A stretch of 64,000 nt of DNA from Octopus vulgaris (Eukaryota): positions 163,246,001 to 163,310,000 of the forward strand of contig OX597814.1 of assembly GCA_951406725.2 (NCBI GenBank). Reading direction: 5' to 3'. The position numbers and the translations under genes are program-made. The notes beneath the pieces were generated by a model, which searched no databases, was not told the DNA's origin, and worked only from the letters and a program-made list of their open reading frames with translations. Positions 1-64,000 of this stretch are shown piece by piece. Numbering within the stretch: position 1 is the first letter of the stretch; every line of letters starts with the position of its first letter.

Positions 1-152
1 ATGCGTCACATGTCAGATGACGAAATGATCGTAGAGCAACGTAAAATTAAATGTTTTGCTCAAGAACATAACACAACGCCTGGTCTGGAAATCGAAATTA
101 CGATCTCGTAATCGTGAGAGCAACACCCTAACCACTAAGTCATGCGCCTGCA
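1..152 (-). mobile_element. tRNA-derived SINE, 5' part
   Basis: Reverse strand begins GTGCAGGCGCATGACTTAGTGGTTAGGGTGTTG...GATTTCCAGACC (A/B-box-like tRNA head). Same family as 8790-8985 and 38745-38988. Confidence 0.75.
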
Positions 153-214
153 CATACATACATACAAACATACATACATACATACATACATACATACATA
201 CATACATACATACA

Positions 215-243
<29 letters not shown>
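153..243. repeat. (CATA)n microsatellite
   Basis: Direct tetranucleotide array; the overlapping ORFs are artefacts of it. Confidence 0.98.
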
Positions 244-245
<2 letters not shown>

Positions 246-461
246 CGATTAATACTCTACAACTGATCACGCTATCAGAGGCTATAAAAATCTGCAAGAC
301 CTTATAATTTAAAGGTGATGGTTAAACCAAGAGACTTTCCTTCACAAGCTTGCCGGTCAAAGTTTACTCTAAATTAAAAGGAAAAAAAAAAGAACATACA
401 TACATGTGTATTGACACATCCATCCATCCATACATACATACATACATACTGAAATCAACTG

Positions 462-540
<79 letters not shown>

Positions 541-615
541 CATATATATATATATATCGCACGCTCTCTCACTCTTCCTCTCTCTCCCTTTCTCTCTCTC
601 TCCCTCCCCTTTCTC
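462..615. repeat. (CT)n/(TA)n compound microsatellite
   Basis: Direct dinucleotide arrays. Confidence 0.95.
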
Positions 616-1153
616 TCTAGTTCGCTCTTTCAGAGCGGTAGTTGATATAAAAGGTGATGTGACGCATAGATTACTTTGGGACAATGAGAGGAAACCCAGC
701 AGTTTTTTAGTGTAATTGGTGTAAAACTACTTGTTCTAAACGAGTATCAAGAACACACACTCACACATGAATCATAAACTCCGTATTTCGCAAAAAAAAA
801 TAAATAAAGAGAAGAAATTCTGGAAAAAGTGAAGAAATGTTGGATCTCCGCCATGTGAATCAAAATACGTGTACCACCCTTTAACTAGCAATAATAATAA
901 CATCAATAACATAACAGCCAAAAGATTTATTTGTTCTGAATATTCACATTCATGTGCACAGTTAAACACACTTACATACAAACAGTCACGCATGCATAAT
1001 ACAGAACGTAACTTTTGATTTTCTGATATTTGTCACGCCCTATATTAACCCAGTTGGTTATCAGTTATATAGATATAGTAGCATATGCTTCATTATAACA
1101 GTGATATTCACAAACCTTTTACCTTTACAAAGAAACTTTTTCAGCACGATGCA

Positions 1154-1560
1154 TCTATTATATAAAATCCGTTCTGTCTGTCTGTGTGTGTGTCTTCTAG
1201 GATCTCGGACATCCTCCATCCGATTGCGCTCAAATATGATATGTAGATACCGACGCTATCAAGGTGTGTATAAGTCTTGAAAAACTTACAAAAATTGATT
1301 CCAGGTGAGAATGCGATTGATAAAGCCGTGGGAACGTGCATTTGTACGCGCAAGTACATCACCTGTTGCGACTGATACTACGCGTACGCGAGGAATATGT
1401 ACGTGCAGTTTGCGCAAAAAAAGCCGGCTGGCTTGAAATAATGCCACAAAATGGGACGTCGGACAAGTTGCTTTGAGAAAATTTGGTTTAAATGTTTGAC
1501 AACTCAGCACCATCCATTGGACGGAAGTCGTTTTGCTCGTATATCTTAAGAGTACAATTG
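1154..1560 (+). mobile_element. Probable non-autonomous Helitron-like element, 5' part
   Basis: Starts A|TCTATTATATAAAA followed by (GTCT)/(GT) repeats, a typical Helitron 5' terminus. 3' CTAG end not identified. Confidence 0.4.
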
Positions 1561-1645
1561 TATAGTAGTGAACCATTGGTGGTGAAACTAAAATACATCA
1601 TGTTTATATATATTTTCAGTTGCCTCAGTTTCAATTACCATAGTG

Positions 1646-2324
1646 CAGGCATGGGCAATCTGCAGTCCCGGGGGTGGGGGGCGAAATTTTTTTCCCACGA
1701 AAGTTCCGGACCCCAGTTATGAACTCATTTGCATACAGCCAACCAGAGCTCAACTATCAAACTAATTTATGAGCGCAAAACAAGTGATGGGCGATAAGAT
1801 AAGGTCACTTGGGTAAGGAATGACCATGCTTCTTTTCTCTTTTAATTATGCATGTTGTTCGTGTTCTTGTTTCAACCATGGCTGCCTCTGCATAATTATT
1901 TGTGTTGTTGTTTACTTTGTAAAACAGTAAGGGATGAGGGCTGCTAGCACATCACCCTCTACCCACATTTTTCCCATCCACATCTTTACCATATGAGGCC
2001 CTAACAAAATCCGATAATAGATATAGATGCAAATCTATCTAATTATTTGTCTCCTTCTAAAATCAGGCATAACTTGGCGGCGATCGGTCGACTTACAACA
2101 CCGTTCTTCGTCTTAAGTTTACTTGGTAGAGGGTGTTTGATAACTTGACAAGGTCAAGGTGAGCTCTGATTGGCTGTATGCATAACTGGGGTCTGGAATT
2201 CTCGAAGGAAAGAAAATTTCGCGTCCATGCGGGGTGGGTCCAAATGACATGTCTAACAAAAAAATTACCTAGAAATTTTTAGTAGTATGGTCCGCTTCAA
2301 GAAAAAAAAGGTTGCTAATGCCTG
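1646..2324. mobile_element. hAT (Charlie-like) non-autonomous element
   Basis: Imperfect TIRs CAGGCATGGGCAATCT ... AGGTTGCTAATGCCTG; no recognisable 8-bp TSD. Confidence 0.5.
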
Positions 2325-2461
2325 CTTTTGCACTACGAAGAAACCGCGCTATCAGAAAACATTAGATGAACGTATACATGAAAATTAACAATCTTGCTGT
2401 AGCTATGTAAAGTATATAGATGGCGTGTGTATGAAATGAACAAGTACCTCAAACTGATTGT

Positions 2462-2462
2462 T

Positions 2463-2506
<44 letters not shown>
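2462..2506. repeat. (GTA)n microsatellite
   Basis: Direct trinucleotide array. Confidence 0.95.
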
Positions 2507-3069
2507 CATAAACAAGGGTGTTTATATCTTTCAAAAGTGAAACTTAATTGGTTAGATAATATGAGCGATATGATGGGAGATATGCTGTTATAGATTAGAT
2601 CAGAGATGTATTGGCGAGTACAAATCATGCCGTATGGAGAAAAAAAAAGCAATTTTTTGGCCTCTGTTCCAATATGAGAATTTGGCATTACCATTATCGT
2701 GTTATATTCTTATATACTCTTTTCATTGTCGAGTCTCTTACTTGAAGTGAGCCTCTTACCTTTGGGAGTGACTTACAACTAGTAATCTTCATCCGTAATT
2801 AACTGTTGCTATTTTCGTTATTCTTATTGCTCTTGTCACCATTGTTGTTGTTGTTGTTGTTAAATCTGATAGAATGGCAGTACATTTCTCTCCATCACCT
2901 TCCTTTCCGAATGTAACTTACAAAAAATCAAGAGGACTAGGTAAAAAAGACAAGTGTTTAGCTTTTAATTCTTTCAATTATATCTACCATAGAGATAACT
3001 TAGGCGTTTAATAAAACACTATGAACACCACCAACAACAACAAGAACAACAGTTTGGTTCCTTCGATGA

Positions 3070-4054
3070 ACTCGCTCGTAATTCAGATATACTTAAGGAG
3101 ATTGACTTTAAATACAAGATCCATTCCCATCTGCACTGTCTTTATTTTCCAAAAATTTCGGTTGGCCATAATCACTAAGCAATTAAATTGCCTGCATTCC
3201 AGCAATAAGGATGACAGAGGGCCAACTCTCATAATGGATTCGACCAAAAGGGGGATTCGTCCTGCACATAACAACAATTGTTCGATGTTGCTCCACAAGC
3301 CAACAATGATCGGATCTTGAATGAATGCGTGCACAATGGTTCCCTAGCATTGCACATATTTCGTAGAGATCTGATAAACGGCCCTCTGTACTCGTAGAAG
3401 TTACCTTAATCCAGCAATGCCTCCGTGGAACAGCCAATCCAGGGATTTCTGAAAGTTCTCCATAGACCCTCATATCAAAAGTCCGCTGAAGCTAACCAGC
3501 TAGATGAGTCTCTTCTACGCCTAGAGGTTTTCTGAGAACGTTGTCGTACTTTCTCATCGTGTCGACGAAAACCGGAAAGCTCCACCGGTTGTGTTTCCTG
3601 ATAAAGAGCCGTGGGTGACTAACAACATTTCAGATGTTTTCATTTGATCCAGAGCTGCAATTCAGTTTAAGGGACGATGATTGACCCTATCGAAAGATTT
3701 CGATTGACCCAAATTGGTTATATCCTCGCCGTAGCCAGGATTATTACTTTTGATAGAGTCGTAAGGACATTGTCGTGACACGTGACGTATCTTGGCCGAC
3801 TCCAGAAACATCTGGCAAAACTCATACCTCTCCAGGTCTGGTTTCCTCCAGAAAGAAAGAGAGAGGGAAGAATTGACCTCTAGTATTTGACTGATAATCG
3901 ATTTATCAACTCGAAAGTGTGAAAGACAAAGTTGAACTTGTGGTTTTAACTCAGTGTACCGAGACAAAAATATGCTGTCTACATAATCCGACTCTGTCCA
4001 AATAGTCGAAAAGTCGTCCATAAAAGCAGGTTTTATTCCATTTCTCTGAAACAA
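3070..4054 (-). mobile_element. Decayed L1/Tx1-like LINE ORF2 remnant
   Basis: NLGQSKSFDRVNH resembles the RT motif LDQxKAFDRVxH; downstream C..TIVHAFIQxP...LW resembles the L1/Tx1 C-terminal CCHC knuckle. Stops and internal deletions present. Confidence 0.6.
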
Positions 4055-4489
4055 ACGAACGTGCCAAAAGTAGCAATTTAGATTGACTGCAATAGCAACT
4101 AAAACAAAGAAATGTATTTATATGATTTTTTTTCTTGCGTGTTATCTAATCTGCATCATAAAGCCGAGTGACTAATAAAATTCAATATTTCTGTCCAAGC
4201 CTGATGAAATGCTTTCAATTTTATGGGAAGTTGGTCAAATAGAAATCAACTAATGTCCTTTACTGATTGCATGGAAAAGGTATATAATAAAAGTGTGTTT
4301 GCAGCAGCTACATTATAAAAGATGTTTTAGCCTTGGCCATCTCATCTTTTTATATGTTCAAGCATATCCAATACGTCTCTCATTTTTTAAGGTGTAAGGG
4401 ATAGTGTCATTTGGTGGTTGTTGTCACTATGTATACCACCATATTTCTACCGATTACTGTGGGATAAGATTATTAAAGAATAAATTTAG

Positions 4490-4742
4490 GCGAAAGCATG
4501 GCTGTGTTGTAAGAAGTTTACTTCTTAACCGCATGGTTTCAAGTTCAAACAAAGGCCCTGTGAGATGGAAGCCCTTCACGCGCGCGCGCGCGCGCGTGTG
4601 TGTGTGTGCCTGTATCTGTGTCTGTGTGCGTGTGTGTGTGTGTGTGGTGTCTTTGTCGATTTTTTTCGACTAAACCCTTTAAGGTGGTGTCATCCAGCAT
4701 GACCGCAGTCCAGTGACTGAAATAAGTATAATATAAAAGATA
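4490..4742 (+). mobile_element. Degraded tRNA-derived SINE (abundant family)
   Basis: GGCTGTGTTGTAAGAAG...GGTTTCAAGTTCA head, internal (GT)n and CCAGCATGACCGCAGTC...ACTGAAA tail; same family as 47296-47700. Confidence 0.7.
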
Positions 4743-5250
4743 AGATGTATTTTAACTGATAAACAATTTAACCCATAGAAAAGGAATAAGTACTTGCTTC
4801 TTTATTCAATAAATAAACTTGGTTTTAGAATTTCAGCTCTACTTTATGCATTTTTTAAAACACAGTTTTATCGTTCCCACTACTCACCTAGGTATATTTC
4901 GTGTAAGAATTTAGAGGCACTATTTGTGAGACACTGATAACAGTTCCTTAATGTTAATGGGATTTTACTGATTTTAGTGGTGATGTTAGTGGGTGAGAAG
5001 ATGGTAGTGGTAGGAGAAAGAGTGAAGTCATAGATTCATTAACTGACTCGTAAACACGGCACTTATAATCTCAAGTATTCGCTGGCGTATGATGACATGT
5101 ATACATTTACATGTGTGTGCGCGTGTGTGTGTGTGTGTGTGTGGGTGTACATACATACACAGAGGAGAGAGGATGAAAGAAAAGGAAAAAGAGTTAGTGA
5201 AAGACATACACATACATTGATTTGTATGTATGAGTGTGTTGCTTTTGTAT

Positions 5251-5315
<65 letters not shown>

Positions 5316-6473
5316 GCTCTCCTACAACTTTGGTGACACTTTTCCGCAGCCTGTAATTCGTTCATACAAAAGGCAATCGTTAATTTTTTTATATATAGCA
5401 ATCACAGGATTTATCTTTGTCACAAAATAGTCGACATTCGACTCCAATGATGTCACTGAATTAATCGTTTAGTTTTCATACTGCCTCACGTTGTGATGTC
5501 GCTGCTGACCAGTCGCAGCTCGCCATAAATTCAGGTGCTAAACTCACCGGTTGTTGTTACTCTCAGCGTCTCACTGGCTGGTTTTCAGCCTAGAACTGGC
5601 TATAGGAAACTCTGGCGCCAAATTCAGAAATTCATTTCTGAGCCTAGTTTTATCTCTTCCAAAAGCATAAATAACGATGATGCCAGAGTTCACCTAGCAG
5701 GCACTGTTCTTTTCTGGGTTTCTTTTCTGTATAGTTTTTTGTGATGTAGTGAGTTGGCCGAATTGCTCTTCTTTGTGCCTTCCTGGTGCGATGTGGATTT
5801 ATCTAGTATCTCACATAAAAATTCATCCGAACGTTCCTTGAAGACCACCACATCTACAACTCACGAATTTCTGAGGTTGTTTGGTAGAATGTTGCATCAA
5901 GTGGAAAATCAAAGAAAAATCCATCCATATGTTAATGTATCAAAAAATGCAAGTTATGTACAGCTGAAAAATTGCATATCCTTTTTAGATCTAAGAATTC
6001 CGCCACACTGCTGAATTCCAGATCAGAAATTTTCAGCAAATGTTAACACGAGAACAAGTTTCTTTTGTCGAATGGGAGAACACCACCCTCTGTGGATTGA
6101 CTAGCTGTATCTCTGTTGATTCAACATCATCTGGCCTTATGACTCTACGATTGAAGGGGACATGACTCTACCTCTCTTCTTTTTTCCTCTCTTCTCCATT
6201 TTTTTGTACCCTTCCATTCTTTACTTCTATGGTCATCTCATTTATTCCCGTGATTTCTTTTGCTTTATTTTCCTGATTTGTAAATTGTAATGGTCATGAA
6301 CTTAGATCCTAAAGATTACTCAGAGACACCAGGTGTGTTTTAAAACCTGCCTAGATCACATCTTCAATGTTATTAGTAGTTCATTAATATATGCTGTCTA
6401 CATTAAACAATATTTATTTCTCACCATATGGTGTACTTTTTCTCTTCATCTCAAGTAAACGATATATATGTGA

Positions 6474-6546
<73 letters not shown>

Positions 6547-6683
6547 CATGTATGTATGTATGTATGTATGTTTGTATGTATGTATAATGGTGATACTTTA
6601 AGAAAAATAAAGTAATACAGTACAGTTAAAAGACATGGGTAAGCAACGCATTGTGTCCCATCCACACCTTTTTCATTATTACT

Positions 6684-6694
6684 ATTATTATTAT

Positions 6695-6741
<47 letters not shown>

Positions 6742-6742
6742 T
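6684..6742. repeat. (TTA)n/(CTA)n microsatellite at the Dong 3' junction
   Basis: Direct trinucleotide arrays. Confidence 0.95.
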
Positions 6743-7773
6743 TCGCATACACTCAACAGATTAGACTGTTCGAAAAGAAAAGAAACCTAACATCGAAAAG
6801 AAAAGAAACCTAATAACAAGTAGCCTTAGATGCCAAGAACCCTCCAAAGTATTCTAGTTGTTCCTAATAATACTGTTTTCTGCAGCTCTACTAAATTGGG
6901 TTTTGTGCCTATTTCCTCTAGCCATCTGTTCAGATGTTTAGGGAAAGTTCTCAATGCACTTATAACTACTGGGATACATTTTACCCGCACTTTCCATAGT
7001 CTCTGTAATTCAATAGCTGGGTCCTGGTACTTTGCTAGTTTTTCTAAACCTCTCATATTGATTTTTTTCTCATTTGGGACTGTAAAGTTAATTATCTGAC
7101 ACTTTCTATTCTCTTTATCTACTATTATCAAATCGGGCATTCTAGCTTCTATTACTCTATTGAATGTTGAAGTCCTACAACATCTTGTATTTCTTACTTT
7201 CTAGTACTTTGCTAAATTCATGTTCATACCATTTATCAGTATGTTCAGGTCCTAGCTTTCTACAATGGATTGCTCTCCCTAGATTGTCATGTCTTTTCTT
7301 GTATTCTTTCTGTGTCAGCAGGCTACATTCACTTACTATATGAATTACGCTTTCCTCTTTAGATTTGCTTAATCTACATTGGCAATCTCCTTAGTTTTTG
7401 TCTATTTTGACTTTTATCCAATTAGTCCTTAATGCTTGATCTTGTGTAGCTACTAACAAACTTTCTATTTCCTTCTTCAGTTTTCTTTCTGCAACCATAA
7501 CCATGACTCACTACTACTATTTACTGAGACTGGCTTTGTTAGTCTACTGTGCAATGCCTTCTCCTGCCAGTCAGATAATTTCTGTTATTTATTCTGGTTT
7601 TTAACTTCATTTGGGTGAAAATTCCTCTTTTGATATTAACTTTCCCTAAGAGTGTGTCACCTGAGTATAGATCTACTTTCCATATCTTCATGTTACAGCT
7701 AATTAATTCTCTTATGTTGTCTGCTATACTGAACATATTCAAACATTCGCTTATCTATGAGTGTGGGATCATG
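6743..7773 (-). mobile_element. Dong/R4-clade non-LTR retrotransposon (restriction-like endonuclease), 5'-truncated and internally deleted
   Basis: RT fragment MIPHS*I.ECL.MF.IA...KRGIF, then QDQALRTNWIK, a CCHC-like region (HIVSEC), RHDN, and the RLE motif PDLIIVDK...EK..KY..L..E...LW...IPVVI...LQKTVLLGT ending at 6826. Confidence 0.9.
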
Positions 7774-7793
7774 TAATAATAATAATAATAATA

Positions 7794-7864
<71 letters not shown>

Positions 7865-7920
7865 CATTATTATTATTATTATTATCATTATTATTATTAT
7901 TATTATCATCATTATTATTA

Positions 7921-7970
<50 letters not shown>
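7774..7970. repeat. (TAA)7 followed by long (TTA)n microsatellite
   Basis: Direct arrays with an orientation switch at ~7794. Confidence 0.98.
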
Positions 7971-8526
7971 GAGTGAGAGAGCAGTGCATGCCATCAAAGT
8001 GACACTGGGGTAAAATATACGAAGCCCAGTATACCCATCATGACTACCCGTCTGATAAGGGTACACCAAGCACATGCATCACAACCATATGTGCGCGACA
8101 GGGTGATCTCATATCAAGATGAACAGCACATGACCTTGCAGGTGGGGGCCCAGTTAGAATTTTCTTCTGGTCGAGTAACCCATTCTGCTCAAAAGGTCCC
8201 TGAATAAGGGTTGTTTAAGGATGTTGAACGAAACACCCATGTTTCCAGAGGTGAATTATTCAAACCCCAAAGAATCCCTCTCAACACATGGCTATGATGC
8301 TTCCCCACTACTTCTGCTCGTGATCAGAGATGCACATATCATCAGCCACTAAGGGACATGCTCAACTGGTTAAGGTCAAACAACTGACAAGCAAATCTGT
8401 GGTATTGAGCAGAATATTTGCTGTAGCCCATCTTTTATACCAAGACAAAACAATGTACATGATAACACTTCCAATCAGTTAAGATCAGAAGCCATGAGAA
8501 CCACTGCCTGGTACTGCATCAGGGCA
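7971..8526 (-). mobile_element. ~555-bp non-coding element inserted within a (TAA)n array
   Basis: Complex non-coding sequence bounded exactly by (TTA)n on both sides; terminal hairpins; no ORF. Orientation inferred from the longer (AAT)n tract. Confidence 0.65.
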
Positions 8527-8532
8527 TTATTA

Positions 8533-8579
<47 letters not shown>

Positions 8580-8789
8580 TGTTAATTGACCGAGAAGCAC
8601 TAAGTTACGGAACTCAGTAGGCAAAAGTAAAGTATTCGTTAATATACTGAAAAGCTCATAATTTCTGCTACATTGAGTTTCACGTTTCCGATCGTTCATC
8701 TGGTAATCTGCGTCTATTTCCTAGAGAATAGTCTGTTGCTTCAGAACATTTCGAAATGTTATGCATTGGTTACCAGAAAATGCTATTTT

Positions 8790-8985
8790 TTCTTTTTTTG
8801 TTTATAGTGATCAAACGTTTGCGTAGACATAAGCTCACTCCCTCCATCAGATTGACATTACCTGTAGAGATGGAACGGGTCCAACATGTCAGATATCGAA
8901 ATGATCGCAGAGTAACGGGAAATGAAGTGCTTTGCTCAATAATATAACGCAACGCCCGGTCTGAGAATCGAACCCACGATTCCAT
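8790..8985 (-). mobile_element. tRNA-derived SINE fragment
   Basis: Shares GAAATGAAGTGCTTTGCTCAA...GAATCGAACCCACGAT with 1-152 and 38745-38988. Confidence 0.7.
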
Positions 8986-9289
8986 ATGAACAATAGCAAT
9001 AATAGCAACCAGAATTATAATTATAGATCAATAAATAGCAACAATGTCAACATGAGTGAACAAACCATACTTAACACAACTAGGATCAGGATAGGAACTA
9101 TGGTTTGACAGCCAATAAAATAGAAGAGACCCGAATGAACTCACCCATTAGCCTAGAAGTAGAAGATGTGAATCCTAAAAAAGCACAGTACTCAGAATAT
9201 TGTCTATGTATAAAAGACTAATAGCTTAGAAGATAGACAGGAAAATGTAGAAGTCACATCTGGAGAACGTGAAGCGGATAATATTAACA

Positions 9290-10195
9290 GAAGTAGTAGA
9301 ACTTTTAAATGCGACTGTGCAAAGAACAGGGTTTGTCTGCTTAACTCTAATTGTAGGCATAAAAATATCGTATACAGATGTAAAATTACCTCACAGAATA
9401 GAGAGTATTTCTATATAGGAGCTAGTTCATGTTATATTAAGCAAAGAATTGCAAATCATTTAAGTTCGTTTAGGAATAGGAACAAAATGAATGCTATAGT
9501 ACCAAAGTATTTTCCATTGCTTGGGAAATGATTAGCAAGGCAAAACCTTATAGAATTGATGATAATAGATGTGTGGAAGAATTGTACCGAATTTTCACTT
9601 CTAAATTCACTCTAAGTCCACAAAATATACGTTTAAACTTTTAAATAAACATAACTTAACATCTATAGTAATTATAATATTTAAAATAATGATTGTGATA
9701 ATTAATTGTGATATTTACGTAAATAATACTAGTAAATATAATTATAATAATAATTACAATAATATTAATTGAGGGCATAAACCCGAAATAAGTGAAATAC
9801 CTCTGAATAAATAATGTACTTAATACAGTAAAATGTAAACAAAACTGCTACAAATAACTATAATATAAAGGAACATTTTAGAATCACGATTTAGCTGTAA
9901 TATCAGTAAAGGTATTTATTAGACCAGAATTCAATTCGATTCAAATAGTAACGCTATCACCTTCAACTGAATACCAACGCAGGAAGCTTGTTTGAATTAG
10001 TTCACTTTGAAAACGTCGTAAGTGATGGACCCTTGATGAAACAGTAACGACTAGGATGTATAATTGCATACAGAGCAATGTGCAGTTGCTGCAGTAGAAA
10101 CATACGTTGGACATTGTTGTATATGCTGTAGAAAACTTTTAATAAAAGAAGTTTGGGATGTGAATAAATCTCCATTTTCCTCTTGTTTTTCATTT
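9290..10195 (+). mobile_element. Penelope-like (Naiad-type) GIY-YIG endonuclease fragment and 3' region
   Basis: Translation CDCAKNRVCLLNSNCRHKNIVYRCKI...YFYIGASSCYIKQRIANHLSSFR gives CxCx5Cx5C plus GIY-YIG; 3' extent approximate. Confidence 0.8.
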
Positions 10196-10964
10196 ACACA
10201 CACACACACACACACACATACCCCACATTGCTTGCCTCGTGAGGAGGGTAGTTAGAAACCCAGCGGGACTAAAATCAAGACCAGTCAAGAGGACGGATGA
10301 ACCTAGTGTAGTCTCAAAGACTGTCTAACAATAGCACAAACCGTTAGAAATTTCAGGCTGGTATCTAACGTGCTGGAAGACCACAGGGGAGTGAGGCAAC
10401 CCCTAGCTTTTGTTAATGTATGTCTCTAGAACCCACTTCATACCCAGGCTACATCTGCTCTGGTAATTAGTCAGCGTATCTTCTGCGACGGTCGACAATC
10501 GACGGCAAGATGAGCTGCTGTGGATCGTACTATTTCACACTATCTCATGAAAGTTAAGCCGAAACAATACGCTTAAGTGCCCAGAAAAATCAATATTTAC
10601 CTGTAAAAATATGTTGAAATGCTTTATTTTCGACAAGATGTCAATATAGGGACGATTTCTACCAGATCTACGCTATTTGGAAGCGAGAGAACATTTTTCT
10701 TGAAAATTTCACATGCATTTTTGTTATGCGCGTTATACAATGTAAATGAGAATTGCGGCCACAGACATTGCTGTCCAGCAATCACATTTGCATTTTTTCT
10801 TAAATTTCAAGTTCGATGTAAATAAACACCATAATGTTTTTACGTTTATGCTACGCAGGAGAAATTCCATATTTTCGGGTGAGAAAAGTTATTTCGTGTG
10901 ATGTTACATGTGCCACACACATTTTGGATCTTCGTAAAAAAATTGAACATGTTTTCTGTGGGGC

Positions 10965-11214
10965 GAGGCGTGGGTGCGTGTATGTGTCTGTGCCTGTGTG
11001 TGTAAGTGTTTGTCCCAAGCAGTTTGACAACCGGTGTTATTTTATTTATACCCCAATAACTTAACGGTTCGGCAAAAGATGCCACTAGAATAAGTATCAG
11101 ACTTTAAAAAAACCAATGAGTACTGAGGTGGAGCGATTCGTTCGACTAAAGTTCTTTAAGGCAGTAACCAAGTATGGCTGCAGTCTAATGGCTAAAACAA
11201 ATAAAAGACAAAAG

Positions 11215-11215
<1 letters not shown>
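10965..11215 (+). mobile_element. SINE, 3' part
   Basis: TTGACAACCG...TAACTTAACGGTTCGGCAAAAGA...AGAATAAGTA, as in 62297-62690. Confidence 0.75.
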
Positions 11216-11273
<58 letters not shown>

Positions 11274-11439
11274 CGTAAAGTGTACTAGCCATCTGAATGT
11301 GGCTAGCCACTGGGGGTGGGGTGTTACTGATGCTTTTAGCCCCAGGAGATCAACGTCACCAGCTGGCCTTAGACACAAAATTTCAGTGCCCTTGTGTTAT
11401 TTGCAAAGGGAGGTCATCCTCCCTCGAAAACCTAAGTGA

Positions 11440-11489
11440 TACATACGGACTATAGTTTCAAGGTAATTGCCTCTCGTCAACGCATGGTA
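11440..11489 (-). ncRNA. Minimal type I hammerhead ribozyme (inverted copy)
   Basis: Exact reverse complement of 11809-11858. Confidence 0.8.
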
Positions 11490-11808
11490 AACACCGGTTT
11501 TCGATGAAAGAGACCTTTGCAAATAATAATATTTAACGTTTTTCACAGCAACCACTGTCACTGATTTAGAAGGCCAGCTGGTGACGTTGATCTCCTGGGG
11601 CTAAAAGCATCAGTAACACCCCACCCCCAGTGGCTAGCCACATTCAGATGGCTAGTACACTTTACGTTGTCGAGCGGTTACTGTTTATATCTCGTTCAGA
11701 GATTTATTAATGCTTTCAGACAGTTTTTCTAAATCAGTGACAGTGGTTGCTGTGAAAAACGTTAAATATTATTATTTGCAAAGGTCTCCTTCATCGAAAA
11801 CCGGTGTT

Positions 11809-11858
11809 TACCATGCGTTGACGAGAGGCAATTACCTTGAAACTATAGTCCGTATGTA
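11809..11858 (+). ncRNA. Minimal type I hammerhead ribozyme
   Basis: Stem I CAUGCG/CGUAUG, core UUGACGA, stem II GAGG-caauua-CCUU, GAAA, palindromic stem III ACUAUAGU, GUC site (predicted cut after 11850). Confidence 0.8.
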
Positions 11859-12064
11859 TCACTTAGGTTTTCGAGGGAAGATGACCTCCCTTTGCAAATA
11901 ACACAAGGGCACTGAAATTTTGTGTCTAAGGCCAGCTGGTGACGTTGATCTCCTAGGGCTAAAAGCATCAGTAACACCCCACCCCCAGTGGCTAGCCACA
12001 TTCAGATGGCTAGTACACTTTACGTTGCCGAGCGGTTACTGTTTATATCTCGTTCAGAGATTTA

Positions 12065-12159
<95 letters not shown>

Positions 12160-12160
<1 letters not shown>

Positions 12161-13318
12161 ATGGAAAAAAAATTCAAGATAGAAAATGCTAGAATAATCT
12201 TATAAAAAACATTTCTGTACCGGTTTCAGTCATTGAGACTTTTTCAACTGTAAGTATGGAAAACATCTGGAAAAATTAAAAGAAAAGTTTTTTAAAAGAA
12301 TATTTGCATAATGTTCAAATACAATTGGCATTTTCCTTGTTTCTGCCCGTTTCTCTCTCTCTCTCTTGTTTACTCTTGTGGGTTCCAGGCCGTTGCGAAT
12401 TTTTGGTAGGGAAGAAGAAGAAGAAGAAGAAGAAGAAGAAGAAGAAGAAGAAGAAGAAGGGGGAATAAGGTAGTATGATGGTAGTGAGGTATTAAATGGT
12501 CAAGTGACCTAAAATTGGCTAGTTATGGATTATAGCAGTGATTGAGACTGTTTTTTAATGAATTCTTGAGAATCTCTTGAGTGTATCATTTTTAATATTT
12601 GCGTGTGTATTTGTGTTTATTCTAAGGCCGTGGTGGATATGTCGTTTGTGGTAGACGCGTTCAAAAGGGGTCTGTATTTTGTAATAAAGAGTCTCTTTAC
12701 CAATTCGTTGGCTACAGGCTGTATTGGTAGAGGGGGGAAATTCTGAAGCTTGGATTTTTGTTATTGGCACAAAATGCTATTTTTCTGTTAAAGGGAATTT
12801 TGATCTGGGATATGTGATGAGCCATTCTTTTACGTAGACTGTTTTTTGTTTGGCCTATGTATTGCTCTTGACACCCAGAGCAAGTTAGTGTGTATATCAG
12901 GTTCTCCGAAGCACGTGTGAAGTTGCTTTTCACTGTGAAACGTTGTTTCTGTTTGAAAGAGAACTCTGATCCCTCAATTAAATTGGCGCATATCCCACAG
13001 TTGGGTCTTCCGCATTTTTTTACTGACGGCTTCTGTGTTGTTGTTGAGCGTATTCGGGCTTGTGTTAGGAGACTTTTCATAGATTGGGGTTGTCTCTTGC
13101 TTTTTATGATGGTGTGTGTTTGGAGGATTAAGTTCATTCTGTGGTCATTTTATAGCAGGGGAATGTTTTGAAGGATGGCGTCGAAGGCTTCATTGTTGAG
13201 AGAGTTGTGTGTGGAGATGTATGGCAGGGCTTTTGGTTGTAAATCCTTCTTTAATTTGGGATGTCTGAGTTCCTGGATGTTGAGTTGAAGGGCACGTTGA
13301 AAGCATATGTCAATTAAA
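12160..13318 (-). mobile_element. Penelope-like element (Neptune-type), 3' portion with GIY-YIG endonuclease
   Basis: KKCGRPNCGIC linker Zn finger, ENLIYTLTCSGCQEQYIGQTKNSLRKRMAHH; one stop and a frameshift; flanked by (TA)n and (GT)n. Confidence 0.9.
12211..12256 (-). ncRNA. Hammerhead ribozyme-like motif (U3-A8 core variant)
   Basis: Core UUGAAAA, stem II AGUC-ucaau-GACU, GAAA, palindromic ACCGGU, GUA site; stem I is poorly paired. Confidence 0.6.
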
Positions 13319-13330
13319 CACACATACACA

Positions 13331-13332
<2 letters not shown>

Positions 13333-13414
<82 letters not shown>
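13333..13414. repeat. (GT)n microsatellite
   Basis: Direct dinucleotide array. Confidence 0.98.
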
Positions 13415-13415
<1 letters not shown>

Positions 13416-13724
13416 GTTAGTTCGTGGGTCGGCTGCGTTTAGACGTAAGAGAATATATTCTCAATGCGCCTAGAGTTAAAAACTCCTGAAAGTAAGTTAT
13501 ATCCAAGCGAGACAACTCGCTTGACTCTGTTGTATACATTATGTGGTAATGTTTCAACAAAACAAAAACAAGTGTCACTGTTACGTCATGAATTACATAA
13601 GCTTACAGCTATTTCACTCGCCAATACTGGTGTGTTGTACGATAAATGTTAGGTGCACTATTGCATAAGGACTATTATCAGGTGACGTATATGACAGAGT
13701 CCATCCCACTGCCACGATAGCTCC

Positions 13725-13851
13725 TATGTATGTATGTATGTATGTATGTATGTATGTATGTATGTATGTATGTATGTATGTATGTATGTATGTATGTATG
13801 TATGTGTGTGTGTGTGTATGTATGTATGTATGCATGTACGTATGTATGTAT
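13725..13851. repeat. (TATG)n microsatellite
   Basis: Direct tetranucleotide array. Confidence 0.98.
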
Positions 13852-14062
13852 ATTGTTATTTTATTACTAAATCATGATAAAAGTGGATAGGAGAAAAGGA
13901 TAGGGAGAAAAAGGAAAAAAAATAATTGAACAAGATAAGAAAATGATGTAGAGAGAAAAATATAGAGAGAAAAATCTTGAGAGAAAAACGAAAGAGAGAG
14001 TGAGAGAGAGGGGTGGGGAGAACAAAAATATCTAGAGAAAAAACGAAATGTTTATACGCCGA

Positions 14063-14412
14063 CTATGAAGGAGTGATGCTAAGGCTCTGAAATTTTGTAT
14101 GCATTCATTTCAGCTCTTCTGATTAATAACTGCATTGTTTCTTTCCAGGTAAACTGACATCTGACTGTTCAAAGAACACTTCAAAAGTAACTAGTAGCGA
14201 CTTCTCTTGAAAATGGACGGAATTTAGCATCACGCTGTTATCAATTATCTACAGAAAAAAGGGTTTAGCCTCCAAATACATTCATGCTGATATGGTTACT
14301 ACATTAGGAGACGACACTCCAGCATTATCAACAGTGCAAAATTGGGCAGCTAACTTTTGGAGTGGAAGGGAGTCTTGAAAATGACCCACAATCTGGAGGT
14401 CCTGCAACTTTA
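14063..14412 (+). mobile_element. mariner transposon 5' fragment
   Basis: From ATG at ~14213: ...AVINYLQKKG...IHADMVTTLGDDTPALSTVQNWAANF.SGRES.ENDPQSG.P (mariner HTH region), with stop and frameshifts. Confidence 0.8.
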
Positions 14413-14689
14413 ACCTGGAATGACTAGTGGTCACTATGAACAGACTGGGTGTCTACATAAGATAAAGTGGTGATAGCTGAGGAACAACCAGAATGATGGC
14501 AAACGGAACAGTGAAGGCTGGTAGTTCCAGTTGCATCTTTTATATGTACAAACACAACACACAAAACAAACTACAGATAGATCTGAGAGGTATCCACAGG
14601 GATTCTCGTGAGAGTTGAGGATGAAAATACAAATTGAACCGATCAACTGATAACAACAATGGCACTAGAAAATCATCAATGGATTCGGA

Positions 14690-15950
14690 TAAGGTGGACA
14701 AGAAATGCTCATAAGTGTTCCACGAGTTCTTGAGGATCATGCTAGTGATTTAACAGAGGGCCAAGGTTGCTCAGAGGTATAGTAGAAAGGAGTGTGGATT
14801 TCAAAGGAGAAAGAGCCAAACACCATCGATCAGTTTAGAATAATCTCGCTAATCAATGCTGAGGGAAAGGTATTTTTCAGCATTGTTGCTTAGCACCTGA
14901 CAGCCGACCTCGCGAGAAATACCTACGTTGACATCTCAGTTCAGAAAAGAGATATCCCTCAAGATATGTAGAGCGTTAGGTATCTCCACTCAGTTGATCA
15001 GTGAAGTCTGGTTTCTCGTTTGATAGCATACCGTTACCAATCATCACCGAGAAATCAGTGAAGAACTTAAGATGTTCAATCACAACCTGAAACGCAAAGC
15101 ATAAACACAAAGCATCCCTCCGAGCACCAACCGACAATCAAATGTCTGGCTATCCACAATAAATAAGTCAGAGTTACGTGACAAGTTTCAGACCGGATTT
15201 TATCATCATGGTATCCTCTCTCAGGTTCTTTGGCCATTTTTAGTATATGAAGTTCTAATATTCACAGTAGAGGTCTTTGAGAAGAGGTTCATGATGTTCC
15301 TACAGAAATTGCTGGGGTTTCCTCAGGTACCTGAGGAGTACCTTTCTAGATGGACAGAAAGCAAGCCAAAGTATTCTATCAGCAGTCTGAAAGAAGAGTT
15401 TTTGTTAACCCATACATGGGAGGTGCTGCAATACTAAGACTCCAGCGACCTTATGATTCTCAGGCTGTTATGGAAGTCGGGACAGGGCGGAAGTCGGAAG
15501 CACCCGAGGCTATTGCAGCAGCAGAGCTGCGGCCAGTTTATAGATTGATAGTAGGCATTGTAACTCATGGAAAGGCTCGCCTAAGTAGCAACACAATATC
15601 TCTCGCTGGCAAGGTAAAAGGAAAGGACAAGGGGACAATAATCTGAAATGAGGTGTGAATATCACCTGAGGAGGATCGAGCCAACAAGTGTTGGGATACA
15701 ACACCAGGGAGCCTGGTCAGCCTGAACTTTTGGACCTCCTATCGTGCCTATCTAACTTATACTGCTAGAGGAAAGTAGAGTCACCAGTTTCTCCTCTGTA
15801 TCTGAGGAAAAGGAGCTCATCCTCAGCTACTATTAAAAAGCCTTGGGCAAGGAACAAGACTGCTGGAGACATGACCGGGTCCTGAACGCAATAACATACA
15901 TTATCGACAATGGGTTTAATCATTACAAGGAGCTCCGACCAACAAGAATA
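14690..15950 (+). mobile_element. Decayed HERO-clade non-LTR retrotransposon
   Basis: GVWISKEKEPNTIDQFRIISLINAEGKVFFSIVA..YVDISVQK; HGILSQVLWPFLVYEV; VGTGRK; WRHDRVL. These are motifs I recognise from HERO RT/RLE ORFs; many deletions. Confidence 0.75.
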
Positions 15951-16508
15951 AGGGGTTTTTAAACACTGGTGTGAAGATGACGCTAGCTGTCAGGTCATCC
16001 TCTACAGGTTTAAAATCTTCAATTTCAAGGCTACCCCATCCGTCCGTCTTGGTTTGAATTTTGTAGCAGCTGGTAGATTCATGTTGCTTACTGCCAGTAA
16101 ACTAACGGAGACAACACTTGAGTATCACCTGAGGAAACACAACTGATCTCATTATGCAAACAAACAGTTGCATAATCAATTGCCTAAATTTTTAGAGAAC
16201 CACGTTGGGTGGAAACAATTGTAGTGATTAAAAAATAACTGTCCAACCGTACTTCTTGTTGACCCCAATTTCTCCAATTTTATATTCATACACGACGAAT
16301 ACCCAAACATAAACCTGGAAGTATATAATAATACTACCTGTTAGTATTGGGTAATTCTGATGGTGGACGGGTTTTATACTGTACTCTGCCATGCTCTAAC
16401 GGAATATACCATAACTATATATATATATATATACTTAAGATTCGGTTGAATTAGGTACTAAAGTTGAAGCACCAAGTCAGTCCGATATTATCCGCACAGC
16501 TCAAAGTA

Positions 16509-16789
16509 ATTGAACAATGCAATCATTACATCAATTTAAATGCAATGGTATCTTCAGTTGCACAAGTAAATAAATGGAATTTTAACAAGTAGGACACATT
16601 AATATAATTATTATTAAATATTTTAACAGAGTAAGAAGATGGAAGAAATTCCTGTTGTCGCTATTGTAGCAAAGAATAGACAACTTCTAAGAATCGCATG
16701 GAGCATAGAGGGGTCATAGGGTTGTAAGGGATGTAATTCATTTCTAATTCATTTATTTCTTTATCAACAACTAAATCTGAGACTAGAAA

Positions 16790-16838
<49 letters not shown>

Positions 16839-17059
16839 TATACGTATACATATACATACACATATACACACATATACATATATATGAGTCTATTCTTAGC
16901 TACAATAACGACACATGAATTTCTTCCATCTTCTTGCTCTGTTAAAATATTTGAGAAAAATTATATTAATGTGTCCCAATTGTTAAAATTTTACTTATTT
17001 ATTTGTGCAGCTGAAGAAAGCATTGTATTTAAATTCATGTAATGATTGCATTGTTCAAT
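16509..17059. repeat. ~172-bp imperfect inverted repeat with ~205-bp spacer
   Basis: 16509-16681 is the reverse complement of 16888-17059 with scattered substitutions. Confidence 0.9.
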
Positions 17060-17176
17060 CAAATGGAGTCGCTTGAAACGGTCGTACTGCATCACTACTT
17101 GATATCCTGTTGCTTATTTTGATTATATATATATATATATTATATACATCATACATACACACACACACACACATAC

Positions 17177-17273
<97 letters not shown>

Positions 17274-17274
17274 C

Positions 17275-17410
17275 AGCGGGCTTCTTTCAGTTTTCATCGA
17301 CCAAATTCACTCACAGGCCTTTGGTCAGCCTGCGGTTATGATAGAAAACATTTGCTCGGAACCAAGTGGTTGAAAAGCAAACTTTTTACCATACAGTCAC
17401 GCCTGCGCCA
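17275..17410 (-). mobile_element. SINE 5' fragment
   Basis: GGGCTTCTTTCAGTTT...CACTCACA...CCTGCGCC, same family as 47296-47700. Confidence 0.75.
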
Positions 17411-17430
17411 ATGTCCGTATGTGTGAGTGA

Positions 17431-17468
<38 letters not shown>

Positions 17469-17800
17469 ACGCGCACACACACACATACTGCCGTTGGTTA
17501 GGTGCACTGATTTTAAACGTCTTGTCAGTTGTAAGTCCGTTGCTTTTGAGATTTATCATTTAGAATAGTTAAGTAATTGTTTAACGGTTTCTTAGGTTTA
17601 TCACTGTATTTGCTTAGAAACAGGACTCGATATTTCAACTCGGGTACAGCGAGCCAGAACAAATGCTGCAGCGTATTGCAAAGGATGCTGTTACGGCCTG
17701 GATAATTCGATTGTATATGTGTACACACACACACACACACACACACAGAAACATACGCACGCGCACACACATTCACACACGCTGCGCATACACCCACATG

Positions 17801-17846
<46 letters not shown>

Positions 17847-17875
17847 ATACAATATGTTACATTACTCGGTAGTCA

Positions 17876-17938
17876 AGATAAAACTCTGAGTTTCAGATGC
17901 CGAAGTGGAAATCCACAACACCATCTCTTCGGTTATCT
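17876..17938 (-). ncRNA. Hammerhead ribozyme-like motif in PLE 3' region
   Basis: Stem I AGAUAA/UUAUCU, core CCGAAGA (U4>C), long stem II GAUG..GUGG-auuu-CCAC..CAUC, extra U before GAAA, pseudo-palindromic stem III ACUC-A-GAGU, GUU site. Confidence 0.65.
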
Positions 17939-18142
17939 GGCTATTTGAAAACGTTATGAAAAAATACCGTTAAAAATGAAGGGAAATTACTCTGTTATAA
18001 CTCTGCTTTGCCTGCGTACTTATACATCGCTCGCATTTTTCGTCATAAAAATTATATAAAAATACATAAAAATATATAAAAATATATAAAAATATATAAA
18101 AATATATAAAATCTTCTTGGGACATAACACAGAAAGCATGTT

Positions 18143-19975
18143 CTATCCGTTTTCTTTAGGGGACCAAAAACGTAACAGAAATTTAGTCACATGTGGGCAT
18201 GATCCGAAAAGTTCTGTCCTTGTATTTAGACATGTGGTAGGGTCTAAGCTGCTTTTCCAGATAAGCCATCTCTCCATGTCGCATAAACCGCACCTTCCGC
18301 TGCCGTTAGTATAGGGCTTACATCTGGCCAAAATCTTCCATTGTATGTTATAATCGACACCTTTATCTCTTAAAGACCAAATATGATTGGATAATTGTGT
18401 CGCTTTTCTTTTGTTCCAGTGCCTAAAGCTCAAAGTGTGGTTATTGAACCTGGCCTTGAAATTACCCTCTGTCAGGCCCACGTATTTCTTCGTCAAAACG
18501 GTGTCTTTAGTGGTTATAGAGTTTACGGTAGCTTCATATATGATGGTCTTGGACATGCAAGCTCCATTTAGCGGGCACAATTCTTTATTCCTGCATGAAC
18601 AGCTGTTTTCTTCTTGTGTTTTTTGTATGTTATGATTGATTATGTTTTTAAAATTGGTAGTTGAACTAAAACTAATTTTTAAATTGTGTCTATTGAAGAG
18701 TTTCCTATAAGCATGGTTAACTGGAAAATGTCTATCTATCAGTGCTAGGAAATATTTACCTATATTGAAGGCCACCTCGGGTGAGTAAGGGGGCGTAAAC
18801 CAGATGACCTTCCTATTTCTATTATTCCTTTTCCTTATTGTTGGGCTGGTGATAGGTGTATATTTTATTTTTTCGCTAAAACCACTATCTTTTAAAGCTT
18901 TATTATAAACTGGGGCAACGCTATTGAAGATGTCCTCATTAGATGAGAGGCTAGAAATCCTCTTACTAATATTTTTAACTAAATTTTTGAATACTATAGG
19001 GGGATGGCATGAACCTACATTAATATAACTTAGTCTATCATTGGGCTTCCTATAAGGCTTATAAATATTATTATTAAGATCTAAGGAAACGTCTAAGAAA
19101 TTGACAACCGTCAGGTTAGTGTCTATAGTTATACTAAGTCCGAAGTGTTTCATTAACTGGATAATATCCTTCCTAAAACGATCTTGTGCTGGTCCATTTG
19201 TATTAGCTGTTAAGGCGAGGGCATCATCTTTGTAGATGGCGAAATGTACGTTAGGGAATGTCTTACTGAAGGTATCTAGGAGAAAGAGTCCAATTAGATC
19301 ACAGATGCCTGCCCCATCATATGAACCCATGCTCACATCGAAAGCGCCCTCCGTGTCGGTGTTTTTTACCCACTTTGCATTCTCACTGAAAAGTAATGTC
19401 TTTCTAGCATGGAAGATTATATCCTTATCATTGGTACTAATTTCTATGAAGTCACTAGCGAAGATTAGGGCTTTATCTAGCAGTTCTTTAGAGATAGAGG
19501 CATAAAAATCAACAATATCGAATTGTGTAAACCTCGCTTTTTTCTTATTCTTAATAGCTTTAAACCAGTCTACGACTTCTATACTATTGGACCATTGCAC
19601 TAGCCTAGTATCGGTCTTAATTTTCGTATTTATTTTATCTAAAATTTCTTTGCTAATAATCCCTAGTTCTGACTTGGCTGGGTTGATAAGCCTACATTTA
19701 GGATTGGAAAGGAAGTTTTCTTTGTGGTCTTTAATAGTAATAAAGGCCTCTTTTTGGGGGAGGGTTTCTATTTTTTTATCTAATTTAAGTTTAGCGGCGA
19801 TGACGCTAGCTTCTTTATTAATTTCGTTATATGTCTGTGCCCTAGCCTTAGTATAATTATTAATGATGCTGTTGTGTAAGAGTTGTGTGTATTTGCTGTT
19901 ATCTACCAGGTATAAGTTCTTGGTTTTATCCGAAAAAAGTGCTTTTTTCTTGGAGCTTTTTATATGATCAATATC
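18143..19975 (-). CDS. PLE reverse transcriptase / GIY-YIG endonuclease, N-terminally truncated (~610 open codons, no native start)
   Basis: Frame is open 125 codons upstream of the listed 485-aa ORF: SDKTKNLY, FITIKDHKENF..PKCRLINPAKSELG; then QFDIVDFY, MGSYDGA, IYKDD, NFLDV, CSCRNKELCPLNGAC, IIY...YVG.TE..FKARF.NH, CGLC. Confidence 0.9.
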   Translation of the reverse strand, partial: DIDHIKSSKKKALFSDKTKNLYLVDNSKYTQLLHNSIINNYTKARAQTYNEINKEASVIAAKLKLDKKIETLPQKEAFITIKDHKENFLSNPKCRLINPAKSELGIISKEILDKINTKIKTDTRLVQWSNSIEVVDWFKAIKNKKKARFTQFDIVDFYASISKELLDKALIFASDFIEISTNDKDIIFHARKTLLFSENAKWVKNTDTEGAFDVSMGSYDGAGICDLIGLFLLDTFSKTFPNVHFAIYKDDALALTANTNGPAQDRFRKDIIQLMKHFGLSITIDTNLTVVNFLDVSLDLNNNIYKPYRKPNDRLSYINVGSCHPPIVFKNLVKNISKRISSLSSNEDIFNSVAPVYNKALKDSGFSEKIKYTPITSPTIRKRNNRNRKVIWFTPPYSPEVAFNIGKYFLALIDRHFPVNHAYRKLFNRHNLKISFSSTTNFKNIINHNIQKTQEENSCSCRNKELCPLNGACMSKTIIYEATVNSITTKDTVLTKKYVGLTEGNFKARFNNHTLSFRHWNKRKATQLSNHIWSLRDKGVDYNIQWKILARCKPYTNGSGRCGLCDMERWLIWKSSLDPTTCLNTRTELFGSCPHVTKFLLRFWSPKENG

Positions 19976-20765
19976 TTTTTTTCTTTTTTTTTTTTTTTTT
20001 TTTTTTTTTCATTTAGCGGGCACAATTCTTTATATATATATATATGCGTGTATGTATGTATGTATACATACGGAGTTATGTATACAAATTACAAATATAT
20101 GCGTACATATATAAAGCCGCACACGCGCACATGTCTGAGTGTTTATGTTCCCATATTATGTATGTACATGTTTGTGTATACACATATATATTTATATATG
20201 TATGTATATGTATATATATTTATTAGTTGATACTCTATACATACATACATACATACATACATACGTGTTGAGTGATAGAGTTCATATACGTACATATATG
20301 CATACATATATATATACAAATATTTACGTATAAATATGCACACATATTCTACGTGTATATAAATATTTGTGCGTGTGTACTTACGTTTATGTATGTATAT
20401 ATTGTGTGCATACATATATGCATACATACATGCATATATACATAATACATATATATATGCATATATGCATGCATACATTCACACATGAAGGCATCATGTT
20501 TATAGATATATAGATTTATTAGATTTAAAAACACTCTCTGGCACACATATGCACACCCGGAAGCATAAAACCATATGTGTATCGTTATTTAAATTGGGAT
20601 AAACAAAAAGGAGTGAAAACTTTTAGCAGACTGTATGCATATTACATGTAGCCCTTAATGTTTACATCGATTTCATTATTACACAACAATATTTCCTCCC
20701 TTCTCTTACTTTTTACTATAAAGGCCATTTAAAGTAAACACGAGAAATTCGATTCATGACTTATA

Positions 20766-20777
20766 AGTGACGTCACT
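20766..20777. promoter_or_regulatory. Perfect palindromic CRE/ATF site (AGTGACGTCACT)
   Basis: TGACGTCA consensus ~430 bp upstream of the candidate first coding exon. Confidence 0.35.
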
Positions 20778-21198
20778 ATCTATCACCAAGACAATTTGTG
20801 GTTTTCAGTTTTAGCTATTGATATAGGTCAATCGACTACACCTCCCCCATAATTTGCAGTCTTGTATTTATGATTGAAATCAATATAAACCAACGTTTCT
20901 CCACAAAGGTACAGCAGTGTATGCTTGTATAATTTCCTCGGTATAATTTTTTCGGTTTGGCTTAGCCTCGGTTAAACAAGCCGTCGCAATTCCTTCACAT
21001 GGTCTATTCAATTTTAGTTCCTCGTTGCCTTGTTCACTCCCTCACTCTATACTTCACGCGTTCTTTCCCGCGCTATACACCCCTCACTCTCTCTTTTTCT
21101 CTCTGTCTTTCACCACTGAACACGCTCACCTTCGTACACACAGATCTACCTTGGAGTGAGGAGTATGAAGTAAGCAGCAGTCCCGCATTGATGTTTAT

Positions 21199-21272
21199 AT
21201 GATGGCGGACCGAAATACGGATCATCTGCACAGTACAAATGTTGCAGATAGGGACAATGCATTTAGACAGCA
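21199..21272 (+). CDS. Probable first coding exon of an unidentified host gene, (M)MADRNTDHLHSTNVADRDNAFRQ, phase-2 donor
   Basis: ATG ATG GCG start, open frame to a consensus CA|GTGAGT donor, located in a CpG-retaining, transposon-poor segment (~20.6-23.5 kb). Confidence 0.6.
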
Positions 21273-23554
21273 GTGAGTAAAATTCCTTTCACCTCATCCT
21301 CTATATTCTGCAATTCCGAATGCATCAACTGGTTGCTTGTTTTAAGGATGCATCCATGTCTGACTTAACCAAGTGCTCGCTCCTTGTCTATTACGTACAT
21401 ACCTATATACGAATACCATTTCATACACACGTAACCCCGGGGACGTTACTTCTTCTTTTTTCTTGCTCCCACTGCTACTAATATTCTCCACCTCGTTATA
21501 ATTTAGCTGTAACTACCCAGGAATTGTTTTCGTTATTAGTATTCCTGCTCTTTTATGCATATTTATTTATGAATTTATTTTTCTCTAAAGTTTGGGTATC
21601 TTTCTTATTTTTATTTTTAGATCGTTCATTAATTTCACATTACGATATTCGCTGGATATATTAGTTCATTCCAAAAATACATTTTATTTCTGAGACAGTC
21701 TGGGGAAATACATATTAATGGTTGCATGCAGTTGTCCTGTGAGCCTTTTTTAAAAAGAAACTTGACTTAAACAGGCATTTACTTTCCACGCCCCGCCAGT
21801 CTGTGCTGGACTTCACTAAATCACTTATGATGCAAACGGATTCTCTTTTCCCCTTGCTTAGCCTACAAATATGTTTGTTGAACATTTCACTTCTTTTGTT
21901 TTGCTAGTAACATACAAATAATTTCAGTCTAGATTAGTACCCTATATTCAGTTTTTCATCTCCCTTAACCAATCAACAAACTAACAAACAAACAAAACTT
22001 GCTAGACACGTATGCTAATAAAAGTCGAGACAACTTTTAAAATCTTTATAGCTTTAACTTTTACTCCCATGATTGATTTGTTTTGTTTGTTACTTTTTTT
22101 TTTAGAGTTACTTGTCTTGCTTACGATCATTTTTTTCCTTATTATGATCTTATATTTTCTGAAACAGAACCATTCTATATATATATATATATATATATAA
22201 TGTGTTTGTATGTGTGTTTTGTAATAATGTGCGTGTGTTTTATAAATGATATACATCTATTTGTTGCGGATTTTTCATTATAACGTCATAATTATTATTT
22301 ATTTGCGTCTCTTGGCTCGCAAATTTTGATTTTCGAATCATGTCGCAGTCAAGCTGACTTAGTGCTATCCCTGTTTATGCACCATTCCACTTTATTGTCT
22401 ATCTCGCTTGAACTGTTCAACTGCAACAGCTTAATTAGCTTTTAATATATTTCTGTTGCAACTATCACGAAAATTTTCCTAACATCTGTCATGAAGTTTT
22501 TTTAGTCACCCTGTTTACAAACAGATTCAAACCCTAAATCGCTCGGTATTTCCGATCGATTTATTATTATTTATTTACATTCCTCTTATAGGTTTCCGTT
22601 TTATTTATTTTTTTTTTACCCCCACCCCATTTTTTTGTACACCTGACTGACGTGTCACTATATTCCAAGATACCCTTCAAAAATACACATACACATATGT
22701 GCAAGAGGTAGTCTTAGATTTTATATATGTTTATCAGCGATAAAAATAATATTAGGAATAGCAATAAACTGTAGAATTAAACGCCATAATATTTTATACA
22801 CTTTTTCTTCCGATAGTGCTTTCATTAACACACCACGTGATTATTGCATTGCCAGATTTATTCTTTTCGTATATAGGTTTTTGTAAATAAATTAAAGCAA
22901 CATTGTCTCCTGTACTGCTTATATGCAGTGTATTTTCATTCACGTCACTGACATTGCATTATTCATTAACTGCTTAAATATTTCAATAAATTTATTCAAA
23001 TGTTTATAATTAGAATGAATTATGTAGATAGTTATCGACGCCGTTTATTTGCATATATCCGCTTGTCCATTTTCGAGATATTTCTGTATTCAAAATTATT
23101 TTTAATACGAAAATGTCAAGTGTAATTATTAGCTAGAACTTATATTTATTGACATAGCTTTTCTAACTTCTCCCCCTTTAAAACCAATGTTATTTGGTAT
23201 AGTTTTTAAAAAGCAACAACGAAAAACTTCCATGCTTAGTTGTAAAACTTTAATAATTTCATCAAAAGAATGCTGTATGTTATTGACTCATTTCCTTTAC
23301 TTTTCTATATTGATTAGTTTGAGGTGATCTTGTGTATAAAAGTGTATAAAATAATATGGCATTTAATTCTCATCTCTGACAATCATTTCTGTGCATTCTA
23401 AAACACCCCTTCATAATCAGTCCTGTTAATTTTTGTTTTGTTTATTGTTATTTTTTAATATTTGAGTCAGATATGCAGAAACCATTATAATATTTATTGC
23501 AATCGACAAGGCATCTATCTTATCAGCATGCCTTTGTGTTTACAAAAATAACCA

Positions 23555-23790
23555 CGAGGGAGCTTGCGCCTTTGTGGTCGCTCGACCTGCTAAAAATTGC
23601 AACTTAATCTTTCTCAAACCACCCTGCTTAATAATAATAATAATAATTGTAATCTTAAAAGGGAAGGGCACAATGGATAATGAAGTGTAAGAAATACTGT
23701 GTTTAAAAATAAGACAGCATAGTCACGACCGAAACGCTTTTGAACCACAGGTTATTTTGATCAGCTGACCTGGGGCTAAACCACAACAAA
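23555..23790 (+). mobile_element. Short interspersed repeat, unclassified
   Basis: Core GCTCGACCTGCTAAAAATTGCAAC recurs in variant form at ~25010-25070(-), 51570-51720(-), 53125-53290(+), 58750-58790(-). Confidence 0.55.
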
Positions 23791-25914
23791 TCAAGCTGAA
23801 TGTTTTAACTGTTTTTTTTTTCAGTATCATTGTTCTCTTCTGTTTTCTGCGATGAAAATAGGCAGAAAGATATGAAGTTTGCACGTTTTCTCCATTCAGT
23901 AATTCTTCGGCCACTCTGCTAATGTAAACATCATGCTTCAGGAAAGGATGTGAATGTGACATGTTTGCCTTTCTCATGTTAGTCTACCGAAATGATTACA
24001 AATCTTAAACTGGAACCAGGTATATGACTTTCATCATTAGTTTACAATTAATTCTTCAATGTATTATCAATGATCCATGCACTCTCACGATTGAACTATT
24101 TCTATAATAGTTCCACTGGCTTTTGGCCTAGACTACGTGTTTTGTGTCAGTGCATTTGAGAGCGTTGACACCATGTAATACTCATTGGTTTACATTTAGG
24201 GTCTCTGATAAGAATTTATCAGGTGGTACTTTCTTTCCAGTCTTCTTCCCTTTTCTGAATGCTAGTCTTTAATATATGGAAACATTTTCTTAGATCTCAG
24301 TAAATTTCTGTGTCTAAGTACGATCCACTCCTCTTAGTGCACATACACTCACACATTTATAAATTATATCATATGTATATGATATAACGTGTGTGTGTGT
24401 GTGTGCTAACAGACAGAAATTTATTTTCGATCTCAGTGTTTTGTTTACAAATAAAAGGGAAGGACGTAGATTTTAAGAAAGTGCCTCTAAGTTTTTCTTT
24501 ACCTTTTCAATCTTAGATTTTGGGTAGCATAACTGCAAAGCCTTGATTACTTATTAAATTACTTCTTGAAGAGTTCTGGTATCATACTGCAGATATAGTT
24601 GCTAGGAATAAAATAAAGAAATCAGGTTGCGAGAGATTGCTTTTTATTTTTTAACAAATGCGTTTAATTTCTCATATACTATTAAATAGGAACAGCTGGG
24701 TGTGGTTAACACAATTAATATTCAGTTTGAAATTGTAATGGTCAGTTATGTTATAGGAAAACATGTAGTGGTGGTAGGTAGCAGAGGGGTGATGAATTTT
24801 AAACAAGTGACTTCAGAGAGTGGTGGCATTCAGTTAGCAAGTTTGATTATACCGAGTTCATTATGCTAGTAGCTGTTGTTTAGGTATGGATCTAATCAAA
24901 CAAATCATTAATTAACATCATTTCAGCCATAACCGTCTCAACTTATTGGGGGATATCTAAGACTACATTATCTAATGTGTATCTCCCTTTTTAATATAAT
25001 GAGTGTGATTTGAAAAGAATTTGGCTGCGATTTCTAGTAAGCAGGAAGATTACACAGAGGCTCCTTTGTTGTAAGTACTGCTTAAAAAAAAAAAGTGGAG
25101 AAAACTTTACCGGGCATTGTTTTTATTATTTTGTTTATTTATTTGTTTAATGTAATCTAGAATATAAGAGTACTAAAATATGAGTTAACAAGAAGTGCAC
25201 CATCCCAGATTTGTGAACCAAATAGTTGGGACTGTTGAAGATGAGTAACATTCAAGCTTCATAACATGATTTGATTCAACTAAGTCAGAGTCTTTCTGTT
25301 GGGATAGTGCAGCACACACAAACATCTGCATTGTTGAAAAAGAACAACAAAAAACACCCAATTGATTGACATGAAGTTGCACTAGCCTCTTCCTCAGATG
25401 TACTCTCTCTTCATGCTTTTCTACAGCTACTACAGTGGCCCACCCAATTCACTAATTTTCCCTCTTTTCATCACTCGTATTATGTCTAACCTTTATAGGC
25501 TTCCCATTAATTACTATACACAATCTTTCTTCCACAGAACATCATCCTACTGGAAATCCCCTCCCAGTTTGTGTTTTTATCTCTAGTTATCAACTTGCAG
25601 TTATTCTTGAGCATCTACTACATCAGTGTTGCCAATCTCAAAGGGACTATAAAGGTCACAGGTACAGTTCCTTCCTCCAAACCAAAAGAAAAGAAAATCA
25701 GCATCAAGGCTGTACATGGAACATGGTTTTCCAAATATGAGAACTTGAGAATCACGTAATGTATGAGGGTAGATATGCACAGTACTTCTTATATAGATAA
25801 GTTGACAATGTTTTAACTACCTGGCATGCCTTATACAGAAATGTGTATTTGTACTAAAAAGAATGTACTTCAAGGATTAACATAAGGTCCCAGGGTGGTA
25901 GCACTAAGCAGTGA

Positions 25915-26208
25915 TATGTATAAATACAAGGCTATTACCAGCATAGATATACTTGGTGCATATTCGAGTCCGTAAAAAAGCAATTCATTGTGTTATGGAG
26001 AAAATTTCTGACTGTAGACAAATGACGTAAATGCACCTTTCAAAGTTTACCAGTCTGGGTGGCACTGTGAGCTGATTTTAGGTGTATTTACGCCATTTTT
26101 CTATAGTGAGAAATTTTCTCCATGACAAAACACAGTGAATAGCTTTCTTACAGGTTCAAATATACCCTGAGCATATTTGAACTTGAAATAACCTTGTATA
26201 TAAACATA
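25915..26208. mobile_element. Fold-back (fully palindromic) MITE
   Basis: Arms of ~135 bp, e.g. ATGGAGAAAATTTCT/AGAAATTTTCTCCAT and TACAAGGCTATT/AATAACCTTGTA, with a short central spacer. Confidence 0.8.
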
Positions 26209-26879
26209 AAGTCATCTCTCTTGTTCACTTCCTTTCCTATCCACTGCACCATCACACTATTCTCTTCTAATACTCTTACTTCAACATTCTTCTATTACTC
26301 CCGCTTCTACCATCCTCTCAAGACAATCAGTTTCTCTCATCGTAGTTTCACTTTGTAAAGTGGTTAGAAAAGGAACAGAGACAATGTAGCGTCAAGAGGG
26401 CCCTCAAGTTTGTCTGTAAACATAGCAATGTTTCTTGTATTGGTGTTGCATTCAAATGCACTCAGTATGCTCTGTAAAGTGGTTTATATTAGGAAGATCA
26501 TCCAGCCTTTGAAACTGTGACAAAAATAGGATGGTTGAGTGAGATATGGTCCTCTGACTTGTCTTGGAAACTCAGAATAAAAACTGACATTGAATATGAC
26601 AACTTGTTGAACCTATGAAAAGTAAATGTAAAGATGATTATGATGTATGTGTGTGTGCATGCATGTGTATATATACTGCATGCATAAAATTCTGCTGTCT
26701 TTCGTGAATTTCCAACTGTCTTAAATGTTGGATTTTTCACTCCGCACAGCAAGTTCACTGCACTCTTTTTGTCAGTTTTACTAAATAATATAAGTTTTGT
26801 TGATACAGACAAAAACCAGTCTCTTTGGAGTCTGTTGGCTCATATATATATATATATATGTTTATATATACATTGTGTC

Positions 26880-27478
26880 AAGTTCATCAACATCAAAATA
26901 AAAATCGTATCGATATTGTAGTTGTGATATCCGTGCCGGTGGCACGTAGGGCCTCACAGAGAAAATGATGAACACCAAGACCTCTGAGATATGCTGTGAC
27001 TGTGAAGACCTAACAAATGAAGTGAGTTTGGGGCTCACAGGACGGCCTGTTGTGCTAACCTTGGATCGTAGAGTGACCCGCTGTACTTGAGGAGACCTAT
27101 TGAGTCAAGTACGTCAACACCAACATCAAAATAAAAATCGAATGGAAATTGTAGTTAAGATACCCATGCCAGTGACATGTAAAAAGCACTGTCTGAACGT
27201 GGCAGATGCCAGCGCCGCCTGACTGGCGTCCGTGTTGGTGTCACGTAAAAGCACCAACCGATCGTGGCCGTTTGCCAGCCTCCTCTGGCCCCTGTGCTAG
27301 TGGCCCGTAAAAAGCACCCACTACACTCATGGAGTGGTTGGCATTAGGAAGGGCATCCAGCTGTAGAAACACTGGCAGATCAGACTGGAGCCTGGTGAAG
27401 CCTCCTGGCTTCCCAGACCCCGGTCGAAAAATCCAACCCATGCTAGCATGGAAAACGGATGTTAAACGATGATGATGA

Positions 27479-27481
<3 letters not shown>
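26880..27481 (+). mobile_element. RTE LINE 3' end/UTR with (GAT)n tail
   Basis: DLWRYAV-like ORF end at ~26980 and the shared tail GGAAGGGCATCCAGCTGTAGAAAC...CCCATGCTAGCATGG...GTTAAACGATGATGAT. Confidence 0.85.
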
Positions 27482-27525
<44 letters not shown>

Positions 27526-27908
27526 GACACACATATGCAAGTATACATGGCATGAGAGAGGTATTTGTGAGCATGGCAGGACTCTACCCCACTTATAAAA
27601 AGTATGATCAGCTGCTGTTTCTCCTATTAGCCCCAGTTAACTGACAATACTTGATAGTAAGGGAGCTTTTATATGATTGCCTGTGTGATCCTGACTAGTG
27701 TAGTTTGAGACATTTGTTCATCAGTCATAAGTAAATGCAGCCCATCTAGGAGACCAGTATCCCAGAATGAAACTTTATATGAGGGATGTGTGTGAACTCC
27801 AGAAGTAACTCCAAATAAATAGTCTACAAACTAGTGCAATGACGACCAGGCCTTGTGTGAGAACCTCTTGACCATCATGAATCAATTGCATAAATTCTCA
27901 TCCTTTAA

Positions 27909-28292
27909 CCCTTTCGTTACCAACCCGGCTGAAACCACCTCTGGCTCTGAGTACAAATGTCTTGTTTTCATAAGTTTTAAATTAAAATCTTCCACCAAAC
28001 CTTAGTCACAATCTATGTTCCTAACACTAGCTTTATGATAACCAAGTTATTTTACTAAATTCTTTGTTATTCCCCCCCTCTCTCTCTTTCGGAGAGGCAC
28101 AAGCATCTACACGCACATATACACACACGGCAGTAACTTCCGCCTGCCGAATTCAATCACAAAGCTTCGGTCAGCTCGGGGCTATAGTGGAAGACACCTA
28201 CCCAAAGTGCCACGCAGTGGGACTGAACCTGAAACCATGTAGCTATATTTAAAGTAAGTGAGCATCTCAAAATAAATACAGTTATGAAAGGG
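27909..28292. mobile_element. piggyBac-like MITE with nested SINE fragment (~28130-28242)
   Basis: TTAA|CCCTTTCGTTAC ... GTTATGAAAGGG|TTAA. Confidence 0.8.
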
Positions 28293-28649
28293 TTAAGGAG
28301 CAGGAAACAGACATCAAACACTTGTCTACCCCCTCCCTTCTGAAGTATCCATTTTCCTCTCAGGTGTCACTATCAATGTTAGTATGGTGAAAAAAGTCTG
28401 GGAGAAACTGAAAAGATTTTAAAATGGATGTGAGATATCTACTGTATACAAGCGGTAAAATAAGAACAATTTCTTCCTAGAAGGTAACAGTTATTTTGGT
28501 GGCTAGAATAGGCATATGTTTACTGGAAAATAGTGTTATATATTCTGAGAGGTAAGAATATGTGAGAGAATAATAAAGCTTAGATTAGTTGTACACAACA
28601 TGACAGCAGGTGACTTTAATGAGTGGATATACTGAGCAACATAATAGTA

Positions 28650-28870
28650 GTTTTAAATTTTGGTACAAGGCCAGTAAGTTCAGGAGAGGGGACAAGCTGA
28701 TTTTATCAACTCCAGTACTCAACTGGTACTAATTTTACTGACCCTGAAAGGATCAGTAAAATTAGTAAAGTAGACCTTGGCAGAATTTGAACTCAAAATG
28801 TAATGGCAGACTAAATGTTACCGAGCATTTTGCATGGTGTACTAATGATTCTGCCAGCTTGATGCTTTAT
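28650..28870 (-). mobile_element. tRNA-derived SINE (second family)
   Basis: Reverse complement resembles 63226-63447 (GGCAGAATC.TTAG head, CCTTTC.GGGTC...AGTACCAGTT). Confidence 0.7.
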
Positions 28871-28889
28871 TGGGCAACATAATAATAGC

Positions 28890-29810
28890 TACTCTTTCAT
28901 ACATGAAAACTGTTGACATCATACAAGGAATGAGTAAGGATTAAGGCTTTGGAATTTTGGTATACAAATGATGCAACTATTTGTACCACTGATTTTAGGA
29001 AACTTGACAGCTACCAGGTCACCTACAAATTTGGAAAATGCCTAGTGAAGAATGTACAACTTGATATAGTCAAGAGTTAGATGGCATTAAATACACTAGG
29101 CGATCTAGAGAATAAAAGTATGGAAGCTGAAGGATCCTGCAGTCAAATATAGAATGAAGGAAGCACTAGTTTCTGCATTTGACTAAAAGCAGATAATGAA
29201 ATTTTTCTGAGACAACCTGCTATATGCCACAGCCAGATATGTTGATGAAATAGCATGAAATAGACTTGGTGGTGGAATGCTGCAGTTGATAGAAAAGAGG
29301 GAGTATAGAACAGTATCAAGCTACCAAAAGTGAGGTACACTAAGCATAGATGGGAAGCTAAAATTAAGTGGTTTGCCAATGTTCTTAGACAAGAGAATCA
29401 GAGAGGTATGAAGTGATTTGGATTGCAAGTAGTGTGTCAGTGAGAATCAAGTCACTGGGAGTAAATTATGCACAGAATGATAGCATTGCACTTATTGCTG
29501 GCACTAAGAAAAATGAGGAAAGGATAAGCTGTCACAAGTTGCTGAATGTGAAGAATGCATACAGAGAAAAGAGATGAACATAATCAGCTAGATGTTTAAT
29601 GTTAGCGCATATAAATGGATTGAACACAAATGAGCTGGTAGAAAAAAAAAGACAGGGTTTAAAATAGCAATCAGATGTGATATGCACAGGAAAAGATTGT
29701 GCTCATATGAACATTTGATGGGTCAGAACCAGTAAAAAACAGTCACCTCAACAGATAACAAGGCTCTGCAACAAGTATTGAGAGATGTACCCAACACATG
29801 CAAGCACAAA
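28890..29810 (+). mobile_element. Highly decayed RTE LINE (endonuclease/linker region)
   Basis: Residual motifs including TWWWNAAVD and an F.K...HxITYxxG-like segment. Confidence 0.55.
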
Positions 29811-30129
29811 AAATGGATGTCTGCATATATATATATATGTATGTATGCGTATACATGCTTGCATATATATATATACACACACATAAATATATGCTTGCAT
29901 ATAAATAAGTATGCATAAATCAAGACACCTATGTATGCATCTATCATTACACATATTTACATATATCTATATATGCACACATACAGATATGCATATAGAT
30001 ACACGGATATATCTGCATATGTATATATATGCATATACACACTCATGCTGATATTTGTGTGTATGCATGTGTGTGTGTGTGTGTGTGTACATATGTGTAT
30101 GAATCAAATCATCATAAATTTATATGCAT

Positions 30130-31860
30130 TTTCTAATATTTGCTGTCGTGGTCCCTTGTCATTCCCTTCATGAAGGTGGGCTTTTGATATCAGTCCACAT
30201 CAGTTTCTCCCAGTGTTTTCGTCTCTCGGATTGTTCAACATTTCTATACCCAACAGTCACCCTTCATATGTGTCCTCTCTCTATACTAACTCAGTATTCT
30301 CTCTTGCTCACTACAGCTGATTCTTCTTGTACCCATTTGCACTCCATTGTTTATGCACACTAGCATTATTCAATCAAGGAAGCATGCTTGCCTCATTACT
30401 TTATGACCTTTGCACATCAGTCACATTTAAAGTGTGATACTGCTACTATGTAGCATTGCACTTTGTATGCAAGCATCATGCAATCTGCATTTTACATGTA
30501 AAGGACATCCCTTTGTTACTAGTTCAATTATTATATCCGTGAACTTTTTTTTTTATCCCTTTCTTCAGATATTATGCTTTCTGTGCAGCCTCCTCCATTA
30601 CAGTTTAAGTCATGTAGATAAGAGAAAGTATTAACTAGACCGGTAGATTGTTCTCTGTCAGTCTGTACTGCTACAGTATCTCTTGCACATTCACACCTTA
30701 TATTAGGTACACTGTGTAGAAATCCTACCAATACCATTTCCATTTATTGATCATAGCCACTTCCCAGGTTTACACAGTATTGAATTCCTAATGATATCGT
30801 TTCTGCTTATTAAACTTGGCCACTTCTCTGAATGCAATGAAGTTATCTATTTTTCCTTAATAATTTAGAAGTCTCACACTTTTTCATTTGATTCAGCTAC
30901 AAGAATTAAGTTGTTTGCATGCAGTTAGTCAGTCCTGAACTCCTCTGTTTTGGTCCGAGGTATTATAGTAAAATGTATGAGTATAAGAATGAAGCCCTGA
31001 TGTACATCTACCTGCTACCAAATTCCATATTGATTTCAATGATAACTTTTACCTTGCTGACAGCATCTCTGTTCAAAGCTTCCATGGTGCTCTTGAGCCA
31101 TTTATTTTGACCTCCAGACAACAGAGCATGATACTTTGTCAATGAGTACTAGATGTTTGAGCTTGCACTTAGTTAACAACTTCTAAATAGTTGTTTCACA
31201 AATTAGTGTCAGTAGTAACTGCCCCTGGCACAAACCCAAATTGTAACTCATCTAAGTAATTTTGTTCCCCCATAGCTTTCCTATAACTCTTCCCATAGGT
31301 TCATAACTTGGTCCTTCAATTGTCCTCTGTAGTCATTTCTTTCAGAAGCAGCGTGTTTATCTTTCTAACAGTTGAGGATGATACTTTTACACCAGTCATT
31401 GTTGATGTCCCCTTCTTTGCTCTATCTAATATAACATGTGAATGACTAAGGTATCTCCTACTTGTCAAGTTTTTGAGTATTTTCAGTGCCAACTGTGCTT
31501 GGTGGTTTGACTAGTTTCAAAGCCTTCATATGCTTAATGGCCCTTTCTATAATACAGCTGTAAAATATTTCATAGTAACATTTCTATTCTTCATTCTTCT
31601 TGGCATCACTGACACTTTTCACCAACAATATTTGTGTGTTTGTACATATATTTATCCCTATGCCACATCAAGGACTCACCACTGTGTTGGACCTATGGTT
31701 TAAATTGGATTTGGTACTTGCATATTTATGGTGTCCTACCAACACTTAATGCCTTCAGTGTTGCTTATTTCACTGTAAGCTCTGCTATCATACCTAGCCT
31801 TCTGCCATTGTATATGAGTTGATGTGTCTTGATTCTCAAGAATCCTTATAACAAAATCAT
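30130..31860 (-). mobile_element. Highly decayed RTE LINE
   Basis: Reverse strand shows LDELQFGFVPGA..TD and other RT remnants paralleling 41143-42446. Confidence 0.6.
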
Positions 31861-32349
31861 GTATATATAAATATAGAAGTGTAGAATCCATAGAAATTCT
31901 TCTGTGTTCCTTTCTGTGGAAGAGCGTAGGCTTGAAACATCAAAGACTTTTTCACTTCCTGAGCGTTATACTAATACATCTGTTTTCTTGTCTACACCAC
32001 CTGTCTTCGTCTTTTGTGTTTTTTGTGAATTCTCCATATATATATATATATATATATATATAAAGGATACATTATGGAACTCATTTTAATTTGTTATATC
32101 TATTTATCACCCAAAGAGACACATCTGCACCGCTGGATGCTCTTGAACCAGTTGTCAAGTATCCCACCCATGAGGGATCAATGCTAGATATGTTGAAACA
32201 ATTGTTATGATTATTAGAAATTCTCATATCTTCCATCTTTCATTTACCATGCATATACATATATATATAAAATATATATGCATGCATATGTGCATACATA
32301 TAAGTATGCATATTTGATACATTGCTGTGTAATCTAGAACAAGTTATGC

Positions 32350-33660
32350 CTGTGATTCTATCATTGCAGAACATCAACAAATCTCTTAATTCCATCTTAT
32401 TTTACTAAGAATACCTTACATCTAGCTTTTTTTTTCCTAGCTATCTAATATTGTTCTTTACCATGTTTTCTTTCATTCTTTGCAGTTCAGTCTTTCAGCT
32501 TTTATAGCTCTATCTACTGTACTACTCCACCACAAACTCCTACCTAGTTTGAAGCTTGACTTTTGTGTTGTAAGTCTTCATCATCTCATTTTAGCTGTAG
32601 ATATCAACTAACCTAATATTTCTCAGAACTTAGATATAGCTAAAGGATATTTTCATCTCCCATAGCTTCCTACTCCAGACTGTTTTGTACCTTCTGAGTC
32701 TGTTTAATTTTTATCTGCATACCACTAATCACTGTTCTGTTGAGTGATTACAGGTAAGTTTACTGCCATCAATCAATTCATCATGAAGAAAGTTGACTGT
32801 GAGGAAAGTTCACCAAGAAAATATGTCCATAGTATCTCACCATTAACAGTTATAAACTATTTTATTGAAAAAATAAGGTAAATTATTGACAGTGAACTTT
32901 CTCTGCAGTGAATTGATAGCTGAACTTTTTCTGCAGTGAATTGATAACAGTGAACTTACCGGACATGTTGCTGAGTGGTACATTCTTCAATAGGAAAGAC
33001 TTGGTACTCACAACTATTTGTCTATCTCATTTCCTGGTTGATATGATGTTCACGTGATTGATAGGTGATCAGATGACTGTCGGGTTTCCTGAAGCTAATG
33101 TTACAGATAGTTTGATCATTTACGTCACAGAACTCCAAGAGTCTTGACCCCACCTTCATTCCTTGTGCCATATCTATAACCACCTTTTATCAGAGTAGCC
33201 AACTTGGTATTTCCAGTATGCCCATTAAAGTCACCAGCTGTGATAATGAAGATGTTGTCATGTACTATGGAGGTATTTCACAAAAAAAATGTAATAATAA
33301 AAAACACACAGAATGTCCTTTTACTCACCACTCAGTTCTGATTATAGTACATATTTAAAGATCACGGTTTCTATTGTGTTACCTACAACTGGTTGAAGCT
33401 TACTTATTTCTTTTACTCTTAATTATCTTAATTACTCAGTCCATTTTCTATATACAATATGTCTTTACTTTACTCATCCAGAAGAATCTCTACCTTGTTC
33501 CTTGCCTACAAAGAATCCAGCTGAAGCTCCCATGAACATACTCCTTCTACACTGTACACATCTCATCTCATCACTCTAGTAACTTAACAATCATTCTGCA
33601 CCTATCTTTCATCATACCAAAGTTGGTAGTGACATTTCTGAAGTTTTGCATCTGTCAGGA
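32350..33660 (-). mobile_element. Highly decayed RTE LINE, endonuclease region
   Basis: Reverse strand AGDFNGHTG motif at ~33215-33240 and QIDK/IDY-like segment. Confidence 0.55.
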
Positions 33661-34129
33661 AGAGCTTTATATATACATACACATCGCACACGTACACAGA
33701 TGTACACACACATTCATTCATTCATTCACTCACTCACCATGACTTGATTTTCCGGCTTGGTTGTTTGGTTAAGAAGTGTATTTCACAACCACATGGTTTC
33801 CAATGTGATATTATTGCATGTCATCTTGGGCAAATGTCTTCATAGTCTCTGATTGACTGAAATTGGCATGCTAAAGCTGTGGAGGTCCATTTTATGTATT
33901 AGATAAACAGATGAATTCAATAAATAGCCCAATAAAAATATAATAAAGCAAAGTTCACAAATTTTCACCTATACACATAAACACTTGACCACAAGAAATA
34001 ACCAATAAAGAGGCACCAAAATAGAGGTACTGAATACACAAACAAGAAACTATAACCACACCAACAAATATGAATAAACCACCACATCAAGTTACAATAG
34101 CTTTTACCTAAAGATATAGAAACTATAAC

Positions 34130-36487
34130 TGGCTTCTGAAAGTGACATTGTACTGGATATAATGCCACTGTTATCCATCATGTGCCAATCCAGTTCATAC
34201 AACACAAGTCAGTTCACACAGTACCTGACATTTATGATGCTGCCAACTTTTCAACGGAATTTATTGATTCTCCTTAGCACTGGTGTCCCTCTTCACAACC
34301 TGCTACAAAAGTTGGATACAAAATATGCACTAAAACTAAGTAATGATTCAAAATGCTCACACACTTATGCTGCATTTGATCAGAACCGAAGTCTCTATTT
34401 TGACTGGTTGTTCCAAGGGAGATATTTACATTTCACACATTTACCCCATCCCATCAGACATGCTATTTCTATTCAAGCTCTTTCAGTTTCCAGTGACACT
34501 ATCTTTGCCTCTGATCATTAACAACTCTCAGAGGCAGTTGGTCAGAATTGCTAGTGTTAAGCTGACAAGTCTATGTCTCCCTCATGGTCAGCTCCATGCA
34601 GATAACTTTTTATCTGAGTACCAAACCACAGAACAAGAAACGTTGTCTCTTCAGATCTCTTGCCGAACGAAACACTTCTTAAAAATGTTTCTGCTTTATG
34701 CATTGCATATCAGTTTAGAATTACAAGAAAAAGTAAAACAAATAGGTAGTATTTTCTTAAGTCACACATTTAAAATTATCAATAAACACAGCCTTGAAGG
34801 TTTCATACTTCATAGAAACCCGAAAAATTTCAAATTGAGGTATGTCTGTGTATTCATCATCATCATTTAACGTCTGTTCTCCATGCTAGCATGGGTTAGA
34901 TGGTTCGACCGGGGATCTGGGAAGCCAGAAGGCTGCACCAGGCTCCGGTCTGATCTGGCAGTGTTTCTACAGCTGGATGCCCTTCCTAACGCCAACCACT
35001 CCGTGAGTGTAGTGGGTGCTTTTTACGTGCCACCGGCACAGGTGCCAGGCAAGGCTGGCAACAGCCACGATTGGATTGGTGCTTTTTATGTGTCACCGGC
35101 ATGGAAGCCAGTCAAGGCGGAGCTGGCATCGGCCACATGTGGATGGTGCTTTTTTACGTGCCACCAGCACGGAAGCCAGTCAAGGCTGCGCTGGTATCGG
35201 CCACGTTCGGATGGTGCTTTTTACGTGCCACCGGCACAGGGATCTCAACTACTGTTTCCATTGATTTTTGATGTTGGTGTACTTGACTCAATAGATCTCC
35301 TCAAACACAGGGTTGAAACAGTGTTTCTTTACTTGCCACCTGCACAGGAGTCAGTCCAGCGGCACTGGCAACTGCCGGGTGCCAGTCATTGGATTGGTTC
35401 AATTTCAATTCCGATTTCACTTGCCCCAACAGGTCTTCACAAGCAGAGTTTTGTGTCCAATGAAGGGAGGTTGGCATGGGTGCCAGTCGTCGGATGAGGT
35501 TCGATTTCGACTTCACTTGCCTCAACAGGTCTTCGCGTGTCCAAGAAAGGAAAGGCATGCATAAGTGGGCTGGCTATATCCCTTGCAAGGGACACAGGAT
35601 GGACTCACTTGTTCTGCCGGGTCTTCTCACGCACAACATATTTCCAAAGGTCTCGGTCACTAGTCATTGCCTCGGTGAGGCCTAAAGTTCGAAGGTCATG
35701 CTTCACCCCCTCGTCCCAAGTTTTCCTGGGTCTACCTCTTCCACGGGTTCCCTCAACCGCTAGGGATTGGCACTTTTTCACACACCTTTCTTCATCCATT
35801 CTCGCCACATGACCATACCAGTGCAATCATCTCTCTTGCACACCACAGCTGATGCTTCTTAGGTCCAACTTTTCTCTCAAGGTACTTACACTCTGTCGAG
35901 TATCTACACTGACATTACACATCCATCGGAGCATTCTGGCTTCATTCCTCGTGAACTTATGCATGTCCTCAGCAGTCACGGCCCATGTTTCACTGCCATG
36001 TAGCATGGCTGTTCGTACACATGCATCATACAGTCTGCCTTTTACTCTCAGCGAGAGGCCTTTATTCACCAGCAGAGGTAAGAGCTCCCTGAACTTTGCC
36101 CAGGCTATTCGTACACTAGCAGTTACACTTTCAGCACACCCACCCCCGCTACTGACTTGGTCACCTTGGTAACGGAAGCTATCAACTACTTCTAGTTTTT
36201 TCCCCTGGAAGTTGTTTTCTGCAGATTTTGAGTTTTTTTTTGCTCCTGAGCATCTGCCACATACAAAAACTATCTTCCCAGTTAGCCTTCCTTTGACATT
36301 GCTGCACCTCTTATGTGTCCATAGCTTACACTGGGTACATGCTTACACTGGGTAAACAAATATTCGAAAATAATTACTTAGAAAAAGTATTGCATTCAAC
36401 TTTGCTTTAAGTTAAATCATTTCAGTTTAACAAATAGAAAAGTTTCTACATATTACACACTTGGGCAACATCAAATATCTCTGCTAG
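34130..36487 (+). mobile_element. Helitron 3' remnant (PIF1-like helicase fragment) interrupted by an RTE LINE
   Basis: GVPLHNL; EVSILTG..KG...PIPSD..F.FK..QFPV.L...INNSQ.Q...CLPHGQL matches Helitron helicase motifs; 3' end GGGCAAC...CTGCTAG|T at 36487. Confidence 0.75.
34855..36354 (-). mobile_element. RTE LINE, 5'-truncated, with ~750-bp 3' UTR and (GAT)n tail
   Basis: VKGRLYDACVRTAMLHGSETWA, HWYGHVARM...GRGRPRKTW...DRDLWK; stop at 35605. Confidence 0.93.
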
Positions 36488-37265
36488 TGTGTGTGTCTAA
36501 TATATATATATATATAACATGGAACATGGACATTAGATGATGATGATATATAATATATATATATGTTATATACATAATACACACAGAGACACGTCACTTT
36601 ACATTCATTTTCCTACACTGGCCTGTTTTGGATAGTTTCCTGAAGTACACCATCCTCCTACTTGTTGCTATCTATTGTTGTCTCGTTCATGAAGTTCAGT
36701 TTCCTGAAATCAAACTTCACCACATTTCATACCCTTCTCTAGTGCTGGTTTCTTCTAACTGTCATTTTTCATTTTCATTACATATTCACACCAGAGTAGT
36801 CTTCTATCTTGCACACTACAGCTGATGTTTTTGGGGTTTTTTTTTTTATTCTTTCTCTGTTCACTGTATGCTTTGTCAGTCATTCATGCTCATGTTTCAC
36901 TACCATGTACACAAGCATCATACAATTTACTCTTTGTTCAAAGAGAGAAGTCCTAGGTTGCGAACAAACATACTAGTTCTTGGAATTTTTCCCTACTCCA
37001 TCTTTACTTTGTTACTTTGTTTATTATGTTTTGACAACATCCTACTCTATTGTTAATTAGGTCATCTAAATAACAAGCTATCAGCTATTTCTTGTGGACT
37101 TTTGAAAATGGTGCCTTTTAATATAAAATCGAAAGATTTCATCTTGTTTGTAGTCTTACAGTACCTTTTGTGTACCAGTTGTTTCCATTGTATACCTACT
37201 GTATTTTCTGGCATAAAAGTCCATATATGTATAAAGACATTCAAACATCATTACCATCTTTTCAA

Positions 37266-37486
37266 TCCTTTAGCATTTAAACTGACAATATCTGGCCCAA
37301 ATATTTTGTCTGTTTTATGTTCAAACCAGCCAGATCTGATCCTCTCACACCTACCCTACAATGTCATTCTAAAAATGTGACAGTCTCATTATTGAACTAT
37401 GAAGCTACAAGATAATACCTAATTAATTCAAAACAATGTGAATAAATAAGCTTTACATTTGACAGAAAAATTTGAATACTAAAGGG
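37266..37486. mobile_element. piggyBac-like MITE
   Basis: TCAA|TCCTTTAGCATT ... AATACTAAAGGG|TTAA (degenerate left end). Confidence 0.7.
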
Positions 37487-38389
37487 TTAAATATTGCTGC
37501 ATTTCACATAGAATCTTTGGTCCTCCAAAGTTGTCTACGTTAAACTTTTTTTTTTTTACTCTAAATTTTAGTCTGAAAAATTTAACTTCAGTGCTCCTTT
37601 TCAGAATATTGAGAATGGCTATTCCTCTGTTAGAAATAATGTTGTTTTCTTTCATGCTAAAACTTTCACATTTGCTAAATTAACCTATAGACCTCTTGAT
37701 TCACTTTTGTTAGTTTAACTTGTAGGCCTTAGAACTATTTTTCCGACTGATGTGGCTATGAGAAAAATGGGTCATTGACAAACAGGAGTTTTCAAGAGCA
37801 GACAGTCCTAAACCCTTCTGTTATGGCCTTCTGAACTATAATAAACATGATGGAGCTCCAACAGCCGAACCTTCATTGACACCTAACAGCAAGCTAAATT
37901 TCTCACTGAATTTATTTCTGTCACCATGGTGATAGCACTTATGTACATCAATTGCAACCACCAGATTGTAGAGTGTAATATTGTCAAAAGCTTTTTACTG
38001 GCCATTGGATGGTGCTCTCTCTTTTAGTATATAAATGCATTTTTAACCAAAAGTATTAATTGAAATTATGATTGTATTTGTCAGAGTGTAATTGAATTCA
38101 TTAAAAACTCTTCGACATTGTCAGGTCCAGTGGCCAACCTACTTGGTTTGAAGCAACTTGGAGATGATTTTACACTTGGTGTATATGTGTATGTAGTAAG
38201 GAGCCTGGTAAAATGAAAAGCTGTATTTTATTTTTTGCATTGTTAAGACTTTCTGCTCTCTTTCTCTAATTTATACCATCATCATTTAACTTTCACTTTT
38301 CCTTGCTTGCATGGTGTCAAACAGTATCTGTTGAGGCAGATTTTGAACAGTTGAATATAATTTGTGTCACTATATATATATATATATAT

Positions 38390-38652
38390 CTTTTACTTGT
38401 TTCAGTTGTTTCACTGTGGCTATGCTGGGCCATTGCCATTAAGGGTTTTAGTCAAACAGATTGACTCTAGGACTTTTTAAAAGTCTAGTAATTAGTCTAT
38501 CAGTCACTTTTGTGATGGTGAGGAGACAAGCACAGACACACAAAAACATGCATACATATATATATTTGATGGGCTTCTTTCAGTTTCCATCCACCAAATC
38601 CACTCACAAGGCTTTGGTCAGCCCGACGCTATAGTAGAAGACACTTGCCCAA
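38390..38652 (-). mobile_element. SINE, partial
   Basis: Same family as 47296-47700. Confidence 0.8.
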
Positions 38653-38701
38653 TTGATGTAATATAATGTGTGTGTATATATATAATGTATATATATGTAT
38701 A

Positions 38702-38735
<34 letters not shown>

Positions 38736-38744
38736 AAATAGATG

Positions 38745-38988
38745 CGTCCTTTTAAAGCCTAGCGAGGCTCATGGGCCCGGTTTCCTGGTTTCTATGGTGT
38801 ATGTGTTCCCCAGCTGGACGGGACGCCAGTCCATCGCAGCATTACTCACTTTTGCCAGCTGAGTGGACTCGAGCAACATGAAGTGAAGTGTTTTGCTCAA
38901 GAACACGTGTCAACCAGTCCAGGAATCAAAACCACAATTTTACGATCATGATGCTGACACCCTAACCACTAAGCCACGTGCCTCCACT
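38745..38988 (-). mobile_element. tRNA-derived SINE
   Basis: Reverse strand GTGGAGGCACGTGGCTTAGTGGTTAGGGTGTCAG...GGTTTTGATTCCTGGAC. Confidence 0.85.
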
Positions 38989-39339
38989 ATATATATATAT
39001 ATTATATTAAATTAGAGATAAAACTACTACTAGGCAAATCAAACAGTGAAAATCATAAGCCAATACATAGAAATAAAATTAATTAAAAAATATATAAAAA
39101 ATATAAAATATAAAAATCCAATTAAAATATTTAAATTAAAGTTAAAAATTTTAAAAAATTATTTAAATTAATAATTTAAACTTATAAATTATAAATATAT
39201 ATATATATTTTTATTATTATTTTATTTAATTTTTTTTATTTTTATCTATATTTTTTTTATATTTTTATATATATTTTTTTTTTATAAACTATTTATTTAT
39301 TTTTTTATAAACTATCAAAAAGTATTAAAAGTTTAATAA

Positions 39340-39885
39340 GATTGCCAGCCTCGTGTGGCACATAAAAAACACCATCCGAGCGTGGCCGTCTGCCAGCCTC
39401 GTCTGGCACCTGTGTTGGTGGCACATAAAATCACCCACTACACTCTCGGAGTGGTTGGCGTTAGGAAGGGCATCCAGCTGTAGAAACACTGCCAGATCTG
39501 ACTGGCCTGGTGCAGCCTTTGGGCTTGCCAGACCCCAGTTGAAATGTCCAACCCATGCTAGCATGGAAAGCGGACGTTAAACGATGATGATGATGATGAT
39601 GATATGCCGCCTCGACTGGCTTCCGTGCAGGTGGCACGTAAAATGCACCAATCTGACCGTGGCCGATGCCAGCCTCGCCTGGCACCAGTGCAGGTGGCAC
39701 GTAAAAAGCACCCACTACACTCACGGAGTGGTTGGCGTTAGGAAGGGCATCCAGCTGTAGAAACATTGCCAGATAAGACCGGAGCCTGGTGCAGCCTTCT
39801 GGCTTCCCAGATCCCCGGTCGAACCGTCCAACCCATGCTAGCATGGAGAACGGACGTTAAACGATGATTATGATGATGATGATGA
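39340..39885 (+). mobile_element. Two tandem RTE 3'-tail copies, each ending in (GAT)n
   Basis: 39340-39603 and 39604-39885 each end ...CCCATGCTAGCATGG..CGGACGTTAAACGATGAT. Confidence 0.9.
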
Positions 39886-39906
39886 TATATAATGTATATT
39901 TAAATA

Positions 39907-40830
39907 CTAGCAGTAAAACCTGTCGTTGATCAGGTAATTACTTTTACTGTTTATCTGGAGCCACATTGAATTCATTATTATATGTATAATTTACTCCTCC
40001 TGTATGTGTACATTTTTAGAAGAGAAAATTATGTAATAATTGAAGTAGAAGAAAGATCAATATCATTCTTTGTTGGCTATCTGTTTGCAGTTTCTTGTGT
40101 TGTTTCTTGCATATGATGTGATGCTTTTCGAAGACAATCAGCTGTAAATTATGCATGTCTTTTGTCTTCGTTTTCTGCTGCACATCGAGTTGTCATCCTT
40201 TTTTTGCAAGTGGTGCATTTCGTTGATGTCCAGTTTCAGATGCACGGTGAGCTTTCATTCTCTGTCGCTGATCTGCAAGTCATGCGCATATCTCATCTTT
40301 TCTGATGCACATCGTGCATTTGTTTGGTGTTTGTTTTGTGATGGTCTTTTTTTTTTTATGAGACATTTTTTTGATAATACATATCAGTAAGTAATAGTGA
40401 AATGAAATTTGGACGCTATGTTACAGTAATGCAAGGAGAATAGGTATATCATATAGAAAAATAGCTTAAGGGAATGAGAAATGTTTTTCATAAGGAATAT
40501 TAGTAAGTTGTAGTGAAATGAAAGTACAAATGTTGTGTAAATATCAGTAAGAAATAGTTAAATGAATTTACTAATGCTGAATGGTGTCAGTGTTTTTGCT
40601 GAAATTCCGACGCTATATTACAGAAATGCAAGGGAAGGGCGTTGTGTGGTTGTCCTTTTGCTGGTGTGTTGATGATTTTCATTTCACTGTGAATTTGTGT
40701 CTGTTTGTGTATGGCTTCACTGTCAGATTGCCTCTGCTTGTGTGAAAGAAATTTGTATATTTATATCTGAATGGAGAAGTTAGAAAAATAGGTTTATCTG
40801 AAACATAAATGAATATACATGTGTGTATGT
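39907..40830 (-). mobile_element. Helitron-like non-autonomous element
   Basis: Reverse strand 3' hairpin ACCTG-atcaacga-CAGGT followed by ...CTGCTAG|T; internal direct repeats; 5' end uncertain. Confidence 0.55.
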
Positions 40831-41142
40831 GTTCTTTTAGAGAGAGAGAAAGAGAGACACAGATAAAAAAAATAGCAGCTCCATTTCTTTAGAATTCTTT
40901 AGAAAACATCCACTCTTATAATTTATTATTTTTTTCTTTCTTTTCACCTCTTACTTGTTTCAGTTATTAGATTGTGACCATGACCTTGTAGAAATTTTAG
41001 TTGGACGTATTGACCTCAGAGTGGGTTTTTTTTAATTTTTACTTGTGGCAGTCATTAGAGAGAGAGAGAGAGAGAGATTGACTGTGTTTAATTATGCAGA
41101 GCAGACCATCCTTGAATAAATAAATGAATAAATATATATATA

Positions 41143-42832
41143 TTGTGCCAAGTAGAAGCACCACTGATGCTATATTCCTCGTATGGCAACTGCAGGAGAA
41201 ATACCTCGCCAAAGATAAATCCCTATACTTGACTTTTGTTGACTTGGAGAAAACCTTTGACAGGGTCCCCTGATCCCTTATCTGGTGGGTGATGCAGAAG
41301 CTGGGATTATCGAGTGGTTAATAAGAGCTGTACAGGAATGCTGTTTGTAAGGTAAGGGTCAGCAATGAGTATAGTGAAGAATTCTGGGTAGAAGTAGGGG
41401 TTCACCAAGGATTAGCCCTCACCTCCCTCTTATTCATCATAATCCTCCAGGCAATAACAGAGGAATTCAAGACAGGTTGCCCCTGGGAGCTCCTCTATGC
41501 TGATGACCTTGCTCTCATAGCGGAATCACTACCACAACTAGAGAAGAAATTTCAGGTGAGGAAGCAAGGTTTAGAATTGAACGGCTTTAGAGTCAATGTT
41601 GCGCAAACCAAAGTCCTAGTAAGTAGGAAGACACACACATCACAAACCCCTTCAAGTAGATGGCCCTGCTCGATCTGTAGAAAAGGCGTTGGTAGAAACT
41701 CCATAAGGTGTACCTACTGTAAGCTATGGACACATAGGAGGTGCAGCAACATCGAAGGAAGGTTAATCAGAATGATAGTTTTTGTGTGCGGCAGATGCAC
41801 AGGAGTAATAAACACCACAGGTGCTCAGAAAACTGATTCCGTCACATGCCAGGGGGAGAAACTAGAAGTAGTTGATAGCTTCTGCTACCTAGGTGACCAA
41901 GTCTTTAGTGGGGGTGGATGCTTGAAGAGCGTTGCCACTAGAAAAAGAATAGCTTGGGTAAAGTTCAGAAAGCTCTTACCTCTACTGGTGACAAATGGCC
42001 TCTTGCTCAGAGTGAAAGGTAGATTGTATGATGCATGTGTGCGAACTGCCATGCTACACGGCAGTGAAACATGGGCCATGACTGCTGAAGACATGCGTGG
42101 GCTTGAAAGAAATGAAGTTAGTATGATCCGCTGGATATGTAATGTCAGTGTGCATACACAACAGAGTGTAAGCACCCTGAGAGAAATGTTGGACATAAGA
42201 ATCATCAGATGTAGTGTGCAAGAGACACGACTGCACTGGTATGGTCATGTGCTGCATATGGGTGAGGACAGCTGTGTGAAGAAGTATCACTCCCTAACAG
42301 TGGAAGGAACCTGTGGAAGAGAGAGACCCAGGAAGACATGGGATGATGTGGGGAAGCATGACCATCGAACGTTGGGTCTCATGGAGGCAATGATGAAAGA
42401 CCAAGACCTCTGGAGATATGCTGTGATTGAGAAGACTGGCAAGTAAAGTGAGATCACAGCCGTAGCCTACACCAGTGTTGCATAACCAGCCCATTTAAAA
42501 AGTACCTTTGAATTGTCGGGCAACAAAATCAAATCAAATCTAATATCAATCAAATGGAAATTGTAGCTGTGGCCAATGCCAGTGCTACCTGACTGGTTTC
42601 TGTGCTAGTAGCACACAATAAGCACCATACATGCATGGATCATTGCCAGTTCTGCTTGACTGGCTCCTGTGCCGGTAGCATGTAAAAGAGTGGTAGGCAT
42701 TCGGAAGGGCATCCAGCAGTAGAAACATTGCCAGATCAGATTGGAGCATTGTGCAGCCTCCTGGCTTGCCAGTCCCCAGTCAAACCGTCCAACCCATGCC
42801 AGCATGGAAAATGGACGTTAAACAATGATGAT
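41143..42832 (+). mobile_element. RTE LINE, 5'-truncated RT pseudogene with PHD-like insert and 3' tail
   Basis: STTDAIF, FVDLEKTFDRVP*, GVHQG, LLYADDL, then the 296-aa ORF to 42446 and the shared RTE tail. Confidence 0.95.
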
Positions 42833-43095
42833 TGTGTGGTGGTTGTCGTCATTTTGAACACTGACCATTCTTGCCACAGTACAATTTTCGGCCAAATAGA
42901 AAGGCAGAAAGATAAAGAGAGAGAGAGAGAGAGATTGAAAGGTATCGATTCTTTGAAAAGTTTGGCACTTTAGCTTTGGTCACACTGTCATCATCATTAT
43001 CATCACCATAGTTAAAGTGTGAAAGTGTACAAAACACCCATGCTTATAAATGAGATGGTTTCTCAATTATGTTTTGTGGGACAAAGACAGAATCT

Positions 43096-43133
<38 letters not shown>

Positions 43134-43137
43134 GTAT

Positions 43138-43346
43138 GTGTGTATTTGCATCTGTGTTTGTCTCCCCACCATCGCTTGACAACCGATGTTGGTGTGTTTA
43201 CGACCCCTGTAACTTAATGGTTCAGCAAAAGAGACCAACAGAATAATAACTAAGCTTACAAAGAAGAAGTCTTGGGATCGATTTGTTCAACTAACGACAG
43301 TGCTCCAGCATGGCCACATTCAAAGACTGAAACAAATAAAAGAATA
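43138..43346 (+). mobile_element. SINE 3' part
   Basis: ATCGCTTGACAACCGATG...CCAGCATGGCC...ACTGAAAC. Confidence 0.85.
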
Positions 43347-43358
43347 TGTATATATATA

Positions 43359-44168
43359 CTAGCTGAGATATCTGGTAATAGCCAGGAGTAGGGATATTCC
43401 CAGTACCCATTACAATGCCTAATTTCTCTCAGATGAAAAATGACATTAAGACATAGGACAGATAAAAGAAGGCGTCAGCAAATTCATTCATGAAACGATA
43501 ATACAAATAAATATGTATGGAATCGGAAAATGACAATCAGATGAGTGGAAAGCTGCAAATATATAATCAATGGAAATATCAAGAAGCGAATTGTAAAGGA
43601 GTGCTATGAAATAAAAGAACTTAAAAGTTTGAAAAGTAAACAAAAAATTATTTACTGAAAAAGCACTTAATTTGACAACTGTGTTCCATAAATACGTTAC
43701 ATGTTTTAGCACACAATGCTGCAACATTTAGAATCAATAATTTTAAGTGCAGGTGTTAAGAAAATACGTCTTACAGCAACCTGAGAATGCTGAAATAATT
43801 GATGAACATTTTAACCCCACAACAATTTAGGCCAAATTTCATTAATCAGTTAATCAAAAATCCTCTTATGCTTTGCTTGAGTAGCTAAGGTAAAACTTTA
43901 TTTATCTCATCCATTCTTAGTGCATATTCCATCTGTATAAAATTTCAAGGAAATCGGTTGAAAACTTCAAAAGTTTTGGCAGAAAATAACATTAATATGA
44001 GAATTTGTGTTGAAAAATCGATACTGGTTGAAGATTATCAATTTTTTAGAAATTCTTAGTGTGTAAGTGACCACATGGGCATAAGCTCCATACACATATC
44101 AAGTTTCATCAAGGTCAGTTGGATAGTGTCAGAGGAGTTAGAGTAACATTCACAAACACACACACATC
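43359..44168 (-). mobile_element. Non-autonomous Helitron
   Basis: Reverse strand 3' hairpin CTGG-ctatta-CCAG then ...CAGCTAG|T; internal AAATTTCA..GAAATCGG-type motifs near the other end. Confidence 0.65.
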
Positions 44169-44639
44169 CAATGGTGGATAAGATGTCCTCCACATGAGAA
44201 TATCCACTGTTTTAAAAAACTGATGTAAGATCCTGAACCTTCTATAAGAGTTAAGGTTCATGTAGTAACTTAACGCAAATCTGAACCCCCAAAAGTATTC
44301 ACAAGTTAAGAGGGGGTAAACCTTGTGTATAAGTAGTAGTTTGATTGTTAGTATATCTATGATTATGCATGATATACTGAATAGAAAATGCTTGAGAAAT
44401 GAAATGCACTTAACTATTTAAAACCTGAAACGCTGAGGAATTAAATCAACAAATTGAAATTATAAGTTTTAACAAATGAAAACGAATTGTATGAAATGCA
44501 GAATTAGCAAATGCTAATGAGATTACTGTTGTCTGTTTATACCCATGAAACATTTTTCATCAAATTAAAATCTATAATCATGGGTGGGACCAATTTGATG
44601 GAAAAATGACGAGAGTCTGGTTATGAACCCATGTCGTCA

Positions 44640-45374
44640 TTTTTGTCCATGTGCATAAAAAAGAAGCTTGTAGATGTGAAATTTGTGTTTTTGTGATCAC
44701 TTGTAATGCTGTAGTCTGCAATTTTGTCATGAAAAGGAACAAAAAGCTAAAGTGAAATTTTGTGTTAAACTTGGCAAGTCTGCTACTGAGACATTGAGCA
44801 TTCTTCAGTAACCTTACAGCGATAAAGCAATGGGTCATATGTAATGTTTCAAGTGGTAAGGGCTCTTCAAAAACGGAAGAGTGACCTGCTATGACCATCA
44901 CCCCCAGGAATTAGTATTGTGCATCAAGAATTCATCCCCCACAGCCAGACCATCAATTGAGAGTTCTATGCTGATGTTTTGAAGTGTTTGAGGGAGGACA
45001 TTTGGCAAAAATGACTGGATCTGTGGAGCATGAAGAATTGGATGCTTCACTGAGCTCTCCTCTCTTGTAAGTTTCTCACCAAAAACAACATGGTATCGCT
45101 TCTACACCCATCCTATTCACCAAAGAGGAAAACGCAGCTCAAAGGTTGCCATTTTAACACTGTTGTCGAGACCCAGAGCAAATTGCAAAATTTCCTCGAC
45201 TCCCTTACGGAAAATGGCTTCCAGGCCAGATTCCAAAAGTGGCAGGAATGCTGGGATTGATGTATTGCTACACAAGGTGACTATTTTGAAGGAGATGATG
45301 TTAAAATTTAGGTAAATAAGTTACTTTTTATTAAACATAACTAGCCTGGGAACAACCTTTTGATACCACCTCGT
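44640..45374 (+). mobile_element. Internally deleted mariner transposon
   Basis: VKFCVKLGKSATET, VHQEFIP..QTIN.EFY, HPSYSP, CIATQGDYFEGD, then TIR-like TTTGATACCACCTCGTG. Confidence 0.9.
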
Positions 45375-46222
45375 GTGTGTGTGTGTATATATATATATAT
45401 GAAGTACCAGGCCTAAAATGAAAATAAATATGGGGATTGATTAATTTGACTAAGATTCTTCATGGCGATGTTCCAGCAAGGCCACAGTCAAAATAATAAA
45501 ATTCTCTGTCTTCCTTACTCACTTTTCCTGTAACCTTAAGAGCTTCTTCAATCTGGGAATGACAGCCAAATGTTTTTCAATGGCACAAAGACTCATCAAT
45601 ACGCATTCTTGACATAGTCTTTAATCTTTTCACCATCTCTACACAAAACCACTACATTCTTCCAAATCACTACAAATGCTTAAATCTCTCAATATCTAAT
45701 GGTCTATCACCATGACCCTCATATAATGAAACATCAAAACTCCATCCACTAAGACTAGAATTTCTTCTTTAGAGAACCAGGATATATTTCAGTACTGATC
45801 AATTTGGTAATCTACAAATCTCATTCATCTAAGCCCCACTTACATCTATGGGACTGAGAGAGACAGAATGAAAAGCAGGCCATTTGACAGATTGGTAGTG
45901 ATTCAGTTCCAATGTTTCTTTTTTATTTTGTTTTCTCTATTGCTACAATGAATCTCCTCACTACATTCCCACTTCTGAGCTAGCTAGTTACAATTCTTCT
46001 TCACCTGCTGTTCTTCTACCTTCACCTTTGTTGTGTTTCACCTCATGCCACCACTATCACTACCACATTCTTCCTCCTGACACTGATCTCCACATGTTCA
46101 TCTTAACAACTGAACAACAACCAATCACCCCAGGCTAGGTGGCCTTTCAAAGGTCACATATAAATATCATCATTACTTCCATGCTGTCTTCCATACTGGC
46201 ATGGATATATATATATATATAT

Positions 46223-46626
46223 ACAATTTATAAGTAAGAGCAAAAGAAAAAATTTCTAATGCCAAAATATGCCGAAAATAGACACAACATAAGCCGGTGT
46301 CGCTGCTGACAAAGGCTTATTTCAAAAACATTTGAAAACCAGTGGATGAATTCCACTGAAATTAGGTAAATAAGCCTTGGAACAGCAGTGATGCCTGCTG
46401 GGTTTGGCTACTCTGCATTGATAAAGAGCAAATACCCTGAAACATATCTGCAGATGCCTGACCAGCAAGGGGAAGCGGCTGACCTACCCTGTACGAAGGT
46501 TATAATGGACACAGGTTCATGTGTCATATAGCTAGCTAGAGGCAATGGCCTCTTGGAGCTAATCAAGGGCAGCTTTCGCCCTATATTTATGAACTGCCAT
46601 ATTAGTTTGGTGATAACTGTTAATAG
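46223..46626 (+). mobile_element. ~400-nt highly structured non-coding element with hammerhead motif, inserted in (TA)n
   Basis: Multiple hairpins with G-U pairs, hammerhead at 46412-46454, (TA)n on both flanks, no ORF. Confidence 0.7.
46412..46454 (+). ncRNA. Minimal hammerhead ribozyme (U3-A8 variant), slightly decayed
   Basis: Stem I UCUGCA/UGCAGA, core UUGAUAA, stem II AGaG-caaaua-CcCU, GAAA-CAUA-UC. Confidence 0.65.
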
Positions 46627-46799
46627 ATATATATATATAGATAGATAGATAGGTGTATATATATATATATATTATATGTAGAAAAATGCAAACTGGGACA
46701 AGAACGTAAAACATTTAGAAGACGATACAAAAAACACGGACGGGACATTCGAAGCCTTCAATCTTCAGTCAAGAACCGGATCATCCTAGCAATTTATCC

Positions 46800-47230
46800 T
46801 ATAAATAATGCAATTTTTTTATACATTTATTTTTCAAAATTAAGATAAAGTTCTTTTTTAATCTAAAATATACTCTGCTTCATTTTCTACAAAGCTCTTC
46901 CACCTATATAGTAAACTTGCAAGGCCCCTCTTCCAAAATTCACTTGTCCGCGATGTAAAAATACTCCTCCAGTACTCTTCTGACTTTGTCTACAGAATTT
47001 GTATCTTTTCCATCCAAATGATTCTGAAAACTGTTGAATAAATAATTAGATGATGCATGTCTGGCGAATATGGTGGGTGAAGCATCATTTCCCATTCAAA
47101 CTACTCCAACTAAGAATGGTAAAATTACTACCTGCTTTTACAGCAAGTTGATGCAAGTAGTTTATCCTGTCTCCCTCTGACTTTTAGTTCATGCAATTGA
47201 AAAAAACACATTATTTATGGGCTGAACCTA
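46800..47230 (-). mobile_element. Internally deleted mariner element
   Basis: Reverse strand WEMMLHPPYSPD and C-terminal W...VENEAEYILD; TIR-like TAGGTTCAGCCCATAAATAA at the 47230 end. Confidence 0.8.
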
Positions 47231-47295
47231 TGTGTGTGTGTATGCATGTATATATGTATATGTGTGTGTAGGTGGGTATATATGTATATATATAT

Positions 47296-47697
47296 TTACT
47301 CTTTTACTTGTTTCAGTCATTTGACTGCGGCCATGCTGGAGCACCACCTTTATTCGAGCAAATCGACCCCGGGACTTATTCTTTGTAAGCCCAGTACTTA
47401 TTCTATCGGTCTCTTTTGCTGAACCGCTAAGTGACGGGGACGTAAACACACCAGCATCGGTTGTCAAGCAATGCTAGGGGGACAAACACAGACACACAAA
47501 CATATACACACACACTTATATATATATACATATATACGACAGGCTTCTTTCAGTTTCCGTCTACCAAATCCACTCACAAGGCATTGGTCGGCCCAGGGCT
47601 ATAGCAGAAGACACTTGCCCAAGATGCCACGCAGTGGGACTGAACCCGGAACCATGTGGTTGGTTAACAAGCCACTTACCACACAGCCACTCCTGCG

Positions 47698-47700
<3 letters not shown>
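47296..47700 (-). mobile_element. Full-length tRNA-derived SINE
   Basis: Head GGCGCAGGAGTGGCTGTGTGGTAAG...GGGTTCAGTCCC (A/B boxes), internal microsatellite, tail ...ACTGAAACAAGTAAAAGAG. Confidence 0.92.
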
Positions 47701-47757
<57 letters not shown>

Positions 47758-47800
47758 CATCATCATCGTTTAGTGTCCACTTTCCATGCTGGCATGGGTT

Positions 47801-47839
<39 letters not shown>

Positions 47840-47840
<1 letters not shown>

Positions 47841-48680
47841 TTTTATTTTTAACTTGTTTCAGTCATTTGAATGTGGCCAAAGGGCTTTTTAGTTGAAGAA
47901 ATCGACCCCAGGACTTATTTTTTTGTAAGTCTACTACTTTGGTCTCTTTTGCCGAACCACTAAGAGGCAGGGACATAAGCACACCAACACCAGTTGTCAA
48001 GTGGTGATGGGTGAACAAAGACACATACACATAAATATATATACGTACTGTAAATCCTCATGTATAATCCGCATTTTCCCCCAAAAATTTAAAGGTCAAA
48101 ATCCCTAGTGCGTACTATATACAAGGTTAAAAATGAAAATTATTTTCTAAGCAATGTCCGAGTTTCTATTTGCTGTCCAGCAATCTTTATTCAGACGCAT
48201 TTTGTGATGTCAGGAGCGAAAATACCTTAAATCATCCATAACTTGCAGTTAGCAACATTTATTAAACGTTATTACTGTTATTTCTTTATTTTCTGCAAAC
48301 AAAATGCACAAAAAAGCTATACGTGTGCATTATGTTATATATACAATAATAATAAAGGACATTGCGTTTATAGTTTTACAAACCAAAGATGTTATATAGA
48401 CCTCCTTGACTCAATTTAGAGAAGGGGTGCGTATTATACACAAGGTTTAGGTTTTTCAAAGGTACAGCCCCCTAAAAATCCCCTACGTATTATACTCAAG
48501 GGCGGACTATACCTGAGGATTTACGGTATACATATACGACGGGCTTTTAGTTTCTGTCTACCAAAGCCACTCACTAGGCTTTTGTCGGCCCGAGGCTGTC
48601 ATAGAAGGCACTTGCCCAAGGTGTCAAGCTGTGGGACTGAACCTGGAACCATGAGGCTGGGAAGTAAACTTCCTACCACG
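47840..48680 (-). mobile_element. SINE split by a MITE
   Basis: 3' half at 47840-48045 and 5' half at 48529-48680 join into one SINE. Confidence 0.85.
48048..48526. mobile_element. Tc1/mariner-pogo-type MITE
   Basis: TA|CTGTAAATCCTCATGTATAATCCGC ... GCGGACTATACCTGAGGATTTACGG|TA (25-bp TIR, TA TSD). Confidence 0.9.
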
Positions 48681-48819
48681 GAGACTTACATTCAGGACTT
48701 TAAGTTTCTGTGTCATCAGTGATCATTGTATATCTTCGGCTGTTACATGTGGTACAATTAATTGCAAAAAGCACAAAATATATGCATACCTATATTGCAC
48801 TTATATATTTCTTTCTTTC

Positions 48820-49205
48820 TTTTCTTTTACTTGTTTCAGTCATTTGACTGTGGCCATGCTGGAGCACCGCCTTTAGTCGAGCAAATCGACCCCAGGACTT
48901 ATTCTTTGTAAGCCTAGTACTTATTCTATCGGTCTCTTTTTGCCGAACCACTAAGTTACAGATATGTAAGCACACCAGCATCGGTTGTCAAGCGATGTTG
49001 GGAGGACAAACACAGACACACAAACATACACACACATATATATACATATATACGACAGGCTTCTTTCAGTTTCCGTCTACCAAATCCACTCACAAGGCTT
49101 TGGTCGGCCCGAGGCTATAGTAGAAGACACTTGCCCAAGGTGCCACACAGTGGGACTGAACCTGGAACCATGTGGTTGGTAAGCAAGCTACTTACCACAC
49201 AGCCA
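48820..49205 (-). mobile_element. Near full-length SINE
   Basis: High similarity to 47296-47700. Confidence 0.92.
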
Positions 49206-50387
49206 GACTTCTCTTATATTTTCAGTTATATTGAACGTCTTTCCCACACTATGCCCTGTGTTGACTTCGATTCCTGAATAATTCTCTACTCTTATTTGTA
49301 TTTTCCATGTTAAGAGCTCATTAGCTGAAATTAAAATAGTTAATTTTACTTGGTTTCCCTCTAGTGTTTGTCATATTAGCCTGGATTATGTTTACATACA
49401 TCACCACCAAAAAAGAAAAAGAAAAAGCTGTTTGTCATTCTATAGAAGTAGGTCAGTACTTTATCTATAAAACGCCTTTGATCTCCCCATTTCATTTCAA
49501 ACTACAGTTATCAGCCCTGACAAACATCTAATTGTTTATATGTAGTTTGCTTACAAACGATAACTAACCCTTCTCCATCCTCATATGGTGATGGGATGGA
49601 TACTTGGATAAATTACATTCCCTCATCTCTCCTTCTCTTATATACCTTCTACAGACCTTAAAATAAAGGGTTTGTTTTTTTTTATTTTGGCACAGGAGGT
49701 ACTCCAGAAGCTTTCTTACATGTAATTTTCAGTATAGTGTTGTTGTTTTTTATCATAGAAAATCTCGGGTAGTGATTTAGCAGTCTTTCCTGTTGTTCAT
49801 TATTAACTTTTGATTGAGTATTCCAGGCTATCTTACCTGGCAGTTTGCTCACAGCTGCTTTTCTGTATGGACCGAGGGAGGCTTATAACTTTCTCTTCTC
49901 TTTTTTTCTCTCCTCCCTCTCTTCCTCTCTCTTTATTATTTACAGATGTTTGTATCTTGGTTTCATGCAATCTGATCCCGCCCCAGTTTTGTCTTTGTTT
50001 TGTTTTTGTGGTAAACAAGTTTTACAGTCTAATACTTTCCCTATTCTTCTACGTTCATTGGAAAGTAGTCATGAATATTGTAGCCCTGTTATATTGATCT
50101 CTAACGTGAGCACAAGGTCATACGTTTTGTGATAATGATGAAATCTGTTCAATTCTCCCAGTCATTTTATCAGCTTGTTTGAAACAATTGAGTTCAGTAG
50201 AATTTTCAAATTTTTAGGTGCAGCGACTGAAAATCTGGTATAAGGTTATTAGTCTCTCTTATCGGCTTCAGTGACCTCCGTCAGCACTTGACTGGCACTT
50301 GATGATCAGTTGCCCATAACTAGATATGTTTCGACATTTTTCCTCCTATATGTGCATATTAACTAGGAGGTGAGGCAAAATAAGCAT

Positions 50388-50745
50388 TTTACTTTTTACT
50401 TGTGGCTATGCTGGAGCACCGCCTTTAGTCGAGCTAATCGACCCCAGGACTTATTCTTTGTAAGCCTAGTACTTATTCTATCGATATCTCTTGCCGAACC
50501 GCTAAGTTACGGGGACGTAAACACACCACTATCGGTTGTCAAGTGATGCTGGGGGAATAAACACACACAAACATATATACGACGGGCCTCTTTCAGTTTC
50601 CGTCTACCAAATCCACTCACAAGGCTTTTTGGTCGGCCCGATGCTATAGTACAAGACACTTGTCCAAGGTGCCACGCCGTGGGACTGAACCCAGAACCAT
50701 GTGGTTGGTAAGCAAGCTACTTACCACACAGCCACTCCTACGCCT
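50388..50745 (-). mobile_element. Full-length SINE
   Basis: High similarity to 47296-47700. Confidence 0.92.
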
Positions 50746-52804
50746 ATTTCTGATTTCTTGTTATGATTTTCCCTACCTGTTTGAATGCTTGCTTAGTATT
50801 GCATTATCGTTTTTACTGTTGCATTATCTTTGGGAGTAAAAATTGATCAGCATAGTTGTTGTAGTTGAATTTGTAAACAAGAATTTTTTCCTCAACTTTG
50901 ATCCGATTGTAATTAATTGAGGTTGCTGATAAAATATCTGGAATCTTTTTGTTGTTTAATAATCAAAATTCTCTTCTCTGTTGGATTCCAATCTTTTCCT
51001 ACATTAATGTCTAATTTCATTGTCAATTTACAAAAAAAAATACTTAAGTGGGGCAAAATGAGTAATGGCTTAATTTTTTAATTGTAGGGTCTTTAATTAT
51101 AATCAGAAAACAACCACTTCAGCAGATCGTTAAGAAGCAATAATATATTACGTTGAGTTTTTAGATTTAGTCAAGTTTCCTCAATTTCTTGTGCTATTTT
51201 TCCGTGATCCACTCTTGCATTTTGACCAAAATATTTGAAGTTTGTCTTTTGTATGCTGAAAGGGAGCAGAGATAATTTTCTGAATTAGTGTTCTGGAAAT
51301 GTTATAGTGTTTTTAATGTATTTAGAAAAGCTGGTTTGCTTAGCTATAGTTTTTTGTAAGATAGTGAACATTTGTAAAATTATTTTCTTTTTTATCAAAG
51401 TCGAAAATGCAGTAAATATTACTCATTGTGCCCCCTCCTTGCCTCCCACACATTTCTTAGCGAACCAACAGATCATCGTTTAAATCCGCTATATCCAATT
51501 TGTTTCCCTTCTCTGTTTCAAAATACGGAGCGTTACACTTTACCCCCACTATCTTTATAGTAGCTGTTTGTCAGCCCAAAGTTGTGCCTGGTCGATCAGA
51601 TCACAGGTATTCAAACCGTAACCATCCCATCTTTTTCTTTTTCTAGATGCAGAGTGTAATTTGACGGATATTTGACTGCTATTTCTAGCAGGTCAAGCAA
51701 CTCTGCAGAGACTCTCTCGTCCCTCTCACCATTATCATTTCGTTTCTAGAGTTTAAAAATAATCAATGTTTTTTTTTTTTTTTTAATTTGGAATTCTGGG
51801 ATGGTTAGTTTTGATTCTTCGGTTCTTAATTATTTGACTCTGGAAGGTTTAAAAAAAAAAAAAAAGACCATGGTGGGATTCGAACTCAGAACCTACATCG
51901 TTAATCAAATACAGCGAATTATGCTATCCGACGCTCTATCAATTCTGCTCACTTTTAATAGTTTGACAATAATGATACTGTTTCAGAATGTGTTGTTTCG
52001 CGAACCATGAGTTTTTGTTGTTGATATTTGTATTCAAATAAAATTAAATTTAAATGTCTTTTTGTTTTATTCCACTTTTAACGAGTTTCCATTTTCCGCA
52101 GTTTAGATGTCATTTACCTTCTTGAAATAGTCCTCATTAATATTAATTAATGTTTGCATATTTAATGCTGTGAACTTTCAAATGCTAGCTAGAAATAAGT
52201 ATGCAGTGAAAATAAAGATATCAAGCAATGGCTGATTTTTTTTTTCCCCGGAAAGGAGACGACTATTTCTTTCAACTTCTTCACAAAGTTGCTTAGCTTT
52301 TGATGTCTTTGCTCATTAAAAAAAGAACTGTGGGAGCATGTGCTCTCTCTACCCCCACAAACTGAATACTGTTGCATATAATTTCGAAATTACTTTTTTA
52401 ATTCCTTAATTATAAATAGCGATCTACTTGCTCTCTCATATATGCGCCTGGATAGTAACTACACATTGATAACTACCATTTAAATATACTGTTGCAAAAT
52501 TCAGTTACAGACTTAAACCTGTTGCCGGCCACTCTATTTTGTATCATTCGAACCATGGTTTCTTTCTCCTTTATTACCCTCATCACTCTCGCTTTCGATG
52601 TAAAGCAGTTATGGGCGCTGCCCTTCCTTCTCTTATTCAGCTATAGCAAAAAGAACAGAGGATATTTCAAAAAAAAAAAAAAAACACTTAGTAGTTACTT
52701 GAGTCATTCAACAATATAACAGAATGTATTTCTTTTACTGCTGGTATGAATTAAACAATTGTACATTATCAGCTTGCTGCACTTTGTCCTGTTCGAAACC
52801 AATT

Positions 52805-52918
52805 TTCTACTCTAGCTATTTACCACTTTAGGTCAGCTCTTAACTATTTACTTCATAATATTCTACTCTTAGCTATTTACCACTTTAGGTCAGCTCTTAA
52901 CTATTTACTTCATAATAT
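52805..52918. repeat. Tandem duplication of ~56 bp
   Basis: TTCTACTCT(T)AGCTATTTACCACTTTAGGTCAGCTCTTAACTATTTACTTCATAATA occurs twice. Confidence 0.95.
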
Positions 52919-53619
52919 TTGGCCTAGTTTAGTTCCGGTTTCGACCATTTATTTTTATTGCGTATATATGCCATTTCAGCTGTCATTTCCTACCTAGCTC
53001 ATTGGGACATTTTTTTTTTATTCTTTCATTTTCTTAATCCAGCTTGTAATATCCTGCAGCGGATAGCTTACCCGTCATATACTACACTCCTGTCTAATAC
53101 GTTTGTATTATAGCAAGCAAATGAGCCTCAGTTTGGTTGCTCAGCCTGCTAAAAATAGCAACTAAATCTTCTTGAAAGCTCACTACTTTTCAAATAAGCT
53201 AGTCCTAGACATACATATTGTCTGGGGGTGGAGTGGGGGGAGTAGATCAAGTATAGAATGTGTGATTGTAGATATCTTCGATCAAAGCTTATCAGGAAAT
53301 AAACAAAATCTATAGCAATCTCCACTCCGCTCCTCCAAGTTTTCTTTTCTATTGAAATTCTTTCATGCCGTACTGAATATTTAATGAAAATATAAGTTGC
53401 ATGAAGAAGAAGAAAAAACTCAATAGTTTGTTGGCAAATATAAAAGCTTAAATAAATAAATGCAAAGAAAACAGGATAATGGATTTTTATCTCTTATATT
53501 TTTCGTGATTATAAGGTTTCTTATAATCAAATAATTTCAATTAATTTTCGAAGTAATGAAGAAGCTCTTCAACATTAAAATTTTTTTTTCCATATTTTCA
53601 GGTTTTTAAGCTTATTTGG

Positions 53620-53681
53620 TTTACAAATTGGTGATCTAAAATGTAAAACATTTACAAATTGGTGATCTAAAATGTAAAACA
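53620..53681. repeat. Tandem duplication of 31 bp
   Basis: TTTACAAATTGGTGATCTAAAATGTAAAACA occurs twice. Confidence 0.95.
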
Positions 53682-54147
53682 ATACACTCTGAAAATATGT
53701 TTAAAAATTGCGTAGTCTAATCAATAAATTTTATAGATAAACAACATAAATAAACAACCTCTATTCTATAATTATATTATAATTCTTATAATATCTCGTC
53801 TCTAGTGCTATCTTAGTGTTTCGTTTGTAGCACATACAGTCCTGAGGTTTATCTTGCTTCCAGCTAAATTTATAATTTATCTAACCTAAGAAGTTTCACC
53901 CTTCTACAACTACAGGGATGGTTTAGGAAAACAAAAACCACTTACTTTCTTGTTCTATTAATAAACATCACACACAGAAGCAACATGCCTGTGCCTTCAC
54001 ATATACGAATAGACACATGCTCTCTCTCACTAACACAAGCTCACACTTTTCTCTTTCATGGATAAAATGGAAATTAAGCTCTGATTGAGAGTTCAATCAG
54101 AAATTATTTTGAATGGAGGATTGTTATATTTTAAGATTACATTAACT

Positions 54148-54294
54148 CGGTGGTTCTCAACCTTTTCACTGTCAAGGACCCCTTTTATTTAAATAATTTT
54201 TCCCGCGGACCCCAGGATATTGAAAGGTCTGTCTGTTTAACATGTTCATAGATCCTCAGTACTACCTTTGCGGACCACAGGTTGGGAACCACTA
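54148..54294. mobile_element. hAT MITE
   Basis: TIRs CGGTGGTTCTCAACC / GGTTGGGAACCACTA; 8-bp TSD CATTAACT vs CATTAGCT. Confidence 0.85.
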
Positions 54295-55284
54295 CATTAG
54301 CTTACAAATTTATTCATTAAATTTGGATTAAATCGCCAACTATGTTGCATCTTTATTATTTGTTGATATTTAAATGTTTAACTGCAGGTGCAACTGGAGA
54401 AACCCAGTTTCACAGCTCCTATGTTTGCAATAACTTTATGGAGAAAAGAAAATAGGCTTTGATACAAAATCATAAGTTGTTCAATATTCTGTGATTGGAC
54501 ATTAATTACTATGGTTTTGGGATTACGCTCACTGCATGCATCATCAATAAGTGTATTCTATCACATCGTTGCATCGTCCTTTAGCCTTGTAAGTGAAATT
54601 GAGTACGCAGAAACTGTGCAGAAGACTATCAAATGGATTTCACCTATTCTTCAATTTAACACCATCGCCTAACCCTTAGCTGATTTTATTCCAGTTCCTT
54701 CAGGAAAACATAAAACCTTGACTGATGCTTTTTTTTCCCTCATGAAATTAAGCCATATACAAAAAATGCGATATATATGAGATTCATAATTGTTATTTTA
54801 CAATCGTTTTGGGTTTTTTTCCCCTTTATACATCTCAATCTCATTTCATTTGTGAAACCCAACTTTCTTAAATCTGCCTCAACTACATTCTTCATTCTTA
54901 GATTCTAAATTGTCTGCTAATCTGGTTGCAGTCTTTATTTGTAATTTCTTCTCTGAAGTTGTTAGATCATTTTGAAAATGACCCAACTGAACTCTATGAT
55001 GTAAAAATTTTTATGTTAGAAATATTGTCTTATTCTTAATGTACCTTGTGTTTTTTCTGTGTTGTCAATACAGTTTCCTCTTTCTTCCTTGCACACCCTC
55101 TGAGGTTTGACACCCTTTCCTGAGATTTATGAGACTCCTGATAGCAGATTGTGTGGGCTGATGTGTGCAACTAAAAATCTATATTGTTGACAGTTATATA
55201 TTTGCTAGTGGTGCCTTTCCTTGTTGCCTTGGTCTTAGCCACAACATTCTCACTTACATGTATGGTGTCTAATTGGTGTCAATT

Positions 55285-55896
55285 TCTTTTAGTAGGCCTG
55301 AAAGAAATGAAGCCAGCGTACTCCACTAGATGGATAATGTCAGTATGCATATATGACAGAGTGTAAATGAATTGAGAGAAAAATTGGGTATATGTGGCAT
55401 CACCAGATGTAGTGTGCAAGAAAGAAGATTGTGCTGGTATGATCATGTGATGCATATGGATGAGGACAGCTGCATCAAGAAGTGCTGATCCTCTAATTGT
55501 GGAGGGAACGTGCAGAAGGAGTAGACCCAGGAAGATGTGGGACAAAGTATTACGAAAGGATCTCCAGACGTTGGGCCTCATAGAGGGGTTGACAAGGGAC
55601 CAAGACATCTTGCAGTTTGCTGTGCTTGAGAAGACATGTCAAGCTAAGTAAAATTGTGGCTGTCCTCTACATCTCTCTTCAGCTAAGTGATCCTAATCTT
55701 GTGGGTTTATAGGTGCTGGTGCCATATAAAAAGTGCCATGTAGAAGTGTCTGTGCTGGTGCCACAAAAAAGTACCCATACACTCTGAAAAGTGGTTGGAG
55801 TTAGGAAAGGCATCCAGCTGTAGAAACCAGCCAGATCCTGTCAAACTATCCAACCCATGCCAGCATGGAAAAGAGATATTAAATGATAATGATGAT
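55285..55896 (+). mobile_element. RTE LINE 3' fragment
   Basis: VEGTCRRSRPRKMW...TRDQDILQFAV plus the shared RTE tail. Confidence 0.88.
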
Positions 55897-58800
55897 TAAA
55901 TATTATATGGCGTCTTTTCCCTGAAATATCTTTCTCTTGACTATGACATTTAATGATATCTAATGTCTTCTCTTGGGATGATTTTCTTGTAGACAACACT
56001 CCCACAGGAAATGTTTTCTCTCTCACTGATGTATCATTTTAGACTATCTCAAAGACAAGCCTCTGCATGCATTTTGTTCTGATCTTGGTAGCTCGCCCCT
56101 CAGGTATAGGTAACAAATCATTTGGACATGTTGAGTTAGACTTGTGTTTTCTTCAGGAGACAATCTACCTCTCATCCATTTAGCACAAATGAATCTGAAA
56201 CTAAATACCAACCTTTAAAAGTCATGTGGGGCTTTGAAACGATTTACATTTATTTGCATTCATTTGAAGTGTAAGTTAATGAAGCTTGAAACTGAGCTCC
56301 CTGTTTCATTGAGAAGTCTTACTATGAAGAGGGAGTTTACTAAATCATGGGTATGGTAGAGGATTTGATGTTATATTGGTGATAGAGAAGTTATAGGGTT
56401 ATAGTCATAAATGTATGTGTAGTCTATTAAAGGTTTTTATCCTTTGTAAGCTTTTCTGTATGTTTCAAAGTTAGAAATCAGTATTTCTAATTGTTATTTT
56501 TTTGTGGATGTACATACGTATTTAGGTAAACATTCTTTGTTTGTGTAAATGTTGTAAATATGAACTTTATACATGTGTATACTTGCATTTGTGTGTGTGT
56601 GTACCATATAGTTATTTCTTTTATTTATTACTATTCATTTTATATCTAAACCAATTACATTGATTATTGGTTTTGTATTAAATTTGAACTTTGTTTCAGC
56701 CAAGATGCTCATTGCATATCAACATTAGGAAACATAAATTAGTAGGTCTATAACATAGCTATTTCTTCTAGTCTAAAGGAATGAAAGGTCAAATTGACCC
56801 TTGACTGATTTAAACTAAAACCATAAACCGCCAAAATTCTTCAACTGCTTTAGTCATATATATATATATGTATGTGTGTATACTCAGTATCTTTTGTTGC
56901 GAAGTCGGTTGTATTAAGGGTTTGTATTACTGCTTCATAACCATTGGTCCCCTTTTTAATAAATATAACTTAACCCTTAACAGTTACTAATCATTTGCTC
57001 TTCGCATCTTGTAGTAGTAAGTAGTACTATTGCTCCTGTATTTAGAATGGTTCTTTATCTTTACTTTACAGAATGTTTTCTTATGCTCAAGGGAAAAACC
57101 ATTTGCCGATGAGGCAAGCCTGGCATCGCAAACTACTTCCAACCTTTAGCTAATTATTGCTCCGTTCTCTTTCTCTATTTCTTTCAGTTTGCCTGCCCAA
57201 GATCACCCCCTCCTACTCTATTCCTACACTGTTCTCCCTGACTTTCTTGCTGTTTCGTTGCTTAGATTCCATAATAAACACCCAACGCATTCCTGCTTAA
57301 CAGTCTCATATTTTCCTATTAAAAATTACTGCATTCTGTTATAAATAGGGCCTATATACATATATATAATGCCATGCACGCCTGCTTTTCTACTATAATT
57401 TCATAATTTCAAGGGAAAAATTATAAGACACTTTTTACAAATGTAAATATTCTTCGAATGAAATTGAATGACTTCAAGCATGTTCGATTTTATTTGTATT
57501 TCTAAAGCTATAAATCACTGTAAATTTATCTTCCGTTGTTGTTAATTGACAAATACATAGTCCCCAAAACCCCAAATCACAGTCAATGTAAATATAAACA
57601 AAAACAAAACGTTAAAACATTCTTTAAAAAAATAAATGAAGAGGTGTTAATTAGAAAAATATAGAACAGCGCACTAACCATAAGACCTTATTATACTAAA
57701 CTGAAAAGCAGGACGTCGCCAATCTGCGAGGGCTTGTAAAGGTTAAGGTACTTTCCCTCGTTCTCCAAGTAACCATTCAGTAAAATTAATACATTTGCTT
57801 TGGTACGCTATAATTTAATTTACCTGCAAGCCTTACAAGTTGTCTCCCTTAGTTGTCATTTGCCTCCCTTCAGTGTAATTCGGTCTATTGCCGTCATTTC
57901 TAATTATTTTCGCAAGTCAACGGTGTAGTACCTATTAGGTTCCTCATCTCTTAGAAGTGGATTCAAAAAGATTAAAAGCGAAGTCGATTCCGGCGGGATT
58001 TGGACTTAGAACCCCTGGAAAAAATTCCAAGCAGCATTTCTTCCTTCGCGCTAGTGATTTTGCTAATCAAATGTAGTCCTTGCTGACAGAGATTAAAATA
58101 CGAGGAGGTTTTACGGTTGAAAGGTCTCTGATAATAAATGGGCTTGATCATGTTTGACCTAGAACCAAACAACAGAGGCATAATTAATGATTAGTTTCTC
58201 CACCCCGATTTTATTTCATTATAACAATCTGAAAAATGCATATTTTTATATATGAAATTTTGCGGAGATACGTTTTTGAGATTGTAGATTATAATGCTGA
58301 TAAAATTTAGAAAATAATTTTGGTGGAAAGGTCGTTTCAGAGCATTATTCCTCCCTCACCTACAACTTTGTTACCAAACAATACTAATTGCTTTAACATT
58401 TTCACTTTTTTTTTTATCGGATTTATATGTGAAGTATCAACACTACGAAACCTAGTTTCCGAAGGTATTTCTACAGAACGCCTTTGAAAAAATACGTATT
58501 TTAAAGATAATCAAGAAGAAACAAAGTCAGTGTGGGGAAAACGATCTGTTAGTTAATGAAAAAAAAATTTTTTTTTTGACACTCTCCTTCCTAGACAGTG
58601 GGAAATTACGTAGGGCGCTCCAAAGTGTAATCTCTTCAGATGTGCATGTTCTAAATATAAAAAATTATGAATTTTCCACGAAAAGAAAAGTGGGACGAGC
58701 TTTTGTCCTTCAGCCTTTTCTGTAAATTTTCATTTTGGCAGTTTTTGAATTGGGCTGCTATTTCTAGGTCACGCGGCCACATAGAGGCTTCTTCTTTTGC

Positions 58801-61800
58801 TCTGAACATGGAAAGAAAAAGCATAATTGTATAGTTGTATCCAACAATCGTGACAAGATCATTTGCCTCTTTAATTGCTTTTACTTCAGTTTATTAGGAT
58901 CAATAAGTGAGTTTTACTTTGTTCTAAAGTAAGCATAAGAGAAGGAATTGCAGCGGGGAATGGAAATAGAATTGAAAACTGCAAAAATAAAGAATTCAAA
59001 AAATAAAATTTTAATTACACATAGAGGATCGGAAATATTAGTGTTTTATTCACTAATTTTGTTTAATGCATTTCACCAAAACTTCCGTCACCAAACTTTT
59101 AATCATAACAGAATTGAGAATGTAGAAATTACGTAACTGACCCAGTTGATTAATTTCCGTCGTCATTATCAAAATACAAACAAATACTCACTTTCGCTCT
59201 GACAGTGAGATGACAACTATCTCTCTCGGTTGAAATGTTATGTCTGCGTTGGGCTTGTAATAGGCAGTGCACTGAATAACCCTGTCCCTACTTTACCCGA
59301 CCACAAAGTAGCTATGGTCACCTGGTAATTTTCATTGAACTTATCAGTTTTCCATGACATTTGACATGAGAAAGTTTGAATTAACATATATTGAAGGTAT
59401 AGCTCCTACAGCAAAATAAATGTCTTTGTTATAGCTTCGTATAAAAACAAATAGATGAGCCGTTAGATCTGCTGTAAATATATCCAAGTTTCATGACAAC
59501 ATGCCTTGAAACTTCTGCAGATGCTTTCTTTCTTTGTAGCATCACTAAGATTCTCCTTCAAATTGATTAATAATTTATGTGTAGGTCTTAAGTGAAATGG
59601 AAAATAGAAATAACAGAATGTAATTAGTTTCTGTATAACGAGTAACAAGACTATGTTCATGTGTGTGTGTGTATATATATATATACACATACATACACAC
59701 ATGCAAGTGTGTACACCTATTCATGTATATGCACATGCATACAGACATACAGACACAGACATACACACACACTCACACACATGATGGTGGAGGTGGTATA
59801 TCTCTTTCATTCAGTGGTGAAGGTTCAGCTGTTTGATCCACTGAACTTCTTGCTCTTGAATTATCATGTAAGTGGTTAAGCATTCCACAGAAACATGTAC
59901 CCTTAATGTAATTCTCGGGCAAAATCACTGTGACACAATTTAAGGCAAGGCTGTACTTTTTGAATTACAGCTAAAACTTTTGAATAATTTGAGTGAAGCT
60001 GTAATATATTGAATTAATTAAGGCTTATATTTTTTTCTGATACTAACTCAGGCACTACTAACCCCCTCATTCCTCCACCTTTTGTTAACCTTATCGCATC
60101 TAAATCCACCAGCTCCACACAAACCGCTATGTCCAGGCTTTACTCTCCAAAATATCAGTCCTTTGGAATCTCACCCTTGCTCTTGAGTTTCCTGCACGTA
60201 TTGAGCTGCAACAGTTTACATCGAACGTTAAAAGCATAAAGCTTGCCTGTCTTAGATGGCCTGCTGAGATCATGAACATTTGTCCTCAGACTCAGTAACT
60301 AAAAACCACACACAAAAAAAGTTTTAAACAGATCTCTTATCAAATTTTTTTCCAAATTATTGATAAAATTTTCACTTCCTCATAATAAATTTTCTAGCAA
60401 TATAATTTTCAATTTACTTAATTAAATAGCTATTCTCTTTCAATATGACCATTTTAGATATAACGCTGAAATATTATTGTAAAATTCCCATCTTTTACAA
60501 CTAAACTATATAGTCTATTCTTATATGTCTTTACCCATTATTATTTTAATTTATAACTTTTCTCTTACAGGTTATACTGTTTATTTTCAGTAAGGACCAA
60601 AGGAATTTGCAACCAAGGTTTTCAGTTTTTTTCTTTATTATTTCTTTACTTATTTGTAACAGATGTTTTTTTGTTTTTATCAATCATATATCAATCTATT
60701 CTGGAATATGAGGACATTGTTTTTATATAATATTTCAAAACATATACCACCAGGACATAACAGCTTACCACAACCCAAGGAATATATTTTTCACAACAGA
60801 ACTCCATAAAATATAAAAATAATGCTTAGAGTAACAACATTTGTTTACATGAGAAATAATATAGTGCAATTTAAGCCTCAAAAAAATTCTCAGACAAATC
60901 AAAATATATATGGAAGAATACTTATCGCTTGTCTAGTTTCTGGAACCATTTCTGAAAATCATTATATCATATTGGGCTTTGTAAATAAAACTGCTGTTTC
61001 ATACTGGATTTTATTTTTCATCATGTAGTACCAATGGTGAGCAGAGTTGGAGAACAAAAGAATGTTTTGGATATATTACACATTTTGTTACTCATATTTC
61101 TGTTGAAATACAGACTTTGTTTCTAATTAATTCTAGAAATAATGAAGAATTTGTTATAACTTCGTCATTATTAAGCTGGTGTTTGGAACTTATATTAACA
61201 TGGAATTTTGGAAGAAATTTAGATCACTTTAGAACAGGAAATTTGTATTATAGAAGTAAGGGTGGTCACAGGTTGTTGGTATCAAAAAGGTTAAATCAAA
61301 TTCTAAGATTTCGAGACTCCAAGAAAGAATGCCCTTGTGTTTTGAAAATATGATACTCAAAATGAAGTATATAGTATTTAAAAACATATCCACATGCATA
61401 CACACAAAGACAGACTAGTTTAGTGTCTGGTAAAAATGATGGGTTTTATTTCTATCTCATTGTATTTTTTAATGTTTTTCTTCGAAGCTTTGTTCCATTT
61501 TCCTGTTTTGTGTGTGTGTGCATCTGTTTCACTCTCTTATTTTCTTTTAGTGAAATTCTGCCTCTACCTCTTCTCTTTATTTCGCATTGTCTCCCCTCCT
61601 TCATTTTGATATCATACATATATTTTTCTTGCTCTCTCTCTCTCTCGCTCTCTCTCTTCTTAACCCTAACATTCACCCATTCTATATCTCTTATTCATTA
61701 CACCTCAAATTCCCTCTTTCTAATGAGCTTATCTTAATTCTGCTTCTCCCTATTTATTTCTTCCACCCTTTCACTGACTGTTCACTCCACTATTATGTGT

Positions 61801-62296
61801 CTGCTGACAATTTCTCTTTCCTCAACCTACTCTCTAAATAATATCTTACCTATCTATTTGTCTATTCTACTTCCCTCCATTTATTTCTCTCTCTTCCACT
61901 TCTCTCAACACAGCCACTGATTTCCCCCTGCATTACTGAGAGAGGGTAACCCACAAACAAAAAAACGCATATGACTTTAGGGTTTTTATGTACTAAGACA
62001 TAAAAATGCATAAAAATCAGTACTTGAAGAAAAATAATAGTACTCTATATCTCCAAAAATTATATAGCAAAGTTCATTATTTTGACTCGTTTGTATGCCA
62101 TAGGGCTAAATTTGTATTTGCTGGAGATGCATGTGGGAAAATTGTAAGTAAATTTACTTGCATACTGTATATATTCCTGGATAGGTTGCACCCTTAGTTT
62201 GGGGTTGTCAAAATATGTATTTGTAGTTGACTCGCAGATAGGTTGCATTATAATTTGGTGGGTTACATCGCCCTTTTTTAATGTAAATATAACTAA

Positions 62297-62692
62297 TGCC
62301 ATGGCTGTGTGATAAGAAGCTTGCTTCCCAACCACATGGTTCTGGGTTCAGTCCCACTGTGTGGCACCTCAAGCAAGTGTCTTCTACTATAGCTTCTGGC
62401 CAACCAAAGCCTTGTGAGTGGATTTGGTTGATGGAAACTGAAAAAAAGCCCATCGCATATATATATATATGTAAATATTTGTGCGTCTGTGTTTGTCCCC
62501 CACTACGACCACCACTATTGCTTGACAACCGATGCTGGTGTGTTTATGTCCCCATAACTTAGCGGTTCAGCAAAAGAGACTGATAGAATAAGTACTAGGC
62601 TTACAAAGAATAAGTCCTGGGAGCAATATCTTCGACTAATGGTGATGCTCCAGCATGGCCACAGTCAAATGACTGAAGCAAGTAAAAGAAAG
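62297..62692 (+). mobile_element. Near full-length SINE
   Basis: Same family as 47296-47700, opposite orientation. Confidence 0.92.
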
Positions 62693-63225
62693 CAATAAGA
62701 ATTTGAATCTATGTTGTCAAAAAGACAATACTCAAACTTCCAGTTTCTACGTTCTAGTAAACAGATGTCAAAAAAAATGTTTCCATAGCAACTTGGAAAC
62801 TGAAAAGCCCAGGCCCAGGGTACGCACCTGGACTACTGAGACGCCACTGTCTACTTCAGATCCCTGAGATGTTTGCACCTCTGATTTTTATTGAAATTTT
62901 TGATTAAAAAATGTGTGACCTATCTGCGAGTATATACAGTATGTCTAGTAAACATACATTTAGCCTTGGTCTGCAAATAAATCTCATCATTAAGCCACTG
63001 CGCCCCTCTCTGCAGAAAGAACAGAGAAACAACTTGACTAGTTTCACCTGGTTATTATTACTGATTCATTAAAAGTATTTACTTCACTTGTCATTCAGAG
63101 TGAGAGATAGGTGCTAGTTTACAACTACCTACCAGAAAGGTGATAAGCAGCACTCTATTTACAAATTTTCATACAAGTACGTTCGTTGGGAATGAATATT
63201 AATTAGCTACAGTACTGAGACAGTA

Positions 63226-63447
63226 TAGCGGGCAGAATCGTTAGCATGCCGGGCGAAATGCTTAGCAGTATTTCGTCTGCCGCTATGTTCAAAATTCTGC
63301 TGAGGTCGACTTTGCCTTTCATCCTTTCGGGATCAATTAAATAAGTACCAGTTACACACTGGGGTCGATGTAATCGACTTAATCCATTTGTCTGTCCTTG
63401 TTTATCCCCTCTATGTGTAATCCCTTGTGGGCAGTAAAGAAATAAGT
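63226..63447 (+). mobile_element. tRNA-derived SINE (second family)
   Basis: GGCAGAATCGTTAGCATGCCGGGC head and central GACTTTGCCTTTCATCCTTTCGGG...AAATAAGTACCAG block. Confidence 0.8.
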
Positions 63448-64000
63448 GTGTTTATACACAGCAAAATAGTTACTGCATTGTGAACATTGTTGCACCTGAT
63501 CCTGATTTGATACAGTGGTTGTGTGGCTCCTAGGGCCATCATTGTTGATGGAAATGATACTGTGAAAAAACTCACAATATTACTGTTTTTTAGCATAGGA
63601 GATTGTTTGCTGGCTGTAGCAATAGGTTATGAAGTTCACACAAGTCCCAGCTCATCAGAACTTATTGGGATGCTGTCACTGAGTATGAGAGAGGTCAATT
63701 TGCAGTAGCTTGTACATTCATTCCTGCACATAGTTTATTTCAAATAGATATACAAATATCCAACAAATGTATTCAATAAAGAAAAAATATATGTATGTAG
63801 TTATTCTTCTGTCTATTTAAGCCAGTATGGTATGGCCCTGCTAGGTCACTGTCATTGGTATTTAGTGACTGATGTAGCTTGAGAATGCTTTTTTAGCATA
63901 TTTTGTTGCTTTTGGAATTCATGTAGGATCTGATGCAACAAAATGTCTAAGTGTTGTTTGTGTTGACATCTATTCCATGTACACTTCTTAAGAGGCACTT

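What the first reader, a model, noticed from the sequence alone, without database searches (positions are those of the whole stretch)
19976..20033. Fossil template jump onto a prematurely polyadenylated, endonuclease-less PLE transcript
Seen: on the minus strand the 5' junction reads (TA)n - ATAAAGAATTGTGCCCGCTAAATG - A26 - truncated ORF. The 24 nt at 20010-20033 are identical to 18565-18588 inside the same element. There an AATAAA (18584-18589, minus strand) lies 19 nt upstream of the point where the poly(A) begins, which is canonical cleavage spacing. That site is in the Zn-finger linker just before the GIY-YIG domain. Inference: the element makes an internally polyadenylated RT-only, stop-less RNA. 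The RT jumped onto its poly(A) tail, copied ~24 nt further and resolved through TAT microhomology with the (TA)n target. This would point to both an attenuation or isoform mechanism and inter-template switching.
Basis: partly seen in the sequence, partly recalled or inferred. Interest (0 to 1): 0.75.

Follow-up and report, generated by a model that had tools for sequence, protein, structure and literature searches.

The report
Copying stutter scar in jumping gene
One young copy of a Penelope-type jumping gene carries a run of A's plus a 24-base piece from its own middle at its broken front end; the run is likely a stutter of the copying enzyme on a short A-run rather than a captured poly(A) tail, because sister copies show similar A- and T-runs with no poly(A) signal, so this is probably a mild variant of ordinary insertion scarring.

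Summary
The sequence is as described: 20010-20033 equals 18565-18588, with AATAAA 19 nt upstream at the donor. The junction is unique, 1 of 1034 genomic sites. The host element is a young, Hydra-like Penelope element inserted in (TA)n. The poly(A) reading is doubtful. The tract is A26-G-A7 and sits on a native G-A6-G run. Eleven other family insertions carry 10-32-nt A or T expansions at native runs, none with a poly(A) signal 10-30 nt upstream; seven are T-runs on the sense strand, and two have native sequence on both sides. The donor end also resembles the native flank at the break (6 nt, one indel; 0.35% of sites, versus 5.7% for the AATAAA spacing). Best reading (0.6): polymerase stutter, then a microhomology jump on element RNA. 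RNA 3' ends and raw-read support for the junction are untested.

The parts
17802..17849 (.). (TA)n target microsatellite, 3' side of the insertion; its last 8 nt overlap the element end
17842..19981 (-). 5'-truncated copy of a young Hydra-like Penelope element (positions 460-2590 of a 2590-bp unit), 99.95% identical to its closest sister copy
18143..19981 (-). Open remnant of the 708-aa RT + GIY-YIG ORF; the N-terminal part with the RWK motif is missing in this copy
18565..18588 (-). Donor site of the 24-nt insert (unit positions 1853-1876); nearly the same piece (1849-1875) is inserted in a second copy, L138/L150/L169
18584..18589 (-). AATAAA formed by the Asn-Lys codons of the linker; one of 7 sense-strand AATAAA in the unit (4.4 expected from composition)
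18575..18601 (-). CxCx5C linker motif (residues 557-565 of the full ORF)
19976..19981 (-). Native A6 run at which the copy is truncated
19982..20009 (-). Added homopolymer: A26, then G, then one extra A; reads as a repeat of the native G-A6 unit with expansion
20010..20033 (-). 24-nt templated insert identical to 18565-18588; its last TG also matches the native bases before the A6 run (6 nt with one indel)
20031..20045 (.). (TA)n target microsatellite, 5' side; 20031-20033 is the 3-nt overlap with the insert

Best explanation
This is the 5' junction of one young Penelope-like insertion, and its A tract was likely made by polymerase stutter on the element's own A6 run, followed by a likely microhomology-guided jump to an internal site of element RNA. 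Steps: (1) reverse transcription starts at the family's usual 3' end in a (TA)n target (end point shown; mechanism inferred from PLE work). (2) After about 2.1 kb the enzyme reaches the native G-A6-G run, slips, copies the G, realigns and reiterates, giving T7-C-T26 in the cDNA (product shown; route inferred). (3) The cDNA end then matches the TG, or TAAAT(T)G with one skipped base, at unit position 1876, and re-primes there on sense RNA, the same molecule or another (match shown; jump inferred). (4) After 24 nt the cDNA end pairs with the TA target through 3 nt and is sealed (overlap shown). The enzyme is likely the element's telomerase-related RT; a host repair polymerase is not excluded.
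For: The tract sits on a native A6 run and repeats its G interruption; duplicated non-A letters are called a strong indicator of slippage in PMC3415434 (passages). Other copies: A22 at an inversion junction on a native A6 (L027), A32 on a native A5 joined to a 335-bp tandem repeat (L083), A4-G-A4 turned to A26 with native sequence on both sides (L109), A7 to A11 internally (L138). Strand control: a native sense T6 is expanded to T10-T25 at 5' junctions in 8 matches from 7 insertions, one (L147) with a reiterated T-run unit; these cannot be tails of sense RNA. 0 of these 11 insertions has AATAAA/ATTAAA 10-30 nt upstream of the A-reading strand. The other long A tracts (22, 26, 32) bracket A26. 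The donor end matches the native flank over 6 nt with one indel, as only 9 of 2579 sense positions do, while 147 of 2590 lie 10-30 nt behind an AATAAA. Of 75 inversion junctions, 45 overlap by 0-8 nt (mode 2) and 30 carry filler, often local reiterations.
Against: The donor has no A-run after its end, whereas L027, L083 and L109 have A's on both sides. The exact overlap is only 2 nt (TG); the 6-nt match needs a skipped base and was noticed after the fact. The route needs several slips in a row. A second copy has the same donor ending one base earlier, against 0 isolated inserts at one control site; this hints at a preferred RNA end or landing site that stutter alone does not predict. Genome-wide A10 searches gave only 1, 1, 1 and 0 hits at four native A-runs, so long A expansions are rare. 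5' ends are not enriched at homopolymer runs (13 of 179 ends against 224 of 2590 positions). No biochemical test of stutter for this RT exists in what I read.
Confidence: 0.6

Rival explanations
1. One reading: some transcripts are cleaved and polyadenylated at 18565; the RT, ending in T7-C or T6, jumped onto such a tail, copied A26 and 24 nt more, and joined the TA target.
For: Canonical 19-nt spacing from AATAAA, present in 159 of 159 sampled copies. The donor has no genomic A-run, so the A26 abuts it exactly as a tail would. Fewer steps than the stutter route. An independent copy (L138/L150/L169) enters the same donor one base earlier; the control site had 0 isolated inserts among 9 matches. 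Jumping between separate templates is shown for R2 RT (PMC8857657, abstract).
Against: 5.7% of positions have such spacing by chance. No other copy has A's here. The second copy has no A's at all, has its own 3-nt overlap, and its inverted arm ends about 106 nt from the donor, so it may be a local templated filler; its break region also pairs with the donor in the top 5% of tested windows. The 40 nt downstream are not U-rich (25% T against 29% mean). The G in the tract and the 6-nt likeness to the native flank are unexplained. Contigs of 2 runs guessed to be RNA cross 18565 and no A loose end was listed in the 3 runs that laid, though contigs cannot show ends.
Confidence: 0.27
2. The homopolymer and filler were written by a host end-joining polymerase (polymerase-theta type) while it sealed the 5' end, not by the RT.
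For: Junction fillers in the family are mostly short, local, reiterated copies with 0-3 nt overlaps, the pattern I recall for theta-mediated joining (recalled, no call). Both A and T runs expand.
Against: The 24-nt donor lies 1416 nt from the break, in sense orientation, in a copy with no inverted arm, which points to an RNA template. L109 and L138 expansions are internal, away from any junction.
Confidence: 0.09
3. The junction is an assembly or sequencing artefact.
For: Not confirmed in raw reads. It lies between microsatellites, and one hairpin junction in the family (L007) shows clustered single-base losses.
Against: The copy is 99.95% identical to a sister copy with an open frame. A7 at this site occurs in no other copy, so the run is not error-prone in this assembly. 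An exact 24-nt insert ending in a 3-nt target overlap matches the family's other junctions.
Confidence: 0.04

Closest known systems
Hydra clade of C-terminal EN+ Penelope-like elements (Craig et al. 2021, PMC8557442; passages and section 11 read)
   Same: Single ORF under 3 kb with C-terminal GIY-YIG; RWK, DKT, CxCx5C, CxxC and CxH motifs; no GxKF/Y; (TA)n targets; tandem and inverted arms with a ~70-nt optional tail.
   Different: No canonical hammerhead found in this family, though the paper reports them as readily detected. No tree was built. The section read says nothing on homopolymer or templated junction inserts.
A-tail expansion by L1 ORF2p slippage in new Alu inserts (Wagstaff et al. 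2012, PMC3415434; passages)
   Same: Expansion of A runs during reverse transcription, duplication of non-A interruptions, likened by the authors to telomerase reiteration.
   Different: There it occurs in the 3' tail early in priming. Here it occurs on 5-7-nt internal A and U runs, mostly at 5' junctions, about 2 kb into synthesis in the window copy.
Template jumping and 5'-junction extras of R2/R1 non-LTR elements (PMC8857657 abstract; PMC2718515 passages)
   Same: Continuous cDNA across separate templates; truncated 5' ends with 1-5 nt microhomology or extra bases.
   Different: R2 jumping is described as needing non-templated addition and (recalled) goes to acceptor 3' ends; here the likely landing is internal and the extra bases are a long homopolymer plus a templated 24-mer.
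L1 insertions with 5' homopolymers (Meyer et al. 2010, PMC2837659; abstract)
   Same: Homopolymer at the 5' end of a truncated insertion.
   Different: Those are inverted poly(A) tails from twin priming. This family's 3' ends carry no tail, and the runs grow from native internal runs.
Premature polyadenylation of L1 (Perepelitsa-Belancio and Deininger 2003; seen only as a reference-list title)
   Different: No RNA 3' end at this site has been shown, and no retrocopy ending here was found.
Template jumps and self-priming proposed for Penelope elements in Adineta vaga (PMC3846280; passages) and internal initiation by PAc (PMC11167929; parts 1-2 of 4)
   Same: PLE copies with inverted arms, tails, AT-rich targets, microhomology at 5' junctions and proposed template jumps.
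   Different: Neither text, as far as read, reports homopolymer stutter or capture of a poly(A) tail.

Membership tests
Hydra clade PLE | Single short ORF, RT then C-terminal GIY-YIG endonuclease, element under 3 kb | tested here: met
   708-aa ORF in a 2590-bp unit; Pfam GIY-YIG at E=0.02, below the curated cut-off
Hydra clade PLE | RWK present, GxKF/Y not conserved, DKG changed to DKT | tested here: met
   RWK at 37, DKT at 114, no GxKF/Y; definition
Hydra clade PLE | CxCx5C linker; CxxC and CxH in the endonuclease | tested here: met
   557, 660, 691; CxCx5C[PL] in 58 of 150 best homologues, many of them partial
Hydra clade PLE | Insertion into (TA)n | tested here: met
   Window flanks and many sister copies
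Hydra clade PLE | Canonical hammerhead ribozyme (a trait shared with other canonical PLEs) | tested here: not met
   No hammerhead family among 59 Rfam matches at E<=1 on L007 and L002; one CTGANGA core, inside the ORF. I therefore call the family Hydra-like
Hydra clade PLE | RT phylogeny with named Hydra families | not tested
Capture of a polyadenylated RNA end | AAUAAA 10-30 nt upstream of the A tract start | tested here: met
   19 nt; chance 147 of 2590 positions
Capture of a polyadenylated RNA end | U/GU-rich element downstream of the cleavage site (recalled feature) | tested here: inconclusive
   25% T in the next 40 nt against 29% mean; no upstream TGTA within 60 nt
Capture of a polyadenylated RNA end | Other genomic copies with A's joined at the same base | tested here: not met
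   1 of 1034 sites, the window itself; 0 for natural context plus A10; the second donor use has no A's
Capture of a polyadenylated RNA end | Transcripts ending at the site | not testable with these tools
   Only contigs were served; they cross the site but cannot show ends
Slippage expansion during reverse transcription | Duplicated non-A interruption | tested here: met
   Native G-A6-G becomes G-A26-G-A7-G; reiterated T-run unit in L147
Slippage expansion during reverse transcription | Expansion of internal runs independent of poly(A) signals and of strand | tested here: met
   0 of 11 other insertions with a signal at 10-30 nt; 7 are sense T-runs
Slippage expansion during reverse transcription | Shown for the enzyme itself | not testable with these tools
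   Needs purified protein

The most novel reading that the evidence does not exclude
The element makes a discrete RNA 3' end just after the zinc-finger linker, a stop-less RT-only transcript, and its RT lands on that end repeatedly: once on the poly(A) tail (this window) and once on the bare end one base earlier (L138/L150). Genomic junctions would then be a fossil map of a PLE's internal RNA ends and of an attenuation route not reported for PLEs in the papers I found.
Probability: 0.25. Interest if true: 0.6.

Novelty: new member of a known kind. Interest (0 to 1): 0.3.

Why it matters
If the best reading holds, a long A tract next to an AATAAA at a retroelement junction is not proof of a captured poly(A) tail, which is a caution for genome reading. 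It would also mean a telomerase-related PLE reverse transcriptase reiterates on short A and U runs in vivo, in a family with about a thousand near-identical copies whose junctions can be counted; PLE proteins can now be purified (PMC11167929), so this is directly testable. A five-term search for this in PLEs found no paper, which is a narrow search. Either way it is a single insertion scar with no sign of function.

Tried and rejected
Search for retrocopies ending in poly(A) at the site with natural upstream sequence: 0 hits; note that this pattern cannot match the window junction itself. Expression data: 24 runs listed, all contigs, most only guessed to be RNA. Of 4 laid, X1 gave nothing, and X6, X8, X9 cover the ORF including the endonuclease part with no A loose end at 18565; contigs drop rare branches, so I count this neither way. 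Long-range RNA pairing between the break at unit position 460 and the donor: none (duplex -6.8 kcal/mol, weaker than 97% of windows). Idea that truncation prefers homopolymer runs: not supported (13 of 179 ends). Idea that the hexamer is conserved across the clade: N-K in 4 of 58. Donor as hot spot: 2 isolated inserts plus 2 deletions among 4 matches, against 0 isolated inserts, 4 deletion-type copies and 5 chance hits among 9 at one control site; suggestive, not significant. These patterns catch only breaks that change two chosen letters, so they miss some. Rfam hits were microsatellite noise. A10 before the native A6 at unit position 1817: 0 hits. Paper searches returned nothing; one search returned one paper, not read. 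Inverted poly(A) by twin priming, as in L1, was rejected because the family's 3' ends have no tail.

Full report
Observation. The 24 nt at 20010-20033 equal 18565-18588 exactly and extend on neither side; AATAAA at 18584-18589 ends 19 nt before 18565; three bases overlap the (TA)n flank. The tract between insert and ORF is A26-G-A7. The junction occurs once in the 2.8-Gb genome among 1034 exact matches to the 22-nt core.

The element. A DNA search gave 1767 candidates; 40 were scored and the full-length matches were 99-100% identical. One real tandem unit from L007 is 2590 bp with a 708-aa ORF. The window copy covers unit positions 460-2590 and differs from its closest sister by one base. The protein has RWK, DKT, CxCx5C, CxxC and CxH and lacks GxKF/Y, the marks given for the Hydra clade of Penelope-like elements (PMC8557442, section 11). 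I found no canonical hammerhead and built no tree, so I call it Hydra-like. Copies sit mostly in (TA)n and form tandem and head-to-head arms with an optional tail of about 70 nt. Earlier scan notes call this an octopus genome; I did not test that.

What lies under the A tract. Sister copies read TTG-A6-GAT or TTG-AAGAAA-GAT at the break; the closest ones have A6. A7 here is unique to the window copy. So native G-A6-G has become G-A26-G-A7-G. The donor ends in TAAATG and the native flank is TAAATTG: 2 nt exact, 6 nt with one indel. Only 9 of 2579 sense positions match that well, while 147 of 2590 lie 10-30 nt behind an AATAAA. Both coincidences were noticed after the fact, but the rarer one belongs to the microhomology reading.

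The family makes such tracts without signals. A scan of all 136 loci then held, some overlapping, found A22 at an inversion junction on a native A6 (L027), A32 on a native A5 joined to a tandem repeat (L083), and A26 replacing A4-G-A4 with native sequence on both sides (L109), plus two small expansions, A9 in L080 and a 10-nt run in the 3' UTR repeat of L018. Genome-wide patterns for A10 at four native runs gave 1, 1, 1 and 0 hits; two of these were the loci already known and one was new (L138, A11, internal). The strand control was stronger: T10 or more at a native sense T6 gave 8 matches in 7 insertions, all at 5' junctions, 10-25 nt long, one with the T-run unit repeated. That site is near the 3' end and is covered by more copies, so the counts are not rates. 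In two of the seven (L143, L144) a second arm lets the run be read from either strand. None of these 11 insertions has AATAAA or ATTAAA 10-30 nt upstream on the A-reading strand (L080 and L018 were not included). In 109 loci not picked for homopolymers, 179 distinct 5' arm ends included two junctions with runs of 20 nt or more. Of 75 head-to-head junctions, 45 overlap by 0-8 nt and 30 carry filler; the fillers are mostly local or reiterated element sequence. Slippage with duplicated non-A letters is described for L1 ORF2p (PMC3415434, passages).

The hexamer. It is the Asn-Lys codon pair of the linker, one of three in-frame AAT-AAA pairs and one of 7 sense AATAAA (4.4 expected). It is in 159 of 159 sampled copies, which says little in a 99%-identical family partly sampled through an overlapping word. 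Among 150 best homologues, 58 show the linker motif and 4 keep N-K. The downstream 40 nt are not U-rich. No copy carries natural upstream sequence followed by A10.

L138 (also L150, L169) holds unit positions 1849-1875 as an isolated insert at an inversion junction, ending one base before the window's donor end and without A's. A genome-wide test for breaks just after the donor core gave 4 matches: these two inserts and two deletions. The same design at one control site gave 9 matches: no isolated insert, 4 deletion-type copies and 5 chance hits. Two against zero is not significant, but adjacent end points are notable. The second case has its own 3-nt overlap, lies about 106 nt from the end of its inverted arm, and its break region pairs with the donor better than 95% of windows, so it can be local filler. 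The window donor, unlike L027, L083 and L109, has no A-run of its own.

Expression and reads. All 24 listed runs are contigs. Three of four laid runs cover the whole ORF; contigs in X6 and X8 cross 18565; no A loose end was listed there; the junction stretch was skipped as repeat.

Mechanism. Most likely (0.6): reverse transcription from the usual 3' end, stutter and realignment on G-A6-G, re-priming at position 1876 of sense RNA by short homology, 24 nt more, and closure on the TA target. The products and overlaps are shown; the order of events and the enzyme are inferred. Rivals: capture of a prematurely polyadenylated transcript (0.27), host end-joining polymerase (0.09), artefact (0.04). 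Same-molecule and other-molecule jumps cannot be told apart.

Comparison. It works like the 5'-junction extras and template jumps of non-LTR elements (PMC2718515 passages; PMC8857657 abstract) and like L1 slippage. Template jumps were already proposed for PLEs (PMC3846280 passages). It is unlike L1's inverted tails (PMC2837659 abstract). Recently active Penelope-like families are reported in an octopus annotation (PMC13282606 passages). I found no paper on homopolymer stutter in PLEs (five terms all required), in a library that lacks most subscription journals. No supplements were opened.

Verdict. Real, unique junction; the jump is supported; the poly(A) isoform is possible but not favoured. 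New member of a known kind; interest 0.3.

Noticed in passing
L140-L147 (unit position 2468; corresponds to the sense T6 in the window copy's 3' UTR near 17960): A native sense T6 is a recurrent 5' stop point with T10-T25 expansions in 7 insertions; L144 has facing A25/T18 runs and L147 a repeated T-run unit. Best in-genome evidence for reiterative synthesis in this family.
   Followed up: partly
L138/L150/L169 (G000:C24, about 4319350-4322300): Two-armed copy with unit positions 1849-1875 inserted between the arms; same donor end as the window within one base; also an internal A7 to A11 expansion.
   Followed up: yes
L083/L170 (G000:C1 about 123859700): Copy whose 5' side joins through A32 to a 335-bp tandem repeat while its 3' side joins (TA)n; may be a jump onto another repeat's RNA or an insertion with a large deletion.
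   Followed up: partly
L007/L136 (G000:C1 about 57219200) and L153, L157: Arms with many clustered small deletions, in L007 next to a hairpin junction; either sequencing error at palindromes or error-prone synthesis.
   Followed up: no
L135-L136 (G000:C1:57208000-57223500): Array of at least four full 2590-bp units head-to-tail plus an inverted full unit; several copies keep an open 708-aa ORF.
   Followed up: partly
pLTR of the unit (window about 17842-17960): No canonical hammerhead core found although the clade is reported to have one; the region folds into stems. An earlier scan note describes a rewired hammerhead in PLEs of this genome; not compared.
   Followed up: partly
L076: Host-flanked 5' truncation at unit position 1849, the same base at which the L138 insert starts and 4 nt from the window insert's start; possible pause site, but the sampling favours ends near here.
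   Followed up: no
window 9214-9531 (+) and 12712-13149 (-): Two other GIY-YIG remnants (Pfam E=0.0013 and 0.0001), from different PLE families; the first has a CxCx5C-like linker.
   Followed up: no
window 41325-42446 (+), 35827-36342 (-), 6826-7200 (-): RT remnants with an inserted PHD-like zinc finger (41325-42446, Pfam RVT_1 and PHD), and a C-terminal fragment resembling restriction-like-endonuclease LINEs (6826-7200; family label recalled).
   Followed up: no
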